A stretch of 45,713 bases of DNA, the filler included, from Myxococcota bacterium (GTDB lineage Bacteria > Myxococcota_C > UBA6777), in NCBI GenBank assembly GCA_023150835.1. It is 10 parts of 10 records of this genome, joined end to end, with 100 filler letters (N's around TTAATTAATTAA, not from the genome) between each part and the next. Parts side by side here need not be neighbours in the genome. Positions count along the whole stretch, not along the records: positions 26,840 to 32,038 come from JAKLKB010000227.1; 9 more parts are not named here. One strand, given 5' to 3'. Both the position numbers and the translations under genes were made by a program. Below, piece by piece: positions 1 to 45,713 of this stretch (positions within the stretch are counted from its first letter, which is position 1; each line of letters opens with the position of its first letter). A model generated the notes under the pieces. The model ran no database searches. It saw only the letters and a list, made by a program, of their open reading frames with translations, and was not told the DNA's origin.

Positions 1-388
1 CGAGGGCAGAGAGTTTGCTTTTCAAAGCTTCGGGCAATTGGAGCGAATCGCCTGTTTGGTTTTCGGTCGAGAGTTGTGCGCGACCTGTGAGGGCTTCGAT
101 CATGTTGCGTGCGTTGGGGGTCCATTGGAGGTCAGTGCGCCCCAAGATGGCGTTGAGATCGTCGCGTTCTTTGCTGGAGAGACCCGCTTTGGCTTCCTCG
201 AATTGTTGCTGGCGCGTCGCGCCGGGTTGTGTCAGACGTTGCAGGATGGTGGTCGAGGTATCGGCGTTGCGATCTCCCACGCCCGCAAGCAGCTCAAGTA
301 CGGTGTTGTCGTCGATCTTCTTGGTGGGTTGGCGGTCGACTTGGGCCATCACCTGCGAAAGTTGTTTGTCTTGGATTCGTACGGGCAT
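1..388 (-). CDS. Hypothetical protein, N-terminal part (runs off the window start)
   Basis: My translation: ATG at 388 preceded by TGAGGTGAGA (RBS-like), open to position 2 (MPVRIQDKQLSQVMAQVDRQPTKKIDDNTVLELLAGVGDRNAD...). The + strand ORFs 15..443 and 38..631 look like its antisense shadow. Confidence 0.7.
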   Translation of the reverse strand, partial: MPVRIQDKQLSQVMAQVDRQPTKKIDDNTVLELLAGVGDRNADTSTTILQRLTQPGATRQQQFEEAKAGLSSKERDDLNAILGRTDLQWTPNARNMIEALTGRAQLSTENQTGDSLQLPEALKSKLSAL

Positions 389-821
389 CGTCTCACCTCA
401 TCGCCTCAAAAATCGCCCAGATGTCTTGGATCAGGGCGGATAAACCATGAGCAAAGCAGTCACTTTGCCAAAAAGAAAGAATTTGTGCAAGCCAAGAAAG
501 CATACGGCACCGACAAAAAGACGGCACACGCGGTCGCCTTAGTATCTGCCCTGCGGCCCAAAAGTTGCGCTTTGTTTGCGCTCTTGCTCAAACATCGAAG
601 GGACAGGGAAGATCGCATGAGTTTGATGTGAGATAGGACTTACGCACTTGGGCTGATGTGGTGGGGTTTCACCCCACACCCCGCCATAGACTGTCGCCCC
701 TTGACCCCGAAAGGGGCGAAACGATCACTGCTTTTCACACAGACGACCCTCTCGCTTGGAATGCCGCGAACACGGGGTTTTTTGGGCAACTGCGTAAGTC
801 CTATGAGAGAAAAAGCGAGGA

Positions 822-2036
822 TTATTCGTTGGGATCTTGGGGGGGGCGACAGCGGGTGTTACAGGTTTCACGGACTCCGAAGGAGCAAGCTTTTTTGTAG
901 TATTCATCGGCTTGAGCGCAATTGGCTCGCGCTCCCATGCCGCGCTCAAACATCAAAGCAGCGTTGTTGCAACCTGCACCGTGGCTTGCATTGCAGGCTT
1001 GGATGTAGGCTTGCAAGGCTCCTGCGTAATCGCGTTGGCCGCCTTGCCCTCGGCGCAACATCCCGCCCAAACGATTGCAAGACTCTCCAAATTTCAAGGA
1101 ACATCCGCGCTGATAAGCACTTCGTGCCCGCGCATAATCCATCGGGATCTCTTTGGTGTTGAGATATAACTTCGCGAGATTGTGGCAGCCGTTGGCGTAG
1201 TTGAGGTTGCAAGAAAGATCGTAGTATTGGAGCGCTTTGGGCAGACTGCGTTCTCCACCCCGTCCGCTTCGATACAGCCAAGCCAAGTTGCTACAGCCCA
1301 GTCCATCGCGCAGTCCACAGGCTTGTTGGTAATAACCCATCGCACGGGGATAATCGCGTTTCACACCCAGCCCACGCATATACAGCTCGCCAACACGCGC
1401 ACATCCCACCCCGTTTTGCAGCCCACAGGATTTTTCGTAAAAGCTGCGCGCTCGGTTGAGATCGCGCTCAACGCCATCACCATCGCGATAGAAATCTCCG
1501 ATCTTTTGACAAGCATCCGCTCGGCCTTCTTGACAGGCACGTGCGACGCCTTGGACGGCAGCAGGAACATCGGTCGGGACGGGACGAGCCGCAGGTGGGG
1601 GTTCTTTGCCATCCGCAGGAGGCGGTGGTTCTTTGCCATCCGCAGGAGGCGGTGGAGGTTCTTTGTCGCCCGTGGAACCCGCAGGGGGCGGGTTGGCAGG
1701 GGTGGGATCTTGGGGGGGTTCTGCGCGGGGTGGCGGTTCTGCACCTGCACGCGCAAGCTGCCAATGCAAGATGCGCTTTTGTTTGGGGCGAACACGGATC
1801 TTTTCTGTGCGCGTTTGATAGCCGTTCATGCGCAACTCAACGGTGCGAACACCAGCCTCGACCTCGATCGACACGGGCTTTTGGCCCGTTTCGCCTTCGT
1901 TGACGCCATCGATATAAATCGTGGCCCCTGTGGGTTCGCTTGAGATCACCAAGGTTCCTTGTTTGGCGGCCCACGCAGGAAAACTTAGCAGTATGCCAAG
2001 CACCGCGATGAACGCGCACCTTATCTTTTTGTGCAT
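822..2036 (-). CDS. Secreted PEGA domain plus Sel1-like repeat protein
   Basis: Start MHKKIR after GGAGG. Signal peptide ending AWA, PEGA motif (LVISSEPTGATIYIDG), Pro-rich linker with DGKEPPPP repeats, and about 6 Cys-containing Sel1 repeats (GC.NLA.LY..G.G..RD..KA..YY..AC). Confidence 0.9.
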   Translation of the reverse strand: MHKKIRCAFIAVLGILLSFPAWAAKQGTLVISSEPTGATIYIDGVNEGETGQKPVSIEVEAGVRTVELRMNGYQTRTEKIRVRPKQKRILHWQLARAGAEPPPRAEPPQDPTPANPPPAGSTGDKEPPPPPADGKEPPPPADGKEPPPAARPVPTDVPAAVQGVARACQEGRADACQKIGDFYRDGDGVERDLNRARSFYEKSCGLQNGVGCARVGELYMRGLGVKRDYPRAMGYYQQACGLRDGLGCSNLAWLYRSGRGGERSLPKALQYYDLSCNLNYANGCHNLAKLYLNTKEIPMDYARARSAYQRGCSLKFGESCNRLGGMLRRGQGGQRDYAGALQAYIQACNASHGAGCNNAALMFERGMGARANCAQADEYYKKACSFGVRETCNTRCRPPQDPNE

Positions 2037-2095
2037 CGAGACCTCCCTCAAAAGATGAAGCGTTTGCGGGCTTCTTTTGTCCCGTATCGGGATGG

Positions 2096-2196
2096 GTTTT
2101 GAAACGAACACACCGAGGAGTGCTCCCTCCTTCGGGGCGGACGAGCATTGAAACAGAGGGGTCCGTTTTGAAGCGAACACACCGAGGAGTGCTCCC
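2096..2196. repeat. Two 32-bp direct repeats (GTTTTGAA(A/G)CGAACACACCGAGGAGTGCTCCC) separated by 37 nt
   Basis: Copies at 2096-2127 and 2165-2196 with one mismatch. Confidence 0.85.
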
Positions 2197-2272
2197 CCCC
2201 GACATCCAAAACATACGACAAACAACGTGCTTGTTGCACGCCGCATTAGACTAGGAAGATCACGATCGCTCG

Positions 2273-3244
2273 TCAATGGGTAGAAGAAACCGCCTCCTGT
2301 CCCACGCCGTTTTCTTCCAAGGGAAGCCAAGGAACCGTTGGGGACAGTTGGTCGATCAAAAATTCCAAAAACACACGCACCTTGGCCGAAAGATAACGAC
2401 GGCTCGGATAGACCGCAAAGATCGCCATCTCAGGAGGGTTCCAGCCCGGCAAGATCTGTTGGAGGGTTCCCGCATGAACTTGTTCGTGGCACAAAAAAGA
2501 CGGCAGCAAGGCGATCCCCATCCCCGCCAACGTCGCGTCACGCAAAAACAACATATCGTTCACCACCAAACGCCCCCGAACGGAGACGCTGACTTGTTCG
2601 TGCTTGGGATGTTCCAACCGCCACTCCGCATGGGGGTTTCCGCCGCCCGTATGGGGATTGCCACCGCCCAAAAGCAAACATTCGTACTGTGCGAGATCTT
2701 CGGGCTTTTTCGGGCATCCATGCGCTGCAAGATAACGCGGACTGGCATACAAGCGCGCAGAAGTCGGCCCCAGTTTGCGGGCCACCAAGGTTGAATCTTC
2801 GAGGCGTCCAATACGGATCGCCAGATCAAAGCCCTCTTCGATCACATTGACCACCCGCGAAGACAACATCATCTCGACAGTGACATCGGAGTATTTCGCC
2901 ATAAAGTCGGTCAAGATCGGTCGCAAAAAGGCCACCGCAAACGTCGTCGGAGCCGTGATCCGCAGATGCCCACAAGGGAATTGCTGCAACTCAGAGACCG
3001 TCAGTTCGGCCTCTTCGGCCTCTGCGATCAGCCTCGCACAGCGCTCATAAAAAGCCACGCCGACTTCGGTCAGGTTGAGGTTTCGCGTGGTGCGGTGGAT
3101 CAAGCGAACCCCTAAACGCTCTTCGAGCCGCGCCAATCGCCGACTCACGGTCGACTTCGGCAGCCCCATCGAACGCGCTGCATTTGTGATGCTCAACTCT
3201 TCTGCCACTTTGACGAAAACCGCCATCTCGTTGAGATCCGCCAT
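2273..3244 (-). CDS. LysR family transcriptional regulator (CrgA/DmlR-like)
   Basis: Start MADLNEMAVFVKVAEE after AAGGAG. HTH (SITNAARSMGLPKSTVSRRLARLEERLGVRL..RTTR) and substrate-binding domain (EEGFDLAIRIG, YPSRRYLSAKVRVF). Confidence 0.95.
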   Translation of the reverse strand: MADLNEMAVFVKVAEELSITNAARSMGLPKSTVSRRLARLEERLGVRLIHRTTRNLNLTEVGVAFYERCARLIAEAEEAELTVSELQQFPCGHLRITAPTTFAVAFLRPILTDFMAKYSDVTVEMMLSSRVVNVIEEGFDLAIRIGRLEDSTLVARKLGPTSARLYASPRYLAAHGCPKKPEDLAQYECLLLGGGNPHTGGGNPHAEWRLEHPKHEQVSVSVRGRLVVNDMLFLRDATLAGMGIALLPSFLCHEQVHAGTLQQILPGWNPPEMAIFAVYPSRRYLSAKVRVFLEFLIDQLSPTVPWLPLEENGVGQEAVSSTH

Positions 3245-3484
3245 CCCATCGCTCCTTTGTGGTCCACGCACAATCTCAGAAAACGTCTAACCTATTCTTC
3301 TACCCCCCTCTCGTCAACCCCGACGCAGGCCGAAATAAAAGCTGCTCTGCTGCTCCATGCAGTCAAATCGCGGCTCCATTCCGATGCCCCTGTTCTTTCC
3401 CTCGCTTGTTCACGAAGCGCCCCCCTCTTTCACCCCCGATAAATCGGGCTGCAAGCGGTAAAACGGTAAAACGGTAAACCGCAA

Positions 3485-4378
3485 TTAGGGGCTCGACCTG
3501 ACAACACGAAAACCGATGTCGCCGTAGCGGTCCGCCGGCGTGAGGCTGCTACGACGCGCCGCACGCACGCAGGAGGCACCGCTGCTCCAACCGCCACCCC
3601 GTAGCACGCGCCTTGTGCTTGTAGCTGCTCCAACAGGGTCCGTCGCTGCTTGGGCCGAATAACCACCAGACCAGTCATAGCACCACTCCCACACATTCCC
3701 CAGCGTATCGTGCAGCCCCCACGCATTGGCTTGTTTTTGCCCCACAATATGCGTTGTACCGCCGCTGTTCTCGCCGTACCATGCGATCTGGTCCAACTCC
3801 CCGTAGCGTGGGGTTGCCGCCCCTGCGCGACAAGCGTATTCCCACTCTGCTTCCGTCGGCAATCGCCAGCCTTTGCTTCCCACGTAGTCGCTTCCTTTGT
3901 TTCCCACACCCTCCATCTGCTCGCCAATTTCCACAAAACAAGCCGACAGCCCCTCCAACGCAGACAGTTTGTTTGCAAACACCGCTGCATCGTACCAACA
4001 CACACACTCCACAGGCGCTTCCAATCCTGCTTTCGTGAAATGCGACGGCTTCTTGCCCATCAAAGCGAGGTATTGGCCTTGTGTGACGGGCGTTTCCCCC
4101 ATCCAAAAGCCCCGTAAGATCGTCACTTCGTGTTGCGGCTTTTCGTTGCCACCAGCCTCTTTGCCGTCTGCTCCCGCACCCGCGAGGAAGCGCCCCACAG
4201 GAATCCAGCGCATCGCAATGTCCGCCTCGCCCACGAGAAACACCCGCCGCTCTCCTGCCGATGGTTCCGCGATCTTCGGTGGCGGTGGCGGTGCGACCAC
4301 CTCGATAAAACAAAACACCCCCGATTGGTACAGCTCCCCCAACTGCTCCAACTCTTCCATCAACACTTTCCTCTCCAT
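3485..4378 (-). CDS. FGE-sulfatase (SUMF1/CLec-fold) protein, putative DGR target, copy A
   Basis: Motifs WRLPTEAEWEYACRAG, NAWGLHDTLGNVWEWC, RVLRGGGW and GFRVVR. Short SHOCT-like N-terminus. Paralogue of the genes at 26840 and 29224. Confidence 0.9.
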   Translation of the reverse strand: MERKVLMEELEQLGELYQSGVFCFIEVVAPPPPPKIAEPSAGERRVFLVGEADIAMRWIPVGRFLAGAGADGKEAGGNEKPQHEVTILRGFWMGETPVTQGQYLALMGKKPSHFTKAGLEAPVECVCWYDAAVFANKLSALEGLSACFVEIGEQMEGVGNKGSDYVGSKGWRLPTEAEWEYACRAGAATPRYGELDQIAWYGENSGGTTHIVGQKQANAWGLHDTLGNVWEWCYDWSGGYSAQAATDPVGAATSTRRVLRGGGWSSGASCVRAARRSSLTPADRYGDIGFRVVRSSP

Positions 4379-4571
4379 CTCTTCCTCCCATCCGTTTTTT
4401 TTCGGGTGCGTTTGTGCGTGTCATCAAAAAGAGCGATGTCCAAAGCCGAGAACCCTTGACCGCTCCGCCTTGTTGTTTGACAGCCCTCCGCCCTCCTCAA
4501 CGTCATCCTTTTCCCACATCATTCACAGACGAATATCGCAAAGGCAAGACGCCGCCGATGATCTCGTCCGA

Positions 4572-4671
4572 NNNNNNNNNNNNNNNNNNNNNNNNNNNNN
4601 NNNNNNNNNNNNNNNTTAATTAATTAANNNNNNNNNNNNNNNNNNNNNNNNNNNNNNNNNNNNNNNNNNNN
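4572..4671. other. Artificial contig linker (N-run/TTAATTAATTAA/N-run); also at 9222-9321, 13793-13892, 18159-18258, 22454-22553, 26740-26839, 32039-32138, 38266-38365 and 42117-42216
   Basis: Identical 100-nt spacer with stop codons in all six frames. Confidence 0.99.
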
Positions 4672-4930
4672 GGCAAAGACGATCTCTCGTGCAAACAGCG
4701 TGCGGCATGGAAACCCAAAACCTCGCTGACTCCGACTTTCACTCCCTCCCCTGTTCACGGGGGAGGGCTGGGGTGGGGGGCCGACAAGCGCTTAACAAGG
4801 CGCGTATGGGGTGAAACCCCACGCCCCACAAGGGACTGTCGCCCCTTGACCCCGAAAGTGGCGAACAGACCACAAGTCTTTCAACACAACGACTCTGTCG
4901 CTTGAAATACTGCGAACACGGCGTTTTTGG
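4672..4930. repeat. Modular palindromic REP/MITE-like repeat copy
   Basis: Contains CCCTCCCCTGTTCACGGGGAGGG and the ATGGGG..CCCCAC.CCCC.CAAGGG..CCCTTGACCCCG..CGAACACGG module shared with many loci in the window. Confidence 0.8.
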
Positions 4931-5100
4931 CGAGGGGGAGAGCAAGGCAGAAAGTCCGAGTGAAGAGAGATGCCCCGTCGCGGTGCTTTACGAAGCGTGA
5001 AACTCCCTCTGGTCGTTTTCCGTGTTTTCCGTGCCTTACGTGGACTCTTCTTTGTGGCATCCCCGCCCTATCGCCTCTTTGCAAAAAAAAGGAACTGAAT

Positions 5101-6291
5101 TTGACCACCGAACTCCGTTTGCAAAAAGCCCAACAAGCCGTCGAACAAGGCGCATTAGACGAAGCCGCCGAGATCTACGAATCCGTCCTCTACGAAGCCC
5201 CTGACCACCAAGAAGCCCTCAAAGGTGTTGCGCGGCTCGCCTTGATCACCCAACAGTTTTACGAAGCCCAACGCTTTGCCGAGCGCGTCTTGGCGCAATC
5301 TCCCCAAGACACCGAGGCTTTGTTGATCCAAGCTCTCAGCTTTGAAGGCGTCGTGCCAGACGCCGCCATCGCAAACCTCCAAACAGCGGTCGCTTCACAA
5401 CCTGATGCCGTCCTTTTGCGCTACCACCTCGCACGGCTGCTCGCCAAACAAGATCGACCCGAAGAAGCCCTTGCTCACGCCGAGATCGCACGAAAACTTT
5501 CGCCTGACGATCTGGACATCCTTTTGCTTCTCGGTCGGATCTACCGCGATCTTGGAGCCGCCCGCGAAAGCCTTGATGCTTTTCAAGCAGCCGTCGAACG
5601 CGCTCCCCACCAGATCACGGCGTACGTTGAATTGGCGGAGTTGTTGCTCCAACAAGGCGAAACAGCGATGGCGCTTGAAACGCTGCAAGTGGGGCGTGAA
5701 TGTACAGGGCAAGATATCCCTGTCCTGTATCGCGAGATGGGGATCGCCGCAGCACAAGGCGATTGGAGCAGCGCTTTGCGCAAAGCCGATCTGCTGACTC
5801 GTCGGCTCCCCGATGCTCCGCAAGCATGGATTACTTTTGGCTTGCTCTCCATGATGCAAAAAGATTTTTCCCGCGCAGAAAAAGCCTTCCAAGCCGCCCA
5901 ACAAGCCGATCCACAAGCATGGCAAGCGGACTTCCACCTTGGAGATCTTTACTACGCAGGCGGATTGACCGACAAAGCCATCCTCCATTTTGAAGTCGCC
6001 ACCCAAAAAGATCCGCAAGCGTGGCCTCCCCAAAATAACCTCGCCTTGTTGCTGCTTGCCGAAGCTCCCCAACGCCTCGCCGAGGCCGTCTCCTTACTCA
6101 AATCCGCTGTATCGCTCGCCCCCGATGAACCCGCCCCCTTGCTCAACCTCGCACTCGCCTCCTTCAAAGCAGGAGATGCCGCCTCCGCCCTCCGCGCTTG
6201 CCGCCTGCTCCTGAGCGGCAGCTTCTCGCTCGACACCGAACAACGCGATCAAGCCCAACGCCTCGCCCAAGAATCCTCCCCTGCTGCCTAG
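5101..6291 (+). CDS. Tetratricopeptide repeat protein
   Basis: Tandem TPR motifs (A..AF..A.E..P, A.FHLGDLYY..G..DKA..HF..A...DP). Likely TTG start at 5101 after AAGGA; the longer ORF start at 4927 lies in repeat DNA. Confidence 0.85.
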   Translation: MTTELRLQKAQQAVEQGALDEAAEIYESVLYEAPDHQEALKGVARLALITQQFYEAQRFAERVLAQSPQDTEALLIQALSFEGVVPDAAIANLQTAVASQPDAVLLRYHLARLLAKQDRPEEALAHAEIARKLSPDDLDILLLLGRIYRDLGAARESLDAFQAAVERAPHQITAYVELAELLLQQGETAMALETLQVGRECTGQDIPVLYREMGIAAAQGDWSSALRKADLLTRRLPDAPQAWITFGLLSMMQKDFSRAEKAFQAAQQADPQAWQADFHLGDLYYAGGLTDKAILHFEVATQKDPQAWPPQNNLALLLLAEAPQRLAEAVSLLKSAVSLAPDEPAPLLNLALASFKAGDAASALRACRLLLSGSFSLDTEQRDQAQRLAQESSPAA

Positions 6292-6310
6292 CTCGACGTG
6301 GGCAGGATGA

Positions 6311-6473
6311 AGGTTTCGGGGTGGCCGATTCTTCGGCCTTTTGGAACATCCTCTTGGGATGGTTTTTAGGGTTTCAAAGTGGCCGATTCTTCGGCCTTTT
6401 GGAACATCCTCTTGAGATGGTTTTTAGGGTTTCGGAGTGGCCGCTTCTTCGGCCTTTTGGAACATCATCTTGA
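6311..6473. repeat. Three tandem 58-bp copies of the 3' end of the chalcone-isomerase-like gene
   Basis: GTGGCCG(A/C)TTCTTCGGCCTTTTGGAACATC at 6321, 6379 and 6437. Confidence 0.9.
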
Positions 6474-7164
6474 GGTTGTTTGTAAAGTTCTTTTTGGCGT
6501 CTTCGGAGATCGGCTTGTCATCAAGATAAACGGCCATCAAGGCTTGGGCAAAATCCGCATCTGCGATCGGTTCTTTGGCGGTGCCGTTAAGCTTGACAAA
6601 CACCTTGGAGCCTTCTTCATTCCAAGAAAACAGCAGTTCTTCCCCGTCTTTGGCGGGTTCGGTAAAGTAGCCACGAAACTTTGCCAACGCGGCCTTGCCT
6701 GCTTCAGTTTTGAGGCGCGGTTGGATCGATTCGTCAAAAGCGCTGGCCATATCGTCGCCGCTGACGTTAAAGACCATCGCAAGGCGCATCGTCTTGGCGA
6801 ACTTGCCCGTCTGAAGGGCTGTAAAGTAAGCTGCGTCGGTTTTGAGTTTTTCCAAGTCGGCGGTTTTCCAAGCCGCCAAGGCGGTGGCTGCGGCGGTCGG
6901 CTCAGCGTACATCCCCATCGCATAGATATTGATGATCCCCAATTTTTTGCGGATGCCCATCCCCATCAAAAACTGCTTTTTGGTCGAAGCATCCGTGGTG
7001 ATCTCCGCCGCAAACTTCACCTGCGTTCCGTCTTCCGTGAACTCCGCAGGGATCTGGATCTTTCCGTCAGGGTTGGTCTTGATCGGCTCTTTCGGTGGCG
7101 CACATGCTCCCACAAACCACACCACCGCACACAACAAACCCCATCGACACCATGCTTTTCTCAT
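6424..7164 (-). CDS. Chalcone-isomerase-like (fatty-acid-binding CHI fold) lipoprotein
   Basis: Lipobox VGAC. Motifs LMGMGIRKKLGIINIYAMGMY and FAQALMAVYLDDKPIS.DAK, typical of bacterial CHI-like proteins. Confidence 0.8.
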   Translation of the reverse strand: MRKAWCRWGLLCAVVWFVGACAPPKEPIKTNPDGKIQIPAEFTEDGTQVKFAAEITTDASTKKQFLMGMGIRKKLGIINIYAMGMYAEPTAAATALAAWKTADLEKLKTDAAYFTALQTGKFAKTMRLAMVFNVSGDDMASAFDESIQPRLKTEAGKAALAKFRGYFTEPAKDGEELLFSWNEEGSKVFVKLNGTAKEPIADADFAQALMAVYLDDKPISEDAKKNFTNNLKMMFQKAEEAATPKP

Positions 7165-7341
7165 CGCTGATCCTCTCCAAATCTTTGGGCCAAAGCCACA
7201 TACCCCTCGACATATCGGGCGATTTCGCCGACATCATCAACTACACCCAAACAAGCGAAGCCATACCCTCGGCATCGCTTCGCTTGCAAAAAACACAAAG
7301 CACAGAAGGATTTGGATAGCAGAGAACGCAGCATCGGTCAA

Positions 7342-7797
7342 CTATTGCGTGTAGATCTCCTCCGAAGCAACAAGCTCAAAGTCAAACGGCAACAACGCCG
7401 ACGCAAAGTCTGGATCACCGTCGCGCAACAGATCCAACAGATCCGTCGACGTCACCAAACCCACCAACGCACCGAGCGAATCGACCACCGCCACCGCATC
7501 GATCTTCAAGCCGATCATCATCGACACCACCGAAGAGATACTGGTCTCTGGAAAGCACGACGCCACGGGGTGTCCCATCACTTTCCGCACAGAGATCTTT
7601 GGCACCACAAACCCCTCGTCTCCTTCTTGGCCATGGCGCAAGACATCGCGATCCGAGATCATCCCCACCACTTTCCCATCCTCGACCACAGGCATATGGC
7701 GAAAATCCCCTTCTCGCATAATGATATCCGCCATCTCAAGCGTATCGTCTGGATGAAGAAAGATCACCTTGCGGGTCATGGCACGCTGAATATCCAT
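7342..7797 (-). CDS. CBS domain pair protein
   Basis: Start MDIQRAMTRKV after GGAGG. Motifs FRHMPVVEDGKVVGMISDRD and LVGLVTSTDLL. Confidence 0.9.
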   Translation of the reverse strand: MDIQRAMTRKVIFLHPDDTLEMADIIMREGDFRHMPVVEDGKVVGMISDRDVLRHGQEGDEGFVVPKISVRKVMGHPVASCFPETSISSVVSMMIGLKIDAVAVVDSLGALVGLVTSTDLLDLLRDGDPDFASALLPFDFELVASEEIYTQ

Positions 7798-8080
7798 CGA
7801 AGCCTCCGTTTGGTTATAACGCGATGGCGAAGAAGGCCATACGCAAAGCGAAAAAAGCAGAAGTATCCTACCCCGAACCGGCTCTGCGCTCGGTGACACA
7901 AGCGAAGAACAACCTTGATACAGATCAACTTTTCTTTCAACCCAAACATCCATCCCCACCCGATTGCCCCTTTCGCGATCTGTTCAACCGCGCCCATCTA
8001 TCGGCAAAACAGCGCTCTCCCACGAGCAACACATTCAAAAGTCCTTTTTGCTTGTGTTTGATTTCTGTCGGATACAGCGA

Positions 8081-9085
8081 TCACCCACCCACCAGCGACA
8101 GGAACAACGCCATCAAACTCGCCCCTGCTGCCGAGGCCAGCGGGATCGACAAGTTGTCGTCGATGCGACGGCTGAATAATTCGGCCAACGCTCCAAAGCA
8201 CGCCGCAGCCATCGACATCCAGAACCCCGACCACATCGGGATCTCGTGATGGAAGATCAACAACACCGCCCATGCCACCAAAGTCCCCACCACCCAAAAA
8301 GTTGCGCTCCCCTCCAAAGATCGCCCATTCACCAGACGCACCCGACCAAATCGACGACCGATCAGCGCTGCCGCAGGATCGGCAAATCCCAAGATGATCA
8401 CCGCCATCGCAGAGATCGCTGGAGGACACGTCAACGCCAACACAAACAACGCATTCACATACCACGTCGCTGAGTTGACGTAGGTGGCCTCGTGAGGATG
8501 TGCGACCTTGTGAAAGATCTTTTGCATCAAAAAGTCATTGAAACGCGGCCAGATCCGACGCGAGATCTCCATCCCCCATACCAACCCAACAAATCCACCC
8601 GCAACCCAGATCATCATGCGCGGAGACAACACAAACTCGATCAAGGCCAAGATCATCAAGCCGTTGCCGACATGATACAGATTGCGTATGTAGTTTGTAG
8701 GCCGCAGATGCGGTACATGAATCGAAAATGTCCCCAAACCGCTGCTGAGATCTTCGTAAGCTGCGATCATCTGTTTTCGGAATTGCGCCCACTCTTGTTT
8801 GATCTGTACCTTCGGCAATCCCCCACGCGGCATCCGCTCTCGGATCATCTCTTGTACCGATTGCCACCGCTGCATCAACGCTTCGACTTCGGCCCGCTTT
8901 CCTGCCGCCTCCATCCATTGCGAAAGCCTCGCTTGAAGCTGCGTCATCCGCTCAACAAGACGCGCCATCCGCTCGCGCAAACCCGCCTCAAGGTCGTCCC
9001 GCCATTGCGCAGGATCCATATCCCGCAACACTTTGTGTAGTTCCAACGCAACTTGCTCGATCTCTATGGTCACCGCAGGTGTCAT
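8081..9085 (-). CDS. Dolichol/phytol/diacylglycerol kinase-like (SEC59/DGK1-type, CTP-dependent) membrane protein with an N-terminal helical domain
   Basis: Motifs RNLYH, ILGFADPAAALIGRRFG, GRSLEGS, AELFS.RIDDNLSIPL and several TM helices. Start uncertain (9085 or 9199). Confidence 0.85.
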   Translation of the reverse strand: MTPAVTIEIEQVALELHKVLRDMDPAQWRDDLEAGLRERMARLVERMTQLQARLSQWMEAAGKRAEVEALMQRWQSVQEMIRERMPRGGLPKVQIKQEWAQFRKQMIAAYEDLSSGLGTFSIHVPHLRPTNYIRNLYHVGNGLMILALIEFVLSPRMMIWVAGGFVGLVWGMEISRRIWPRFNDFLMQKIFHKVAHPHEATYVNSATWYVNALFVLALTCPPAISAMAVIILGFADPAAALIGRRFGRVRLVNGRSLEGSATFWVVGTLVAWAVLLIFHHEIPMWSGFWMSMAAACFGALAELFSRRIDDNLSIPLASAAGASLMALFLSLVGG

Positions 9086-9321
9086 CGTTTTTAAGGCGCG
9101 GAGACCCCCTTCTTTAGAGGGGGGAGGAAGCGCCGCCCTTTCTTTGTGTTGTGAGGGTGGTGGTTCGTGCGGCCAGCCGAGTGGTGGCCTTCTTGACATT
9201 GACGGAAGTGGTGAGGGTTTGNNNNNNNNNNNNNNNNNNNNNNNNNNNNNNNNNNNNNNNNNNNNTTAATTAATTAANNNNNNNNNNNNNNNNNNNNNNN
9301 NNNNNNNNNNNNNNNNNNNNN

Positions 9322-9632
9322 TTTTTTTTTCTCCCCCCCTCAATCCCCCCGTGAACGGGGGGAAGTTGGAACGGGCAGCGTCTGCGCGTCGTGCATACAG
9401 CGTGTGTCATGAAAAAACAAAATCCCCGCTGCTTCCGACTTTCGCTCCCTCCCCTGTTCACGGGGGAGGGCGGGGTGGGGGGGCCAACAAGCGCTTAACC
9501 TAACGCCTATGGGGCAGCGCCCCACACCCCACAAGGGGTCTCAGCCCCCTTGACCCCATACTTGGCGAAAAGAGCACAGGTTTTTTCACACCAACAACGC
9601 TGTCGCGAGAAGTTCTGCGAACACGGGGGGAT
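9322..9632. repeat. Most complete copy of the modular REP/MITE-like element (inverted GTGAAC/GTTCAC hairpins plus CCCCTTGACCCC module)
   Basis: Core near-identical to 13652-13792, 22554-22662, 32139-32246, 36005-36107(-), 38366-38517(-) and 42217-42290(-). The second module recurs at about 660, 4791, 14411(-), 22677, 27577(-), 31408(-), 36104, 38549, 42335 and 45309. Confidence 0.85.
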
Positions 9633-9789
9633 TGCCGACAAGTCGCTCCGATCACGCACAAAAACCATCGATCCCGACAAAAAAACTGCCCCGAAAGCTT
9701 GGACATCAAAGAAATGGGATGTATTTTCCCCCGTATTGTCTTGTTCTCTCACCGCACCCTTTCTTTCCCTTGTGAAGAGGCTGAAAAAG

Positions 9790-10683
9790 ATGAGCAACGA
9801 AAAGAATTCCCCCCCCTCAACCCACGCAGCACCGTCTCCTCCCACCACCGCGCCCCCACCTGAAAAAACCACCCCACGCTCGCTCAGCCAAAGAGAAGTC
9901 TTTGGCACCCTTAGTATGGACGCCTTGGTCTTGGATCGGCCCTTCCCTTCCTCGCCTCGCCGCCCTCTGCCTCGCTCTAGCTCCCCCTCCCTTGATGCGG
10001 CTCCTGCATCCACCACCCCCTTTTCGCCCTCGCTTGACAACGCAGATTCACCGATGGTCTCGACTTCTCCATCCCTCGAAAATGCAGACTCACCCACAAC
10101 ATGGATCACCGCATCGCTCGACCACACCAGATCACCCATGATCTCGACCTCTCCATCCCTCGACGGAACCCCTGCGATCAACACCGCGTACTCGCCTTCC
10201 CTTGACAACGTTCCTGCTTTGTACACCTCTCCATCCCTCGAATCCGCCGATGCAACCGCTCTTTCTGCTCCCAACTCTTCTTCCAGATCACTCAGCCAAC
10301 GCGAAGTCTTCGGAACCCTCAGCATGGACGCCCTCCAACTCGATCGCCCCTTCCCTCCGCCTTCTCAAAAGCGCTCTCCCCCCAAGCGCCAAGCCCCCAC
10401 ACCCCAACAACTCCACGACGCTCTCGTCTCATCCCCAACCCCCGCCCCAAAAAACGACGACGACACCGACGAACGCCCCTTTGCCTACCCTTCCACAACC
10501 TCTCAAACCTCCCTTCCTGCCGCAGATCCCAACACGCCTGCCTCAGCCTCCGATACATCCAACCCCGACGAGGCTTCTGCATCCCTCCCTCCCCAAACAC
10601 GCTCATGGCCGATATTTCTTGGGTTAGGCACGATCTTGGTTTTGCTGCTCGCCTTCTTTTTGCTGCGCGGCAGACTCTTTTAA
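9790..10683 (+). CDS. Pro/Ser-rich repeat protein with a C-terminal membrane anchor
   Basis: ATG at 9790 after GAGG. Two copies of RSLSQREVFGTLSMDAL.LDRPFP, about 7 SPSL(D/E) repeats, and C-terminal TM segment IFLGLGTILVLLLAFFLL. Confidence 0.75.
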   Translation: MSNEKNSPPSTHAAPSPPTTAPPPEKTTPRSLSQREVFGTLSMDALVLDRPFPSSPRRPLPRSSSPSLDAAPASTTPFSPSLDNADSPMVSTSPSLENADSPTTWITASLDHTRSPMISTSPSLDGTPAINTAYSPSLDNVPALYTSPSLESADATALSAPNSSSRSLSQREVFGTLSMDALQLDRPFPPPSQKRSPPKRQAPTPQQLHDALVSSPTPAPKNDDDTDERPFAYPSTTSQTSLPAADPNTPASASDTSNPDEASASLPPQTRSWPIFLGLGTILVLLLAFFLLRGRLF

Positions 10684-10819
10684 CCACGCTCGACCCAAGC
10701 AAAAACTCCCATCTGTCGGACTCACAACAACACCACAAGGGGATCGCAGTCTGTTGTGTACTCTTGCCCCCTCGTTCACCGAGAACTGGCTCTCTCCCTT
10801 TGTCACACGAACGCATTGA

Positions 10820-11070
10820 AGTATGACAAATATGTCACACTTTTGTCGCACTTTAAGCAAATAGAAAAATAGCATATAAATCAATAAGATAATCGAAAAA
10901 TCGATACGCTCTCATCGAAGAGGTGTCGATTGTGTGGTCATTTGAAGGTAAAATGTAGTATTTTTATAAGTGTTTGTTTTTATTTATATTTATCAAATAA
11001 GCCTCAATGGAACACCCCTTGCTGTGTTGCAAAAAAAACTTTCTGTTGCAAAAAAAGCACATTCGCTATA
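10820..11070. promoter_or_regulatory. AT-rich upstream region with palindrome TGACA-N4-TGTCA (10824-10837) and a TGTTGCAAAAAAA direct repeat
   Basis: Sequence motifs seen directly; a regulatory role is inferred. Confidence 0.4.
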
Positions 11071-11121
11071 CAAGGGTGTGCAGACAGAAAGGTGCGCAGA
11101 TCGCAGATCGAGGAGTGAGCC

Positions 11122-11913
11122 ATGAAGAAGATGATGAGTTTGTTGACGATGGTGACGTGCTTTGGAGCCTCGCAAGCCAAGGCACAGCCGCCCCAAAACC
11201 ACCACAACCCTCGCCCCTCCACAGCGGCATGGGTCGCCATGTTGGACAAAGGGGAAGAACTCGCCAACGCAGTGAATTCTCACCAACGACTGCAAGGCAC
11301 ACAACTGTTGCTTCGCTCGCAAAAACTCGCCCCGTCCGAATTCAAGACGCTGGTGGCTGCAAGCCGCGCAAGCATGTTGCGAGGGTTTGCCTCCTCCAAA
11401 CCCGAAGAGATGGTCCGTTGGGGAAAGCGTGGATGGGCGTATGGACGCGAGATCGTCCGACGTTGGCCAGAGCGCGCAGAAGGCTACTACTGGTCAGCGA
11501 TCCACCTCGGCTTGATCTCCAAAGGTAGCGCCCCAACCACCGTACTTTTCAACGGCTACCACACCCAGATGGAAAAGATGGCTCAGATCGGTATCCAAAA
11601 ATCGCCTGATTCTTATCTAGGCATCGGACAACGTATCCTCGGACGGTACTACTTCCGCCTTCCTTGGCCGATGCGCGACGTCAACAAGTCTTTGCGCTAT
11701 CTTCGCGTCGCTTACCGACTCGCCCCCAACGATGCGCTCGCGGTGTTCTATTATGCCGAAACACTCTGGGAACTCGGCCAGAAAGACACTGCCAAAGCTC
11801 TCTATCGTCGCTGTGCAAAGATCCCTTCCAACCGCCCCCTTGCTCATCCTGTCCAACTGCCGATGCGTGACGCCGTCCAACGCTGCCGCAAAAAACTCCA
11901 CGATCTGCGCTAA
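11122..11913 (+). CDS. Secreted TPR-like protein (TatT/RMDN-like helical repeats)
   Basis: GAGGAG RBS and signal peptide. Motifs EGYYWSAIHLG and RILGRYYFRLPWPMRDVNKSLRYLRVAYRLAP. Confidence 0.75.
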   Translation: MKKMMSLLTMVTCFGASQAKAQPPQNHHNPRPSTAAWVAMLDKGEELANAVNSHQRLQGTQLLLRSQKLAPSEFKTLVAASRASMLRGFASSKPEEMVRWGKRGWAYGREIVRRWPERAEGYYWSAIHLGLISKGSAPTTVLFNGYHTQMEKMAQIGIQKSPDSYLGIGQRILGRYYFRLPWPMRDVNKSLRYLRVAYRLAPNDALAVFYYAETLWELGQKDTAKALYRRCAKIPSNRPLAHPVQLPMRDAVQRCRKKLHDLR

Positions 11914-11978
11914 ACACCGATACACCGTGCGCTCCAACACGGCCCCAATGCCCACCGCATCACCCGAAGCAACAATGC

Positions 11979-13364
11979 TCAAGAAATTCGCGATCGCGCC
12001 CGCAGAATCGATTCTTTTACACGATGCGGAGCCGTCCCACCGTGAACATCTTTTCCTGCCAGCGTCGCTTCCAGCGACACCGCAACAAAGATATCTTCTT
12101 CAAACAACGGAGAGTACGAACGAAAGACATCCAAAGGCAGATCGCCGATCTCTTTGCCTTGTTGAAGCCCCAAGACCACGATCTGACCGACGACTTCATG
12201 CGCTTTACGAAAAGGCATCCCCTTTCGCACCAGATAGTCGGCCACTTCGGTGGCATTCAGATACCCTCGGGAGGCCGCAGCAAGCATCTTTTCACGTCGC
12301 ACCTTGAGCCCACGGATCACGATCTCCATCACCGCCAACGACTCGATCACGGTATCGACCGTGTCAAACAATGGCTCTTTGTCTTCTTGAAGATCCTTGT
12401 TGTAGCACAGCGGCAGCCCCTTTGTGACCGTCAATAACGCCATCTGATGCCCCACCACACGACCCGTTTTTCCGCGAATTAACTCCAAGGCATCAGGGTT
12501 TTTCTTTTGTGGCATCAGCGAAGAACCTGTCGACACCTTATCGCTCATCTCCACAAATCCGAACTCGTTGGACGTGTACAAGATCAGATCTTCGCTCAAT
12601 CGGCTGAGATGGATCATCACCAAAGAAGCCGCTGCAAGGGTCTCGATCACAAAGTCCCGATCGCTCACCGCGTCCATACTGTTGTAAGTGATCTCCTCGA
12701 ATCCAAGGGCTTTTGCCAACGCTCCTCGATCAATCGCGTGGTTGTTTCCCGCCAAAGCCCCCGAACCAAGGGGCAGACGGTTCGTGCGGCGGCGTGCGTC
12801 TCGAAAACGCTCCAGATCCCGCGCAAACATCTCAACATACGCCATCAAAAAATGCCCAAATAACACAGGCTGCGCCTTCTGTAGATGCGTATAGCCCGGC
12901 ATCGGCGTATCGACATTCGCTTCAGCCACATCCAACAACGCCCGTTGCAACGACACAAGCTGCGCATCGATCGCATCGATCGCTTCGCGTACAAACAGCC
13001 GTACATCCGTAGCGACCTGATCATTGCGCGAACGCCCTGTGTGTAGCTTGTGCGCAACACTACCGATCAGCTTGAACAACTCGCTTTCTACGAAGCTATG
13101 GACATCTTCGGCCCCTGCCGCCACCCCCGCTGTCAACCACGCAGCATCGGACGCCCCACGCTCCAACAACGCTCGTAATCCCTCTTGGATCTGATGCAGT
13201 TCTTGCTCGTCCAAGATCCCCGCTTCAGCGATCGCCTCGGCATAAGCCAGGCTTCCACGCACGTCCACCGAAAACAATCGCTGATCAAACGAGAACGACT
13301 CATTGTACCGCGCAAAACGAGCATCCGCTTCTTCTTGAAAACGACCGCCCCACAGCTTCGACAT
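11979..13364 (-). CDS. argH: Argininosuccinate lyase
   Basis: Motifs KLWGGRF, LHTGRSRNDQ, MPGYTHLQKAQP, GSSLMPQKKNPD and YNKDLQEDKE. Confidence 0.98.
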   Translation of the reverse strand: MSKLWGGRFQEEADARFARYNESFSFDQRLFSVDVRGSLAYAEAIAEAGILDEQELHQIQEGLRALLERGASDAAWLTAGVAAGAEDVHSFVESELFKLIGSVAHKLHTGRSRNDQVATDVRLFVREAIDAIDAQLVSLQRALLDVAEANVDTPMPGYTHLQKAQPVLFGHFLMAYVEMFARDLERFRDARRRTNRLPLGSGALAGNNHAIDRGALAKALGFEEITYNSMDAVSDRDFVIETLAAASLVMIHLSRLSEDLILYTSNEFGFVEMSDKVSTGSSLMPQKKNPDALELIRGKTGRVVGHQMALLTVTKGLPLCYNKDLQEDKEPLFDTVDTVIESLAVMEIVIRGLKVRREKMLAAASRGYLNATEVADYLVRKGMPFRKAHEVVGQIVVLGLQQGKEIGDLPLDVFRSYSPLFEEDIFVAVSLEATLAGKDVHGGTAPHRVKESILRARSRIS

Positions 13365-13892
13365 GATCAACTCCTCCCACACAGATACCCAACGCCACAA
13401 CTCGCCCTCACCATCCGTTCACATCGGATCTCACGGCACAGGCATTGCGGTATAAACAACGCGATCCACAAGGTCAAGGGTTCTTTGTCTCGATGATCTC
13501 GTGTGGCTCGCTATTTCGATCACACGCATCGACCCATACGATCTGTGATCGAAATAGCGTGCGTAGGCACCCTGTCATCGGGCAGCCACAAGGGGATGCC
13601 CCCATACGCGCCTTGTTAAGGTGGAAACCTCGTAGAGTCGGTCTTGATCGCCTTTTTTTTTCTCCCCCCCTCAATCCCCCCGTGAACGGGGGGAAGTTGG
13701 AACGGGCAGCGTCTGCGCGTCGTGCATACAGCGTGTGTCATGAAAAAACAAAATCCCCGCTGCTTCCGACTTTCGCTCCCTCCCCTGTTCACNNNNNNNN
13801 NNNNNNNNNNNNNNNNNNNNNNNNNNNNNNNNNNNNTTAATTAATTAANNNNNNNNNNNNNNNNNNNNNNNNNNNNNNNNNNNNNNNNNNNN

Positions 13893-14049
13893 AAACATTG
13901 CACATCGCACACTTTTTCCAAAAACATTGCACATCGCACACTTTTTCCAAAAACATTGCACATCGCACACTTTTTCCAAAAACATTGCACATCGCACACT
14001 TTTTCCAAAAACATTGCACATCGCACACTTTTTCCAAAAACATTGCACA
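13893..14049. repeat. 29-bp perfect tandem repeat (AAAACATTGCACATCGCACACTTTTTCCA), at least 5 copies, truncated by the contig start
   Basis: Period 29 with no spacers. Confidence 0.95.
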
Positions 14050-14317
14050 CTGCACAAGGGCGATCCCGAGCGCAACGAGCAACAAAACTTGCGCGACGGC
14101 TGCGTCACCTTGCGCGACGGCTTGGCGGCTTCGTTTTTTGGGATCGGAAACCATGCGCTTTGGAAGATTGTTTTCCCACCACAAAATGTCCTTGTATTTC
14201 ATCAGGATAGAAAACCATCTCCAAACCACACAAGCTCCAAAACAAAACACCCCTTACTCTGCTTTTTTCATCAAAAAGCGTTCTGTGCGGAAGATCGGGC
14301 TGGATGGTTCGGTTACG

Positions 14318-14415
14318 AAGGTCCAAAACCCAAAATGCAAGGTCCAAAACCCAAAATGCAAGGTCCAAAACCCAAAATGCAAGGTCCAAAACCCAAAATG
14401 CAAGGTCCAAAACCC
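14318..14415. repeat. 21-bp tandem repeat AAGGTCCAAAACCCAAAATGC, about 4.7 copies
   Basis: Read directly from the sequence. Confidence 0.95.
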
Positions 14416-14571
14416 CCGTGTTCGCGCCCGTTCACGCGGCAGAGTCGTCTGTATGGAAAACATCGGTTCACCGCGCCAATACGGGGTCAAGGGGGCGGCG
14501 ACCCCTTGCGGGGCGTGGGGCAGCGCCCCACAAAATTCCCAAAAAACAACACCAAAACAAACGCAAGCGGA

Positions 14572-17061
14572 TCATGATTCAGGAGAAGAGGTGGACAAAG
14601 GCGGGAGGTTTCGGCGAGCTTGTTCACAGGCTTGCAAAAAGCGGGATTCTGCGCGCAAGGGAAGGGTGAGGGGGCAATGTTCGAGCCAGACGACATCTTT
14701 GTAATCAGAGCGCAGAGCGGATTCGATGCACGCATAAAAAGAGTCGGTGTCGTCGAGATAGAGAGACATCTCGGCTTTGAGTCGCCAATTGGTTGCGACG
14801 ATCTGGGGCTTGTACTCGGCTTGTCGAGAGCGTTCTTCGACAAATGTTTCAAAAAAATGAGCATCGACGGTATGTTCACGCTGCATTCGACGCATGACGT
14901 AGGTCACCGAACGAACAAAGGAAGAAAGCGGCGTTGAAGGTTCAGCCTCCAACGCAGGGGCGGATTGCAGCCAGACTGGGGTTGTTCGCCAAAGGTCGAT
15001 TCGGGCGCGGGCAAATGCGCGGAACCAATAGGCTTGCGGGTCGACTTCCAAGGCCAACAAGCGATCCGCCTCTTCCCACCGCTCGGAGAGCGCATAAGCA
15101 CGCACAAGATCCCATCGCAACATCGGCGATCGAGGTTCCATCGAATAAGCGCGTTCTAACCAAGCCAGCGCCAAGTCCAAAGGGCCGATCTCCAAAAGGA
15201 TCCGACCTGCGATCTCGTAGGCTTCGGACAACAACGGAGAGAGTTCGATGGCTTTTTGGAGATGCTGGAGACTTTCGGACCATCGGCCCTCTGCAAAGAT
15301 CAACAAGGCTTGTGCAAAATACCCTTCACCCCGAGAAGGAGCGACATCAAGAGCGCGCCGAACGAGCTCCCACGCAAGACTGGTTTGTTCTTTTTCGCTT
15401 TGTGAGCGAAAAAAAGCGCGCCGAGCGTGAGCGATCGCAGCAAACGACAAAAAGAGTGGATCGTCGGGGACACGCAACAAAGCTTCGTGAAACATCTCGA
15501 TGGCTTTGTGAAAATGATCCGCCCAGTTTTGGCGCAAGAAATGGCGACCGCGTGCATACAATTCGATGGCAACGGGATCTTCTGTGGAAAGATAAGCGCG
15601 TCGTTGTGAGCGGGAGTTTAAGACGCGGGCGATCTCGTCGCTCCACGCTTCGATCGAGACAAAAAAGGTCGGCCAATCGGCTTGCGTACGCTTGGCCCAT
15701 AATTGAAAACCGTCCTGTACAGAGTGCAGCCGCAAGACGAGGCAGAGTTCGCCCGAAGGCAAAGCCTCCAAAGAGCCGTTGAGGATCGCATCCACACGCA
15801 GATGCCGTCCCAACGCCAAGATGTCCTGAGAAAGCCCAGAAGCATTTTCCACCGCGCCACGAGAACAGACCAACAAGCCCCCCGCAGAAGACAGCATATC
15901 CGCCAGATCTCCGCGCCAATTGGACTCCCACGGATCGGCTTGGACTCCATCGCCTACAACCAAGGGCAAGATGGCGATCCGCTTTGCATAGTCAGAAGGA
16001 GTCAAAGAGGTTCGGGCGCGTTCAAACAACATCGCGCTTGTGGGGCTTGCCAGTTGTCCGAGCGGATCGCCGTCTTGTTCGGAGAAAGGGCAAACAAGAA
16101 GCATCTCCGAGAGGGCTTTGACGGTAGGGAAGCGATCGCGTGGATTGTTTGCAAGGCAACGCTCGACAAGATCGCTTAACACCTCGGGGATCTCAGAAGA
16201 CAGCGTGCGCAAGGGGACGATGGTTTCGTGAAGGCGGCGATACAGCAGGTTCGCGGGGTTGTTTCCAGCCCACAGACGTTTTCCAGAAAGCATCTCGTAC
16301 ATGATCACGCCAAGAGCGTAGATATCGGCGCGATGGTCGATCGACGGATCCCCATCGATCTGCTCGGGAGCCATATAGCCCAAAGAACCGACGAGCATCC
16401 GATCTTTTGGCTTGGCGGCCTGTTGTTGTGCAAGAGTGGTTGCGATCCCAAAATCGGTTAAAACCACCCGCCCTTCCGAAGTGATCATGATGTTCGAGGG
16501 TTTGATATCGCGATGCACGACTTGGGCGCGGTGTGCGGCCTCAAGTCCTTCGCAAAGCTGTCTGATCAGCCACACGATCTGATGAATCCCTAGATTTCCC
16601 GACGTTTGCAACCATTGGGCAAGGGTATGACCTTGGATGTATTCCATCGTGAGATAAAGGGTTCCTTTGTCTTCCCCCATATCAAAGACACGGGCGACGT
16701 TGGGATGAGAGATCTTGCGAGACAGCTTGACTTCGCGTTTGAGCTGATCGATGGACAGCGGATCACCTTGATGCAGCGAGCGCAACATCTTGAGAGCAAT
16801 CCACTCATCCAAGATCTCGTCGTAGGCGCAATAAACGTCCCCCATGCCACCGCTACCCAAAAGCGAGACGATCCGAAAACGCTGTCCGATCCGCGTTGTG
16901 GGAGCAGCATTTGTGGCATCGGCAGAAAACGGCACCATGTCAAGCAGAGTGGTTTCGAGGCGTTGGGGCATCGGCTCAAAGATATCGTTGATGCGCAAAG
17001 AGGGCTGTTGTGGCAGAGACGCCCAATGGACGCGGTTGGTGTGATCGGGTGGGTAGGTCAT
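14572..17061 (-). CDS. Hanks-type Ser/Thr protein kinase with a TolB-N-like domain and C-terminal TPRs
   Basis: Motifs LGSGGMGDVY, ALK, HRDIKPSN, DFG and YMAPEQ, followed by IAILPL..VDAILNGS and TPR helices. Confidence 0.92.
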   Translation of the reverse strand: MTYPPDHTNRVHWASLPQQPSLRINDIFEPMPQRLETTLLDMVPFSADATNAAPTTRIGQRFRIVSLLGSGGMGDVYCAYDEILDEWIALKMLRSLHQGDPLSIDQLKREVKLSRKISHPNVARVFDMGEDKGTLYLTMEYIQGHTLAQWLQTSGNLGIHQIVWLIRQLCEGLEAAHRAQVVHRDIKPSNIMITSEGRVVLTDFGIATTLAQQQAAKPKDRMLVGSLGYMAPEQIDGDPSIDHRADIYALGVIMYEMLSGKRLWAGNNPANLLYRRLHETIVPLRTLSSEIPEVLSDLVERCLANNPRDRFPTVKALSEMLLVCPFSEQDGDPLGQLASPTSAMLFERARTSLTPSDYAKRIAILPLVVGDGVQADPWESNWRGDLADMLSSAGGLLVCSRGAVENASGLSQDILALGRHLRVDAILNGSLEALPSGELCLVLRLHSVQDGFQLWAKRTQADWPTFFVSIEAWSDEIARVLNSRSQRRAYLSTEDPVAIELYARGRHFLRQNWADHFHKAIEMFHEALLRVPDDPLFLSFAAIAHARRAFFRSQSEKEQTSLAWELVRRALDVAPSRGEGYFAQALLIFAEGRWSESLQHLQKAIELSPLLSEAYEIAGRILLEIGPLDLALAWLERAYSMEPRSPMLRWDLVRAYALSERWEEADRLLALEVDPQAYWFRAFARARIDLWRTTPVWLQSAPALEAEPSTPLSSFVRSVTYVMRRMQREHTVDAHFFETFVEERSRQAEYKPQIVATNWRLKAEMSLYLDDTDSFYACIESALRSDYKDVVWLEHCPLTLPLRAESRFLQACEQARRNLPPLSTSSPES

Positions 17062-17099
17062 CGATCATCCTTTGTGCGGTGGCTCAAAAATGACGATCG

Positions 17100-18158
17100 T
17101 TATTTTTTCTCTAGCTTTTCTAGCTTGATGCCCATCTTTCGAGGGGCGACGATCCGCCATGTAAAGTCGCGGGGTTGGTAGCCTTGTTTTTGGAGGCGAA
17201 GATCGAGGGTGGCGTTGGCAGCGATATCGAGGATGCAGGGGGTACGGGCGACTTTTCCACGCCCTTTGATCCAAACCTCCGCACCTGGGGGGAACGTGAG
17301 CAGATGGATGGAATAGGTATAGACGGGGCGAGAGCCGTGAGGCCCCGGCAGGACCACACGCATCGTTGGAAGCTCCGCATCTTCGGCGCGTTTGGCGATC
17401 TGAGGGACGGGTGGGAGCTGTCCTTCTGCAGAAGGCGTTGGATCGGTGGGGACGGTTTTGTTTTGGAAGAAGAAAAACCAGATACCCAACGCGATCAACA
17501 AGACGCTGACGACGCCCGCAAGCATCAACAACGGGCTTTTGGGGGAAGGCTGGGTTTGCGCAAGGAGCTGTTCGGGCGGCAGATGGTCTTGGACGGTTTG
17601 GTGGAGCGCTCTGCTTTGCTTTTCTGTGCGTAATTTTTTTGCGATATCACGGGCAAAAGCTTGATCGAGGGAAGTGGGTTCTTCTTCGACGGCGACAGGC
17701 GGGGGTTTGTGGGGAGAGGGAACACCCGCCAAGGAAGTGGACAACGTATCCATCGCAGCAGGGCGGACGTTCGCAAGATGGATGGGCGCGATCATCTCGG
17801 TGGCTGTGGGGATTTGTTGGTGCGTGAAGTCGGGTATTTGCGAAGAACTCGAAGGGCTGCGTTGTTGGAGAGCTTGGGAACCCGGGGGAAGGATCGAAGC
17901 GAGGTCGACCGAGCGTGTGGCGTCGTCGTGTTGGATGCTTTCGTCATAGAGGGAGCGCACGATCTGGGGTGTTTTGGGGTTTTTGCGAGGAGTCGTCTCG
18001 TCTTCCAACACCAGAGGCTTGGGGTTTCTGCGAGGAGTCGCCTCGTCTTCCAACACCAGAGGCTTGGGGTTTCTGCGAGGGGTGGGGGCGTCTTCTTCGT
18101 AGTCTTCTTGAGCGGAGGTTTGGGGAGAAAAAGGGATATCGCGATCAGGGAGAAGAAC
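17100..18158 (-). CDS. Membrane protein with a C-terminal PEGA domain, N-terminus missing at the contig end
   Basis: Frame open to 18158. Three 15-aa EDEATPRRNPKPLVL-type repeats, one TM helix, and PEGA motif (LTFPPGAEVWIKG...TPC...LQKQGY). Confidence 0.8.
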   Translation of the reverse strand, partial: VLLPDRDIPFSPQTSAQEDYEEDAPTPRRNPKPLVLEDEATPRRNPKPLVLEDETTPRKNPKTPQIVRSLYDESIQHDDATRSVDLASILPPGSQALQQRSPSSSSQIPDFTHQQIPTATEMIAPIHLANVRPAAMDTLSTSLAGVPSPHKPPPVAVEEEPTSLDQAFARDIAKKLRTEKQSRALHQTVQDHLPPEQLLAQTQPSPKSPLLMLAGVVSVLLIALGIWFFFFQNKTVPTDPTPSAEGQLPPVPQIAKRAEDAELPTMRVVLPGPHGSRPVYTYSIHLLTFPPGAEVWIKGRGKVARTPCILDIAANATLDLRLQKQGYQPRDFTWRIVAPRKMGIKLEKLEKK

Positions 18159-18258
18159 NNNNNNNNNNNNNNNNNNNNNNNNNNNNNNNNNNNNNNNNNN
18201 NNTTAATTAATTAANNNNNNNNNNNNNNNNNNNNNNNNNNNNNNNNNNNNNNNNNNNN

Positions 18259-18398
18259 CCGAACTGAGGCGGCATCCGAGGGTCTCTACATACTCTCTAT
18301 CGTTTACAAACAACTTGGCTTGCGCCACTTCCTCTGTTGTCGTCTGGTCAACCGGACTTGCCGAAACAAGCCCGCCCCTTTAGGGGTGGGTCATTGAC
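18259..18398 (-). ncRNA. 5' part of an OMEGA omega-RNA (HEARO-like) and end of an IscB-type IS200/IS605 element
   Basis: Minus strand reads GTCAATGACCCACCCCTAAAGGGGCGGGCTTG TTTCGG CAAGTCCGGTTGACCAG...ACCCTCGGATGCCGCCTCAGTTCGG, matching the GTCAA/hairpin/GTTGACCAG/GGATGC..CAGT pattern I recall for IscB loci. Truncated by the contig edge. Confidence 0.8.
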
Positions 18399-18489
18399 CT
18401 TCTGCAAACAAGACGTGCGGAGAGGAGCTGCGCAGCGGTGGCAAGGGAAGCGATCCCGACAAAGCAGGTCGGTGTGGTGAAGCAGGGGC

Positions 18490-18559
18490 CGAAGTCATCA
18501 GCGTCGATCTTTCCGAGAAAAACGAAGTCATCAGCGTTGATCTTTCCGAAAAAAACGAA
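18490..18559. repeat. 33-bp tandem duplication (CGAAGTCATCAGCGT(C/T)GATCTTTCCGA(G/A)AAAAA)
   Basis: Copies start at 18490 and 18523. Confidence 0.85.
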
Positions 18560-18743
18560 TCCATCGAATCGCTTTCGCGCCGATTTTAATCGGAGGATGC
18601 GAAAGGCTCGAAGGGAGCGTATGTTGTGAGGAAGATAGAAATCCGTGCGGGTGTGTTTCTCGGCTGGCTTGTCCCAATGCGCTTTGAGTGAGCCATAAAA
18701 GCCGCATCAACGCAAGTTTTTTTCGCTGCAACCTCTTTACAAC

Positions 18744-19367
18744 TTAGCGGAGGGGCGGGGCGGGTTGTTGCCGTGTGATCACGGTGAGCAAAAAGTCTGT
18801 TAATTGGCGTGCGATCTCTTGGCGGTTGGCTTGGGGATCAGGGGTGAGGATGTGCGAGATAAAGAGGCGGACCATGCTGTCGGCAGGAAGGCGGGCTGCG
18901 CGTTCGGTGATCGCAAAGTAGCGGGCCAGAAGATTGGCCATCATCTCTCGCCCAAGGTCGATTAAGAGCTCGCCTCGGCTGGATAAAAAGGGGGCCAACT
19001 CGTCGCGCTCGCTGGTCTCTTCAAAGATCGGGCTTGTTTGGACAAACGTCAGCGTCTGCAAGATCGCAAGATAAAGCGCCTCTGGAGCTTGTTCTTGTTG
19101 CTCAAACACGCGCTCAACGCGACGTGCAAGCCGCTGCCCTGAGCGGATCAAAAAGGCGCTGATCAGTGCATCCTTGGTCGGAAAATACGAATAGATCGCT
19201 TGGCGCGATAGCCCCGCGATACGAGAGACCTGTGAGACGGTCAGATGTCCCACCCCATTGATCTGCAAGGCTTCCTCCACTGCATCCAAGATCCGCTCTC
19301 GGCTTCCTTCGCTTCCACTCATCGGCTCGGGCGCTTGCTTTCGCATCGCTTGCTTTCTCTCCTGCAT
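18744..19367 (-). CDS. TetR/AcrR family transcriptional regulator
   Basis: HTH RERILDAV...LTVSQVSRIAGLSRQAIYSYFPTKDAL. Start uncertain (19322-19400). Confidence 0.92.
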   Translation of the reverse strand: MQERKQAMRKQAPEPMSGSEGSRERILDAVEEALQINGVGHLTVSQVSRIAGLSRQAIYSYFPTKDALISAFLIRSGQRLARRVERVFEQQEQAPEALYLAILQTLTFVQTSPIFEETSERDELAPFLSSRGELLIDLGREMMANLLARYFAITERAARLPADSMVRLFISHILTPDPQANRQEIARQLTDFLLTVITRQQPAPPLR

Positions 19368-19604
19368 CCTACCTTTGTTTTGCCTATATCGCTTTGCCAA
19401 ACAAGCCGATGCGTTGGCCTTCGTGGCTTGTGTCTGTGCGTTGGCTGGGTGGCTTGCTCGCAGCGTATTCTTGACGTTTTGCTTTTTTTGTCAATCTCTA
19501 CTTGACATCTCCTAGTCTTTTGTAGAGATTCTGTTTGAACGAAGATTCAGACGGATCGGATCGTTGTCCGTTCTTCAAATCCAAGGGGTCTGTTGACCCT
19601 AAAA

Positions 19605-19620
19605 ATGAATCATTATTCAT
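19605..19620. promoter_or_regulatory. Palindromic operator ATGAAT-CATT-ATTCAT upstream of the acyl-CoA dehydrogenase
   Basis: Perfect 6-bp inverted repeat in the divergent tetR/acyl-CoA dehydrogenase intergenic region. Confidence 0.6.
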
Positions 19621-19690
19621 CACCCAAATGAGAAGCGTCCGCCCCTTGGTGGACATGGGTTGGATGAGCCAACAAGTGAGGCAGAAAGCA

Positions 19691-21457
19691 ATGCAGATCT
19701 ACAAAGCACCGCTCGAAGACATGAGATTCCTTTTGGAAGCGCTTGGCTATGAAGAAGTGGCCCGTCTCAAGAACTACGCGGACTTCGATTTGGATACGGT
19801 GATGGCGATCTTGGAAGAGAACGCCAAGTTTTGTACGAACGAGATGTTGCCGTTGAATCGGGTGGGCGATGTGGAAGGTGTGAAGTTTCACCCGGAAGAT
19901 GCGAGCGTGACGACGGCCCCCGGCTTTAAGGAGTTGTACAAGAAGTTTTCAGAAGCAGGGATGTTGAGTTTGTCGCAAACGGCGGAATATGGGGGAGGTG
20001 GAGCGCCGTATGTGGTGGGGATGATCTTGTCGGAGATGTCGACGTCCACAAACAAGAGCTTTACGATGTGTCCCGGGCTGACGCACGGTTTGATCGATGC
20101 GTTGTTGCATCACGGGGCAGAAGATTTAAAGAAGGCGTATTTGCCGAAATTGATCTCGGGGGAATGGACAGGGACGATGTGCTTGACGGAGCCGCAGTGT
20201 GGGACAGATCTGGGCTTGATCAAGTCCAAGGCGACTCCTACGCCCGATGGCGACGGCTATTTGCTGACAGGTACAAAGATCTGGATCACCTTTGGCGAGC
20301 ATGACATGGCCGACAATATCGTCCACTTGGTGTTGGCACGTCTGCCCGATGCACCCGAAGGGATCAAGGGCATCAGCTTGTTTTTGGTTCCGAAGTTCAC
20401 GTTGGACGGAAAGCGCAACGCGATCTATTGCGGTGGTTTGGAACACAAGATGGGCATCCATGCTTCGCCGACGTGCGTGATGAATATGGAAGATGCGCGG
20501 GGTTGGCTGGTGGGTGAGCCGCACAAAGGGATGCGTGCGATGTTTACGATGATGAACTCTGCGCGTCTTGGCGTGGGGATGGAAGGTGTGGCTTTGTCGG
20601 AGATCGCCTACCAAACGGCGCTGGCATTCGCCAAGGATCGCCGCCAAAGCCGTTCGCTGAATCCGGCTCGTCAAGACGCCCATGCTGCCGCCGACAATAT
20701 CTTGGTACACCCCGATGTGCGTCGGATGCTGTTGAATGTACGCGCAAGCAACGAAGCTATGCGCGCTTTGGGCTATTTTGTGGCCAAACACCACGACTTG
20801 AGCCTGCACCACGAAGATCCCCAAGTTCGCGAAGAATCCGATGATCTTGTCGGCTTGTTGACTCCGATCATCAAGAGCTTCTTTACAGAACGCGGCTTTT
20901 TGAATGTGTCGGATGCGTTGCAGATGATGGGTGGGGCGGGCTATACACAGGATTGGTCGGTGGAGCAGTATCTTCGGGATCTGCGGATCGCGATGCTGTA
21001 TGAAGGAACCAACCACGTTCAAGCCCTTGACTTGGTGGGGCGCAAACTGCCGCGCAATATGGGCCGTTCTTTTATGAAGTTCAGCAGCCTGATCACGGAC
21101 TTCTTGCGCGAAAACAAAGAAAACCCCGCATTGGCGGAGTTTTTGACTCCGCTGAAAGAAACTTCCAAAAAGCTGAACCAAGTGACCATGAGTCTCAGCG
21201 AAACCGCGATGGCCGATCCCGAGATGGTGGGCGCGGTCGCCTCCAATTACCTCAATCTGTTCGCTTACACGGCGCTGGCCTATATGTGGTGCTTGCAGTT
21301 GAAAGCGGCTGTGCAGCGCGGCGATAAGTTCGGTCAAACCAAGATCAAAACCGCTCGCTTTTTCTTCCGAAACTTGTTGCCCGAAGTCGACGCGCTTGTG
21401 CAGTGTATCGCCGCTGGAAAAGACACCGTGATGGACTTTGAAGCCGGCGAGTTCTAA
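19691..21457 (+). CDS. Acyl-CoA dehydrogenase (FadE5/DmdC-like, with ACAD N and C extensions)
   Basis: Start MQIYKAPLEDMRF. Motifs GTMCLTEPQCGTDLG, GTKIWITFGEHD, EHKMGIHASPTC and LYEGTNHVQALDLVGRK. Confidence 0.95.
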   Translation: MQIYKAPLEDMRFLLEALGYEEVARLKNYADFDLDTVMAILEENAKFCTNEMLPLNRVGDVEGVKFHPEDASVTTAPGFKELYKKFSEAGMLSLSQTAEYGGGGAPYVVGMILSEMSTSTNKSFTMCPGLTHGLIDALLHHGAEDLKKAYLPKLISGEWTGTMCLTEPQCGTDLGLIKSKATPTPDGDGYLLTGTKIWITFGEHDMADNIVHLVLARLPDAPEGIKGISLFLVPKFTLDGKRNAIYCGGLEHKMGIHASPTCVMNMEDARGWLVGEPHKGMRAMFTMMNSARLGVGMEGVALSEIAYQTALAFAKDRRQSRSLNPARQDAHAAADNILVHPDVRRMLLNVRASNEAMRALGYFVAKHHDLSLHHEDPQVREESDDLVGLLTPIIKSFFTERGFLNVSDALQMMGGAGYTQDWSVEQYLRDLRIAMLYEGTNHVQALDLVGRKLPRNMGRSFMKFSSLITDFLRENKENPALAEFLTPLKETSKKLNQVTMSLSETAMADPEMVGAVASNYLNLFAYTALAYMWCLQLKAAVQRGDKFGQTKIKTARFFFRNLLPEVDALVQCIAAGKDTVMDFEAGEF

Positions 21458-21530
21458 GCCCTCACCCCCCAGCCCCCCCTCTCCCTCTCCCCGCTTGCTG
21501 TGCTGCGGAGGTATAGTGGACCCCTAAATT

Positions 21531-21818
21531 GCCGCTCACAGAAGCCATCGATACAACTACGGTGGGTGGATGATGATGCAAATGCTCGGTGTTGTCGCTG
21601 AATTTGAACGAGCCATGATCTCCGAACGCACCAAAGCGAGGATCGAATCGGCTCAAAGGCACGAACATCAACTCAGTCGCCCTTTTGCCCTCAATGCTTC
21701 ACAGCGCGGGGAGATCACACGTCGGGTCGCTTCGGGAGATTGGTCACAAGCCGAAGCAGCGAGGTTATTTGATGTTGATCGCTCGACGATCTGTCGCATG
21801 ATGTGGCTGGATGGTTAA
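21531..21818 (+). pseudogene. Serine resolvase/invertase remnant (C-terminal helix plus HTH)
   Basis: LTEAIDTTT followed by a frameshift into MMMQMLGVVAEFERAMISERT...EAARLFDVDRSTI. The catalytic N-terminus is absent. Confidence 0.8.
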
Positions 21819-22078
21819 TCATAGTGACCCCACATCCGAAGTACCTTGACCGTCCGTTCTTCCTCTAAAACCTCGTACACCAAACGATGCTGAATGTTGA
21901 TCCGCCTCGAATACGCACCCGCCAGATCACCTACGAGCTTTTCATAGGGCGGGGGGTTTTGAAAAGGGTTTTCTTGGAGAATACCTAGCAACATCTGAGC
22001 TTTTTCTTTCAGGCCGGCTGCAGCGAGGTTTTTGGCATCTTTTTGAGCTTGCTTGGTAAAGACGATCTGCCAGCTCAC
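21815..22078 (-). CDS. yoeB: Txe/YoeB family toxin
   Basis: GTG start overlaps the antitoxin stop. Motif PPYEKLVGDLAGAYSRRINIQHRLVYEV..VKVLRMWGHY. Confidence 0.93.
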   Translation of the reverse strand: MSWQIVFTKQAQKDAKNLAAAGLKEKAQMLLGILQENPFQNPPPYEKLVGDLAGAYSRRINIQHRLVYEVLEEERTVKVLRMWGHYD

Positions 22079-22317
22079 CAGTCCAGCTCCTTGGCGCACT
22101 CTCCTATCGGGGTTTCCATTCCCTCCCGAATCGATTCCTTCATCCCCGGGATGGAAAGTAGGTAAAGCGTTTCTTGGATCGCTCGCCAATCCTCTTCTGC
22201 GATCAGCACTGCGGATCCTCTCTTGCCTGTGATCTGGATCGGTTCATGAGACTGACATAGCTCGTCAATCAACCGATAGATTCGCTCTCGTGCTTGGCTT
22301 GCTGTGATCGTAATCAT
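22075..22317 (-). CDS. yefM: Phd/YefM family antitoxin
   Basis: MITITASQARERIYRLIDE..HEPIQITGKRGSAVLIAEEDWRAIQETLYLLSIPGM. Confidence 0.93.
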   Translation of the reverse strand: MITITASQARERIYRLIDELCQSHEPIQITGKRGSAVLIAEEDWRAIQETLYLLSIPGMKESIREGMETPIGECAKELDW

Positions 22318-22453
22318 CGTTTCTTCGGCGTGGAGACCCCTGCCTTTAGGCGGGCTTTGAAACGCCGTCCTTTCTTCGTGTGTAAGCGTATCCATCGGTG
22401 TGTTGAAGGATACGACAATGTTTGTAAGAAATGCCTTGTGTGGTACCACTTCG
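22318..22453 (-). mobile_element. 3' end of an IscB-type IS200/IS605 (OMEGA) element, copy 1
   Basis: Identical to 41983-42116. Subterminal hairpin CCCGCCTAAAGGCAGGGG. Junction ...GAAGAAACG|ATGA. Confidence 0.82.
22346..22453 (-). CDS. iscB: RNA-guided endonuclease IscB, C-terminal 35 aa only
   Basis: My translation RSGTTQGISYKHCRILQHTDGYAYTRRKDGVSKPA* fits the IscB C-terminal QGI..K.C..(L/I)Q..DGY.Y motif. Not in the ORF track. Confidence 0.8.
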   Translation of the reverse strand, partial: RSGTTQGISYKHCRILQHTDGYAYTRRKDGVSKPA

Positions 22454-22879
22454 NNNNNNNNNNNNNNNNNNNNNNNNNNNNNNNNNNNNNNNNNNNNTTA
22501 ATTAATTAANNNNNNNNNNNNNNNNNNNNNNNNNNNNNNNNNNNNNNNNNNNNGCAGCGTCTGCATTTCGTGCATACAGCGTGCGTCATGAAAAAACAAA
22601 ATCCCCGATGCTTCCGACTTTCGCTCCCTCCCCTGTTCACGGGGGAGGGCGGGGTGGGGGGCTTTCCTCCGCTTCACCTAACGCCTATGGGGTTCCACCC
22701 CACACCCCGCAAGGGGTCGCAGCCCCCTTGACCCCGTGTGGGCGAAAAGAGCAGCCTTTTTTACACCAACGACTCTGTCGCTTGAACCTCCGCGAACACG
22801 GGGTTTTTACAACAGCTTCGCTGCACTCTACAAGCCGCATCCGTCCTGCGTTTCTGTGGGGCTTGCATCGCCCTGCTGT

Positions 22880-23479
22880 CTAGCCCACCAAGGCTCGCTT
22901 TGCCTTCGCTATCTTCGATCGGATCACCGCGCTCCGCTCCCCTTCCGCTAAAAACAGCCGAATCCGCTTGCTATCCGCTTCCGCCCTTGGAATCAACACC
23001 TGCTCAAACAAATTCACCCGCTGCGTCGTCTTCCGCAACGCTTCCTCCAACAAACTCAATCGCTGCTTCTGCACGCGCAACCGCACCGTCAGCCGCAATA
23101 CCGCTTCGAGATGTCCCAACCCCACCTCCAACCAGTGCGGCGTCCCCCACATCGCAAAATCCACCACACCCACCCGCACCTCCTCCAGCTTCGGCAACCA
23201 CAGCCCCACGATATTTTCTTGCACGATCCTCACCTCCTCCACCTTCACCATCGAATCCAAAACCACCGCTTCATCCGCCATCATCGGCAACTGACGAAAC
23301 ACCTTGTCCCGATGCTCCGCGATCTCTCCCTCCAACCCCACAACTTCTTGCTTCGCTGCGTTCTTACGCGCCATCAACAACAGCCGCTTCCGCTCCAACG
23401 ACGGCAAAAAGCTTCGATAGATCTTTAACTTCTGCTGCTCTTTCAACAGCGCATTTTTATTGAGCGCCGGCCCTTTCAA
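22880..23479 (-). CDS. ntpD: V/A-type ATP synthase subunit D
   Basis: TTG start after GGAGG. Motifs FLPSLERKR and LRKTTQRVNLFEQVLIP. Confidence 0.92.
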   Translation of the reverse strand: MKGPALNKNALLKEQQKLKIYRSFLPSLERKRLLLMARKNAAKQEVVGLEGEIAEHRDKVFRQLPMMADEAVVLDSMVKVEEVRIVQENIVGLWLPKLEEVRVGVVDFAMWGTPHWLEVGLGHLEAVLRLTVRLRVQKQRLSLLEEALRKTTQRVNLFEQVLIPRAEADSKRIRLFLAEGERSAVIRSKIAKAKRALVG

Positions 23480-23585
23480 GCTTCACCTCCACGTCGGCAA
23501 ACCTCACCGCCACGTCGGCCCTTTCAATCATCGCCTCCACCAAGCACTCACCTTTTCAACATCGCCTCCATCGAACGCTGCCCTT

Positions 23586-24950
23586 TCAAGCACCGCCTCC
23601 TGCTTCTTTGCGCGGCAAAAAGTACTTCTCCACAAACACGCGCTTCATCAACAACTCTTCTGCATCGAAGCACTCGGCCAACGTTGTCCAACACAGATCC
23701 AGCGCATCCTCTAGCGCAATCGACACTTGAACGTCCATAAACCGCTTGCGAAACAGTCCCCCAAACTTCAACAGCTTGTGATCCCGCGCATTCAACTCAA
23801 ACGACATCGCTTGCTTTTGCTCTGCGTCTTGGGCGTCTGCGTACAAGCGGATCATCGTGTTCATCACTTGCGCATGATCTTCACGCGTCACCTTTCCGAC
23901 CACGTGCTGCTTCAATCGCGACAACGAACCAAACGGATCCAAAAAACCATCATGCAAATAAAACTGCCCTTCCGTGATGTACCCTGTATTATCGGGGACA
24001 GGATGCGTGACGTCGTCTCCCGGCATCGTCGTCACCGACAAGATCGTCACCGAACCCGCTCCCCGAAAGTCACACGCCTTTTCATACCGACGCGCCAACT
24101 GCGAATACAAATCCCCCATATACCCGCGATTCGATGGGATATGCTCCATCGCGATCCCTACTTCCTTCAACGCATCCGCAAAGCTCGTCATATCCGTCAA
24201 CAACACCAACACCCGCTTTCCCTCCCCCACCGCAAAATGCTCCGCCACCGCAAGCGCCATATCGGGCACCAACACCCCCTCCAACACGGGGTCGGACGCC
24301 TGATGCACATACATCACCGTACGACTCAACACCCCCGCCTCTTCAAACGCCCGTCGGAACGCATAATAGTCATCAAACACCAAGCCCATCCCACCAAACA
24401 CCACGATATCCGCGTCCGCTTGCACCCCGATCCGCGCCAACAACTGATTGTACGGCTCTCCTGCCACCGAAAAGATCGGGATCTTCTGGCTCTCCACCAA
24501 ACTATTAAACAGATCGATCATCGGAATATTTGTCCGAATCATCTTCGACGCCAACACCCGACGCATCGGGTTCGCTGACGGCCCCCCGATCTCCACCTTC
24601 GGCTCATAAGAAAGATCCGGCCCTCCATCCATCGGCTCCCCTGATCCCCGAAACACCCGACCCAAGATGTTCTCCGAAAAGGTCACCTGCATCGGGTGTC
24701 CCAAAAAACGCACCGTCGCTCGCGTCGAAAGCCCCTTCGTCCCCGAAAAGATCTGCAACGAGACCCGTCTCTCATCCAACTGGATCACCTGCGCCAACAA
24801 CGACTCACCATCCACGTTGTCCACCACCGCCAGATCCCCAAACCGCACCAACGGCATCTCTGGCAAGGATTCCCGACTCGGGATCTCCACGCGCACCATA
24901 TCCCCCACGATCTCCAAGATCTTCGCATAACGCACCGCTGTCTGTCGCAT
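23586..24950 (-). CDS. ntpB: V/A-type ATP synthase subunit B
   Basis: Motifs [35 protein letters not shown] and [18 protein letters not shown]. Confidence 0.96.
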
Positions 24951-25211
24951 CGCTCCTCCGCTTCCTCTCTCCTACAGCTTCCCCTCTCTCCCCTCTTCTT
25001 GACCGCGCAATCTAACACACTTCGCCCAACACACAATCCCCATCTACCCGCACAACTCCGCTCCATCCCTCCCTTATGCGGGCGTTTCCGTCACCTCCAC
25101 ATAATCTCGCACCACCCGCCCCTTTCTGCCCTTAGCCGCAAAGAAGAGTCCACGGAAAGCACGAACAACGACCAAAGGGAGTTTTGACTGGTCTGGAAAA
25201 ATGAGGTAAGG

Positions 25212-25284
25212 CCGCCCCTTTCCGCCCCTTTCCGCCCCTTTCCGCTCCTTTCCGCCCCTTTCCGCTCCTTTCCGCCCCTTTCCG
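25212..25284. repeat. 10-bp tandem repeat CCGC(C/T)CCTTT, about 7 copies
   Basis: Read directly from the sequence. Confidence 0.9.
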
Positions 25285-25429
25285 CGGACTCTTTTTGTCT
25301 CATCCTTTTCCGTGCCTTACGAGGCGTAAAACTCCTTTGGGCGGTTTGTGCTGGATGCTTTTCTACAGATCCGCATCTTCCACAAACGACGGTTCGCCCT
25401 CTGCCTCTGCATCTTTGATGCTTTTCAAA

Positions 25430-25530
25430 CCATACCTTTACGCGAGATCGCGAAGATCATGAACGAGGAAGGCCACCCCACCAAGCGCGGGGGCAAGTGG
25501 GGCGCTGAAACCGTCAGGCTTGTTTTAGCG
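25430..25530 (+). pseudogene. Fragment of a serine-recombinase DNA-binding (Recombinase) domain
   Basis: LREIAKIMNEEGHPTKRGGKWGAETVRLVL, without a catalytic domain. Confidence 0.6.
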
Positions 25531-25598
25531 CCTATAACATGTTTTCCCACCCGATTTGATTTCCATTCGTGCGTTGGGGTAAAGGCTCGAAGGCACGC

Positions 25599-25913
25599 TC
25601 AGAGAGAAGCCAGTGATGTTTGTTCGTGGGGTTTGATCTTCTCGTATTCTTCGGCTTTTTTGTACTCCGCCTCCCAAAAATCCAAGTGTAATTGAAGGTT
25701 TAACCAAAATTGCGGAGTCATCTGAAAAAAACGGCCCAGTCGAATCGCTGTGTCCACTGTGATCGCTCTCTTTCCCTTGACGATCTCGTTGATACGACGA
25801 CGAGCGACTCCGAGGGCTTCGGCGAGTTGTTTTTGTGTCAGCCCCAAAGGCACCAAGAACTCTTCGTGAAGGATCTCGCCTGGTGGTGTGGGGCGTCGGT
25901 TTACTGTCTTCAT
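25599..25913 (-). CDS. higA: HigA family antitoxin
   Basis: RPTPPGEILHEEFL.PLGLTQ.QLAEALGV.RRRINEIVKGKRAITVDTAIRL..FWLNLQ. Confidence 0.95.
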   Translation of the reverse strand: MKTVNRRPTPPGEILHEEFLVPLGLTQKQLAEALGVARRRINEIVKGKRAITVDTAIRLGRFFQMTPQFWLNLQLHLDFWEAEYKKAEEYEKIKPHEQTSLASL

Positions 25914-25930
25914 CGACTTTGATTCCTTCT

Positions 25931-26221
25931 CTAGTGGTATTGGATCAGCTCGACATCGCCGAGAAAAAACCCGCCTTCTTGATCGATTGTGAAAATCAAA
26001 CGCCAAGCGCCGCTCACACGAATCGCCCAGTACCCTTCCAACTCCCCGTGAAGCGAATGAAGGTGGTTGCTCGGAGGGTTGTTCAAATCCTCAACACAAA
26101 CAGCCGCGTGCATGAGATCCAACTTTCTCAACACGCGCTCCCTTAGATCGCCTCGAACCGAGGCGCACTTCCCATCCACCCAACACTTCTCAAGATCCTT
26201 GTCTCCAAAGCTTCGAATCAA
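25931..26221 (-). CDS. higB: HigB (RelE/ParE superfamily) toxin
   Basis: TTG start after GAGGAG. MIRSFGDK..DLNNPPSNHLHSLHGELEGYWAIRVSGAWRLIF. Toxin gene precedes antitoxin. Confidence 0.92.
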   Translation of the reverse strand: MIRSFGDKDLEKCWVDGKCASVRGDLRERVLRKLDLMHAAVCVEDLNNPPSNHLHSLHGELEGYWAIRVSGAWRLIFTIDQEGGFFLGDVELIQYH

Positions 26222-26247
26222 CTTTTGCTCCTCGCTTGGTGGTGTAA

Positions 26248-26266
26248 TGTAACGCATAGTGTTACA
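26248..26266. promoter_or_regulatory. Putative HigA operator TGTAAC-N7-GTTACA
   Basis: Inverted repeat just upstream of higB, with minus-strand TTGACG at 26287-26282. Confidence 0.65.
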
Positions 26267-26333
26267 CATTGTTCGGTAGAACGTCAACACCGACCCAAAG
26301 CAAGGACGTGTTTCCTCCTCCGCCCCTTGTCTA

Positions 26334-26637
26334 TCAAGCCGACTCTTCCGAGGGCTTGGCTTCTTTGGGCTTGCGCTCAAAGATCTGCACGGAGGGGTTG
26401 TCTCCGACAAAGCCGTGTTCGGTACGTTCACCCAGACAACCGCGAACCGCAGCCACCCACAGAGGGAATTGTTCCATGTCCTTGATCATCTTGTTGAAGT
26501 GCTTGGGACGCAACGTGACTGAAACCTCGTAGGCATCGCACTTGAGCACAAACATCTTATGGCCGTTTGTCATCTCCACCGCCTCGGGTTGTTCGAGGCA
26601 TCTTGATCGTGATCTCCAACTTTCCTTCGACTGCCAT
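26334..26637 (-). pseudogene. Frameshifted 'fertility inhibition FinO-like' family protein
   Basis: AAGGAG then MAVEGKLEITIK in one frame, continuing in another frame as NGHKMFVLKCD.YEVSVTLRPK..FPLWVAAVRGCLGERTEHGF..PSVQIFERKPK. Confidence 0.6.
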
Positions 26638-26839
26638 CGTTGACTCCTTCGTTTGAAAAGATCTCGGTGAATCCGAGAACACAGGGACTCTCCAAGCCCC
26701 TTTGAGAAATGCGCCGACTTTGACACGGATCTCTCGGCCNNNNNNNNNNNNNNNNNNNNNNNNNNNNNNNNNNNNNNNNNNNNTTAATTAATTAANNNNN
26801 NNNNNNNNNNNNNNNNNNNNNNNNNNNNNNNNNNNNNNN

Positions 26840-27295
26840 TGTTTTGTGGGAAGCGGGGAAAAGATGGAAGGGGTGGGGAACAAAGGAAGCGATTACGTCG
26901 GGTGCAAGGGCTGGCGTTTACCGACGGAAGCAGAGTGGGAATACGCTTGTCGTGCGGGTGCGACAACGCCGCGTTATGGAGAGTTAGACGAGATCGCGTG
27001 GCATGGGAAGAACAGCGGCAGCACAACGCATGTTGTGGGGCAAAAACAAGCCAATGCGTGGGGGTTGCACGATACGCTAGGGAATGTGTGGGAGTGGTGC
27101 TATGACTGGTTTGGTGGTTATTCGGCCCAAGCAGCTACAGACCTTGTTGGAGCAGCTACAGGCGCGAACCGCGTGAGGCGTGGTGGCAGTTGGAACTACA
27201 ACGCCTACTTCGTGCGGGCGGCGCAGCGCGGCAGCAACACGCCGACGTACCGCAACAACCTCATCGGTTTCCGTGTCGTCAGGTCGAGCCCCTAG
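26840..27295 (+). CDS. FGE-sulfatase/CLec protein, C-terminal part, putative DGR target, copy B
   Basis: Same FGE motifs as copy A. Truncated by the contig start. Asn-rich variable C-terminus. Confidence 0.9.
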   Translation, partial: CFVGSGEKMEGVGNKGSDYVGCKGWRLPTEAEWEYACRAGATTPRYGELDEIAWHGKNSGSTTHVVGQKQANAWGLHDTLGNVWEWCYDWFGGYSAQAATDLVGAATGANRVRRGGSWNYNAYFVRAAQRGSNTPTYRNNLIGFRVVRSSP

Positions 27296-27848
27296 TTGCG
27301 GTTTGCCGTTTTACCGTTTTACCGTTTGCGGCCCGAACAATCGGGGGTGAAAGAGGGTGGTCGCTTCGTGAACGAATGTGTTGTCCGTCGACAGTGCAGT
27401 AGTGTACGCAGTATAGAGTGCGGCGGGTTCTGATGGGCGTGGCGCTTCAGGACGCAAGGCAGCGAGCTCCGCCGCGCCGCGTCGTGAAGTGTCGCGCTAG
27501 GCTTGCGGAGCGAGGCGCAAGTTCGGGGGGGGGGTTAGGGGCGTCTGTGGCTGGGGTTGGCGATGATGGGAGAAAGCACCGGTGTTCGTGGAGGTTCAAG
27601 CGACAGAGGCGTTGTTTTGAAAAGCGACGTTCTTTTCGCCCTCGCGGGGTCAAGGGGCGACAGTCTATGGCGGGGGTTTGGGGGCAGGCCCCCAAAAACA
27701 ATGGAAGAATCAAGGTGTAGGTTTGCAGAAGAGAAAGGAAAAGGCGGATGAAGGTGAAGGTGTTCAATTGAAGTGATGATGAGGAGACGGGCGGATTTGA
27801 TAGCAGCGATTTGGAGGCGCTGGGGGAGGAGAAGAGAAGGGCGAGAGG

Positions 27849-28787
27849 TTATGATGTTTTGTTTGTTGTGGTGGGGTGTTGCTGATGGAGTAGAGAGGCG
27901 ATTTGTTCGTAAGAAAGGCCAGTCGCTTTGACGATGACATCGTGGGGGATGCCTTGGGCGAGCAAGTTTTTTGCGATTTCTCTTCTGCCTTCTTCAAGTC
28001 CGATCTCACGACCCTCTTCGATTCCGATCTCGCGACCCTCTTCGATTCCGATCTCGCGGCCTTTTTTAAGTCCAGATTGTCGAAGTGCTTCTTCACGAGC
28101 GTCGTGAAGGTCTTTGAAATCTTGGAGAGTTTCGGGGTCGAGTTGTTGAAGTTGTTGTGTTTGTGTCATGATGAGAAAGCTCCTATCGAAGTTGTAGAGG
28201 AGTGTATGGTAAGGCTCAAGGCGTTGTTGGACAACGTTAATCACGGCTTGCTTGCGTTGTCCACCTTTGCCGAGTAGGCAAAAGAGTAGGGTATCCTCGC
28301 GAAGTTCGATCTCCGAAGTGTTGACGGCGTAGATGGTTTCGCGAGGAAGCCCTTGCCATCGACGGATGCCGCTTTCGACGAGTTCGCCTTGTGCGGCGAA
28401 GACGGAATCGAGTGCTTTTTGTGGCCAATAGTTGAAGATGAGCCAGAGGACACCTTGTGGATAAGGACGACCCTTTTGGTCGTCGTGAGCGCGTTGAAGG
28501 GCAAGACGGAGTTTGGAGAGGTTGGCTTCGAGGCGCTTTTCGGGGACAGAGCCGCTAAAGGCTTCGACAAGACAGCGAGCATCACCCGTCAAACGGGTGA
28601 GCAAGCCAGCACCAAGAAAGTTCGGGGGGAGAGGTTTGTCGGGGATTAAGAGAACATCAGCGCGGAAGGTATCGGGTAAGAGGTCAGTTCCGACTTCAAC
28701 GTAGGTGGTATCGCCAAACAAGCCAGCAATGAGGAATTTGCTGAGGCGATCTTCAAACTGCGAGAGGGTCTTTTTTTGATGGTTCAT
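27849..28787 (-). CDS. Rpn/YhgA-like putative PD-(D/E)XK nuclease/transposase-related protein
   Basis: N-terminal E..ADVLLIP..GLL.RL..CLVEAF. C-terminal EEGREIG repeats and REIAKNLLAQG..IVKATGLS.EQI helix typical of Rpn-like tails. Confidence 0.65.
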   Translation of the reverse strand: MNHQKKTLSQFEDRLSKFLIAGLFGDTTYVEVGTDLLPDTFRADVLLIPDKPLPPNFLGAGLLTRLTGDARCLVEAFSGSVPEKRLEANLSKLRLALQRAHDDQKGRPYPQGVLWLIFNYWPQKALDSVFAAQGELVESGIRRWQGLPRETIYAVNTSEIELREDTLLFCLLGKGGQRKQAVINVVQQRLEPYHTLLYNFDRSFLIMTQTQQLQQLDPETLQDFKDLHDAREEALRQSGLKKGREIGIEEGREIGIEEGREIGLEEGRREIAKNLLAQGIPHDVIVKATGLSYEQIASLLHQQHPTTTNKTS

Positions 28788-29223
28788 CTTCAACCTAGGG
28801 GTGGTGGAGTGCAGGGTGGTCGGTTGCAAGGGGGATTTGTGAAGAGTAAAAGAAAGTGCGAGCGAAAACAAGATAGGAGTGACGCAGTTGGGGATGATCT
28901 GTCGTAAAATCGCCTTGTTGTAGGGGCGTATGGCATACGCCCTCGACCAAACAATGGGCTTCTTCGCATCCAACTGCGTAACTCCTAACAAGAAAAGAGG
29001 GGGGTCAGATTGTTTTTCCAGAGGTTGGCGAGTCGGGCGAGAGCATCGGCGGCGTCTTGCCTTTGCGATATTCGTTGGTGAATGATGTGGGGAAAGGATG
29101 ATATCGAGGAGGGCGGAGGGCTGCTAAACAATAAGGCGGAGCAGTCAAGGGTTCTCGGCTTTGGGCATCGCTGTTTTTGATGACACGCACAAACGCACCC
29201 GAAGAAACGGACAGGAGGAAGCG

Positions 29224-31109
29224 ATGGACAAGAAAGCGTTGATGGAAGAGTTGGAGCAGTTGGGGAAGTTGTACCAAGCGGGGGTGTTTTCACAGGCGGA
29301 GTTTGAAGCGCAACGAGCGGAGTTGTTGGAGCAGTTACGGTTGTTACGCAGTGGGCAGACGCCGATGCCGTCCAAAGGTGGTGGAAGTGGACTCAGCCAA
29401 GTACACGGTGCGGATGTGCTGGCAACGGGATTTGTGGGAGGGCAAGGGCAGACGGGGCTGGGTGTGGGTCGGGTGGTGGGGGAGCGTTATCGGTTGGTGC
29501 GGAGGTTGGGGCAAGGTGGGATGGGCGAAGTGTGGTTGGCCGAAGATATCCGCTTGGGTCGGGCGTTTGCGCTGAAGTTTTTGGCCGATGCGTTGGTGGG
29601 TTCAGCAGAAGCGTTGGGGCGGATGCACCGAGAATATGAAGTGCTCGAAAAACTGTCGCATCCGCATATTGTGCGCGTCTTCGATCTGGATCAGGACAAA
29701 GACAGCGGGCGCTGGTTTCTGCGAATGGAGTATGTGGAAGGCGGAGACTTGGGGAAAAAGATCGCGGTGGTGGCGCAACAAGCCCACCGACCGCTGTTTG
29801 GGATGGAGGTGATGGTAGGTTGGTTGGGGCAGCTAGTGGAGGCGTTGGATTATGCCCATCAACAGGGGATCTTGCACCGCGACATCAAGCCCGCAAATCT
29901 AATGCTGACGAGCGATCTGCAGCGATTGAAAGTGATGGACTTTGGGATAGCGCGTGTGGTGAGCGGAACACATACGACTCAACACACGGCGATGATGGGA
30001 TCGATGTACTATGCCGCACCTGAGCTTTTGCGTGGTCAAGTAGCCACTCCCTCAGCGGATATCTATTCGTTTGGTGTGTTGGTGTACGAGATGTTGACGG
30101 GGGAACCGCCGATGGGACATTTCGAGAAACCGTCTTTGGTGGTGGATGGGCTTTCGGTAGAGGTGGATCGACCGCTGCTGGGGATGTTATCGCCAAACCC
30201 GACAAAACGGGGAGAATCGTTGCGCGAGGCGTGGTCGCCGTTGCGGGATGCGCTGCTTGGAAAAGCGACGACAGTGGTTGTGCCACCCCAGCCCGCGCCA
30301 GCATCGCCAAAGATCGAGGTGATCGCACCGCCACCGCCACCGAAGATCGCGGAACCATCGGCAGGAGAGCGGCGGGTGTTTCGCGTGGGTGGGGCGGAGT
30401 TTGCGATGCGCTGGATCCCTGCGGGGCGTTTCCTCATGGGCGCAGGAGCCGATGACAAACAGGCCGATGGCGACGAAAAACCGCAACACGATGTGACAAT
30501 CACGCGGGGGTTTTGGATGGGGGAGGTGCCCGTCACACAGAGCCAATACCAAACGATCATGGGCCAAAATCCATCGCATTTCAAAAAGGCTGGATCGGAT
30601 GCACCTGTGGAGCGGGTGAGTTGGTACGATGCTGCGGTGTTTGCAAACGAACTGTCAGCGTTGGAGGGGCTATCGGCTTGTTTTGTGGGAAGCGGGGAAA
30701 AGATGGAAGGGGTGGGGAACAAAGGAAGCGATTACGTCGGGTGCAAGGGCTGGCGTTTACCGACGGAAGCAGAGTGGGAATACGCTTGTCGTGCGGGTGC
30801 GACAACGCCGCGTTATGGAGTGGAAACAGCGGCAAGACAACGCATGCTGTGGGGCAAAAACAAGCCAATGCGTGGGGGTTGCACGATACGCTAGGGAATG
30901 TGTGGGAGTGGTGCTATGACTGGTTTGGTGGTTATTCGGCCCAAGCAGCTACAGACCTTGTTGGAGCAGCTACAGGCACGAGCCGCGTGTTGCGTGGTGG
31001 CGGTTGGAACGACAACGCCTACAGCGTGCGGGCGGCGCAGCGTTTCGACTACGCGCCGTCGTCCCGCTACTACTACTTCGGTTTCCGTGTCGTCAGGTCG
31101 AGCCCCTAG
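29224..31109 (+). pseudogene. SHOCT + Ser/Thr kinase + FGE-sulfatase/CLec protein, putative DGR target, copy C, frameshifted near 30820
   Basis: LEQLGKLYQAGVFSQAEFEAQRAELL (SHOCT). Kinase motifs LGQGGMGEVW, HRDIKPAN, DFG and YAAPE. FGE domain split between ORFs 29161..30894 and 30513..31109 by a net 25-nt deletion relative to copy B. Confidence 0.85.
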
Positions 31110-31786
31110 TTGCGGTTTGCCGTTTTACCGTTTTACCGTTTGCGGCCCGAACAATCGGGGGTGAAGAGGAGGGCGGCTTCGTGAACGAATGTGTTGTCCC
31201 TGGACAGTGCAGTAGTGTATGCAGTATAGAGTGCGGTGGGTTCTGATGGGCGTGGCGCTTCAGGACGCAAGGCAGCGAGCTCCGCCGCGCCGCGTCGTGA
31301 AGTGTCACGCTAGGCTTGAGGAGCGAGGCGCAAGTTCGGGGGGGGTTAGGCTGGGAGGGTTAGGGTGGGGGGCGTCTGTGGCTGAAGTTGGCGATGATGG
31401 GAGAAAACATCGGTGTTCGTGGAGGTTCAAGCGACAGAGGCGTTGTTTTGAAAAGCGATGTTCTTTTCGCCCTCGCGGGGTCAAGGGGCGACAGTCTATG
31501 GCGGGGGTTTGGGGGCAGGCCCCACAGAAAGAGGCTGCAAAAAGGCAACGCCCCACTTATTCACATTTGGCTCATGTTGTGTTTTGAGGTCTTCTAAGGT
31601 ACCTCATGAGCGACGTTTTTGATCGAGTGGGTCCGTTCAAACCAACGCCATGAGAGAGGTATCAAGAGGCAACACTTCTCAGCGAAGGCAACCACACATG
31701 GTTGCCCCTACGTGTTGGAAATCACACGGTGTTTTATAGGGGCAGACAGGTGTGCCTGCCCGATCTCTGTTGCGTCGGTGACCTCT

Positions 31787-32038
31787 TCATCGCTGTCTGT
31801 TTTGAACGAACCCCCGCAAGGGGAGGAGGTATCTTTGGGTCGCGGCTTGACGAGGGTAGGCGAGATCGAGGTGGGAGGCTTGGACTTGGAGGACGCCGAG
31901 GATGTCGTGCCACTGCCGTTCAGAGACACCACCACCCATTTGGAACCAACGGAGCTTGTGCAGGATGGTATCTTCGGGACTTGCGAGGTAGAGGGCGGTG
32001 GAGGTGGTTTCATCGAGGGGGACACGCTGACGGCGTTT
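31787..32038 (-). CDS. Nucleotidyltransferase-like (AbiEii/DUF6036-type) protein, C-terminal part
   Basis: My translation ...LYLASPEDTILHKLRWFQMGGGVSERQWHDILGVLQVQASHLDLAY... Not in the ORF track because the start lies beyond the contig end. Confidence 0.7.
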   Translation of the reverse strand, partial: KRRQRVPLDETTSTALYLASPEDTILHKLRWFQMGGGVSERQWHDILGVLQVQASHLDLAYPRQAATQRYLLPLRGFVQNRQR

Positions 32039-32364
32039 NNNNNNNNNNNNNNNNNNNNNNNNNNNNNNNNNNNNNNNNNNNNTTAATTAATTAANNNNNN
32101 NNNNNNNNNNNNNNNNNNNNNNNNNNNNNNNNNNNNNNGCAGCGTCTGCATTTCGTGCATACAGCGTGCGTCATGAAAAAACAAAATCCCCGATGCTTCC
32201 GACTTTCGCTCCCTCCCCTGTTCACGGGGGAGGGCGGGGTGGGGGGCTTTCCTCCGCTTCACCTAACGCCTATGGGGGTAATCCCCTGTGGCTGCCCGAG
32301 AACAGGGCGTCTTCTCTCAGATATCGTCAGGCCACAAGACACGAAAACCAAAGGACATCAGACC

Positions 32365-33648
32365 ATGCCGCCAACCAAGTCACCCGTTGATCGGGACGCT
32401 GTGATCGAGACCTTTGCTGCGCATCTTTCTCGGCCCAAGGTTGAATTCTATCAGCGCTACGGATTTGACCTTGTGATGGGAAAACGCGAAGGGATCTTTT
32501 TTGAAGATCTCGATGGGCGGCGCTTGATCAACGCTCACTGCAACGGCGGTGTCTTTAATATGGGCCATCGCCATCCCGCCCTTGTTTCCGCACTCAAACA
32601 AGCCCTTGATTCGCTCGATATCGGGAATCATCACTTGATCTCGACGTATCGTGCGCAGCTTGCACAACGTCTTACGGCCTCGATCCCGGGCGATATCGAT
32701 CATCTGGTCTTTGCTTCGAGTGGGGGAGAAGCCATCGACATGGCGATCAAGATGGCGCGGGGCTTTACGCAACGTCCGCGTATCCTTTCTGCCCAAGGCG
32801 GATATCACGGACACACCGGCCTTGCGATGGCCACAGGAGATCCGCGCTATCGCGATCCCTTTGGCTCTTCGATCCCGGGCTTTCAACAGATCCCCTTTCT
32901 TGACCTTGATGCGCTCGAACAAGCCCTTGATTCGAGTGTTGCGGCGGTCATCCTTGAGACGATCCCTGCCACGCTTGGCATCGTTGTTCCCACCGCTGTT
33001 TATCTTCAAGGCGTGCGCCGTCTTTGCGATCAATACGGGTGTTTGCTCATCCTCGACGAGATCCAGTCAGGGCTCGGGCGTACAGGCAAGATGTGGGCTT
33101 TTGAACACTTCGGTGTCTCTCCTGATATCATGGTGACGGGAAAAGGTCTTTCGGGGGGCTTGTATCCGATCGCTGCGACTTGTTTTCGCGGCTCGATGGA
33201 ACGGCTCTTTGAGGCAGATCCCTTTGTGCATATCTCCACTTTTGGCGGGGCCGAACTGGGCTGTGTCGTGAGTCTTGCCCTCTTGGATATCCTCGAATCA
33301 ACGGGCTTTTTGCAGCAGGTCACTCAGACAGGCGAACAACTCAACGCGGCGCTGTCTGGCTTTGCTTCTCAGTATGGCGAGGTCTTGGTGGGCATCCGCC
33401 AATTGGGGATGATGATCGGCCTCGTGTTTGCGCGACCGGGCTTGGGCGTGCTGTTTAGTCGGATATTGCTCGATCATGGCATCTTTGCGGTCTACTCCAA
33501 TAACGACAAGTGCGTCACACAATTCTTGTTGCCCTTGATCATCCAACCCCACGAGGTCCAAGACGTCCTCGAACGCCTCCGCCTCTCTCTTGAGGTGATC
33601 CAACAACCTGAGATGCGCGAGGTGGCCGCACTGATCGAGACGCTCTAA
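32365..33648 (+). CDS. Class III PLP-dependent aminotransferase (ArgD/PatA-like)
   Basis: Motifs SSGGEAID, GGYHGHT, LILDEIQSGLGRTG, PDIMVTGKGLSGG and HISTFGG. Confidence 0.93.
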   Translation: MPPTKSPVDRDAVIETFAAHLSRPKVEFYQRYGFDLVMGKREGIFFEDLDGRRLINAHCNGGVFNMGHRHPALVSALKQALDSLDIGNHHLISTYRAQLAQRLTASIPGDIDHLVFASSGGEAIDMAIKMARGFTQRPRILSAQGGYHGHTGLAMATGDPRYRDPFGSSIPGFQQIPFLDLDALEQALDSSVAAVILETIPATLGIVVPTAVYLQGVRRLCDQYGCLLILDEIQSGLGRTGKMWAFEHFGVSPDIMVTGKGLSGGLYPIAATCFRGSMERLFEADPFVHISTFGGAELGCVVSLALLDILESTGFLQQVTQTGEQLNAALSGFASQYGEVLVGIRQLGMMIGLVFARPGLGVLFSRILLDHGIFAVYSNNDKCVTQFLLPLIIQPHEVQDVLERLRLSLEVIQQPEMREVAALIETL

Positions 33649-33667
33649 CCCCCCCCAAGGAGGCGCG

Positions 33668-34642
33668 ATGTTGGAGATCCCAAACGAACACCTTGAAGCC
33701 TTTGAAGCGGCACTTGATCCCGCACTTCCCGAACGCTCTCGCGTCCCCGCAGAGATCCTCGGCTATGGTGAGATGAGTACCGTCCTGACTTTTTCGGTCC
33801 CTCCGTACAATCGTTATGCTTTTAAGCGCATGGCCTTGTTCCGTTCATCCGCCGAGATCGATACATACGAGGGGCATTATCGCCACTACAACGCCGCTCT
33901 TGCACAACTGGGGCTGCGCCTGCCAAACTATGGCGTCAATCGTGTCCCCGATGCCATCGGCCAGATCGTTTTGTATCTCAGCCAAGATCGCCTCGATGGC
34001 CGTTCTATCGCAAACAAAGTCCTCCATGATCTCCCAAAAGACGATGCGCTGCGCCTTTTGCGTGCTATCCAACAAGCCGCTCTACCCGTCTTTTTGCACA
34101 ATCACGCCGCTTCGCAGCAAAAAGGATCGACCTACAGCCTCGATATCCAGATATCCAACTGGGCCGTCGAAGGCTACGATCCCCAATCCCCCCGCTTTAC
34201 GGGCGATGAATCGCTGCTCTATATCGACACCAGCACGCCCATGTACCGCATCGACGGCAAAGAACAACTCGACTCCGAACTTTTCTTGCGGATCTGTCCT
34301 GCTTCTTTGGTCTGGATCATCCGTTGGCTTTTTCTTGATGGTGTCCTTCAACGCTATTACAACTTCCGCCTTGTTGTCTTGGATCTGCTCGCCAACTTGA
34401 TCAAAGAAGGCCGCGAAGATCTCCTTGAATCCGCCGTCTCACAAGCCAACGCCTTCTTTGCCGAACAAGCCGCCGTCCTTGCTTGTCGCCCGCTCACCCA
34501 AAAAGAGATCCGCAGCTATTACAAAGAAGACGCTCTGATCTGGCGGCTGTTCCTGTCTTTTCGACGGATGGAACGCTTCCTCAAAACCAAGATCCAGCGC
34601 AAACGGTACAACATCATCCTCCCCGGATCGATCAGACGCTAG
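33668..34642 (+). CDS. Conserved hypothetical protein (DUF6206-like)
   Basis: AGGAGG RBS. Motifs ILGYGEMS, YAFKRM, LDIQISNW and YIDTSTP. Family name from recall. Confidence 0.7.
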   Translation: MLEIPNEHLEAFEAALDPALPERSRVPAEILGYGEMSTVLTFSVPPYNRYAFKRMALFRSSAEIDTYEGHYRHYNAALAQLGLRLPNYGVNRVPDAIGQIVLYLSQDRLDGRSIANKVLHDLPKDDALRLLRAIQQAALPVFLHNHAASQQKGSTYSLDIQISNWAVEGYDPQSPRFTGDESLLYIDTSTPMYRIDGKEQLDSELFLRICPASLVWIIRWLFLDGVLQRYYNFRLVVLDLLANLIKEGREDLLESAVSQANAFFAEQAAVLACRPLTQKEIRSYYKEDALIWRLFLSFRRMERFLKTKIQRKRYNIILPGSIRR

Positions 34643-35931
34643 TGAGGCATCTTTTCTCGGCGGTTTTCGCGCTCCCAAAACCAACGATGTAGCCCGCTCC
34701 ATCGTGCCTTTCCGACGCGGCTGACTTGTTCGGCCCATGTCGGAAGTACCGAACGATGCTTTTGCCACAATGCCTGCCAGTCCATCGCCTCGGTGTTTCG
34801 GTGATCTCCGAAACATTGTGCTTCGAGTGCAGCGCGCTCTGCTTCAAACACAGGCCGCCGATGCGTCGTATCCTCAAGCACCAGACGATGCAGCCGCTCA
34901 TGCCGCCAAAATAGACTCTCCGCATCGTATCCTTCGGCAGGTTGCGGCTGATCGTCCCACGCTTTCCCATCGAAAACGACAGGCTTAAACACACTCATAC
35001 AAGGCGACGAAGTCCCCGTAAACCAATGTTGCGAACCTTCGGTGTGCAGGTGGCTGATCATCGAAGCGGTCGTTTGCCCTGCATGGCGTGTCGGCCACCA
35101 AGACGCATGCGCACAGGGCATCTTCATGCGCCACCCCGCATCCAACGGCAGTCCTGCGTGATCGCGCAATGCCTCTGCGCACACCGCTCCATCGATCTTT
35201 CCGTCATGGCGCTGCAAGATCCCCAAGGTACAGGCTCTGCGCAGATCCCCGCCCGTCAACGTCCGATACAGGCTCGAACCAAAGCACCGCGCAAAATCAA
35301 AGTCCTCTTTTCCCTTACACCATCCGCGCTTTTGGGCATAATCGATTGTCCCTTCCGCGATCCGATCAAATTCTCGCCCGATGCTCAGGACATTCGATAT
35401 CGACCGTTGCGAGCGCACCTTTTCGGCCACCCAATACCTCCCCGCTGTCTCCAACACCCACGCTTCCTTCGGATCTGCCAAGATGAATGCGTTGTGATAA
35501 CGAAATCCCGCTTGCCGATAACCACAACGTCCGCCTTGTCCATAACGCCCAATCAACGAAGTGATCAGATCCATCGCTTCTTCCGCCGTTTTCGTGCGCT
35601 CCAGCGCAAGGCGCAGCAGATCCATCCCCGTCAGCCCCGATTCCTCGACCTCCACTCGCGTGAACACCGCCTCGTTGCCGATCACAAGACCGTACTCATT
35701 GCACCCCATCTCCGCGCCCCACATCCAAAACGGGCGCGACAAAAACACTGCGTACGTTTGCGGCGCTTGTGGGATCGCCATATGCGTACATTGCACCATC
35801 CCCGATGCCTCGTGCGTTTGCGCTGGTAAGTACTCCACAAACTGCGCTTCCCCTGCCTCTCTGTCGCTGTTCTTGCCAAACCACACCCCACCCGCTTTCG
35901 TCCCTGAGACCGCCACAAACGTATCACACAT
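34639..35931 (-). CDS. Secernin / peptidase C69 family Ntn-hydrolase
   Basis: N-terminal MCDTFVA, FGKNSDRE.GEAQ, SRPFWMWGAEMGCNEYGLVIGNEAVFT and GMDLLRLALER. Confidence 0.92.
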   Translation of the reverse strand: MCDTFVAVSGTKAGGVWFGKNSDREAGEAQFVEYLPAQTHEASGMVQCTHMAIPQAPQTYAVFLSRPFWMWGAEMGCNEYGLVIGNEAVFTRVEVEESGLTGMDLLRLALERTKTAEEAMDLITSLIGRYGQGGRCGYRQAGFRYHNAFILADPKEAWVLETAGRYWVAEKVRSQRSISNVLSIGREFDRIAEGTIDYAQKRGWCKGKEDFDFARCFGSSLYRTLTGGDLRRACTLGILQRHDGKIDGAVCAEALRDHAGLPLDAGWRMKMPCAHASWWPTRHAGQTTASMISHLHTEGSQHWFTGTSSPCMSVFKPVVFDGKAWDDQPQPAEGYDAESLFWRHERLHRLVLEDTTHRRPVFEAERAALEAQCFGDHRNTEAMDWQALWQKHRSVLPTWAEQVSRVGKARWSGLHRWFWERENRREKMPH

Positions 35932-36234
35932 CCTTTTCTCTCCCTTCTTGTTGGTTTGCTTTTGTGGGGTTCCACCCCATAGGCGTTAGGTTAAGCGCTT
36001 GTTGGCCCCCCCACCCCAGCCCTCCCCCGTGAACAGGGGAGGGAGCGAAAGTCGGAAGCAGCGGGGATTTTGTTTTTTCATGACACACGCTGTATGCACG
36101 ACGGCGCGTATGGGGTTCCACCCCACGCCCCGCAAGGGAACTGCGTCCCCTTGACCCCGTATCGGCGAACCGATCATCGCTTTTCACCCCAACGGCTCTG
36201 TCGCTTGAAATGGCGCGAACACGGGGGAGTTTGG

Positions 36235-36430
36235 GGTGCGTGCAACGGACAGGGGTTTGTGGCGCACGACGGGCATGGTCTTGAGTTGCGCACAACGAAC
36301 AGGGGTTTGGAGCGCGTGCAACGGGCATGGTCTTGAGTTGCGCACGACGGACTGGGTTTTGAACTGCGCACAACGAACAGGGGTTTGGATCGCGTGCAAC
36401 GGACTGGGTTTTTGTAATGTTCAACGGACG
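36235..36430. repeat. Degenerate tandem repeats (CGTGCAACGG.../GAGTTGCGCAC.ACG...GGGTTT)
   Basis: Several imperfect 24-48 bp units in intergenic DNA. Confidence 0.7.
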
Positions 36431-36669
36431 CGGCTTTTGGGTCGTGTACACAAGCAGCGCAACGACGTTGTTTCTTTGGGGAGTGTAGCGGTCTTGTTTT
36501 TGGTTGACAACGCTTTGGTTGTTCTCTACAAGCCCGCAACATAGAGCGGTTGGCGGATGTTGCTTTGGGTTGGAACAGATGGTGGTGGTTTGTGGGTCTG
36601 TTGTTCGTTGTGTCCGTGCCCCTCCGCATTGCTTTGGGTTTCTCCGTCCAAAACGCAAAGGAGCTGAAC

Positions 36670-37953
36670 GTGTACTGTTTAGAGCTGCGAAACATCAAGA
36701 GATATCTGTGGATTGGTCTTTTGGGCAGCCTTGGTTTGTTTGCGACGGCCTGCCCATCTACGCCGTCTTCCCAAGAGCCTTCGCGTGAATCTTCCCAACA
36801 CAGCGAACAAAACACGCCAAGCGAGTCGGACTCCCCAACCGAGCGCCCCCACGACGCCGCCCAAGAAGCTCTGCCCGAATCGCCCCAAGAATCCGCAAAC
36901 GAAACCTCCCAAGAAACGCCCTCCGAACTGCCCGTTGAACACGACGCATCCTCGATAGAACCCACCCAAGAAGGCCGTCCACCCGAGTCTTCGCAAGATG
37001 AGCCAGACCCGGGTTCGCCTCCCTCCGATCTGAAAGTGTACCGCGTGGGTGCTGCTTCGTGGATCAAAGCCACGACACAAGCAGGTGTGATGTTGGCAGG
37101 GGGAGGAGCCGATCAAGCAGCGGCCTTTCGTTGGATGCTTGATCGTGCAGGTGGGGGAGACGTGGTGATCTTGCGAAGTAGCGGAGAAGACGGATACAAC
37201 GCATGGATCGCTGGTTTAGGAAAGACCCATTCAGTCACGACGTTGCTGGTGGATTCGCGCCAAAAAGCCGATACGGTCTACGTCCAGCGCGTGATCGAAA
37301 ATGCCGAGATGGTCTTTATTGCTGGAGGCGATCAGTCCGACTATTTCAAACATTGGAGCCAAAGCCTTCTCGAAAAAACGCTGCTTCAAGTATTCGCGCA
37401 AAAGCGTATCCCCATCGGCGGAACCAGCGCAGGGATGGCTGTCCTTGGTGGGATATCATACATCCCAAGCAGCAAAGGCGTCTTGTCGAGTGAGGCTCTT
37501 GCAGATCCTTTTCATGCCTATACCGAAGCCTTACGCGATGATTTCTTTGGGGGCCTGCCTTTTTTGGGGGGAGTCCTTACGGACACGCATTTCTATGAGC
37601 GTGATCGGATGGGTCGTTTGTTGGTTTGGATGGCTCGCCTTATCGCTTCGGGTCGCCCTGTTCGTGATACCAAAGCCATCGCCGCCGACGAAGGCGCGGC
37701 TGTTTGTATCGACGCCTCTGGACAGGCCCAAGTCTTTAGCGATGGCGGCTTTGTGTACTTTTTCCGCGCAAACGCAGGTCCACCCGAACGCATCGAACGA
37801 AGCCAGCCCCTGCAATGGTCACAAAAAGGTGAAGCCGTCAAAGTCCAGCGCGTCCCCAATGGTGGCTCTTTCGATCTTTCCCAATGGTCGGGTGGAACAA
37901 GCTACAAAGTCTCGATCGAACAAGGGGCCGTCTCGCCCAAAGATCCGTACTGA
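36670..37953 (+). CDS. Cyanophycinase-like peptidase S51 lipoprotein
   Basis: GTG start after AAGGAG. Lipobox ATAC and acidic Pro/Glu linker. Motifs FIAGGDQ, GGTSAG (catalytic Ser), DTHF.ERDRMGRL and ADE. Confidence 0.88.
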   Translation: MYCLELRNIKRYLWIGLLGSLGLFATACPSTPSSQEPSRESSQHSEQNTPSESDSPTERPHDAAQEALPESPQESANETSQETPSELPVEHDASSIEPTQEGRPPESSQDEPDPGSPPSDLKVYRVGAASWIKATTQAGVMLAGGGADQAAAFRWMLDRAGGGDVVILRSSGEDGYNAWIAGLGKTHSVTTLLVDSRQKADTVYVQRVIENAEMVFIAGGDQSDYFKHWSQSLLEKTLLQVFAQKRIPIGGTSAGMAVLGGISYIPSSKGVLSSEALADPFHAYTEALRDDFFGGLPFLGGVLTDTHFYERDRMGRLLVWMARLIASGRPVRDTKAIAADEGAAVCIDASGQAQVFSDGGFVYFFRANAGPPERIERSQPLQWSQKGEAVKVQRVPNGGSFDLSQWSGGTSYKVSIEQGAVSPKDPY

Positions 37954-37985
37954 TACGAGACCCGCCCGTTGTGTGATCGTAAAAA

Positions 37986-38265
37986 TGTAGGGGCAGCCCC
38001 CTGTGGCTGCCCAAGAATCGGGCGTCTCCGAATGACGCTTTGTGTGCGCTTCTTACGGATACTGTAGGGGCAGCCCCCTGTGGCTGCCCAAGAATCGGGC
38101 GTCTCCGAATGACGCTTTGTGTGCGCTTCTTACGGATACTGTAGGGCAGACCCCTGTGGCTGCCCAAGAATCGGGCGTCTCCGAATGACGCTTTGTGTGC
38201 GCTTCTTACGGATACTGTAGGGGCAGCCCCCTGTGGCTGCCCAAGAATCGGGCGTCTCCGAATGA
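37986..38265. repeat. 77-bp tandem repeat (about 3.6 copies) built on a GTAG-type REP hairpin (GTAGGGGCAGCCCCCTGTGGCTGCCC)
   Basis: Units start at 37986, 38063, 38140 and 38216. Single related REPs near 13580, 31690-31760, 32275 and 40662. Confidence 0.9.
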
Positions 38266-38772
38266 NNNNNNNNNNNNNNNNNNNNNNNNNNNNNNNNNNN
38301 NNNNNNNNNTTAATTAATTAANNNNNNNNNNNNNNNNNNNNNNNNNNNNNNNNNNNNNNNNNNNNGCCCTCCCCCGTGAACAGGGGAGGGAGCGAAAGTC
38401 GGAAGCATCGGGGATTTTGTTTTTTCATGACGCACGCTGTATGCACGAAATGCAGACGCTGCCCGTTCCAACTTCCCCCCGTTCACGGGGGGATTGAGGG
38501 GGGGGAGAAAAAAAAAGGCGATCAAGACCGACTCGACGAGGTTTCCACCTTAACAAGGCGCGTATGGGGTTTCACCCCACGCCCCACAAGGGAGCGCGGC
38601 TCCCTTGACCCCGTATCGGTGGGGTGAATAGCGATGTTTAAACCAACAACGGCACTGCTTGAAGTTCCGCGAACATGGGGTTTTTTGTTCGCTGCGCCGT
38701 TGCTATGATCGTTTGATGGCATCGTTTTGGGGTGGTGTTTTAATCGGATGGTTGCACAAGAGGGAGGAGTGT

Positions 38773-40587
38773 ATGCAGAGCCGTTTGTTTTCTTCGCAAC
38801 AAAAGCCCCTTGAGGTGGTGTGTATCGCGCCACCTCCTGAGGCGCAACGCGTGAAGCGCGATGCAGGCTTTGCCGCCAAAGGCGAGCGGCGTTCGCGTTA
38901 TTCATTGCCCGAATCGCTGGACTCTGCGTCGCCTGTGGGTTATCGGACGCGGGTGTCGTTGAGCAAAGAAGAAGCGCAAGCAGCTTTGGCGTTGTTGGCG
39001 TTGGAGCGACCGACGCGCTTTGTGCGTGTGGGCGAAGTCACCGAACAAGAACTGTTTGAGGAGTCGGCGCTTGGGGTGTTGAGTGCGCGTCAATCCACAA
39101 ACTTTCGTGGTCATCGCCAAGTGACCTTGGGGCCGAAAGAATCTGCACAGTTGGCGGAGATGTTGGGCAAGCTGCAGCCGTTGGAAGCGCCTGTATTGGA
39201 GCGGGCCTCTTACACGCATGTGGTGTTGACGCGCCCGTATCGAACGGCTTTTACGATGCTGTTGACGATCTTGGGTCACAAGCCGTTGCTCAACTTTTTG
39301 ACGATCCCGATGCGTGCGCTGCGCAAAAAGCTGCTGCACGTCGATGATATCCCGTCTATTGGGTTTTTGCAGCAACTGCATGTGGGTGTGTTGGCGGATG
39401 CGATGGAGCGTGCTGCGGTGATCGCTTCGGAGGGACGGCGAAAAGCGCAGATCTTGATGGCTGCTTTTTGCGAACCCAAGCAAAGCGAGGCGCAGATCCG
39501 CATCTTGCGGCAGATCAACGCGCTGTGTGGGTTGAGTTTGCAAGATCGCGCCCAAGGCTGGCGGATCGCGTTGGTTGCACAAGTCGGCGAAGTCCCCACC
39601 GAAGAGCAAGTCGCGCTGCCTCGCCCGTTGTGCCGAAAGATCGGAGCGAATCTGCTGTCTTTTCGCAGTGAGCGCATCCAGCCCGGTGTGAACCAAGAAA
39701 GCAAAGCTCCCGCCGCGTATCAAAGTCGCCAAGAGATGGATGTTTCGGATGATTTTACGGTGATGGCGGGACGTGCGGCTTACAACGCTTTTGGTCATTG
39801 GGCAGGGGTGGATCGCGAGCGCAGCAAGTCGTTGTTGTTGCTCGAACGGATCGATGTGTTGACACCGGGCGGAAAAGAACGGATCCGTGAAGTCCGAAAG
39901 ATGCTCGAAGAAGTGACAGAACACGCGATCCGCGATATCCCGATCTGGTTGGATCTGCCTACAGGAAAGGCGCTGAGTCGCGCTGTAGCGCGTGGAAAAA
40001 AGGCATTCGCTCTTGCAGGACAACGCATCTATTTGGGTGGTTTGTCGCCGCGTGCGATCGCCGACGAAGGGATCGCATGGAATCTGGCCTTGCGTGCGGT
40101 GGGAGCGGCTTCTGCGCGTAGCGCCCTGTATTGCGAGCTGATGGGAGTCACCGAACTGCCCGAAGATTGCGATCTGCTTGCGGGTATCTGCTTGATGGCG
40201 GGACCCGTCAACCAAAACGACACAGGCAAGCAATTCTACGGACAATCCGACCTTTTGGTGAAGAACTACCCCGATCAAGATCCCGCCACCGTCTTGGTCT
40301 GGACGTTCAAAGCCAAAACCATCGCCGATCCGATCGGAAACGAAGAACAACTGCTTAACGCCAAGCAGAAAGGCGATCTTGTGGACTTACGCCCCGGTCC
40401 TCACGAGGTGATCTGTCTGCTCAAAGGCGGAAGGTTCCAGCCCATGCGCCAACGCGACGGCCTGATCAACCAAGAGCGTGGATTTTCGGATGTCGGGAAC
40501 TTTGTGGTTGCGCCGGATGGGACAGAGATATCGGGAAATAAAGGCTCGGTATGGCCCGATGGATGGGCAAAACAAGTGATCTGGTAG
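38773..40587 (+). CDS. Hypothetical protein, about 604 aa
   Basis: Long ORF with GGAGGAG RBS and globular composition. No family recognised. Confidence 0.85.
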   Translation: MQSRLFSSQQKPLEVVCIAPPPEAQRVKRDAGFAAKGERRSRYSLPESLDSASPVGYRTRVSLSKEEAQAALALLALERPTRFVRVGEVTEQELFEESALGVLSARQSTNFRGHRQVTLGPKESAQLAEMLGKLQPLEAPVLERASYTHVVLTRPYRTAFTMLLTILGHKPLLNFLTIPMRALRKKLLHVDDIPSIGFLQQLHVGVLADAMERAAVIASEGRRKAQILMAAFCEPKQSEAQIRILRQINALCGLSLQDRAQGWRIALVAQVGEVPTEEQVALPRPLCRKIGANLLSFRSERIQPGVNQESKAPAAYQSRQEMDVSDDFTVMAGRAAYNAFGHWAGVDRERSKSLLLLERIDVLTPGGKERIREVRKMLEEVTEHAIRDIPIWLDLPTGKALSRAVARGKKAFALAGQRIYLGGLSPRAIADEGIAWNLALRAVGAASARSALYCELMGVTELPEDCDLLAGICLMAGPVNQNDTGKQFYGQSDLLVKNYPDQDPATVLVWTFKAKTIADPIGNEEQLLNAKQKGDLVDLRPGPHEVICLLKGGRFQPMRQRDGLINQERGFSDVGNFVVAPDGTEISGNKGSVWPDGWAKQVIW

Positions 40588-40743
40588 GCTTGTTTTTGGA
40601 GAGGGAAGACGATATCCGAGTGATACATACACAAAGGAGAGCACGTAGACGCTCGATTGTTGGGTAGCCACAGGGGAGCTGCCCCTACGTTTTGCGAACA
40701 CACAATAGGTGGATATCGTGTAAGACGGATTCGGGATCTTGGA

Positions 40744-41982
40744 TCAGCGATATTTGGCGAGTCCGGGTTGGTATTCCCAGTGCCAATGTTCGATGGGGAT
40801 GCGTTTGAAGCCGAACTTGTGGGCGTTGTTGGCGAGCCAGTTGTAGACTTTGCCGGTGCCGTGGCTGCGACTGGAGCCTTGGGTGTTGAGGTCGAGTGCG
40901 ACGCCGCTTTGGTGGTTGGAGTATCCCGGTCTTGCGGCGGGGTTGTAGCCGGGGAGGCGGCGTTGCCAGCCATTCCAGAGGGCTTGTTGTTGCTCCATGG
41001 TGCGAAAGCCAGAGACGATGTTGAGGTTGACGCCATCTTTGGCGGCGGCGGCTTTCATGCGCAGATAGGCTTTGGCGGTATCGACTTCGACTTTTTTTCC
41101 GTCGACGGTGGCGACTTGGATATTGCGTGCGACGCCGTTGACGTAGCCTTTGGTGCTCGACACGGGGCCAAGGCCGGGTACGTTGCCAGAGGGCGGAGTG
41201 ACGGGGTGTTTCATCGCGTCTTTGCCTTTTTCAAGGGCAGCCCATGTCTTGGGACCGACGACGCCATCGGCACTGAGTCCTGCGGCTTGTTGGAAAGATC
41301 GAACGGCGTTGGCCGTTCCGGGGCCAAAGTTGCCATCCACACCACCGGGATTGATCCCGAGGCTTTTGAGGCGGTTTTGGAGGGTGGTGACGTGTTGGCC
41401 TTTGGAGCCTTCACGCAAGACGGCATTGGGGGCTTTGAAGGAAGGTGCTGGGGGTTTGGGGATGGGTTTGGGGGCTGGTGCAGGGGAGGCGTTGTCTTTT
41501 TCGAGGGCGTCCCACGTCTTGGGTCCGACGACGCCGTCGGCAGTCAATCCTGCTTTGCGTTGGAATTCTTTGACGGCGGCCTCTGTTTTGGGTCCAAAGT
41601 CCCCGTCGGCAGCGCCCGGATTGAAGCCAAGGGCCTTGAGGCGATTTTGAAGAGTTGTGACGTGCGCGCCTTTGGAGCCTTCGCGCAGTACGACGTTGGG
41701 AGCAGCAAAGCGGCTGGCACCTGCGGAGGCTGCGCTTCGTGCGCGGGGTGCGCCGGTCGAGGGGGTTTGAGCGAATCCGCCTGTGACGGGTCCACCGCCG
41801 ACATCGCGTTGAAGGGATGCGCCAAGAGTCGTGTTGGCGACAGGAGCCGATGGTGCCGCAGGGATCGCACCGCCGAAACTGTTTTGTGGTGGGGATATCT
41901 GAGCGGGGGAGGGGGCGCTCAACTTTTGGGCGGGGATCTGGGGGGAGGGGATGTTCGGTTTTTGTTCGGAACGGATCTTCAT
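40744..41982 (-). CDS. Peptidoglycan-binding protein with an M15 (VanY-like) D,D-peptidase domain
   Basis: Two PG_binding_1 domains (LREGSKG.HVTTLQNRLK.LG..DG.FGP.T..AV..FQ..AGL.ADGVVGPKTW). Zinc motifs SGFRT..Q, SNHQSGVALD and EHWHW. Confidence 0.92.
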   Translation of the reverse strand: MKIRSEQKPNIPSPQIPAQKLSAPSPAQISPPQNSFGGAIPAAPSAPVANTTLGASLQRDVGGGPVTGGFAQTPSTGAPRARSAASAGASRFAAPNVVLREGSKGAHVTTLQNRLKALGFNPGAADGDFGPKTEAAVKEFQRKAGLTADGVVGPKTWDALEKDNASPAPAPKPIPKPPAPSFKAPNAVLREGSKGQHVTTLQNRLKSLGINPGGVDGNFGPGTANAVRSFQQAAGLSADGVVGPKTWAALEKGKDAMKHPVTPPSGNVPGLGPVSSTKGYVNGVARNIQVATVDGKKVEVDTAKAYLRMKAAAAKDGVNLNIVSGFRTMEQQQALWNGWQRRLPGYNPAARPGYSNHQSGVALDLNTQGSSRSHGTGKVYNWLANNAHKFGFKRIPIEHWHWEYQPGLAKYR

Positions 41983-42116
41983 CGTTTCTTCGGCGTGGAG
42001 ACCCCTGCCTTTAGGCGGGCTTTGAAACGCCGTCCTTTCTTCGTGTGTAAGCGTATCCATCGGTGTGTTGAAGGATACGACAATGTTTGTAAGAAATGCC
42101 TTGTGTGGTACCACTT
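41983..42116 (-). mobile_element. iscB: 3' end of the IscB-type element, copy 2 (iscB C-terminus at 42011-42116)
   Basis: Identical to 22318-22451. Junction ...GAAGAAACG|ATGA. Confidence 0.82.
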
Positions 42117-42472
42117 NNNNNNNNNNNNNNNNNNNNNNNNNNNNNNNNNNNNNNNNNNNNTTAATTAATTAANNNNNNNNNNNNNNNNNNNNNNNNNNNN
42201 NNNNNNNNNNNNNNNNACACGCTGTATGCACGACGCGCAGACGCTGCCCGTTCCAACTTCCCCCCGTTCACGGGGGGATTGAGGGGGGGCGACAAAAGAA
42301 ACGGCGATCAGGCTAGACTATCCGGTGTTTCCACCTTAACAAGGCGCGTATGGGGCGTGGCCCCACACCCCACAAGGGAGCTTGGCCTCCTTGACTCCGC
42401 ACCATCTTACACCAAGCCGACCCAAAAAAGCACAGGTACCACCCCGTTGCTTGCTCAGGCCGAGGTTTTCCG

Positions 42473-43846
42473 ATGTATTCAACACACCAGTCCCGTCACA
42501 CCCACCGATCGAGCGACGAATACTCCTTTGCCACAGCCCCCACCTCCGCCTCTGTTGCACCTCGCTCCGATCAACAACAGCGGCCCACTCCTGAACATCC
42601 CACAGGGTGCGTACTTGTGGTCGATGATGACGAAGATATCCGCTCGATCCTACAGCTCACACTCCATCAACACGGTGTGACGGCCCTTTGCGCACAAGAT
42701 GCTTACGAAGCGATCGCCCTCCTCCACCACAACACCGTCGATGTGATTCTTCTTGATGTGATGATGCCGGGCGAAGACGGCTTCCGCTTCCATCAACGCC
42801 TCCTTCAAAGCGAACTGTGGAAAGATATCCCCATCCTTTTTTTAACTTCCGTTGGCAACGAAGAAAGCATCCTCGAAGCCTACGCCAAAGGTGCCGAAGA
42901 TTACATCAAAAAGCCCTTCCAACCGCAGATCGTAGCCGCCAAAGTCAAAAACATTATCGCTCGCCAAAGAAAGCGCCAGTCCATCGACCAAGACAACCTG
43001 TTGCCCGGCTTTTTGTTGGCAGGAAAATACACCATCCTCCGAGAGATCGGGCGTGGCGGCATGGGCTTTGTGTACCTCGCCCGACACACCCAAGATCAAC
43101 AACTTTATGCCGTCAAAGTCTTCTATACACGAGGCTCTTCGTTGGAACATCGAACACGCTTTCAAGAAGAGATCCGCGTACTTTCTTCGTTATCACACCC
43201 TCACTTGATCCGCCTCTACGATGCAGGCCAACAGCATCACTTCCTCTATTATGTGATGGACTATCTGACAGGGGGTTCACTCTACGACCGCATCCAACAA
43301 GGCCCACTCTCCGAACAAGACGCCTTGCGCTTTTGTGCGGCGATCGCGGATGCGCTTCAACACGCCCATGAACACGGCGTTTACCACCGCGATCTCAAAA
43401 GTGAAAATATCCTTTTTACGCAAGACGGCCAGCCCATCCTGACGGACTTTGGCGTGGCCCTGAATCTCGCCAGTCCAAACGATCGATTGACCAAAACAGG
43501 CTTCGTTGTCGGAACGGTCCCTTATCTTTCTCCCGAGCAAGTCCTCGGTCTCGAAGAAGCCGATCACCGCGCAGATATCTTTAGCCTTGGCATTATCTTC
43601 TACGAAATGCTTACAGGCCAACATCCTTTCCCGGGCGACGCGCCGCACGACATTATGACCCGCATCCTTCGGCACCCGCACACGCCCGCTCGAACCCTCC
43701 ATCCTCGCCTTTTATCGGCTACGCAGAACATCTGCGACAAAGCACTCGCCAAAGATCGCGATACACGCTACCAACACGCCCGCGAACTCAGCCTCGATTG
43801 CCGACACGCCCTCCGCCTCCTTACCCCCCCCACAAGCACCCTCTAA
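42473..43846 (+). CDS. Response-regulator receiver domain fused to a Ser/Thr protein kinase
   Basis: Receiver motifs VLVVDDD, ILLDVMMP.EDG, PILFLT and DYIKKPF. Kinase motifs IGRGGMGFVY, HRDLKSEN, DFG and YLSPEQ. Confidence 0.93.
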   Translation: MYSTHQSRHTHRSSDEYSFATAPTSASVAPRSDQQQRPTPEHPTGCVLVVDDDEDIRSILQLTLHQHGVTALCAQDAYEAIALLHHNTVDVILLDVMMPGEDGFRFHQRLLQSELWKDIPILFLTSVGNEESILEAYAKGAEDYIKKPFQPQIVAAKVKNIIARQRKRQSIDQDNLLPGFLLAGKYTILREIGRGGMGFVYLARHTQDQQLYAVKVFYTRGSSLEHRTRFQEEIRVLSSLSHPHLIRLYDAGQQHHFLYYVMDYLTGGSLYDRIQQGPLSEQDALRFCAAIADALQHAHEHGVYHRDLKSENILFTQDGQPILTDFGVALNLASPNDRLTKTGFVVGTVPYLSPEQVLGLEEADHRADIFSLGIIFYEMLTGQHPFPGDAPHDIMTRILRHPHTPARTLHPRLLSATQNICDKALAKDRDTRYQHARELSLDCRHALRLLTPPTSTL

Positions 43847-43863
43847 CCGCGTAAGTCCTACTC

Positions 43864-44982
43864 TTAAAAACCTTCGTATCCCCCCACTATCCGTAAAAAG
43901 CGATGCCCGCTTGGATCGACGCGCTCGTAATCCCCCTCTGCGCTTTGAAACACCGCCGAAACCGTCAACCGAAACATCTTGATCTTTAGACTAAAGCCGA
44001 CCTCTCCCTCTACAACCACCGGCACTTTGGTGACGGAGTGGCTTTCTTGGAAAAAAGCACCATCCAAAAACAGATTGCGCGCCACAAAACGCACCACAGG
44101 TCGCAAAAAAACATACAGTTCCCAATCTTGGAGACCTCGCCCTCCCATGCCATGCGGACCCACCGAAGGGTTGCCTGCGATCGGCTTCCCTGTCAACGGA
44201 TGATAGGCGCTTTCGCGCAGCAGCCAAGGCAGATCTTCCGCAGTAGGGACCACGTTGATGATGTACCCAAAACGCAGCGACAATCCCAGCATGCCACGCA
44301 CCCACACCGTACCGAGATCTCCCCCCGTCAACAGCGAAAGATCAAGATGCCGAGTATTGCGTGTCACGATCTGCGCGATCTCCTTGGACCATCGGACGCT
44401 TAGCTGCATGGTCATCTCGTTCGGTAGCTGGTGACGCCATCCCTGTGGAACAGGCGGATCGGTGGACTGGATCAACTGCCTCGCCAACCAATGCCAAGTC
44501 GTTTGAAATTCGTCTCCAAACGCCCATGGCCCCACAACTCCTAGACTCGCCTGTACCCGCAGCCGCCAATCCACCCCTTGCACCCGATAAGTGACACCAC
44601 CAAACAGCCACCCCGCAAAAGGCCGATCACCCGACACAAAGCGGTGGATCGTGATGTTGTTGGGGGTGTACATCTGATGTCCCACAAACACGCTCAATGA
44701 AGAAAGCGTCATCACATCTTTTGGAAAGAAGAAACGGCTCATCGCTTGCGCGGCATCCCCCAATCGACCGAGGTTTCCAACCTCCAGCAACAAGCCGCTC
44801 GAATACATCCGATCTGTCCCAAAATACACATCGTTATCGTGCAACAACAACACACGCTCAGGCAAAAGCCCTTGAAGCGACCATCCTCCCTTGGCTTCGG
44901 CCTTTCCTGCCCCCCCACACACCACACAAACCACCCACATAAAGCCAACAAGAAACGCGCTCCATCGAGCAGAACCGCGCAT
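43864..44982 (-). CDS. lpxR: Lipid A 3'-O-deacylase LpxR family outer-membrane protein
   Basis: Signal peptide. Motifs DND..GTDRMYSSG, GHQMYTP, DRPFAGWL, GW.HQL.NE and ARNLFLDG. C-terminal Phe. Confidence 0.88.
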   Translation of the reverse strand: MRGSARWSAFLVGFMWVVCVVCGGAGKAEAKGGWSLQGLLPERVLLLHDNDVYFGTDRMYSSGLLLEVGNLGRLGDAAQAMSRFFFPKDVMTLSSLSVFVGHQMYTPNNITIHRFVSGDRPFAGWLFGGVTYRVQGVDWRLRVQASLGVVGPWAFGDEFQTTWHWLARQLIQSTDPPVPQGWRHQLPNEMTMQLSVRWSKEIAQIVTRNTRHLDLSLLTGGDLGTVWVRGMLGLSLRFGYIINVVPTAEDLPWLLRESAYHPLTGKPIAGNPSVGPHGMGGRGLQDWELYVFLRPVVRFVARNLFLDGAFFQESHSVTKVPVVVEGEVGFSLKIKMFRLTVSAVFQSAEGDYERVDPSGHRFLRIVGGYEGF

Positions 44983-45224
44983 ATCATCCCACGCAAAAAC
45001 GCTGCGGAAACCTCGCAAAGTCGGGCGTGGATGCGCTTGATGCCCTCCCCCTCCTACAAACACGCTGTACACGCTTTTCGTTCTTCCGATCATGCCGATC
45101 ACCCAAGTTTGAGAGGCTCTTGATCTGCGCTGCCTTCCAACAACCGCCTCCCACGATGCCACAACCTTTCCTTCTCTGACAAGGCTCTCCACCCCACCCT
45201 CCACTCATTCCCCAAGTGCAAAGA

Positions 45225-45276
45225 CTCTGTCATCAAGGCGTCACTTGTTGCTCTGTCATCGAGGCGTCACTTGTTG
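45225..45276. repeat. 26-bp tandem duplication CTCTGTCATC(A/G)AGGCGTCACTTGTTG
   Basis: Two adjacent copies upstream of lpxR. Confidence 0.85.
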
Positions 45277-45421
45277 AACGAAAAGCGAGCGCGGTCGCCT
45301 CGGTTTGGTGGGGTTGGAACCCCACTCCCCGCAAGGGGCTCTCGCCCCTTGACCCCGTACAGGCGAAACGATCACGGCTTTTCATAGCGCTCCCACCTAC
45401 GCATAAGCACGATCAAAAAAA

Positions 45422-45713
45422 TCAAACGCTCGGATGCACCGCAGTTTTTTCTTCGTGCTTGTGCTTATTTTCATCGGGGAGCGCTATCAGGAATCGAAAC
45501 CCCCGTTCTATCGCGCTTCCCTGTACCTTGTACCTCTTCAATGCTTCCTCTCCGCTCAGTTTGCTTTCCGCCATCGTCGTCGCCAACACAAATCTGCCCA
45601 ATCTTGACTTCCCTTTCTCTATCTCTTCTTTTTTTTCTTCCAAATCCCCGATGATTTTCCAGCATACTTTGTCTGGCTGTGCGCCTTTTTTTGGCTTCCC
45701 TCTCTTTGCGAAC
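45422..45713 (-). pseudogene. IS1634-family transposase fragment, C-terminally truncated
   Basis: RGKPKK..GRFVLATT..LSGEEALKRYKVQGSAIERGFRFL, then homology is lost. Runs off the window end. Confidence 0.75.

Follow-up and report, generated by a model that had tools for sequence, protein, structure and literature searches.

Two contigs of the DNA studied here carry the same 134 bases, and in each the identity ends on an ATGA whose ATG opens a host gene, which raises the question of what element these ends belong to and why it comes to rest exactly at start codons. The stretch analyzed, called the window below (45,713 nucleotides of a Myxococcota bacterium, assembly GCA_023150835.1), consists of ten contigs of ∼3.5–6 kb each, separated by nine N-runs that carry the same 12-base linker. 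Comparison of the window with itself shows that 22318–22451 and 41983–42116 are the same letter for letter over 134 nt, that both finish in ...AAACG on the minus strand, and that past this point the two copies share ATGA only (plus strand TCAT, 22314–22317 and 41979–41982); the first base beyond it differs, being A in one copy and T in the other on the plus strand. The minus-strand frame of the repeat encodes 35 residues and a stop, including QGISYKHCRILQHTDGYAY, and of the 20 matches listed in a tblastn search of plasmids with this C-terminus, 14 are to genes annotated iscB. These results bear out what a first-pass annotation of the window had read from the letters, namely an IscB C-terminus followed by ATGA and then by divergence. 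A PDB sequence search returned one chance match only (0.13), to PaaB. The features are collected in Table 1.

Table 1. Features of the IscB-element ends and adjoining host genes, in window coordinates
Feature	Position	Strand	Remarks
Left end, ISC/IscB transposon, variant 1	22318..22453	-	3′ end in iscB orientation
Last 35 IscB codons, copy 1	22349-22453	-	Contig end at 22453 cuts element
iscB stop, copy 1	22346-22348	-	In loop of subterminal hairpin
Tail of copy 1	28 nt, 3′ of iscB stop	-	Ends ...CG
Host target ATGA, copy 1	22314..22317	-	ATG 22317..22315 = yefM start codon
yefM/phd antitoxin gene, 80 aa	22075..22317	-	PF02604 PhdYeFM_antitox 6.4e-19; residues 1-69 on profile positions 1-70
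YoeB/ParE-like toxin ORF	21815..22078	-	PF06769 2.1e-09; PF05016 4.6e-07
Variant-1 left end, second identical copy	41983..42116	-	Cut by contig end at 42116
Host target ATGA, copy 2	41979..41982	-	ATG 41982..41980 starts PG-binding/VanY peptidase gene
Peptidase host gene, 412 aa	40744..41982	-	Two PG_binding_1 domains and VanY D-Ala-D-Ala carboxypeptidase domain
Third left end, variant 2	9086..9221	-	∼62% identical to variant 1; contig end at 9221 cuts element
Host target ATGA, third end	9082..9085	-	ATG opens 334-aa ORF
334-aa ORF	8081-9085	-	No Pfam family
Right end of IscB element	18259..18398	-	First 140 nt of HEARO/omega-RNA scaffold; GTCAA at 18398; runs off contig at 18259
Host flank, would-be omega-RNA guide of right-end copy	18399..18418	-	Inside response-regulator-like ORF

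Both variant-1 copies sit at contig ends, so the bodies of the elements are unassembled; this position is as expected where an assembler cannot resolve a repeat. Per element only 134–140 nt are assembled in the window, and the whole anatomy described below is taken from relatives at 88–97% identity. The first-pass annotation had counted two insertions, which is too few, as the window also holds a third left end (9086–9221) and a right end (18259–18398). The third end encodes an IscB C-terminus unlike that of variant 1 and has the same two-tier hairpin and ...CG end. The label that the first-pass annotation gave these stretches, the 3′ end of an IscB element, also needs restating: in IS200/IS605 terms, this is the transposon left end. 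An Rfam scan of the whole window at the gathering threshold gave no match, because only 140 nt of HEARO are present. Repeats shared across the N-gaps (modules A, B, and C) were considered as omega RNA and rejected, as they have no match to omega RNA. Module B, ∼125 nt long, is a repeat in its own right and occurs commonly in the loci of the related genome G001, described below, and modules A and C had no match in any of the comparison loci searched.

The ATG at the two identical ends had been assigned to yefM in one case and to a peptidoglycan peptidase in the other, and both assignments hold, with PF02604 aligned from residue 1 and an ORF that combines PG_binding_1 and VanY domains. The start of the toxin ORF overlaps the yefM stop, which is the antitoxin-then-toxin layout of a YefM-YoeB type II pair. 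The flank of the right end lies inside an ORF, so that insertion is not one at a start codon.

A genome collection was scanned with the last 23 bases of the left end, with variable positions open and ATGA left out of the pattern. The scan returned 20 loci, 18 in a Myxococcota MAG (G001), one in a Streptosporangiaceae MAG, and one by chance. IscB N-termini are also found at contig ends in G001, and one internally deleted copy is assembled whole within a G001 contig. It reads, in order, flank, HEARO scaffold of ∼300 nt, shortened iscB, hairpin, tail, and ATGA, and it joins an IscB N-terminus to a C-terminus that is the same as that of the window copy. In a better-assembled relative (G002), five full copies are present, which are 1547–1549 nt long and 93.7–97.2% alike. 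The 410-aa ORF of a G002 copy scores 324 bits against NCBIfam guided_IscB NF040563 (cut-off 175) and contains Pfam RRXRR (PF14239) and HNH (PF01844), and the upstream RNA of both subfamilies in the relatives matches Rfam HEARO RF02033 at 84.9 and 83.3 bits (gathering score 83). The HEARO matches cover positions 1–211 of 211 and place model position 1 on the element's first base, in GTCAA; the right end starts with GTCAA in 28 of 28 G001 sites, GTCAA being part of the search pattern. That the ORF upstream of the shared end is IscB is therefore supported by full copies in the relatives that have HEARO, a 410-aa IscB, and the same end.

The two-tier hairpin of the left end is common to four variants, each fold taken alone being no better than shuffles (z of −1.1 to −1.9). 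The tails that follow it vary in G002 (AG, GG, AC), as does the length of their A-run, and they are longer in a further relative, G004, where AAAGG or GGAGG occurs 11–13 nt before the host ATG. Three interior right-end matches in G001 (L084–L086) were considered as full elements and rejected; they are solo remnants of ∼36–80 nt. A search for the Y1 transposase (PF01797) gave two full matches and one weak match in G002, four matches in G004, and none in G001. The two G002 genes with full matches lie in a tnpA-tnpB IS605 element, the end hairpins of which differ from the IscB-element ends, and neither G001 nor G002 yielded a Y1 transposase with hairpins that match. The window stretches are the left ends of ISC-type transposons, non-autonomous members of the IS200/IS605 superfamily that carry IscB and HEARO/omega RNA as cargo.

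Junctions of this end were collected from the window, three related genomes, metagenome contigs, and actinobacterial TnpB elements by using search patterns that did not contain ATGA, and repeats with the same flank were removed. ATGA adjoins the left end in 57 of 57 distinct junctions, which, stemming from a few related lineages, are only partly independent. By source, the counts are 3/3 in the window, 21/21 in G001, 10/10 in G002, and 7/7 in G004, and ATGA is also present in 31 of the 31 metagenome matches that have hairpin context. Eight matches to the core motif that lack hairpin context (L004, L107, L112, L145, L146, L147, L187, and L193) were left out of the tally; ATGA follows none of the eight, and they were treated as chance. 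Among the first 50 junctions, 24 have A as the base after ATGA, and no conserved base beyond ATGA is visible in the flanks.

The relatives also contain the uninterrupted sites that had been proposed as a check. G001, in which the flanking genes are 88–94% identical to those of the window, has empty alleles for two of the three window left-end insertions, with ATGA at the exact same base. The empty peptidase allele reads GGAGG, an 8-nt spacer, and then ATGA, and the empty allele of the 334-aa ORF has a leader of GAGGA plus an A-run directly before ATGA. Since these alleles already carry ATGA, it is pre-existing host sequence. As the two empty alleles show, there is no target duplication, and the element lies exactly between the ribosome-binding site and the start codon. 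ATGA is thus a fixed target, as had been suggested, and the further idea that the element lands between ribosome-binding site and gene and leaves the ORF unbroken agrees both with these alleles and with the junction counts below. No empty site was found for yefM-yoeB, where the G001 match stops within the neighboring gene at a contig end. At the window right end, the allele of the relative reads ACGA, not ATGA; a synonymous difference in the window organism would turn ACGA into ATGA.

For 48 of the junctions (two more run off short contigs) and for 7 in G004, 55 altogether, we could score the frame that opens at the ATG. An ORF of at least 74 aa runs from it in 40/48 and in 7/7, that is, in 47 of 55. 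Across all ATGA sites, which the first-pass annotation had named as the proper comparison, the figure is 32–37%: an ORF of at least 74 aa opens at 170 of 461 control sites in the G001 loci and, over 320 kb of G002, at 32% of 1882 sites. In nine of the ten junction ORFs tested (transaldolase, acyl carrier protein, GlyS, RNase T-like exonuclease, response regulator, acetaldehyde dehydrogenase, YjeF_N, protein kinase, and IMP cyclohydrolase-like), the match to the first Pfam domain sets in at profile positions 1–7, within residues 4–29. Judged by these domain starts, the junction ATGs mark true N-termini. Several other junction ORFs start, by eye, with apparent signal peptides. The independent PGAP annotation of two plasmid copies, one from Polaromonas and one from Campylobacter fetus, places the start of the next gene on the ATGA right after the end, with a one-base overlap between this ATG and the annotated iscB stop; for five other plasmid copies, it does not put the next gene's start there. 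The remaining eight of the 55 scorable junctions lie away from starts. According to our own ORF scoring, several of these lie beyond the end of an opposite-strand gene, and in one case the junction precedes a start by 17 nt and also precedes that gene's own ribosome-binding site. None of the 57 left-end junctions is clearly intragenic.

The placement at starts, described in the earlier reading for IscB elements, is not a property of IscB. TnpB elements with the shared end were found in G002 and in actinobacterial contigs (for example L001, L128, L131, and L133). Opposite-strand matches to PF01385, PF07282, and PF12323 are present in L001 and L128, and TnpB matches, likewise on the opposite strand, in L172, L178, L181, L185, L190, L194, and L198. 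Among TnpB elements of this kind, 7/7 scorable junctions are at starts and 1 is ambiguous. Because elements with opposite cargo show the same bias, IscB is not its cause, and the feeding of iscB by a host promoter cannot be the sole cause either.

One account of the excess is that it is a pure by-product: nothing would be required besides an ATGA target, the enrichment of A as fourth coding base, and purifying selection, and the genes behind the insertions would be dispensable or silenced. ATG is inside ATGA, 56 of 156 predicted ATG starts in the G002 control read ATGA, and an enrichment of adenine at the fourth CDS site has been described (PMC5850271). The absence of clearly intragenic junctions speaks for strong filtering, and the irrelevance of cargo orientation is as this account would have it. 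However, it predicts that most survivors should be found at the commoner intergenic ATGA. The 1882 G002 sites divide into 55 predicted starts (∼3%), 308 intergenic, and 1519 genic sites, the classes being those of a crude gene caller (202 genes in 320 kb) that makes the start share approximate, and against this ratio of 308 to 55 only 8 of the 55 junctions are off starts. The housekeeping gene glyS behind an insertion is also at odds with dispensable or silenced genes. A by-product may well be all that is involved, although we stop just short of adopting it as the full answer.

A second account is that of active preference or adaptation, in which the N|ATGA lineage would be tuned to starts beyond its motif and beyond the loss of ORF-breaking copies. 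Possible routes are access of the transposase to unstructured ssDNA at starts, use of the left end as a translation-initiation or coupling region, and retention where a host promoter feeds the omega RNA. Among the ORF-sparing sites of G002, starts make up 55 of 363, or ∼15%, and ∼28% after hand correction for missed genes, compared with the 40/48 and 7/7 observed; for 40/48, p = 2e-15 against an expected 0.28 and p = 1.7e-6 against 0.5. Genes for the glycyl-tRNA synthetase beta subunit, transaldolase, and acyl carrier protein lie behind insertions, and both the one-base overlap of iscB stop and ATG in the Polaromonas and C. fetus plasmid copies and the AAAGG or GGAGG in the longer G004 tails point in the same direction. 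However, the opposite-strand TnpB elements are equally at starts, the flanks have no visibly conserved base outside ATGA, the control counts are rough, and insertion at other intergenic sites may do more harm than supposed here. We consider such tuning possible, and on balance somewhat unlikely.

Finally, it is very improbable that the 134 nt and ATGA reflect assembly or scaffolding, or that ATGA belongs to the element: both window copies are at contig ends by N-linkers, and the contig order in the window may be arbitrary, but the junctions are 134 nt inside their contigs, contigs from independent public runs cross the yefM junction base (19547–22343 and 19889–22341), the same junction type occurs deep within G002 contigs of 62–543 kb, and the uninterrupted alleles already contain ATGA.

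At the other end of the element, the host flank contains a Shine-Dalgarno motif in 11 of 28 G001 sites, compared with 38 of 461 control sites (8.2%; p = 6.8e-6), and three of seven IscB-type G002 copies pass the same rule. A measure based on the longest open frame upstream of the right end was dropped, as it gives no separation of junctions from controls in GC-rich DNA. Since position 1 of the HEARO model coincides with the first base of the element and the Shine-Dalgarno motif is in the flank before it, the suggestion that the host 5′ UTR becomes the omega-RNA guide is supported structurally, and in most surviving copies the guide flank is the end of a host 5′ UTR. A full copy was found to contain neither a sigma-70-like promoter nor an intrinsic-terminator-like site, which fits the external transcription of the guide that has been published. 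From this we infer that iscB transcripts may read through into the host gene. The RNA-run contig 19547–22343 reaches only 26 letters into the element, below the 31-letter rule, and lends no support to read-through from iscB to yefM. It starts near the start of a plus-strand acyl-CoA dehydrogenase gene and is most likely the transcript of that gene, contigs being unable to show strand.

Taken together, the observations are very probably explained by left ends of IscB/HEARO ISC transposons that lie at ATGA, with most surviving copies between a Shine-Dalgarno sequence and a start codon. On the iscB strand, the order is host flank (guide), right end with GTCAA as scaffold position 1, iscB, a tail that ends in ...CG, and host ATGA, with the iscB stop in the loop of the left-end hairpin; the transposon top strand reads TCAT and then the left end. 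Insertion occurs without duplication directly 5′ of ATGA, which would serve both as the transposase target and as the nuclease TAM. Placement at starts would follow from three things: the ATG within ATGA, the A at +4 in about one-third of ATG-start genes, and the loss of insertions that break ORFs. The ORF remains unbroken, and the final bases of the host 5′ UTR would be converted to an omega-RNA guide. The host promoter may then transcribe guide, scaffold, and iscB, and continue through the left end into the host gene, and the displaced gene may still be translated, either starting from the A-rich tail or through re-initiation behind iscB. Preferential insertion or retention would account for the surplus relative to other non-coding ATGA sites.

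A stronger version can be put forward tentatively, in which the N|ATGA branch, with IscB or TnpB as cargo, would be specialized for start codons. The left end would act as a portable leader that keeps the host gene translated, by way of the A-rich tail, of a Shine-Dalgarno-like tail (G004), or of an iscB stop fused to the host ATG (Polaromonas, Campylobacter). In the case of IscB elements, omega-RNA expression and guide would both come from the host promoter and 5′ UTR; element and host gene would then form a single expression unit, and the nuclease would police the joint between ribosome-binding site and ATG of the empty allele. We regard this version as unlikely.

The preferred reading, left ends at ATGA with most copies at starts, places these elements within a known group. 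The ISC transposons ISC1-1_MA, ISC2-1_HM, and ISC2-1_MS have been described with the target N|ATGA and insertion without duplication, and their group has 5′-GT(CA) and CG-3′ termini, subterminal imperfect hairpins, and non-autonomous members with IscB as the only cargo; the ISC 3′ terminus is shared with IS605B TnpB elements, in which the gene is on the opposite strand (Kapitonov, Makarova and Koonin 2016, PMC4810608). As far as that description goes, cargo, termini, hairpins, target, and the end shared with TnpB are all seen in the present elements. The differences from the elements it describes are in the hosts, which here are an uncultured Myxococcota group and, for the TnpB relatives, actinobacteria, and in the sharing of one end type by two IscB/HEARO subfamilies. 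Likewise, the IS605B-type TnpB elements, which do not occur in the window, share their hairpin, tail, and ATGA target with the present ones and encode tnpB on the other strand. HEARO RF02033 matches at full length in both subfamilies of the relatives, whereas the window holds its first 140 nt only.

The nuclease side has been described for IscB of Geobacillus stearothermophilus, the TAM of which is TTCAT 5′ of the left end, or ATGAA on the iscB strand (Meers et al. 2023, 10.1101/2023.03.14.532601). In the portion of that work drawn on here, this TAM agrees with the proposal that target and TAM coincide; the omega RNA combines a right-end scaffold with a guide from outside the element and needs external transcription, and the genes upstream of the IscB elements studied tend to be co-oriented. 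It is thus an orientation bias, and not a start-codon placement, that is reported there, and the present elements are known from sequence alone. The terms “start codon” and “initiation codon” are absent from the main text of PMC4810608, the supplementary figures of which may show examples, and our literature search found no published statement of a start-codon bias in the N|ATGA lineage. Therefore, the type of element, its ATGA target, and the identity of target and TAM are already established, and this is not a new system; the start-codon placement in 47 of 55 junctions is the added observation.

In this lineage, about five of every six surviving copies are placed, to the base, between a ribosome-binding site and a start codon. 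The natural guides of IscB omega RNAs in such genomes would then be mostly the ends of 5′ UTRs with their Shine-Dalgarno sequences, and dozens of host genes, some of them housekeeping, would depend on transcription and translation across a selfish element of 1.5 kb. At such joints, starts can be fused or misplaced by annotation pipelines. Finally, as IscB and TnpB cargos in opposite orientations exhibit the same bias, these elements would make a clean system in which to ask whether site choice in IS200/IS605 transposons is a matter of insertion or of retention.

Among the relatives is a 47-nt mini-element (L130, G002 C8) in which the first ~15 bases of the right end are joined to the last ~32 bases of the left end, and ATGA still follows it. 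The mini-element looks like the outcome of recombination between the two similar end hairpins. Right-end remnants of ~36–80 nt also stand alone in G001, a related Myxococcota MAG (L084, L085 and L086), and one of them is followed immediately by ATGA, from which a 634-aa frame runs. A different element, of ~1.85 kb, is present in G002 as two copies that are 96% alike (L165 and L167); it contains a Y1 transposase frame followed by a longer frame downstream, and its end hairpins are unlike the ones studied here. Both copies start right at ATGA, read on the tnpA strand.

The window also holds several repeats, which are collected in the table below. Module B, a ~125-nt repeat with two GC-rich hairpins, is present in roughly ten copies here, and many G001 loci have it too, at 73–88% identity. 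As a candidate for the omega RNA, module B was ruled out. Modules A and C together make up a ~190-nt unit that adjoins module B and is seen in both orientations, each with a GC-stem hairpin whose loop reads GTTCAC/GTGAAC; the unit is the site of many contig breaks, and no match to it was found among the loci retrieved for comparison. Some of the tandem arrays are situated at contig ends. By eye, the duplicated gene segments encode a motif like that of the formylglycine-generating enzyme.

Features of the window, by position
Feature	Positions	Strand	Remarks
82-aa ORF	21570-21818	+	resolvase domain end and helix-turn-helix; adjoins the yefM-yoeB pair
Modules A/C	9322-9480, 13600-13792, 22554-22660, 32139-32246, 36007-36103, 38366-38520, 42217-42300
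Module B	656-782, 4791-4928, 9494-9633, 22672-22808, 36095-36231, 38549-38685, 42335-42400, 45310-45376
Module B, reverse copies	27560-27657, 31391-31488
Tandem arrays	13893-14056, 14318-14422, 6312-6485, 36259-36412, 37991-38265		periods 29, 21, 58, 26 and ~77 nt, respectively
Duplicated gene segments, direct	26840-27692 vs 30679-31523		92-100% alike
Duplicated gene segments, inverted	3408-4306		84% alike
N-runs	4572-4671, 9222-9321, 13793-13892, 18159-18258, 22454-22553, 26740-26839, 32039-32138, 38266-38365, 42117-42216

Nothing in the G001 match corresponds to the segment carrying the 82-aa ORF; this segment may be accessory DNA in its own right. The ten contigs are joined by nine N-runs, each with an identical 12-base linker within it. 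Since six consecutive contigs decrease in size (4571, the one cut by the window start, then 4550, 4471, 4266, 4195 and 4186 nt), contigs that adjoin in the window may not be neighbors in the genome.

On two plasmids, from Polaromonas (L204) and Campylobacter fetus (L205), the annotated iscB ORF extends across the left end and finishes with a stop codon whose final base is the A that opens the host ATGA; this one base is common to the stop and the annotated ATG of the next gene. A third left-end subfamily is found in the related genome G004 (L138–L144), with tails of 23–26 nt that carry AAAGG or GGAGG 11–13 nt ahead of the host ATG. The tail may serve as a substitute ribosome-binding site.

Follow-up and report, generated by a model that had tools for sequence, protein, structure and literature searches.

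The window analyzed here is a 45,713-nucleotide stretch of an uncultured Myxococcota bacterium (GenBank assembly GCA_023150835.1), made up of ten short contigs joined via N44-TTAATTAATTAA-N44 linkers. The assembly is a metagenome bin of 239 contigs with a completeness estimate of 93%. Three genes in the window, designated A, B, and C, end in regions homologous to a template, TR1, located elsewhere in the genome. The features are as follows.

3400-3498, minus strand: conserved 3' flank behind gene A.
3485-4378, minus strand: gene A, encoding a 297-aa FGE protein (Pfam FGE-sulfatase, E=2.5e-46).
3499-3618, minus strand: VR_A, an older 120-nt region homologous to TR1, with adenine-site mismatches.
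26840-27295, plus strand: gene B, an FGE-sulfatase/C-type-lectin-fold gene represented by its 3' 151 codons (Pfam FGE-sulfatase, E=2.9e-31, profile positions 104-255).
27162-27281, plus strand: VR_B, a 120-nt TR1 homolog in which FGE gene fragment B ends.
27282-27390, plus strand: conserved 3' flank of the variable regions, common to copies A, B, C, D, E, and H and the C88 remnant.
27646-27830, plus strand: dispersed repeat with a remnant of the first 28 codons of HRDC, downstream of B (92% identity over 185 nt to C185:10674-10855).
29161-31109, plus strand: gene C, a SHOCT-Ser/Thr protein kinase-FGE fusion (Pfam Pkinase, E=1.5e-48; FGE-sulfatase split over two frames).
30976-31095, plus strand: VR_C, 120 nt homologous to TR1, with adenine-site mismatches (Fisher P=2.5e-13).
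31096-31200, plus strand: the same conserved 3' flank behind gene C.

In the contig map, the 5' end of gene B is cut by the start of contig C221. The assembly splits gene C into two frames (29161-30894 and 30513-31109), since C lacks, at 30820/30821 and 30823/30824, 25 nt that B has. Gene A retains the N-terminal SHOCT-like helix of the kinase fusions and has no kinase domain; its N terminus is common to three further copies (D, I, and J). The segment matched by the repeat downstream of B, C185:10674-10855, is the start of the HRDC gene adjoining TR1, and tblastn aligned the HRDC remnant at 85.7% over 28 aa. HRDC is a DGR accessory gene.

A sequence-only reading of the window had aligned the terminal 135 nt of A, B, and C without gaps and attributed their divergence to a DGR. 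The gapless alignment was reproduced. B and C differ at 22 positions, distributed 14/7/1 over codon positions 1/2/3, and the reported placement of 21/22 differences at positions 1 and 2 was thus confirmed (binomial P=0.0016 versus a 2/3 expectation). All 22 lie inside 27164-27263 (30978-31077 in C). A gapped alignment of 26840-27400 revealed zero differences in the 130 nt before (27034-27163) and in the 86 nt after (27264-27349), in agreement with the claim that B and C are identical for about 250 nt upstream save one small patch. That patch, 26982-27033, holds the sole upstream differences: C is without 22+3 nt and carries 4 substitutions, a 25-nt frameshifting deletion that had gone unmentioned. 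A and B differ at 35 of the 135 positions, and since these differences are split 13/11/11 over the codon positions, the 11 at position 3 bear out the third-position drift described for A.

B and C might instead be strain alleles of one gene placed on one contig, the differences between them reflecting population variation at a single DGR target. B does lie at the very start of C221. Sample comparison of positions 26840-32038 used Logan contigs from four runs, which are mostly 200-1400 nt long and from which rare variants have been dropped; these contigs are fragmented around the genes, and in each run 29-78 records could be placed at two positions. However, C lies 3.7 kb further along the same contig as B, and the downstream DNA of the two genes differs after about 90 nt. 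Further, run X1 has the unique 1.4 kb behind B (27663-29040) as one clean contig, and 4/4 runs cover it. We therefore consider the allele explanation highly improbable and treat B and C as separate genes.

BLASTN of the variable regions against the assembly, followed by direct reading, identified an AAC-rich noncoding copy, TR1, on contig C185 (G000:C185:9754-9873, minus strand). TR1 is 120 nt long and contains 36 A and 13 AAC codons, with 35/36 adenines at codon positions 1 and 2. It agrees letter for letter with the template that had been predicted from the window, with A and T at the two sites left ambiguous. In the established DGR mechanism, an RT copies template RNA with errors opposite adenine, and the resulting cDNA takes the place of the variable region. 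Consistent with this mechanism, 21/22 of the B/C differences coincide with TR1 adenines.

Where the sequence-only reading had listed three targets, the assembly contains at least ten TR1-type variable regions (A to J). The expectation that targets would be remote was also correct, as they are found on contigs other than that of TR1. Mismatches to TR1 at A sites versus other sites numbered 23/36 versus 8/84 in VR_A, 13/36 versus 1/84 in VR_B, 20/36 versus 0/84 in VR_C (the Fisher P of 2.5e-13 given above), 14/36 versus 2/84 in copy D, 21/36 versus 6/84 in E, 15/36 versus 6/84 in F, 18/30 versus 8/75 in G, 18/35 versus 6/80 in H, 19/36 versus 14/84 in I, and 14/36 versus 10/84 in J. Pooled over the ten variable regions, 175/353 A sites and 61/827 other sites are mismatched, which upholds the predicted concentration at adenines. 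The count of 8 non-adenine mismatches in A, versus 1 in B and 0 in C, supports the suggestion that A is older.

An origin involving no retroelement would require that the paralogues diverged under diversifying selection or by gene conversion among FGE paralogues. The genome encodes about 46 FGE-domain genes (50 matches, including the two templates described here and split gene C), and exchange among paralogues is therefore conceivable. Selection, however, leaves unexplained both the adenine placement of the B/C differences and the location of 175/236 pooled mismatches on template adenines, and it does not account for a noncoding, AAC-rich copy directly behind an RT remnant. This origin is barely credible. 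The last 120 nt of genes A, B, and C were almost certainly written by a DGR with TR1 as the template.

The FGE-sulfatase domain reaches the last residues in A, B, C, D, E, F, G, I, J, and both targets of a second template, TR2; copy H is an orphan 46-codon remnant. Ser/Thr-kinase-FGE fusions make up copies C, D, E, I, and J, and one TR2 target, on C182, is a caspase-PEGA-FGE protein. Most targets are Ser/Thr-kinase-FGE fusions, an architecture already described for DGRs.

A conserved flank of ~95 nt follows the variable region in 7/11 copies. It contains an IMH-like GGTCGAGCCCC stretch that includes the stop codon, three or four imperfect copies of the 8-nt repeat TTTTACCG, and a small 5-bp hairpin, CCCGA-NNNN-TCGGG, predicted in 4/4 folds. 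The folding energies of the flanks were no better than those of shuffled sequences (z from -0.03 to -1.55), so that the hairpin is notable for its recurrence only. TR-VR homology ends at GTCGTCA, and no IMH/IMH* pair was recognizable. On the template side, the 118 nt 3' of TR1 are kept, including a 10-bp hairpin, and are 100% identical in a same-genus genome. By visual reading, this hairpin recurs behind TR2 and behind the TR of a relative, G003, with changed stem letters.

The sequence-only reading had anticipated a DGR-clade RT and avd beside the template. DGR-type RT sequence does adjoin TR1, but it is a C-terminal remnant behind HRDC, with no avd. HRDC (PF00570, 63.1 bits versus a cutoff of 23.8) directly abuts, at about C185:10262-10300, an RT fragment matching RVT_1 profile positions 146-205 only. 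This fragment is the C-terminal third of the protein, from the YMDD box onward, about the first two-thirds having been lost; it retains an open reading frame of 171 codons, stops 7 nt short of TR1, and is 46% identical to the RT of G003. A tblastn search of C185 found neither N-terminal RT sequence nor avd. The same shortened HRDC-RT-TR1 structure was recovered by an independent assembler: in run X1, the source sample, TR1, 803 letters, and the HRDC start lie on one unbranched 1256-nt Logan contig, with a depth of 13.5 versus 12.1 for a neighboring single-copy contig.

A second cassette, in the order avd-RT-TR2, is located on C63. The proposal that one DGR serves several remote targets was therefore correct insofar as TR1 has several, but the genome also has this second template with targets of its own. 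Two of these are clean: mismatches to TR2 fall at 23/36 A sites versus 3/86 other sites on C182 and at 19/36 versus 7/86 on C204. C147, C128, and C62 were rejected as further TR2 targets because their non-adenine mismatches (20-27/86) are about as many as the adenine ones. The target adjoining TR2 is decayed, with an in-frame TGA. The C63 Avd scored 86.9 bits with NF033474 (cutoff 80) and 56.9 with PF22296 (cutoff 40). PF22296 matched only C63 in the assembly and nothing in the TR1 cassette, and PF05635, the older Avd family, had no match in the genome.

The C63 RT contains the LPIGNLTSQHFAN stretch, a DGR signature. Among 600 candidate stretches examined, 545 were relatives of this RT at E<=1e-3, and the best 80 of these 545 were 42-54% identical and came from MAGs of many bacterial and archaeal phyla. 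In the C63 gene, a deletion of 23 nt at about C63:18040-18060 shifts the frame immediately upstream of the YxDD box: the sequence reads ...DHAAKE, 7 nt, MDD..., against 30 nt at the same place in the relative. PF00078 and tblastn searches of the assembly found DGR-type RT sequence only on C63 and C185 and no intact DGR RT, both DGR RTs being defective. The two other RVT_1-bearing loci were considered as sources of trans-acting DGR RTs and rejected, the one on C183 as an RT-primase fusion of the group-II/CRISPR-associated type and the one on C85 as a tandem retron-type RT. Because the assembly contains no intact DGR RT gene, we classify both cassettes as degenerate DGRs and regard the gene ends as variable regions that a DGR has written, rather than as an active DGR.

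Related genomes retain the cassette to different extents. In the family relative, G003:C901 keeps HRDC, avd, RT, and TR, in that order. In the same-genus genome G001, the HRDC body, avd, and RT are all lost, and the HRDC start codon is fused to a template that lacks its first 13 nt and has drifted; six variable regions of G001 still fit the TR1 of G000 (for example, 19/36 versus 0/84). With the query used, no DGR RT was found in the two same-genus genomes (86% and 64% complete). A metagenome collection yielded no intact sister cassette, since an exact 45-nt TR1 pattern had 0 matches and none of 358 pattern matches to HRDC protein relatives was confirmed.

These results support the DGR origin proposed in the sequence-only reading, through TR1 and the adenine bias; its present-tense "hypermutates" lacks support, as the RTs are truncated or frameshifted. 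We propose that TR1 RNA would have been copied by the RT with misincorporation opposite adenine, and that the mutated cDNA would have replaced the variable region, possibly guided by the conserved 3' flank. Diversification would have taken place after the duplications that gave rise to B, C, and D and stopped recently, leaving the kinase-FGE repertoire frozen. We assign a probability of roughly 0.6 to DGR-written gene ends with a now frozen repertoire as the whole explanation. The DGR is probably inactive in the source organism today, and because the RT beside TR1 is cut down, the locus probably represents a known system in frozen form.

Homing last took place very recently, because C, B, and D have 0, 1, and 2 non-adenine mismatches per 84 sites and TR1 is pristine. 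This recency is also compatible with a system that is still active. TR1 RNA might continue to rewrite variable regions via RT and Avd supplied in trans, either from an intact cassette variant that some members of the population carry or that lies in the unassembled 7%, or from the C63 RT, should its frameshift prove to be an assembly error. Misassembly of repeated DNA could account for the deletions of ~23-25 nt in gene C and in the C63 RT, and an intact RT is possibly unassembled or confined to a minority of cells, given a bin of 239 contigs that is 93% complete. The preservation of TR1 and of its 118-nt 3' stretch, the latter identical in the same-genus genome, and the recurrence of the hairpin with altered stems point in the same direction, and trans use and minority intact variants have been reported for Thiohalocapsa DGRs (PMC10907252). 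A possible alternative allele of VR_C adds to this evidence: a 202-nt contig in run X4, from another study, spans VR_C and both flanks with 20 differences from C, matches none of B (22 differences), D (24), or A (40), and may represent such an allele. Among the 40 Logan-contig differences listed, beyond which there were 243 further ones, none lies inside a variable region; since the Logan pieces are short and many fit two places, variation of the variable regions between samples is unreadable. Against continued activity stand the lack of an intact DGR RT in the assembly, the C63 avd as the sole avd found, the unbranched, single-copy-depth contig of the shortened cassette in the source sample, the lack of a DGR RT among the matches in the two same-genus genomes, and the decayed target beside TR2. 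We hold continued activity to be a tentative alternative. In an unlikely elaboration, on/off structural variants of the cassette would coexist in the population: most cells would carry a deletion-disabled RT while retaining TR1 and its perfectly conserved 3' RNA hairpin, and rare intact cassettes, or the RT and Avd of the second DGR, would rewrite at least 10 kinase-sensor genes in trans, in bursts. If so, orphan templates such as the HRDC-start::TR fusion of the sister species would be functional components rather than debris.

Nothing in the locus requires a new mechanism, and it represents an ordinary case of a known DGR system. It offers a well-resolved chromosomal DGR serving at least ten dispersed targets, the majority Ser/Thr-kinase-FGE fusions, along with a caspase-FGE fusion. 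It agrees with the proposal in the literature that hypermutation acts on putative sensor proteins in social or multicellular bacteria. With different deletions in one cassette, two sister genomes provide a natural series for DGR loss and repertoire freezing. Our literature search, in which papers on myxobacteria were judged by title, found no paper on DGRs in Myxococcota or myxobacteria.

Among known systems, the Treponema denticola DGR (TvpA) belongs to the HRDC-containing "architecture C" in the survey of Wu et al. 2018 (PMC5758913). By the published description, it is chromosomal and not phage-borne, has HRDC, and serves many remote FGE/C-type-lectin-fold targets per template, as here; our system differs in its truncated RT and uncultured Myxococcota host. 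The largest number of remote targets per template in that survey is seven (PMC5758913). Ten variable regions match TR1, but only B, C, and D meet the survey's standard of "A-to-N only, minor exceptions" (PMC5758913). Cyanobacterial DGRs, as described by Vallota-Eastman et al. 2020 (PMC7517822), have Ser/Thr-kinase-CLec and orthocaspase-CLec variable proteins with remote paralogues. They thus share with our system the kinase-FGE and caspase-FGE target architectures and dispersed paralogues with graded TR/VR homology (PMC7517822), whereas ours lies in another phylum, has a SHOCT-like helix N-terminal to the kinase, and has two defective cassettes. Thiohalocapsa PB-PSB1, as described by Doré et al. 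2024 (PMC10907252), likewise has several DGR loci per genome, some incomplete, with targets matched to a distant template and with kinase and caspase-like domains. In that organism, metagenomes served to measure diversification, and long reads revealed intact structural variants (PMC10907252), whereas our system is known from assembled contigs. The Bordetella phage BPP-1 prototype (summarized in PMC7159879) differs in gene order and targets: here the RT precedes the TR and is accompanied by HRDC, the targets are remote, cellular genes and not a tail fiber, and there is no clear IMH/IMH* pair. BPP-1 resembles our system in its adenine-specific TR/VR pair, AAC-rich template codons, and C-terminal C-type-lectin VR, and it shares Avd with the TR2 cassette.

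The 135-nt 3′ ends of copies A, B, and C, three FGE genes in the window, align without gaps. B and C differ there at 22 sites (14 at first, 7 at second, and 1 at third codon positions), all inside 27164-27263, and a gapped alignment shows zero differences in the 130 nt upstream and 86 nt downstream of that interval. An upstream patch consists of a 22- plus 3-nt deletion and four substitutions in C; owing to the deletion, gene C reads as two separate frames, 29161-30894 and 30513-31109. A and B differ at 35 sites, evenly over codon positions (13/11/11). Every particular of these ends reported by the sequence-only reading, which had attributed them to adenine mutagenesis by a diversity-generating retroelement (DGR) and predicted template letters, was confirmed. 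BLASTN of the three gene ends against the whole source assembly (G000), followed by alignment, located the template, TR1, a copy on contig C185 whose variable codons are all AAC, ACG, AAA, or ATC. TR1 reads exactly as predicted, the two ambiguous sites being A and T. Of its 36 adenines, 35 fall on the first or second base of a codon in the variable-region frame, and template adenines underlie 21 of the 22 B/C differences, the remaining one being a synonymous CGC/CGT change. The DGR reading proved correct; sequence alone could give no stronger evidence that a DGR wrote the A, B, and C ends from TR1.

C185, minus: HRDC gene, first in the cassette, Pfam domain at residues 88-151
C185, minus: reverse transcriptase (RT) frame, ~40 nt after HRDC, its RVT_1 match confined to the final quarter of the profile, beginning at the YMDD box
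C185:9754-9873, minus: TR1, 120 nt, 36 adenines, 13 AAC codons
Window 1-4571 (contig C211): copy A
Window 26840-32038 (contig C221): copies B and C; the contig start cuts off the 5′ end of B

Ten variable regions in the genome, A to J, match TR1.

Variable regions matching TR1: contig, changes at template A sites, changes at non-A sites
A: C211, 23/36, 8/84
B: C221, 13/36, 1/84
C: C221, 20/36, 0/84
D: C118, 14/36, 2/84
E: C9, 21/36, 6/84
F: C99, 15/36, 6/84
G: C39 (15-nt deletion), 18/30, 8/75
H: C58, 18/35, 6/80
I: C13, 19/36, 14/84
J: C120, 14/36, 10/84
Pooled A-J: 175/353, 61/827

Over the ten copies, template A was replaced by G 87 times, by T 59 times, and by C 29 times. The copies form a gradient from C, B, and D, freshly homed, to I and J, long abandoned. 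An extra TR1-type 3′ remnant of 65 nt lies on C88. C, D, I, and J are SHOCT-Ser/Thr kinase-FGE fusions and E is a kinase-FGE protein of 1148 residues; A retains an N-terminal helix and the FGE domain, with the kinase absent, and F and G are FGE copies whose N termini carry no family assignment. The genome holds 50 FGE-sulfatase matches, corresponding to ~46 genes. H is an orphan variable region (G000:C58:21645-21822, locus L031 1199-1339, minus): its 46-codon frame has nothing beyond the stretch homologous to TR1 and a conserved 3′ flank, and FGE-gene homology ends at the template start.

That flank, the ~95 nt that follow the stop codon, is common to variable regions A to E, H, and the C88 remnant and contains GGTCGAGCCCC, an imperfect TTTTACCG unit in three or four copies, and the hairpin CCCGA-NNNN-TCGGG. 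The 8-nt tandem unit (e.g., window 27300-27330, 31114-31144, and 3455-3485) varies in copy number among paralogues, E having one extra. A hairpin with a UUAC/UUAU-type loop also lies behind each of TR1, the second template TR2 on contig C63, and the template of a same-family relative, G003, with different stem letters in TR1 and G003. DGRs need cis elements. None of the predicted folds of these flanks was better than shuffled controls, so the hairpins are candidate cis elements only. An HRDC-start remnant 350 nt behind B (92% identity over 185 nt, dispersed repeat included) suggests that B formerly adjoined a cassette copy.

The expectation that a template-like copy would sit near a DGR RT and avd held in part: C185 carries the template and an RT fragment, TR1 beginning 7 nt past the stop codon of the RT frame, and neither avd nor N-terminal RT sequence was found on that contig. 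A homologous cassette in G003 (contig C901) reads HRDC-avd-RT-TR within 2.3 kb. About 1.1 kb has thus been lost from C185. A 1256-nt Logan contig from metagenome run X1 has 803 letters between TR1 and the HRDC start; its depth, 13.5, is close to that of the neighboring single-copy contig, 12.1. The loss is therefore not peculiar to one assembler; X1 is possibly the source sample, in which case its reads are not independent.

No DGR-type RT was found in the assembly besides the C185 and C63 sequences. An RT on C183 (G000:C183:40475-42964, locus L005 1129-3618, plus; open frame of at least 830 aa) has an archaeo-eukaryotic primase/PrimPol-like domain as fusion partner (Pfam AEP-TOTE, PADLOC PrimPol) and is not DGR-type. 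A 721-aa protein on C85 (G000:C85:4035-6200, locus L007 178-2343, minus) has two tandem retron-type RT domains, with RT_XIII as top PADLOC model (366 bits).

The C63 cassette is ordered avd-RT-TR2-FGE gene. Its Avd passes the NCBI DGR Avd model. Of 600 candidate stretches, 545 were confirmed as relatives of the intact part of its RT; the best 80 share 42-54% identity and derive from metagenome-assembled genomes spanning many phyla of bacteria and archaea. Only 7 nt separate ...DHxxKE from MDD in this RT, versus 30 nt in the relative; the deletion causes a frameshift and takes out the conserved stretch ahead of the catalytic box. The cassette's own target, the FGE gene immediately following TR2 (G000:C63:16252-17112), is a pseudogene: its drifted variable region opens with an in-frame TGA and carries many non-adenine changes. 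TR2 targets are a caspase-PEGA-FGE and a Sel1-FGE protein; the variable regions on C182 and C204 have changes at 23/36 and 19/36 A sites and at 3/86 and 7/86 other sites, respectively. These two are clean; three more candidates were dropped.

Genome G001, of the same genus, has its HRDC promoter and start codon fused directly to the template (G001:C506:380-643, locus L034), which lacks its first 13 nt; the HRDC body, avd, and RT are all absent. The junction, near a short GTGAAA-like repeat common to both sides, looks like a microhomology deletion. The template has since drifted (several substitutions, one codon lost), and the 118 nt downstream are 100% identical to G000. Six G001 variable regions fit the G000 TR1 with the adenine pattern (e.g., 19/36 A versus 0/84 other sites, 25/36 versus 2/84, and 12/35 versus 2/84). 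With the query used, neither G001 (86% complete) nor a second same-genus genome, G002 (64% complete), yielded a DGR RT. Two different deletions of one cassette in two bins favor real decay over artifact.

We put at about 0.6 the probability that the system is frozen, with no further writing in this organism: both RTs are defective, the TR1 cassette lacks avd, its deleted form occurs at single-copy depth, and decay has gone further in the sister species. The somewhat less probable alternative, a DGR still active, would fit the pristine TR1, the 0-2 non-adenine mismatches of C, B, and D, and the RT remnant beside TR1, which remains an open frame; the bin is 93% complete, and one contig of another study spans the variable region of C but differs from it at 20 sites, a pattern matching none of the known paralogues.

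The element is a degenerate DGR of an already known type, probably no longer active in this organism. Chromosomal HRDC-bearing DGRs with many remote targets are described in a 2018 survey, where the maximum, in Treponema, was seven nonadjacent targets (PMC5758913). Other accounts include kinase-CLec and orthocaspase-CLec targets that have dispersed paralogues in cyanobacteria (PMC7517822), incomplete loci, use in trans, and structural variants in Thiohalocapsa (PMC10907252), and FGE domains of conflict systems tied to DGRs in multicellular bacteria (PMC7159879). Our literature search found no papers on DGRs in Myxococcota; supplements of the cited papers may list cases.

The window comprises 10 short contigs (3.5-6.1 kb) of a 239-contig, 7.56-Mb assembly rather than one genome stretch. 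They are unrelated and joined by nine artificial linkers (N44-TTAATTAATTAA-N44), so gene adjacency across linkers is meaningless.

Artificial linkers in the window: 4572-4671, 9222-9321, 13793-13892, 18159-18258, 22454-22553, 26740-26839, 32039-32138, 38266-38365, 42117-42216

Runs with matching DNA come from activated-sludge, wastewater, and similar metagenomes of nine studies. Between B and C lies a 380-aa open frame (27849-28991, minus) with a EGREIGIEEGREIG repeat near its C terminus and no Pfam match. Dispersed MITE-like repeats of 100-400 nt (window ~27579-27699, 31404-31529, and 31364-31885), with well over 100 genome copies and depth spikes in 4/4 runs examined, probably explain the shortness of the window contigs.
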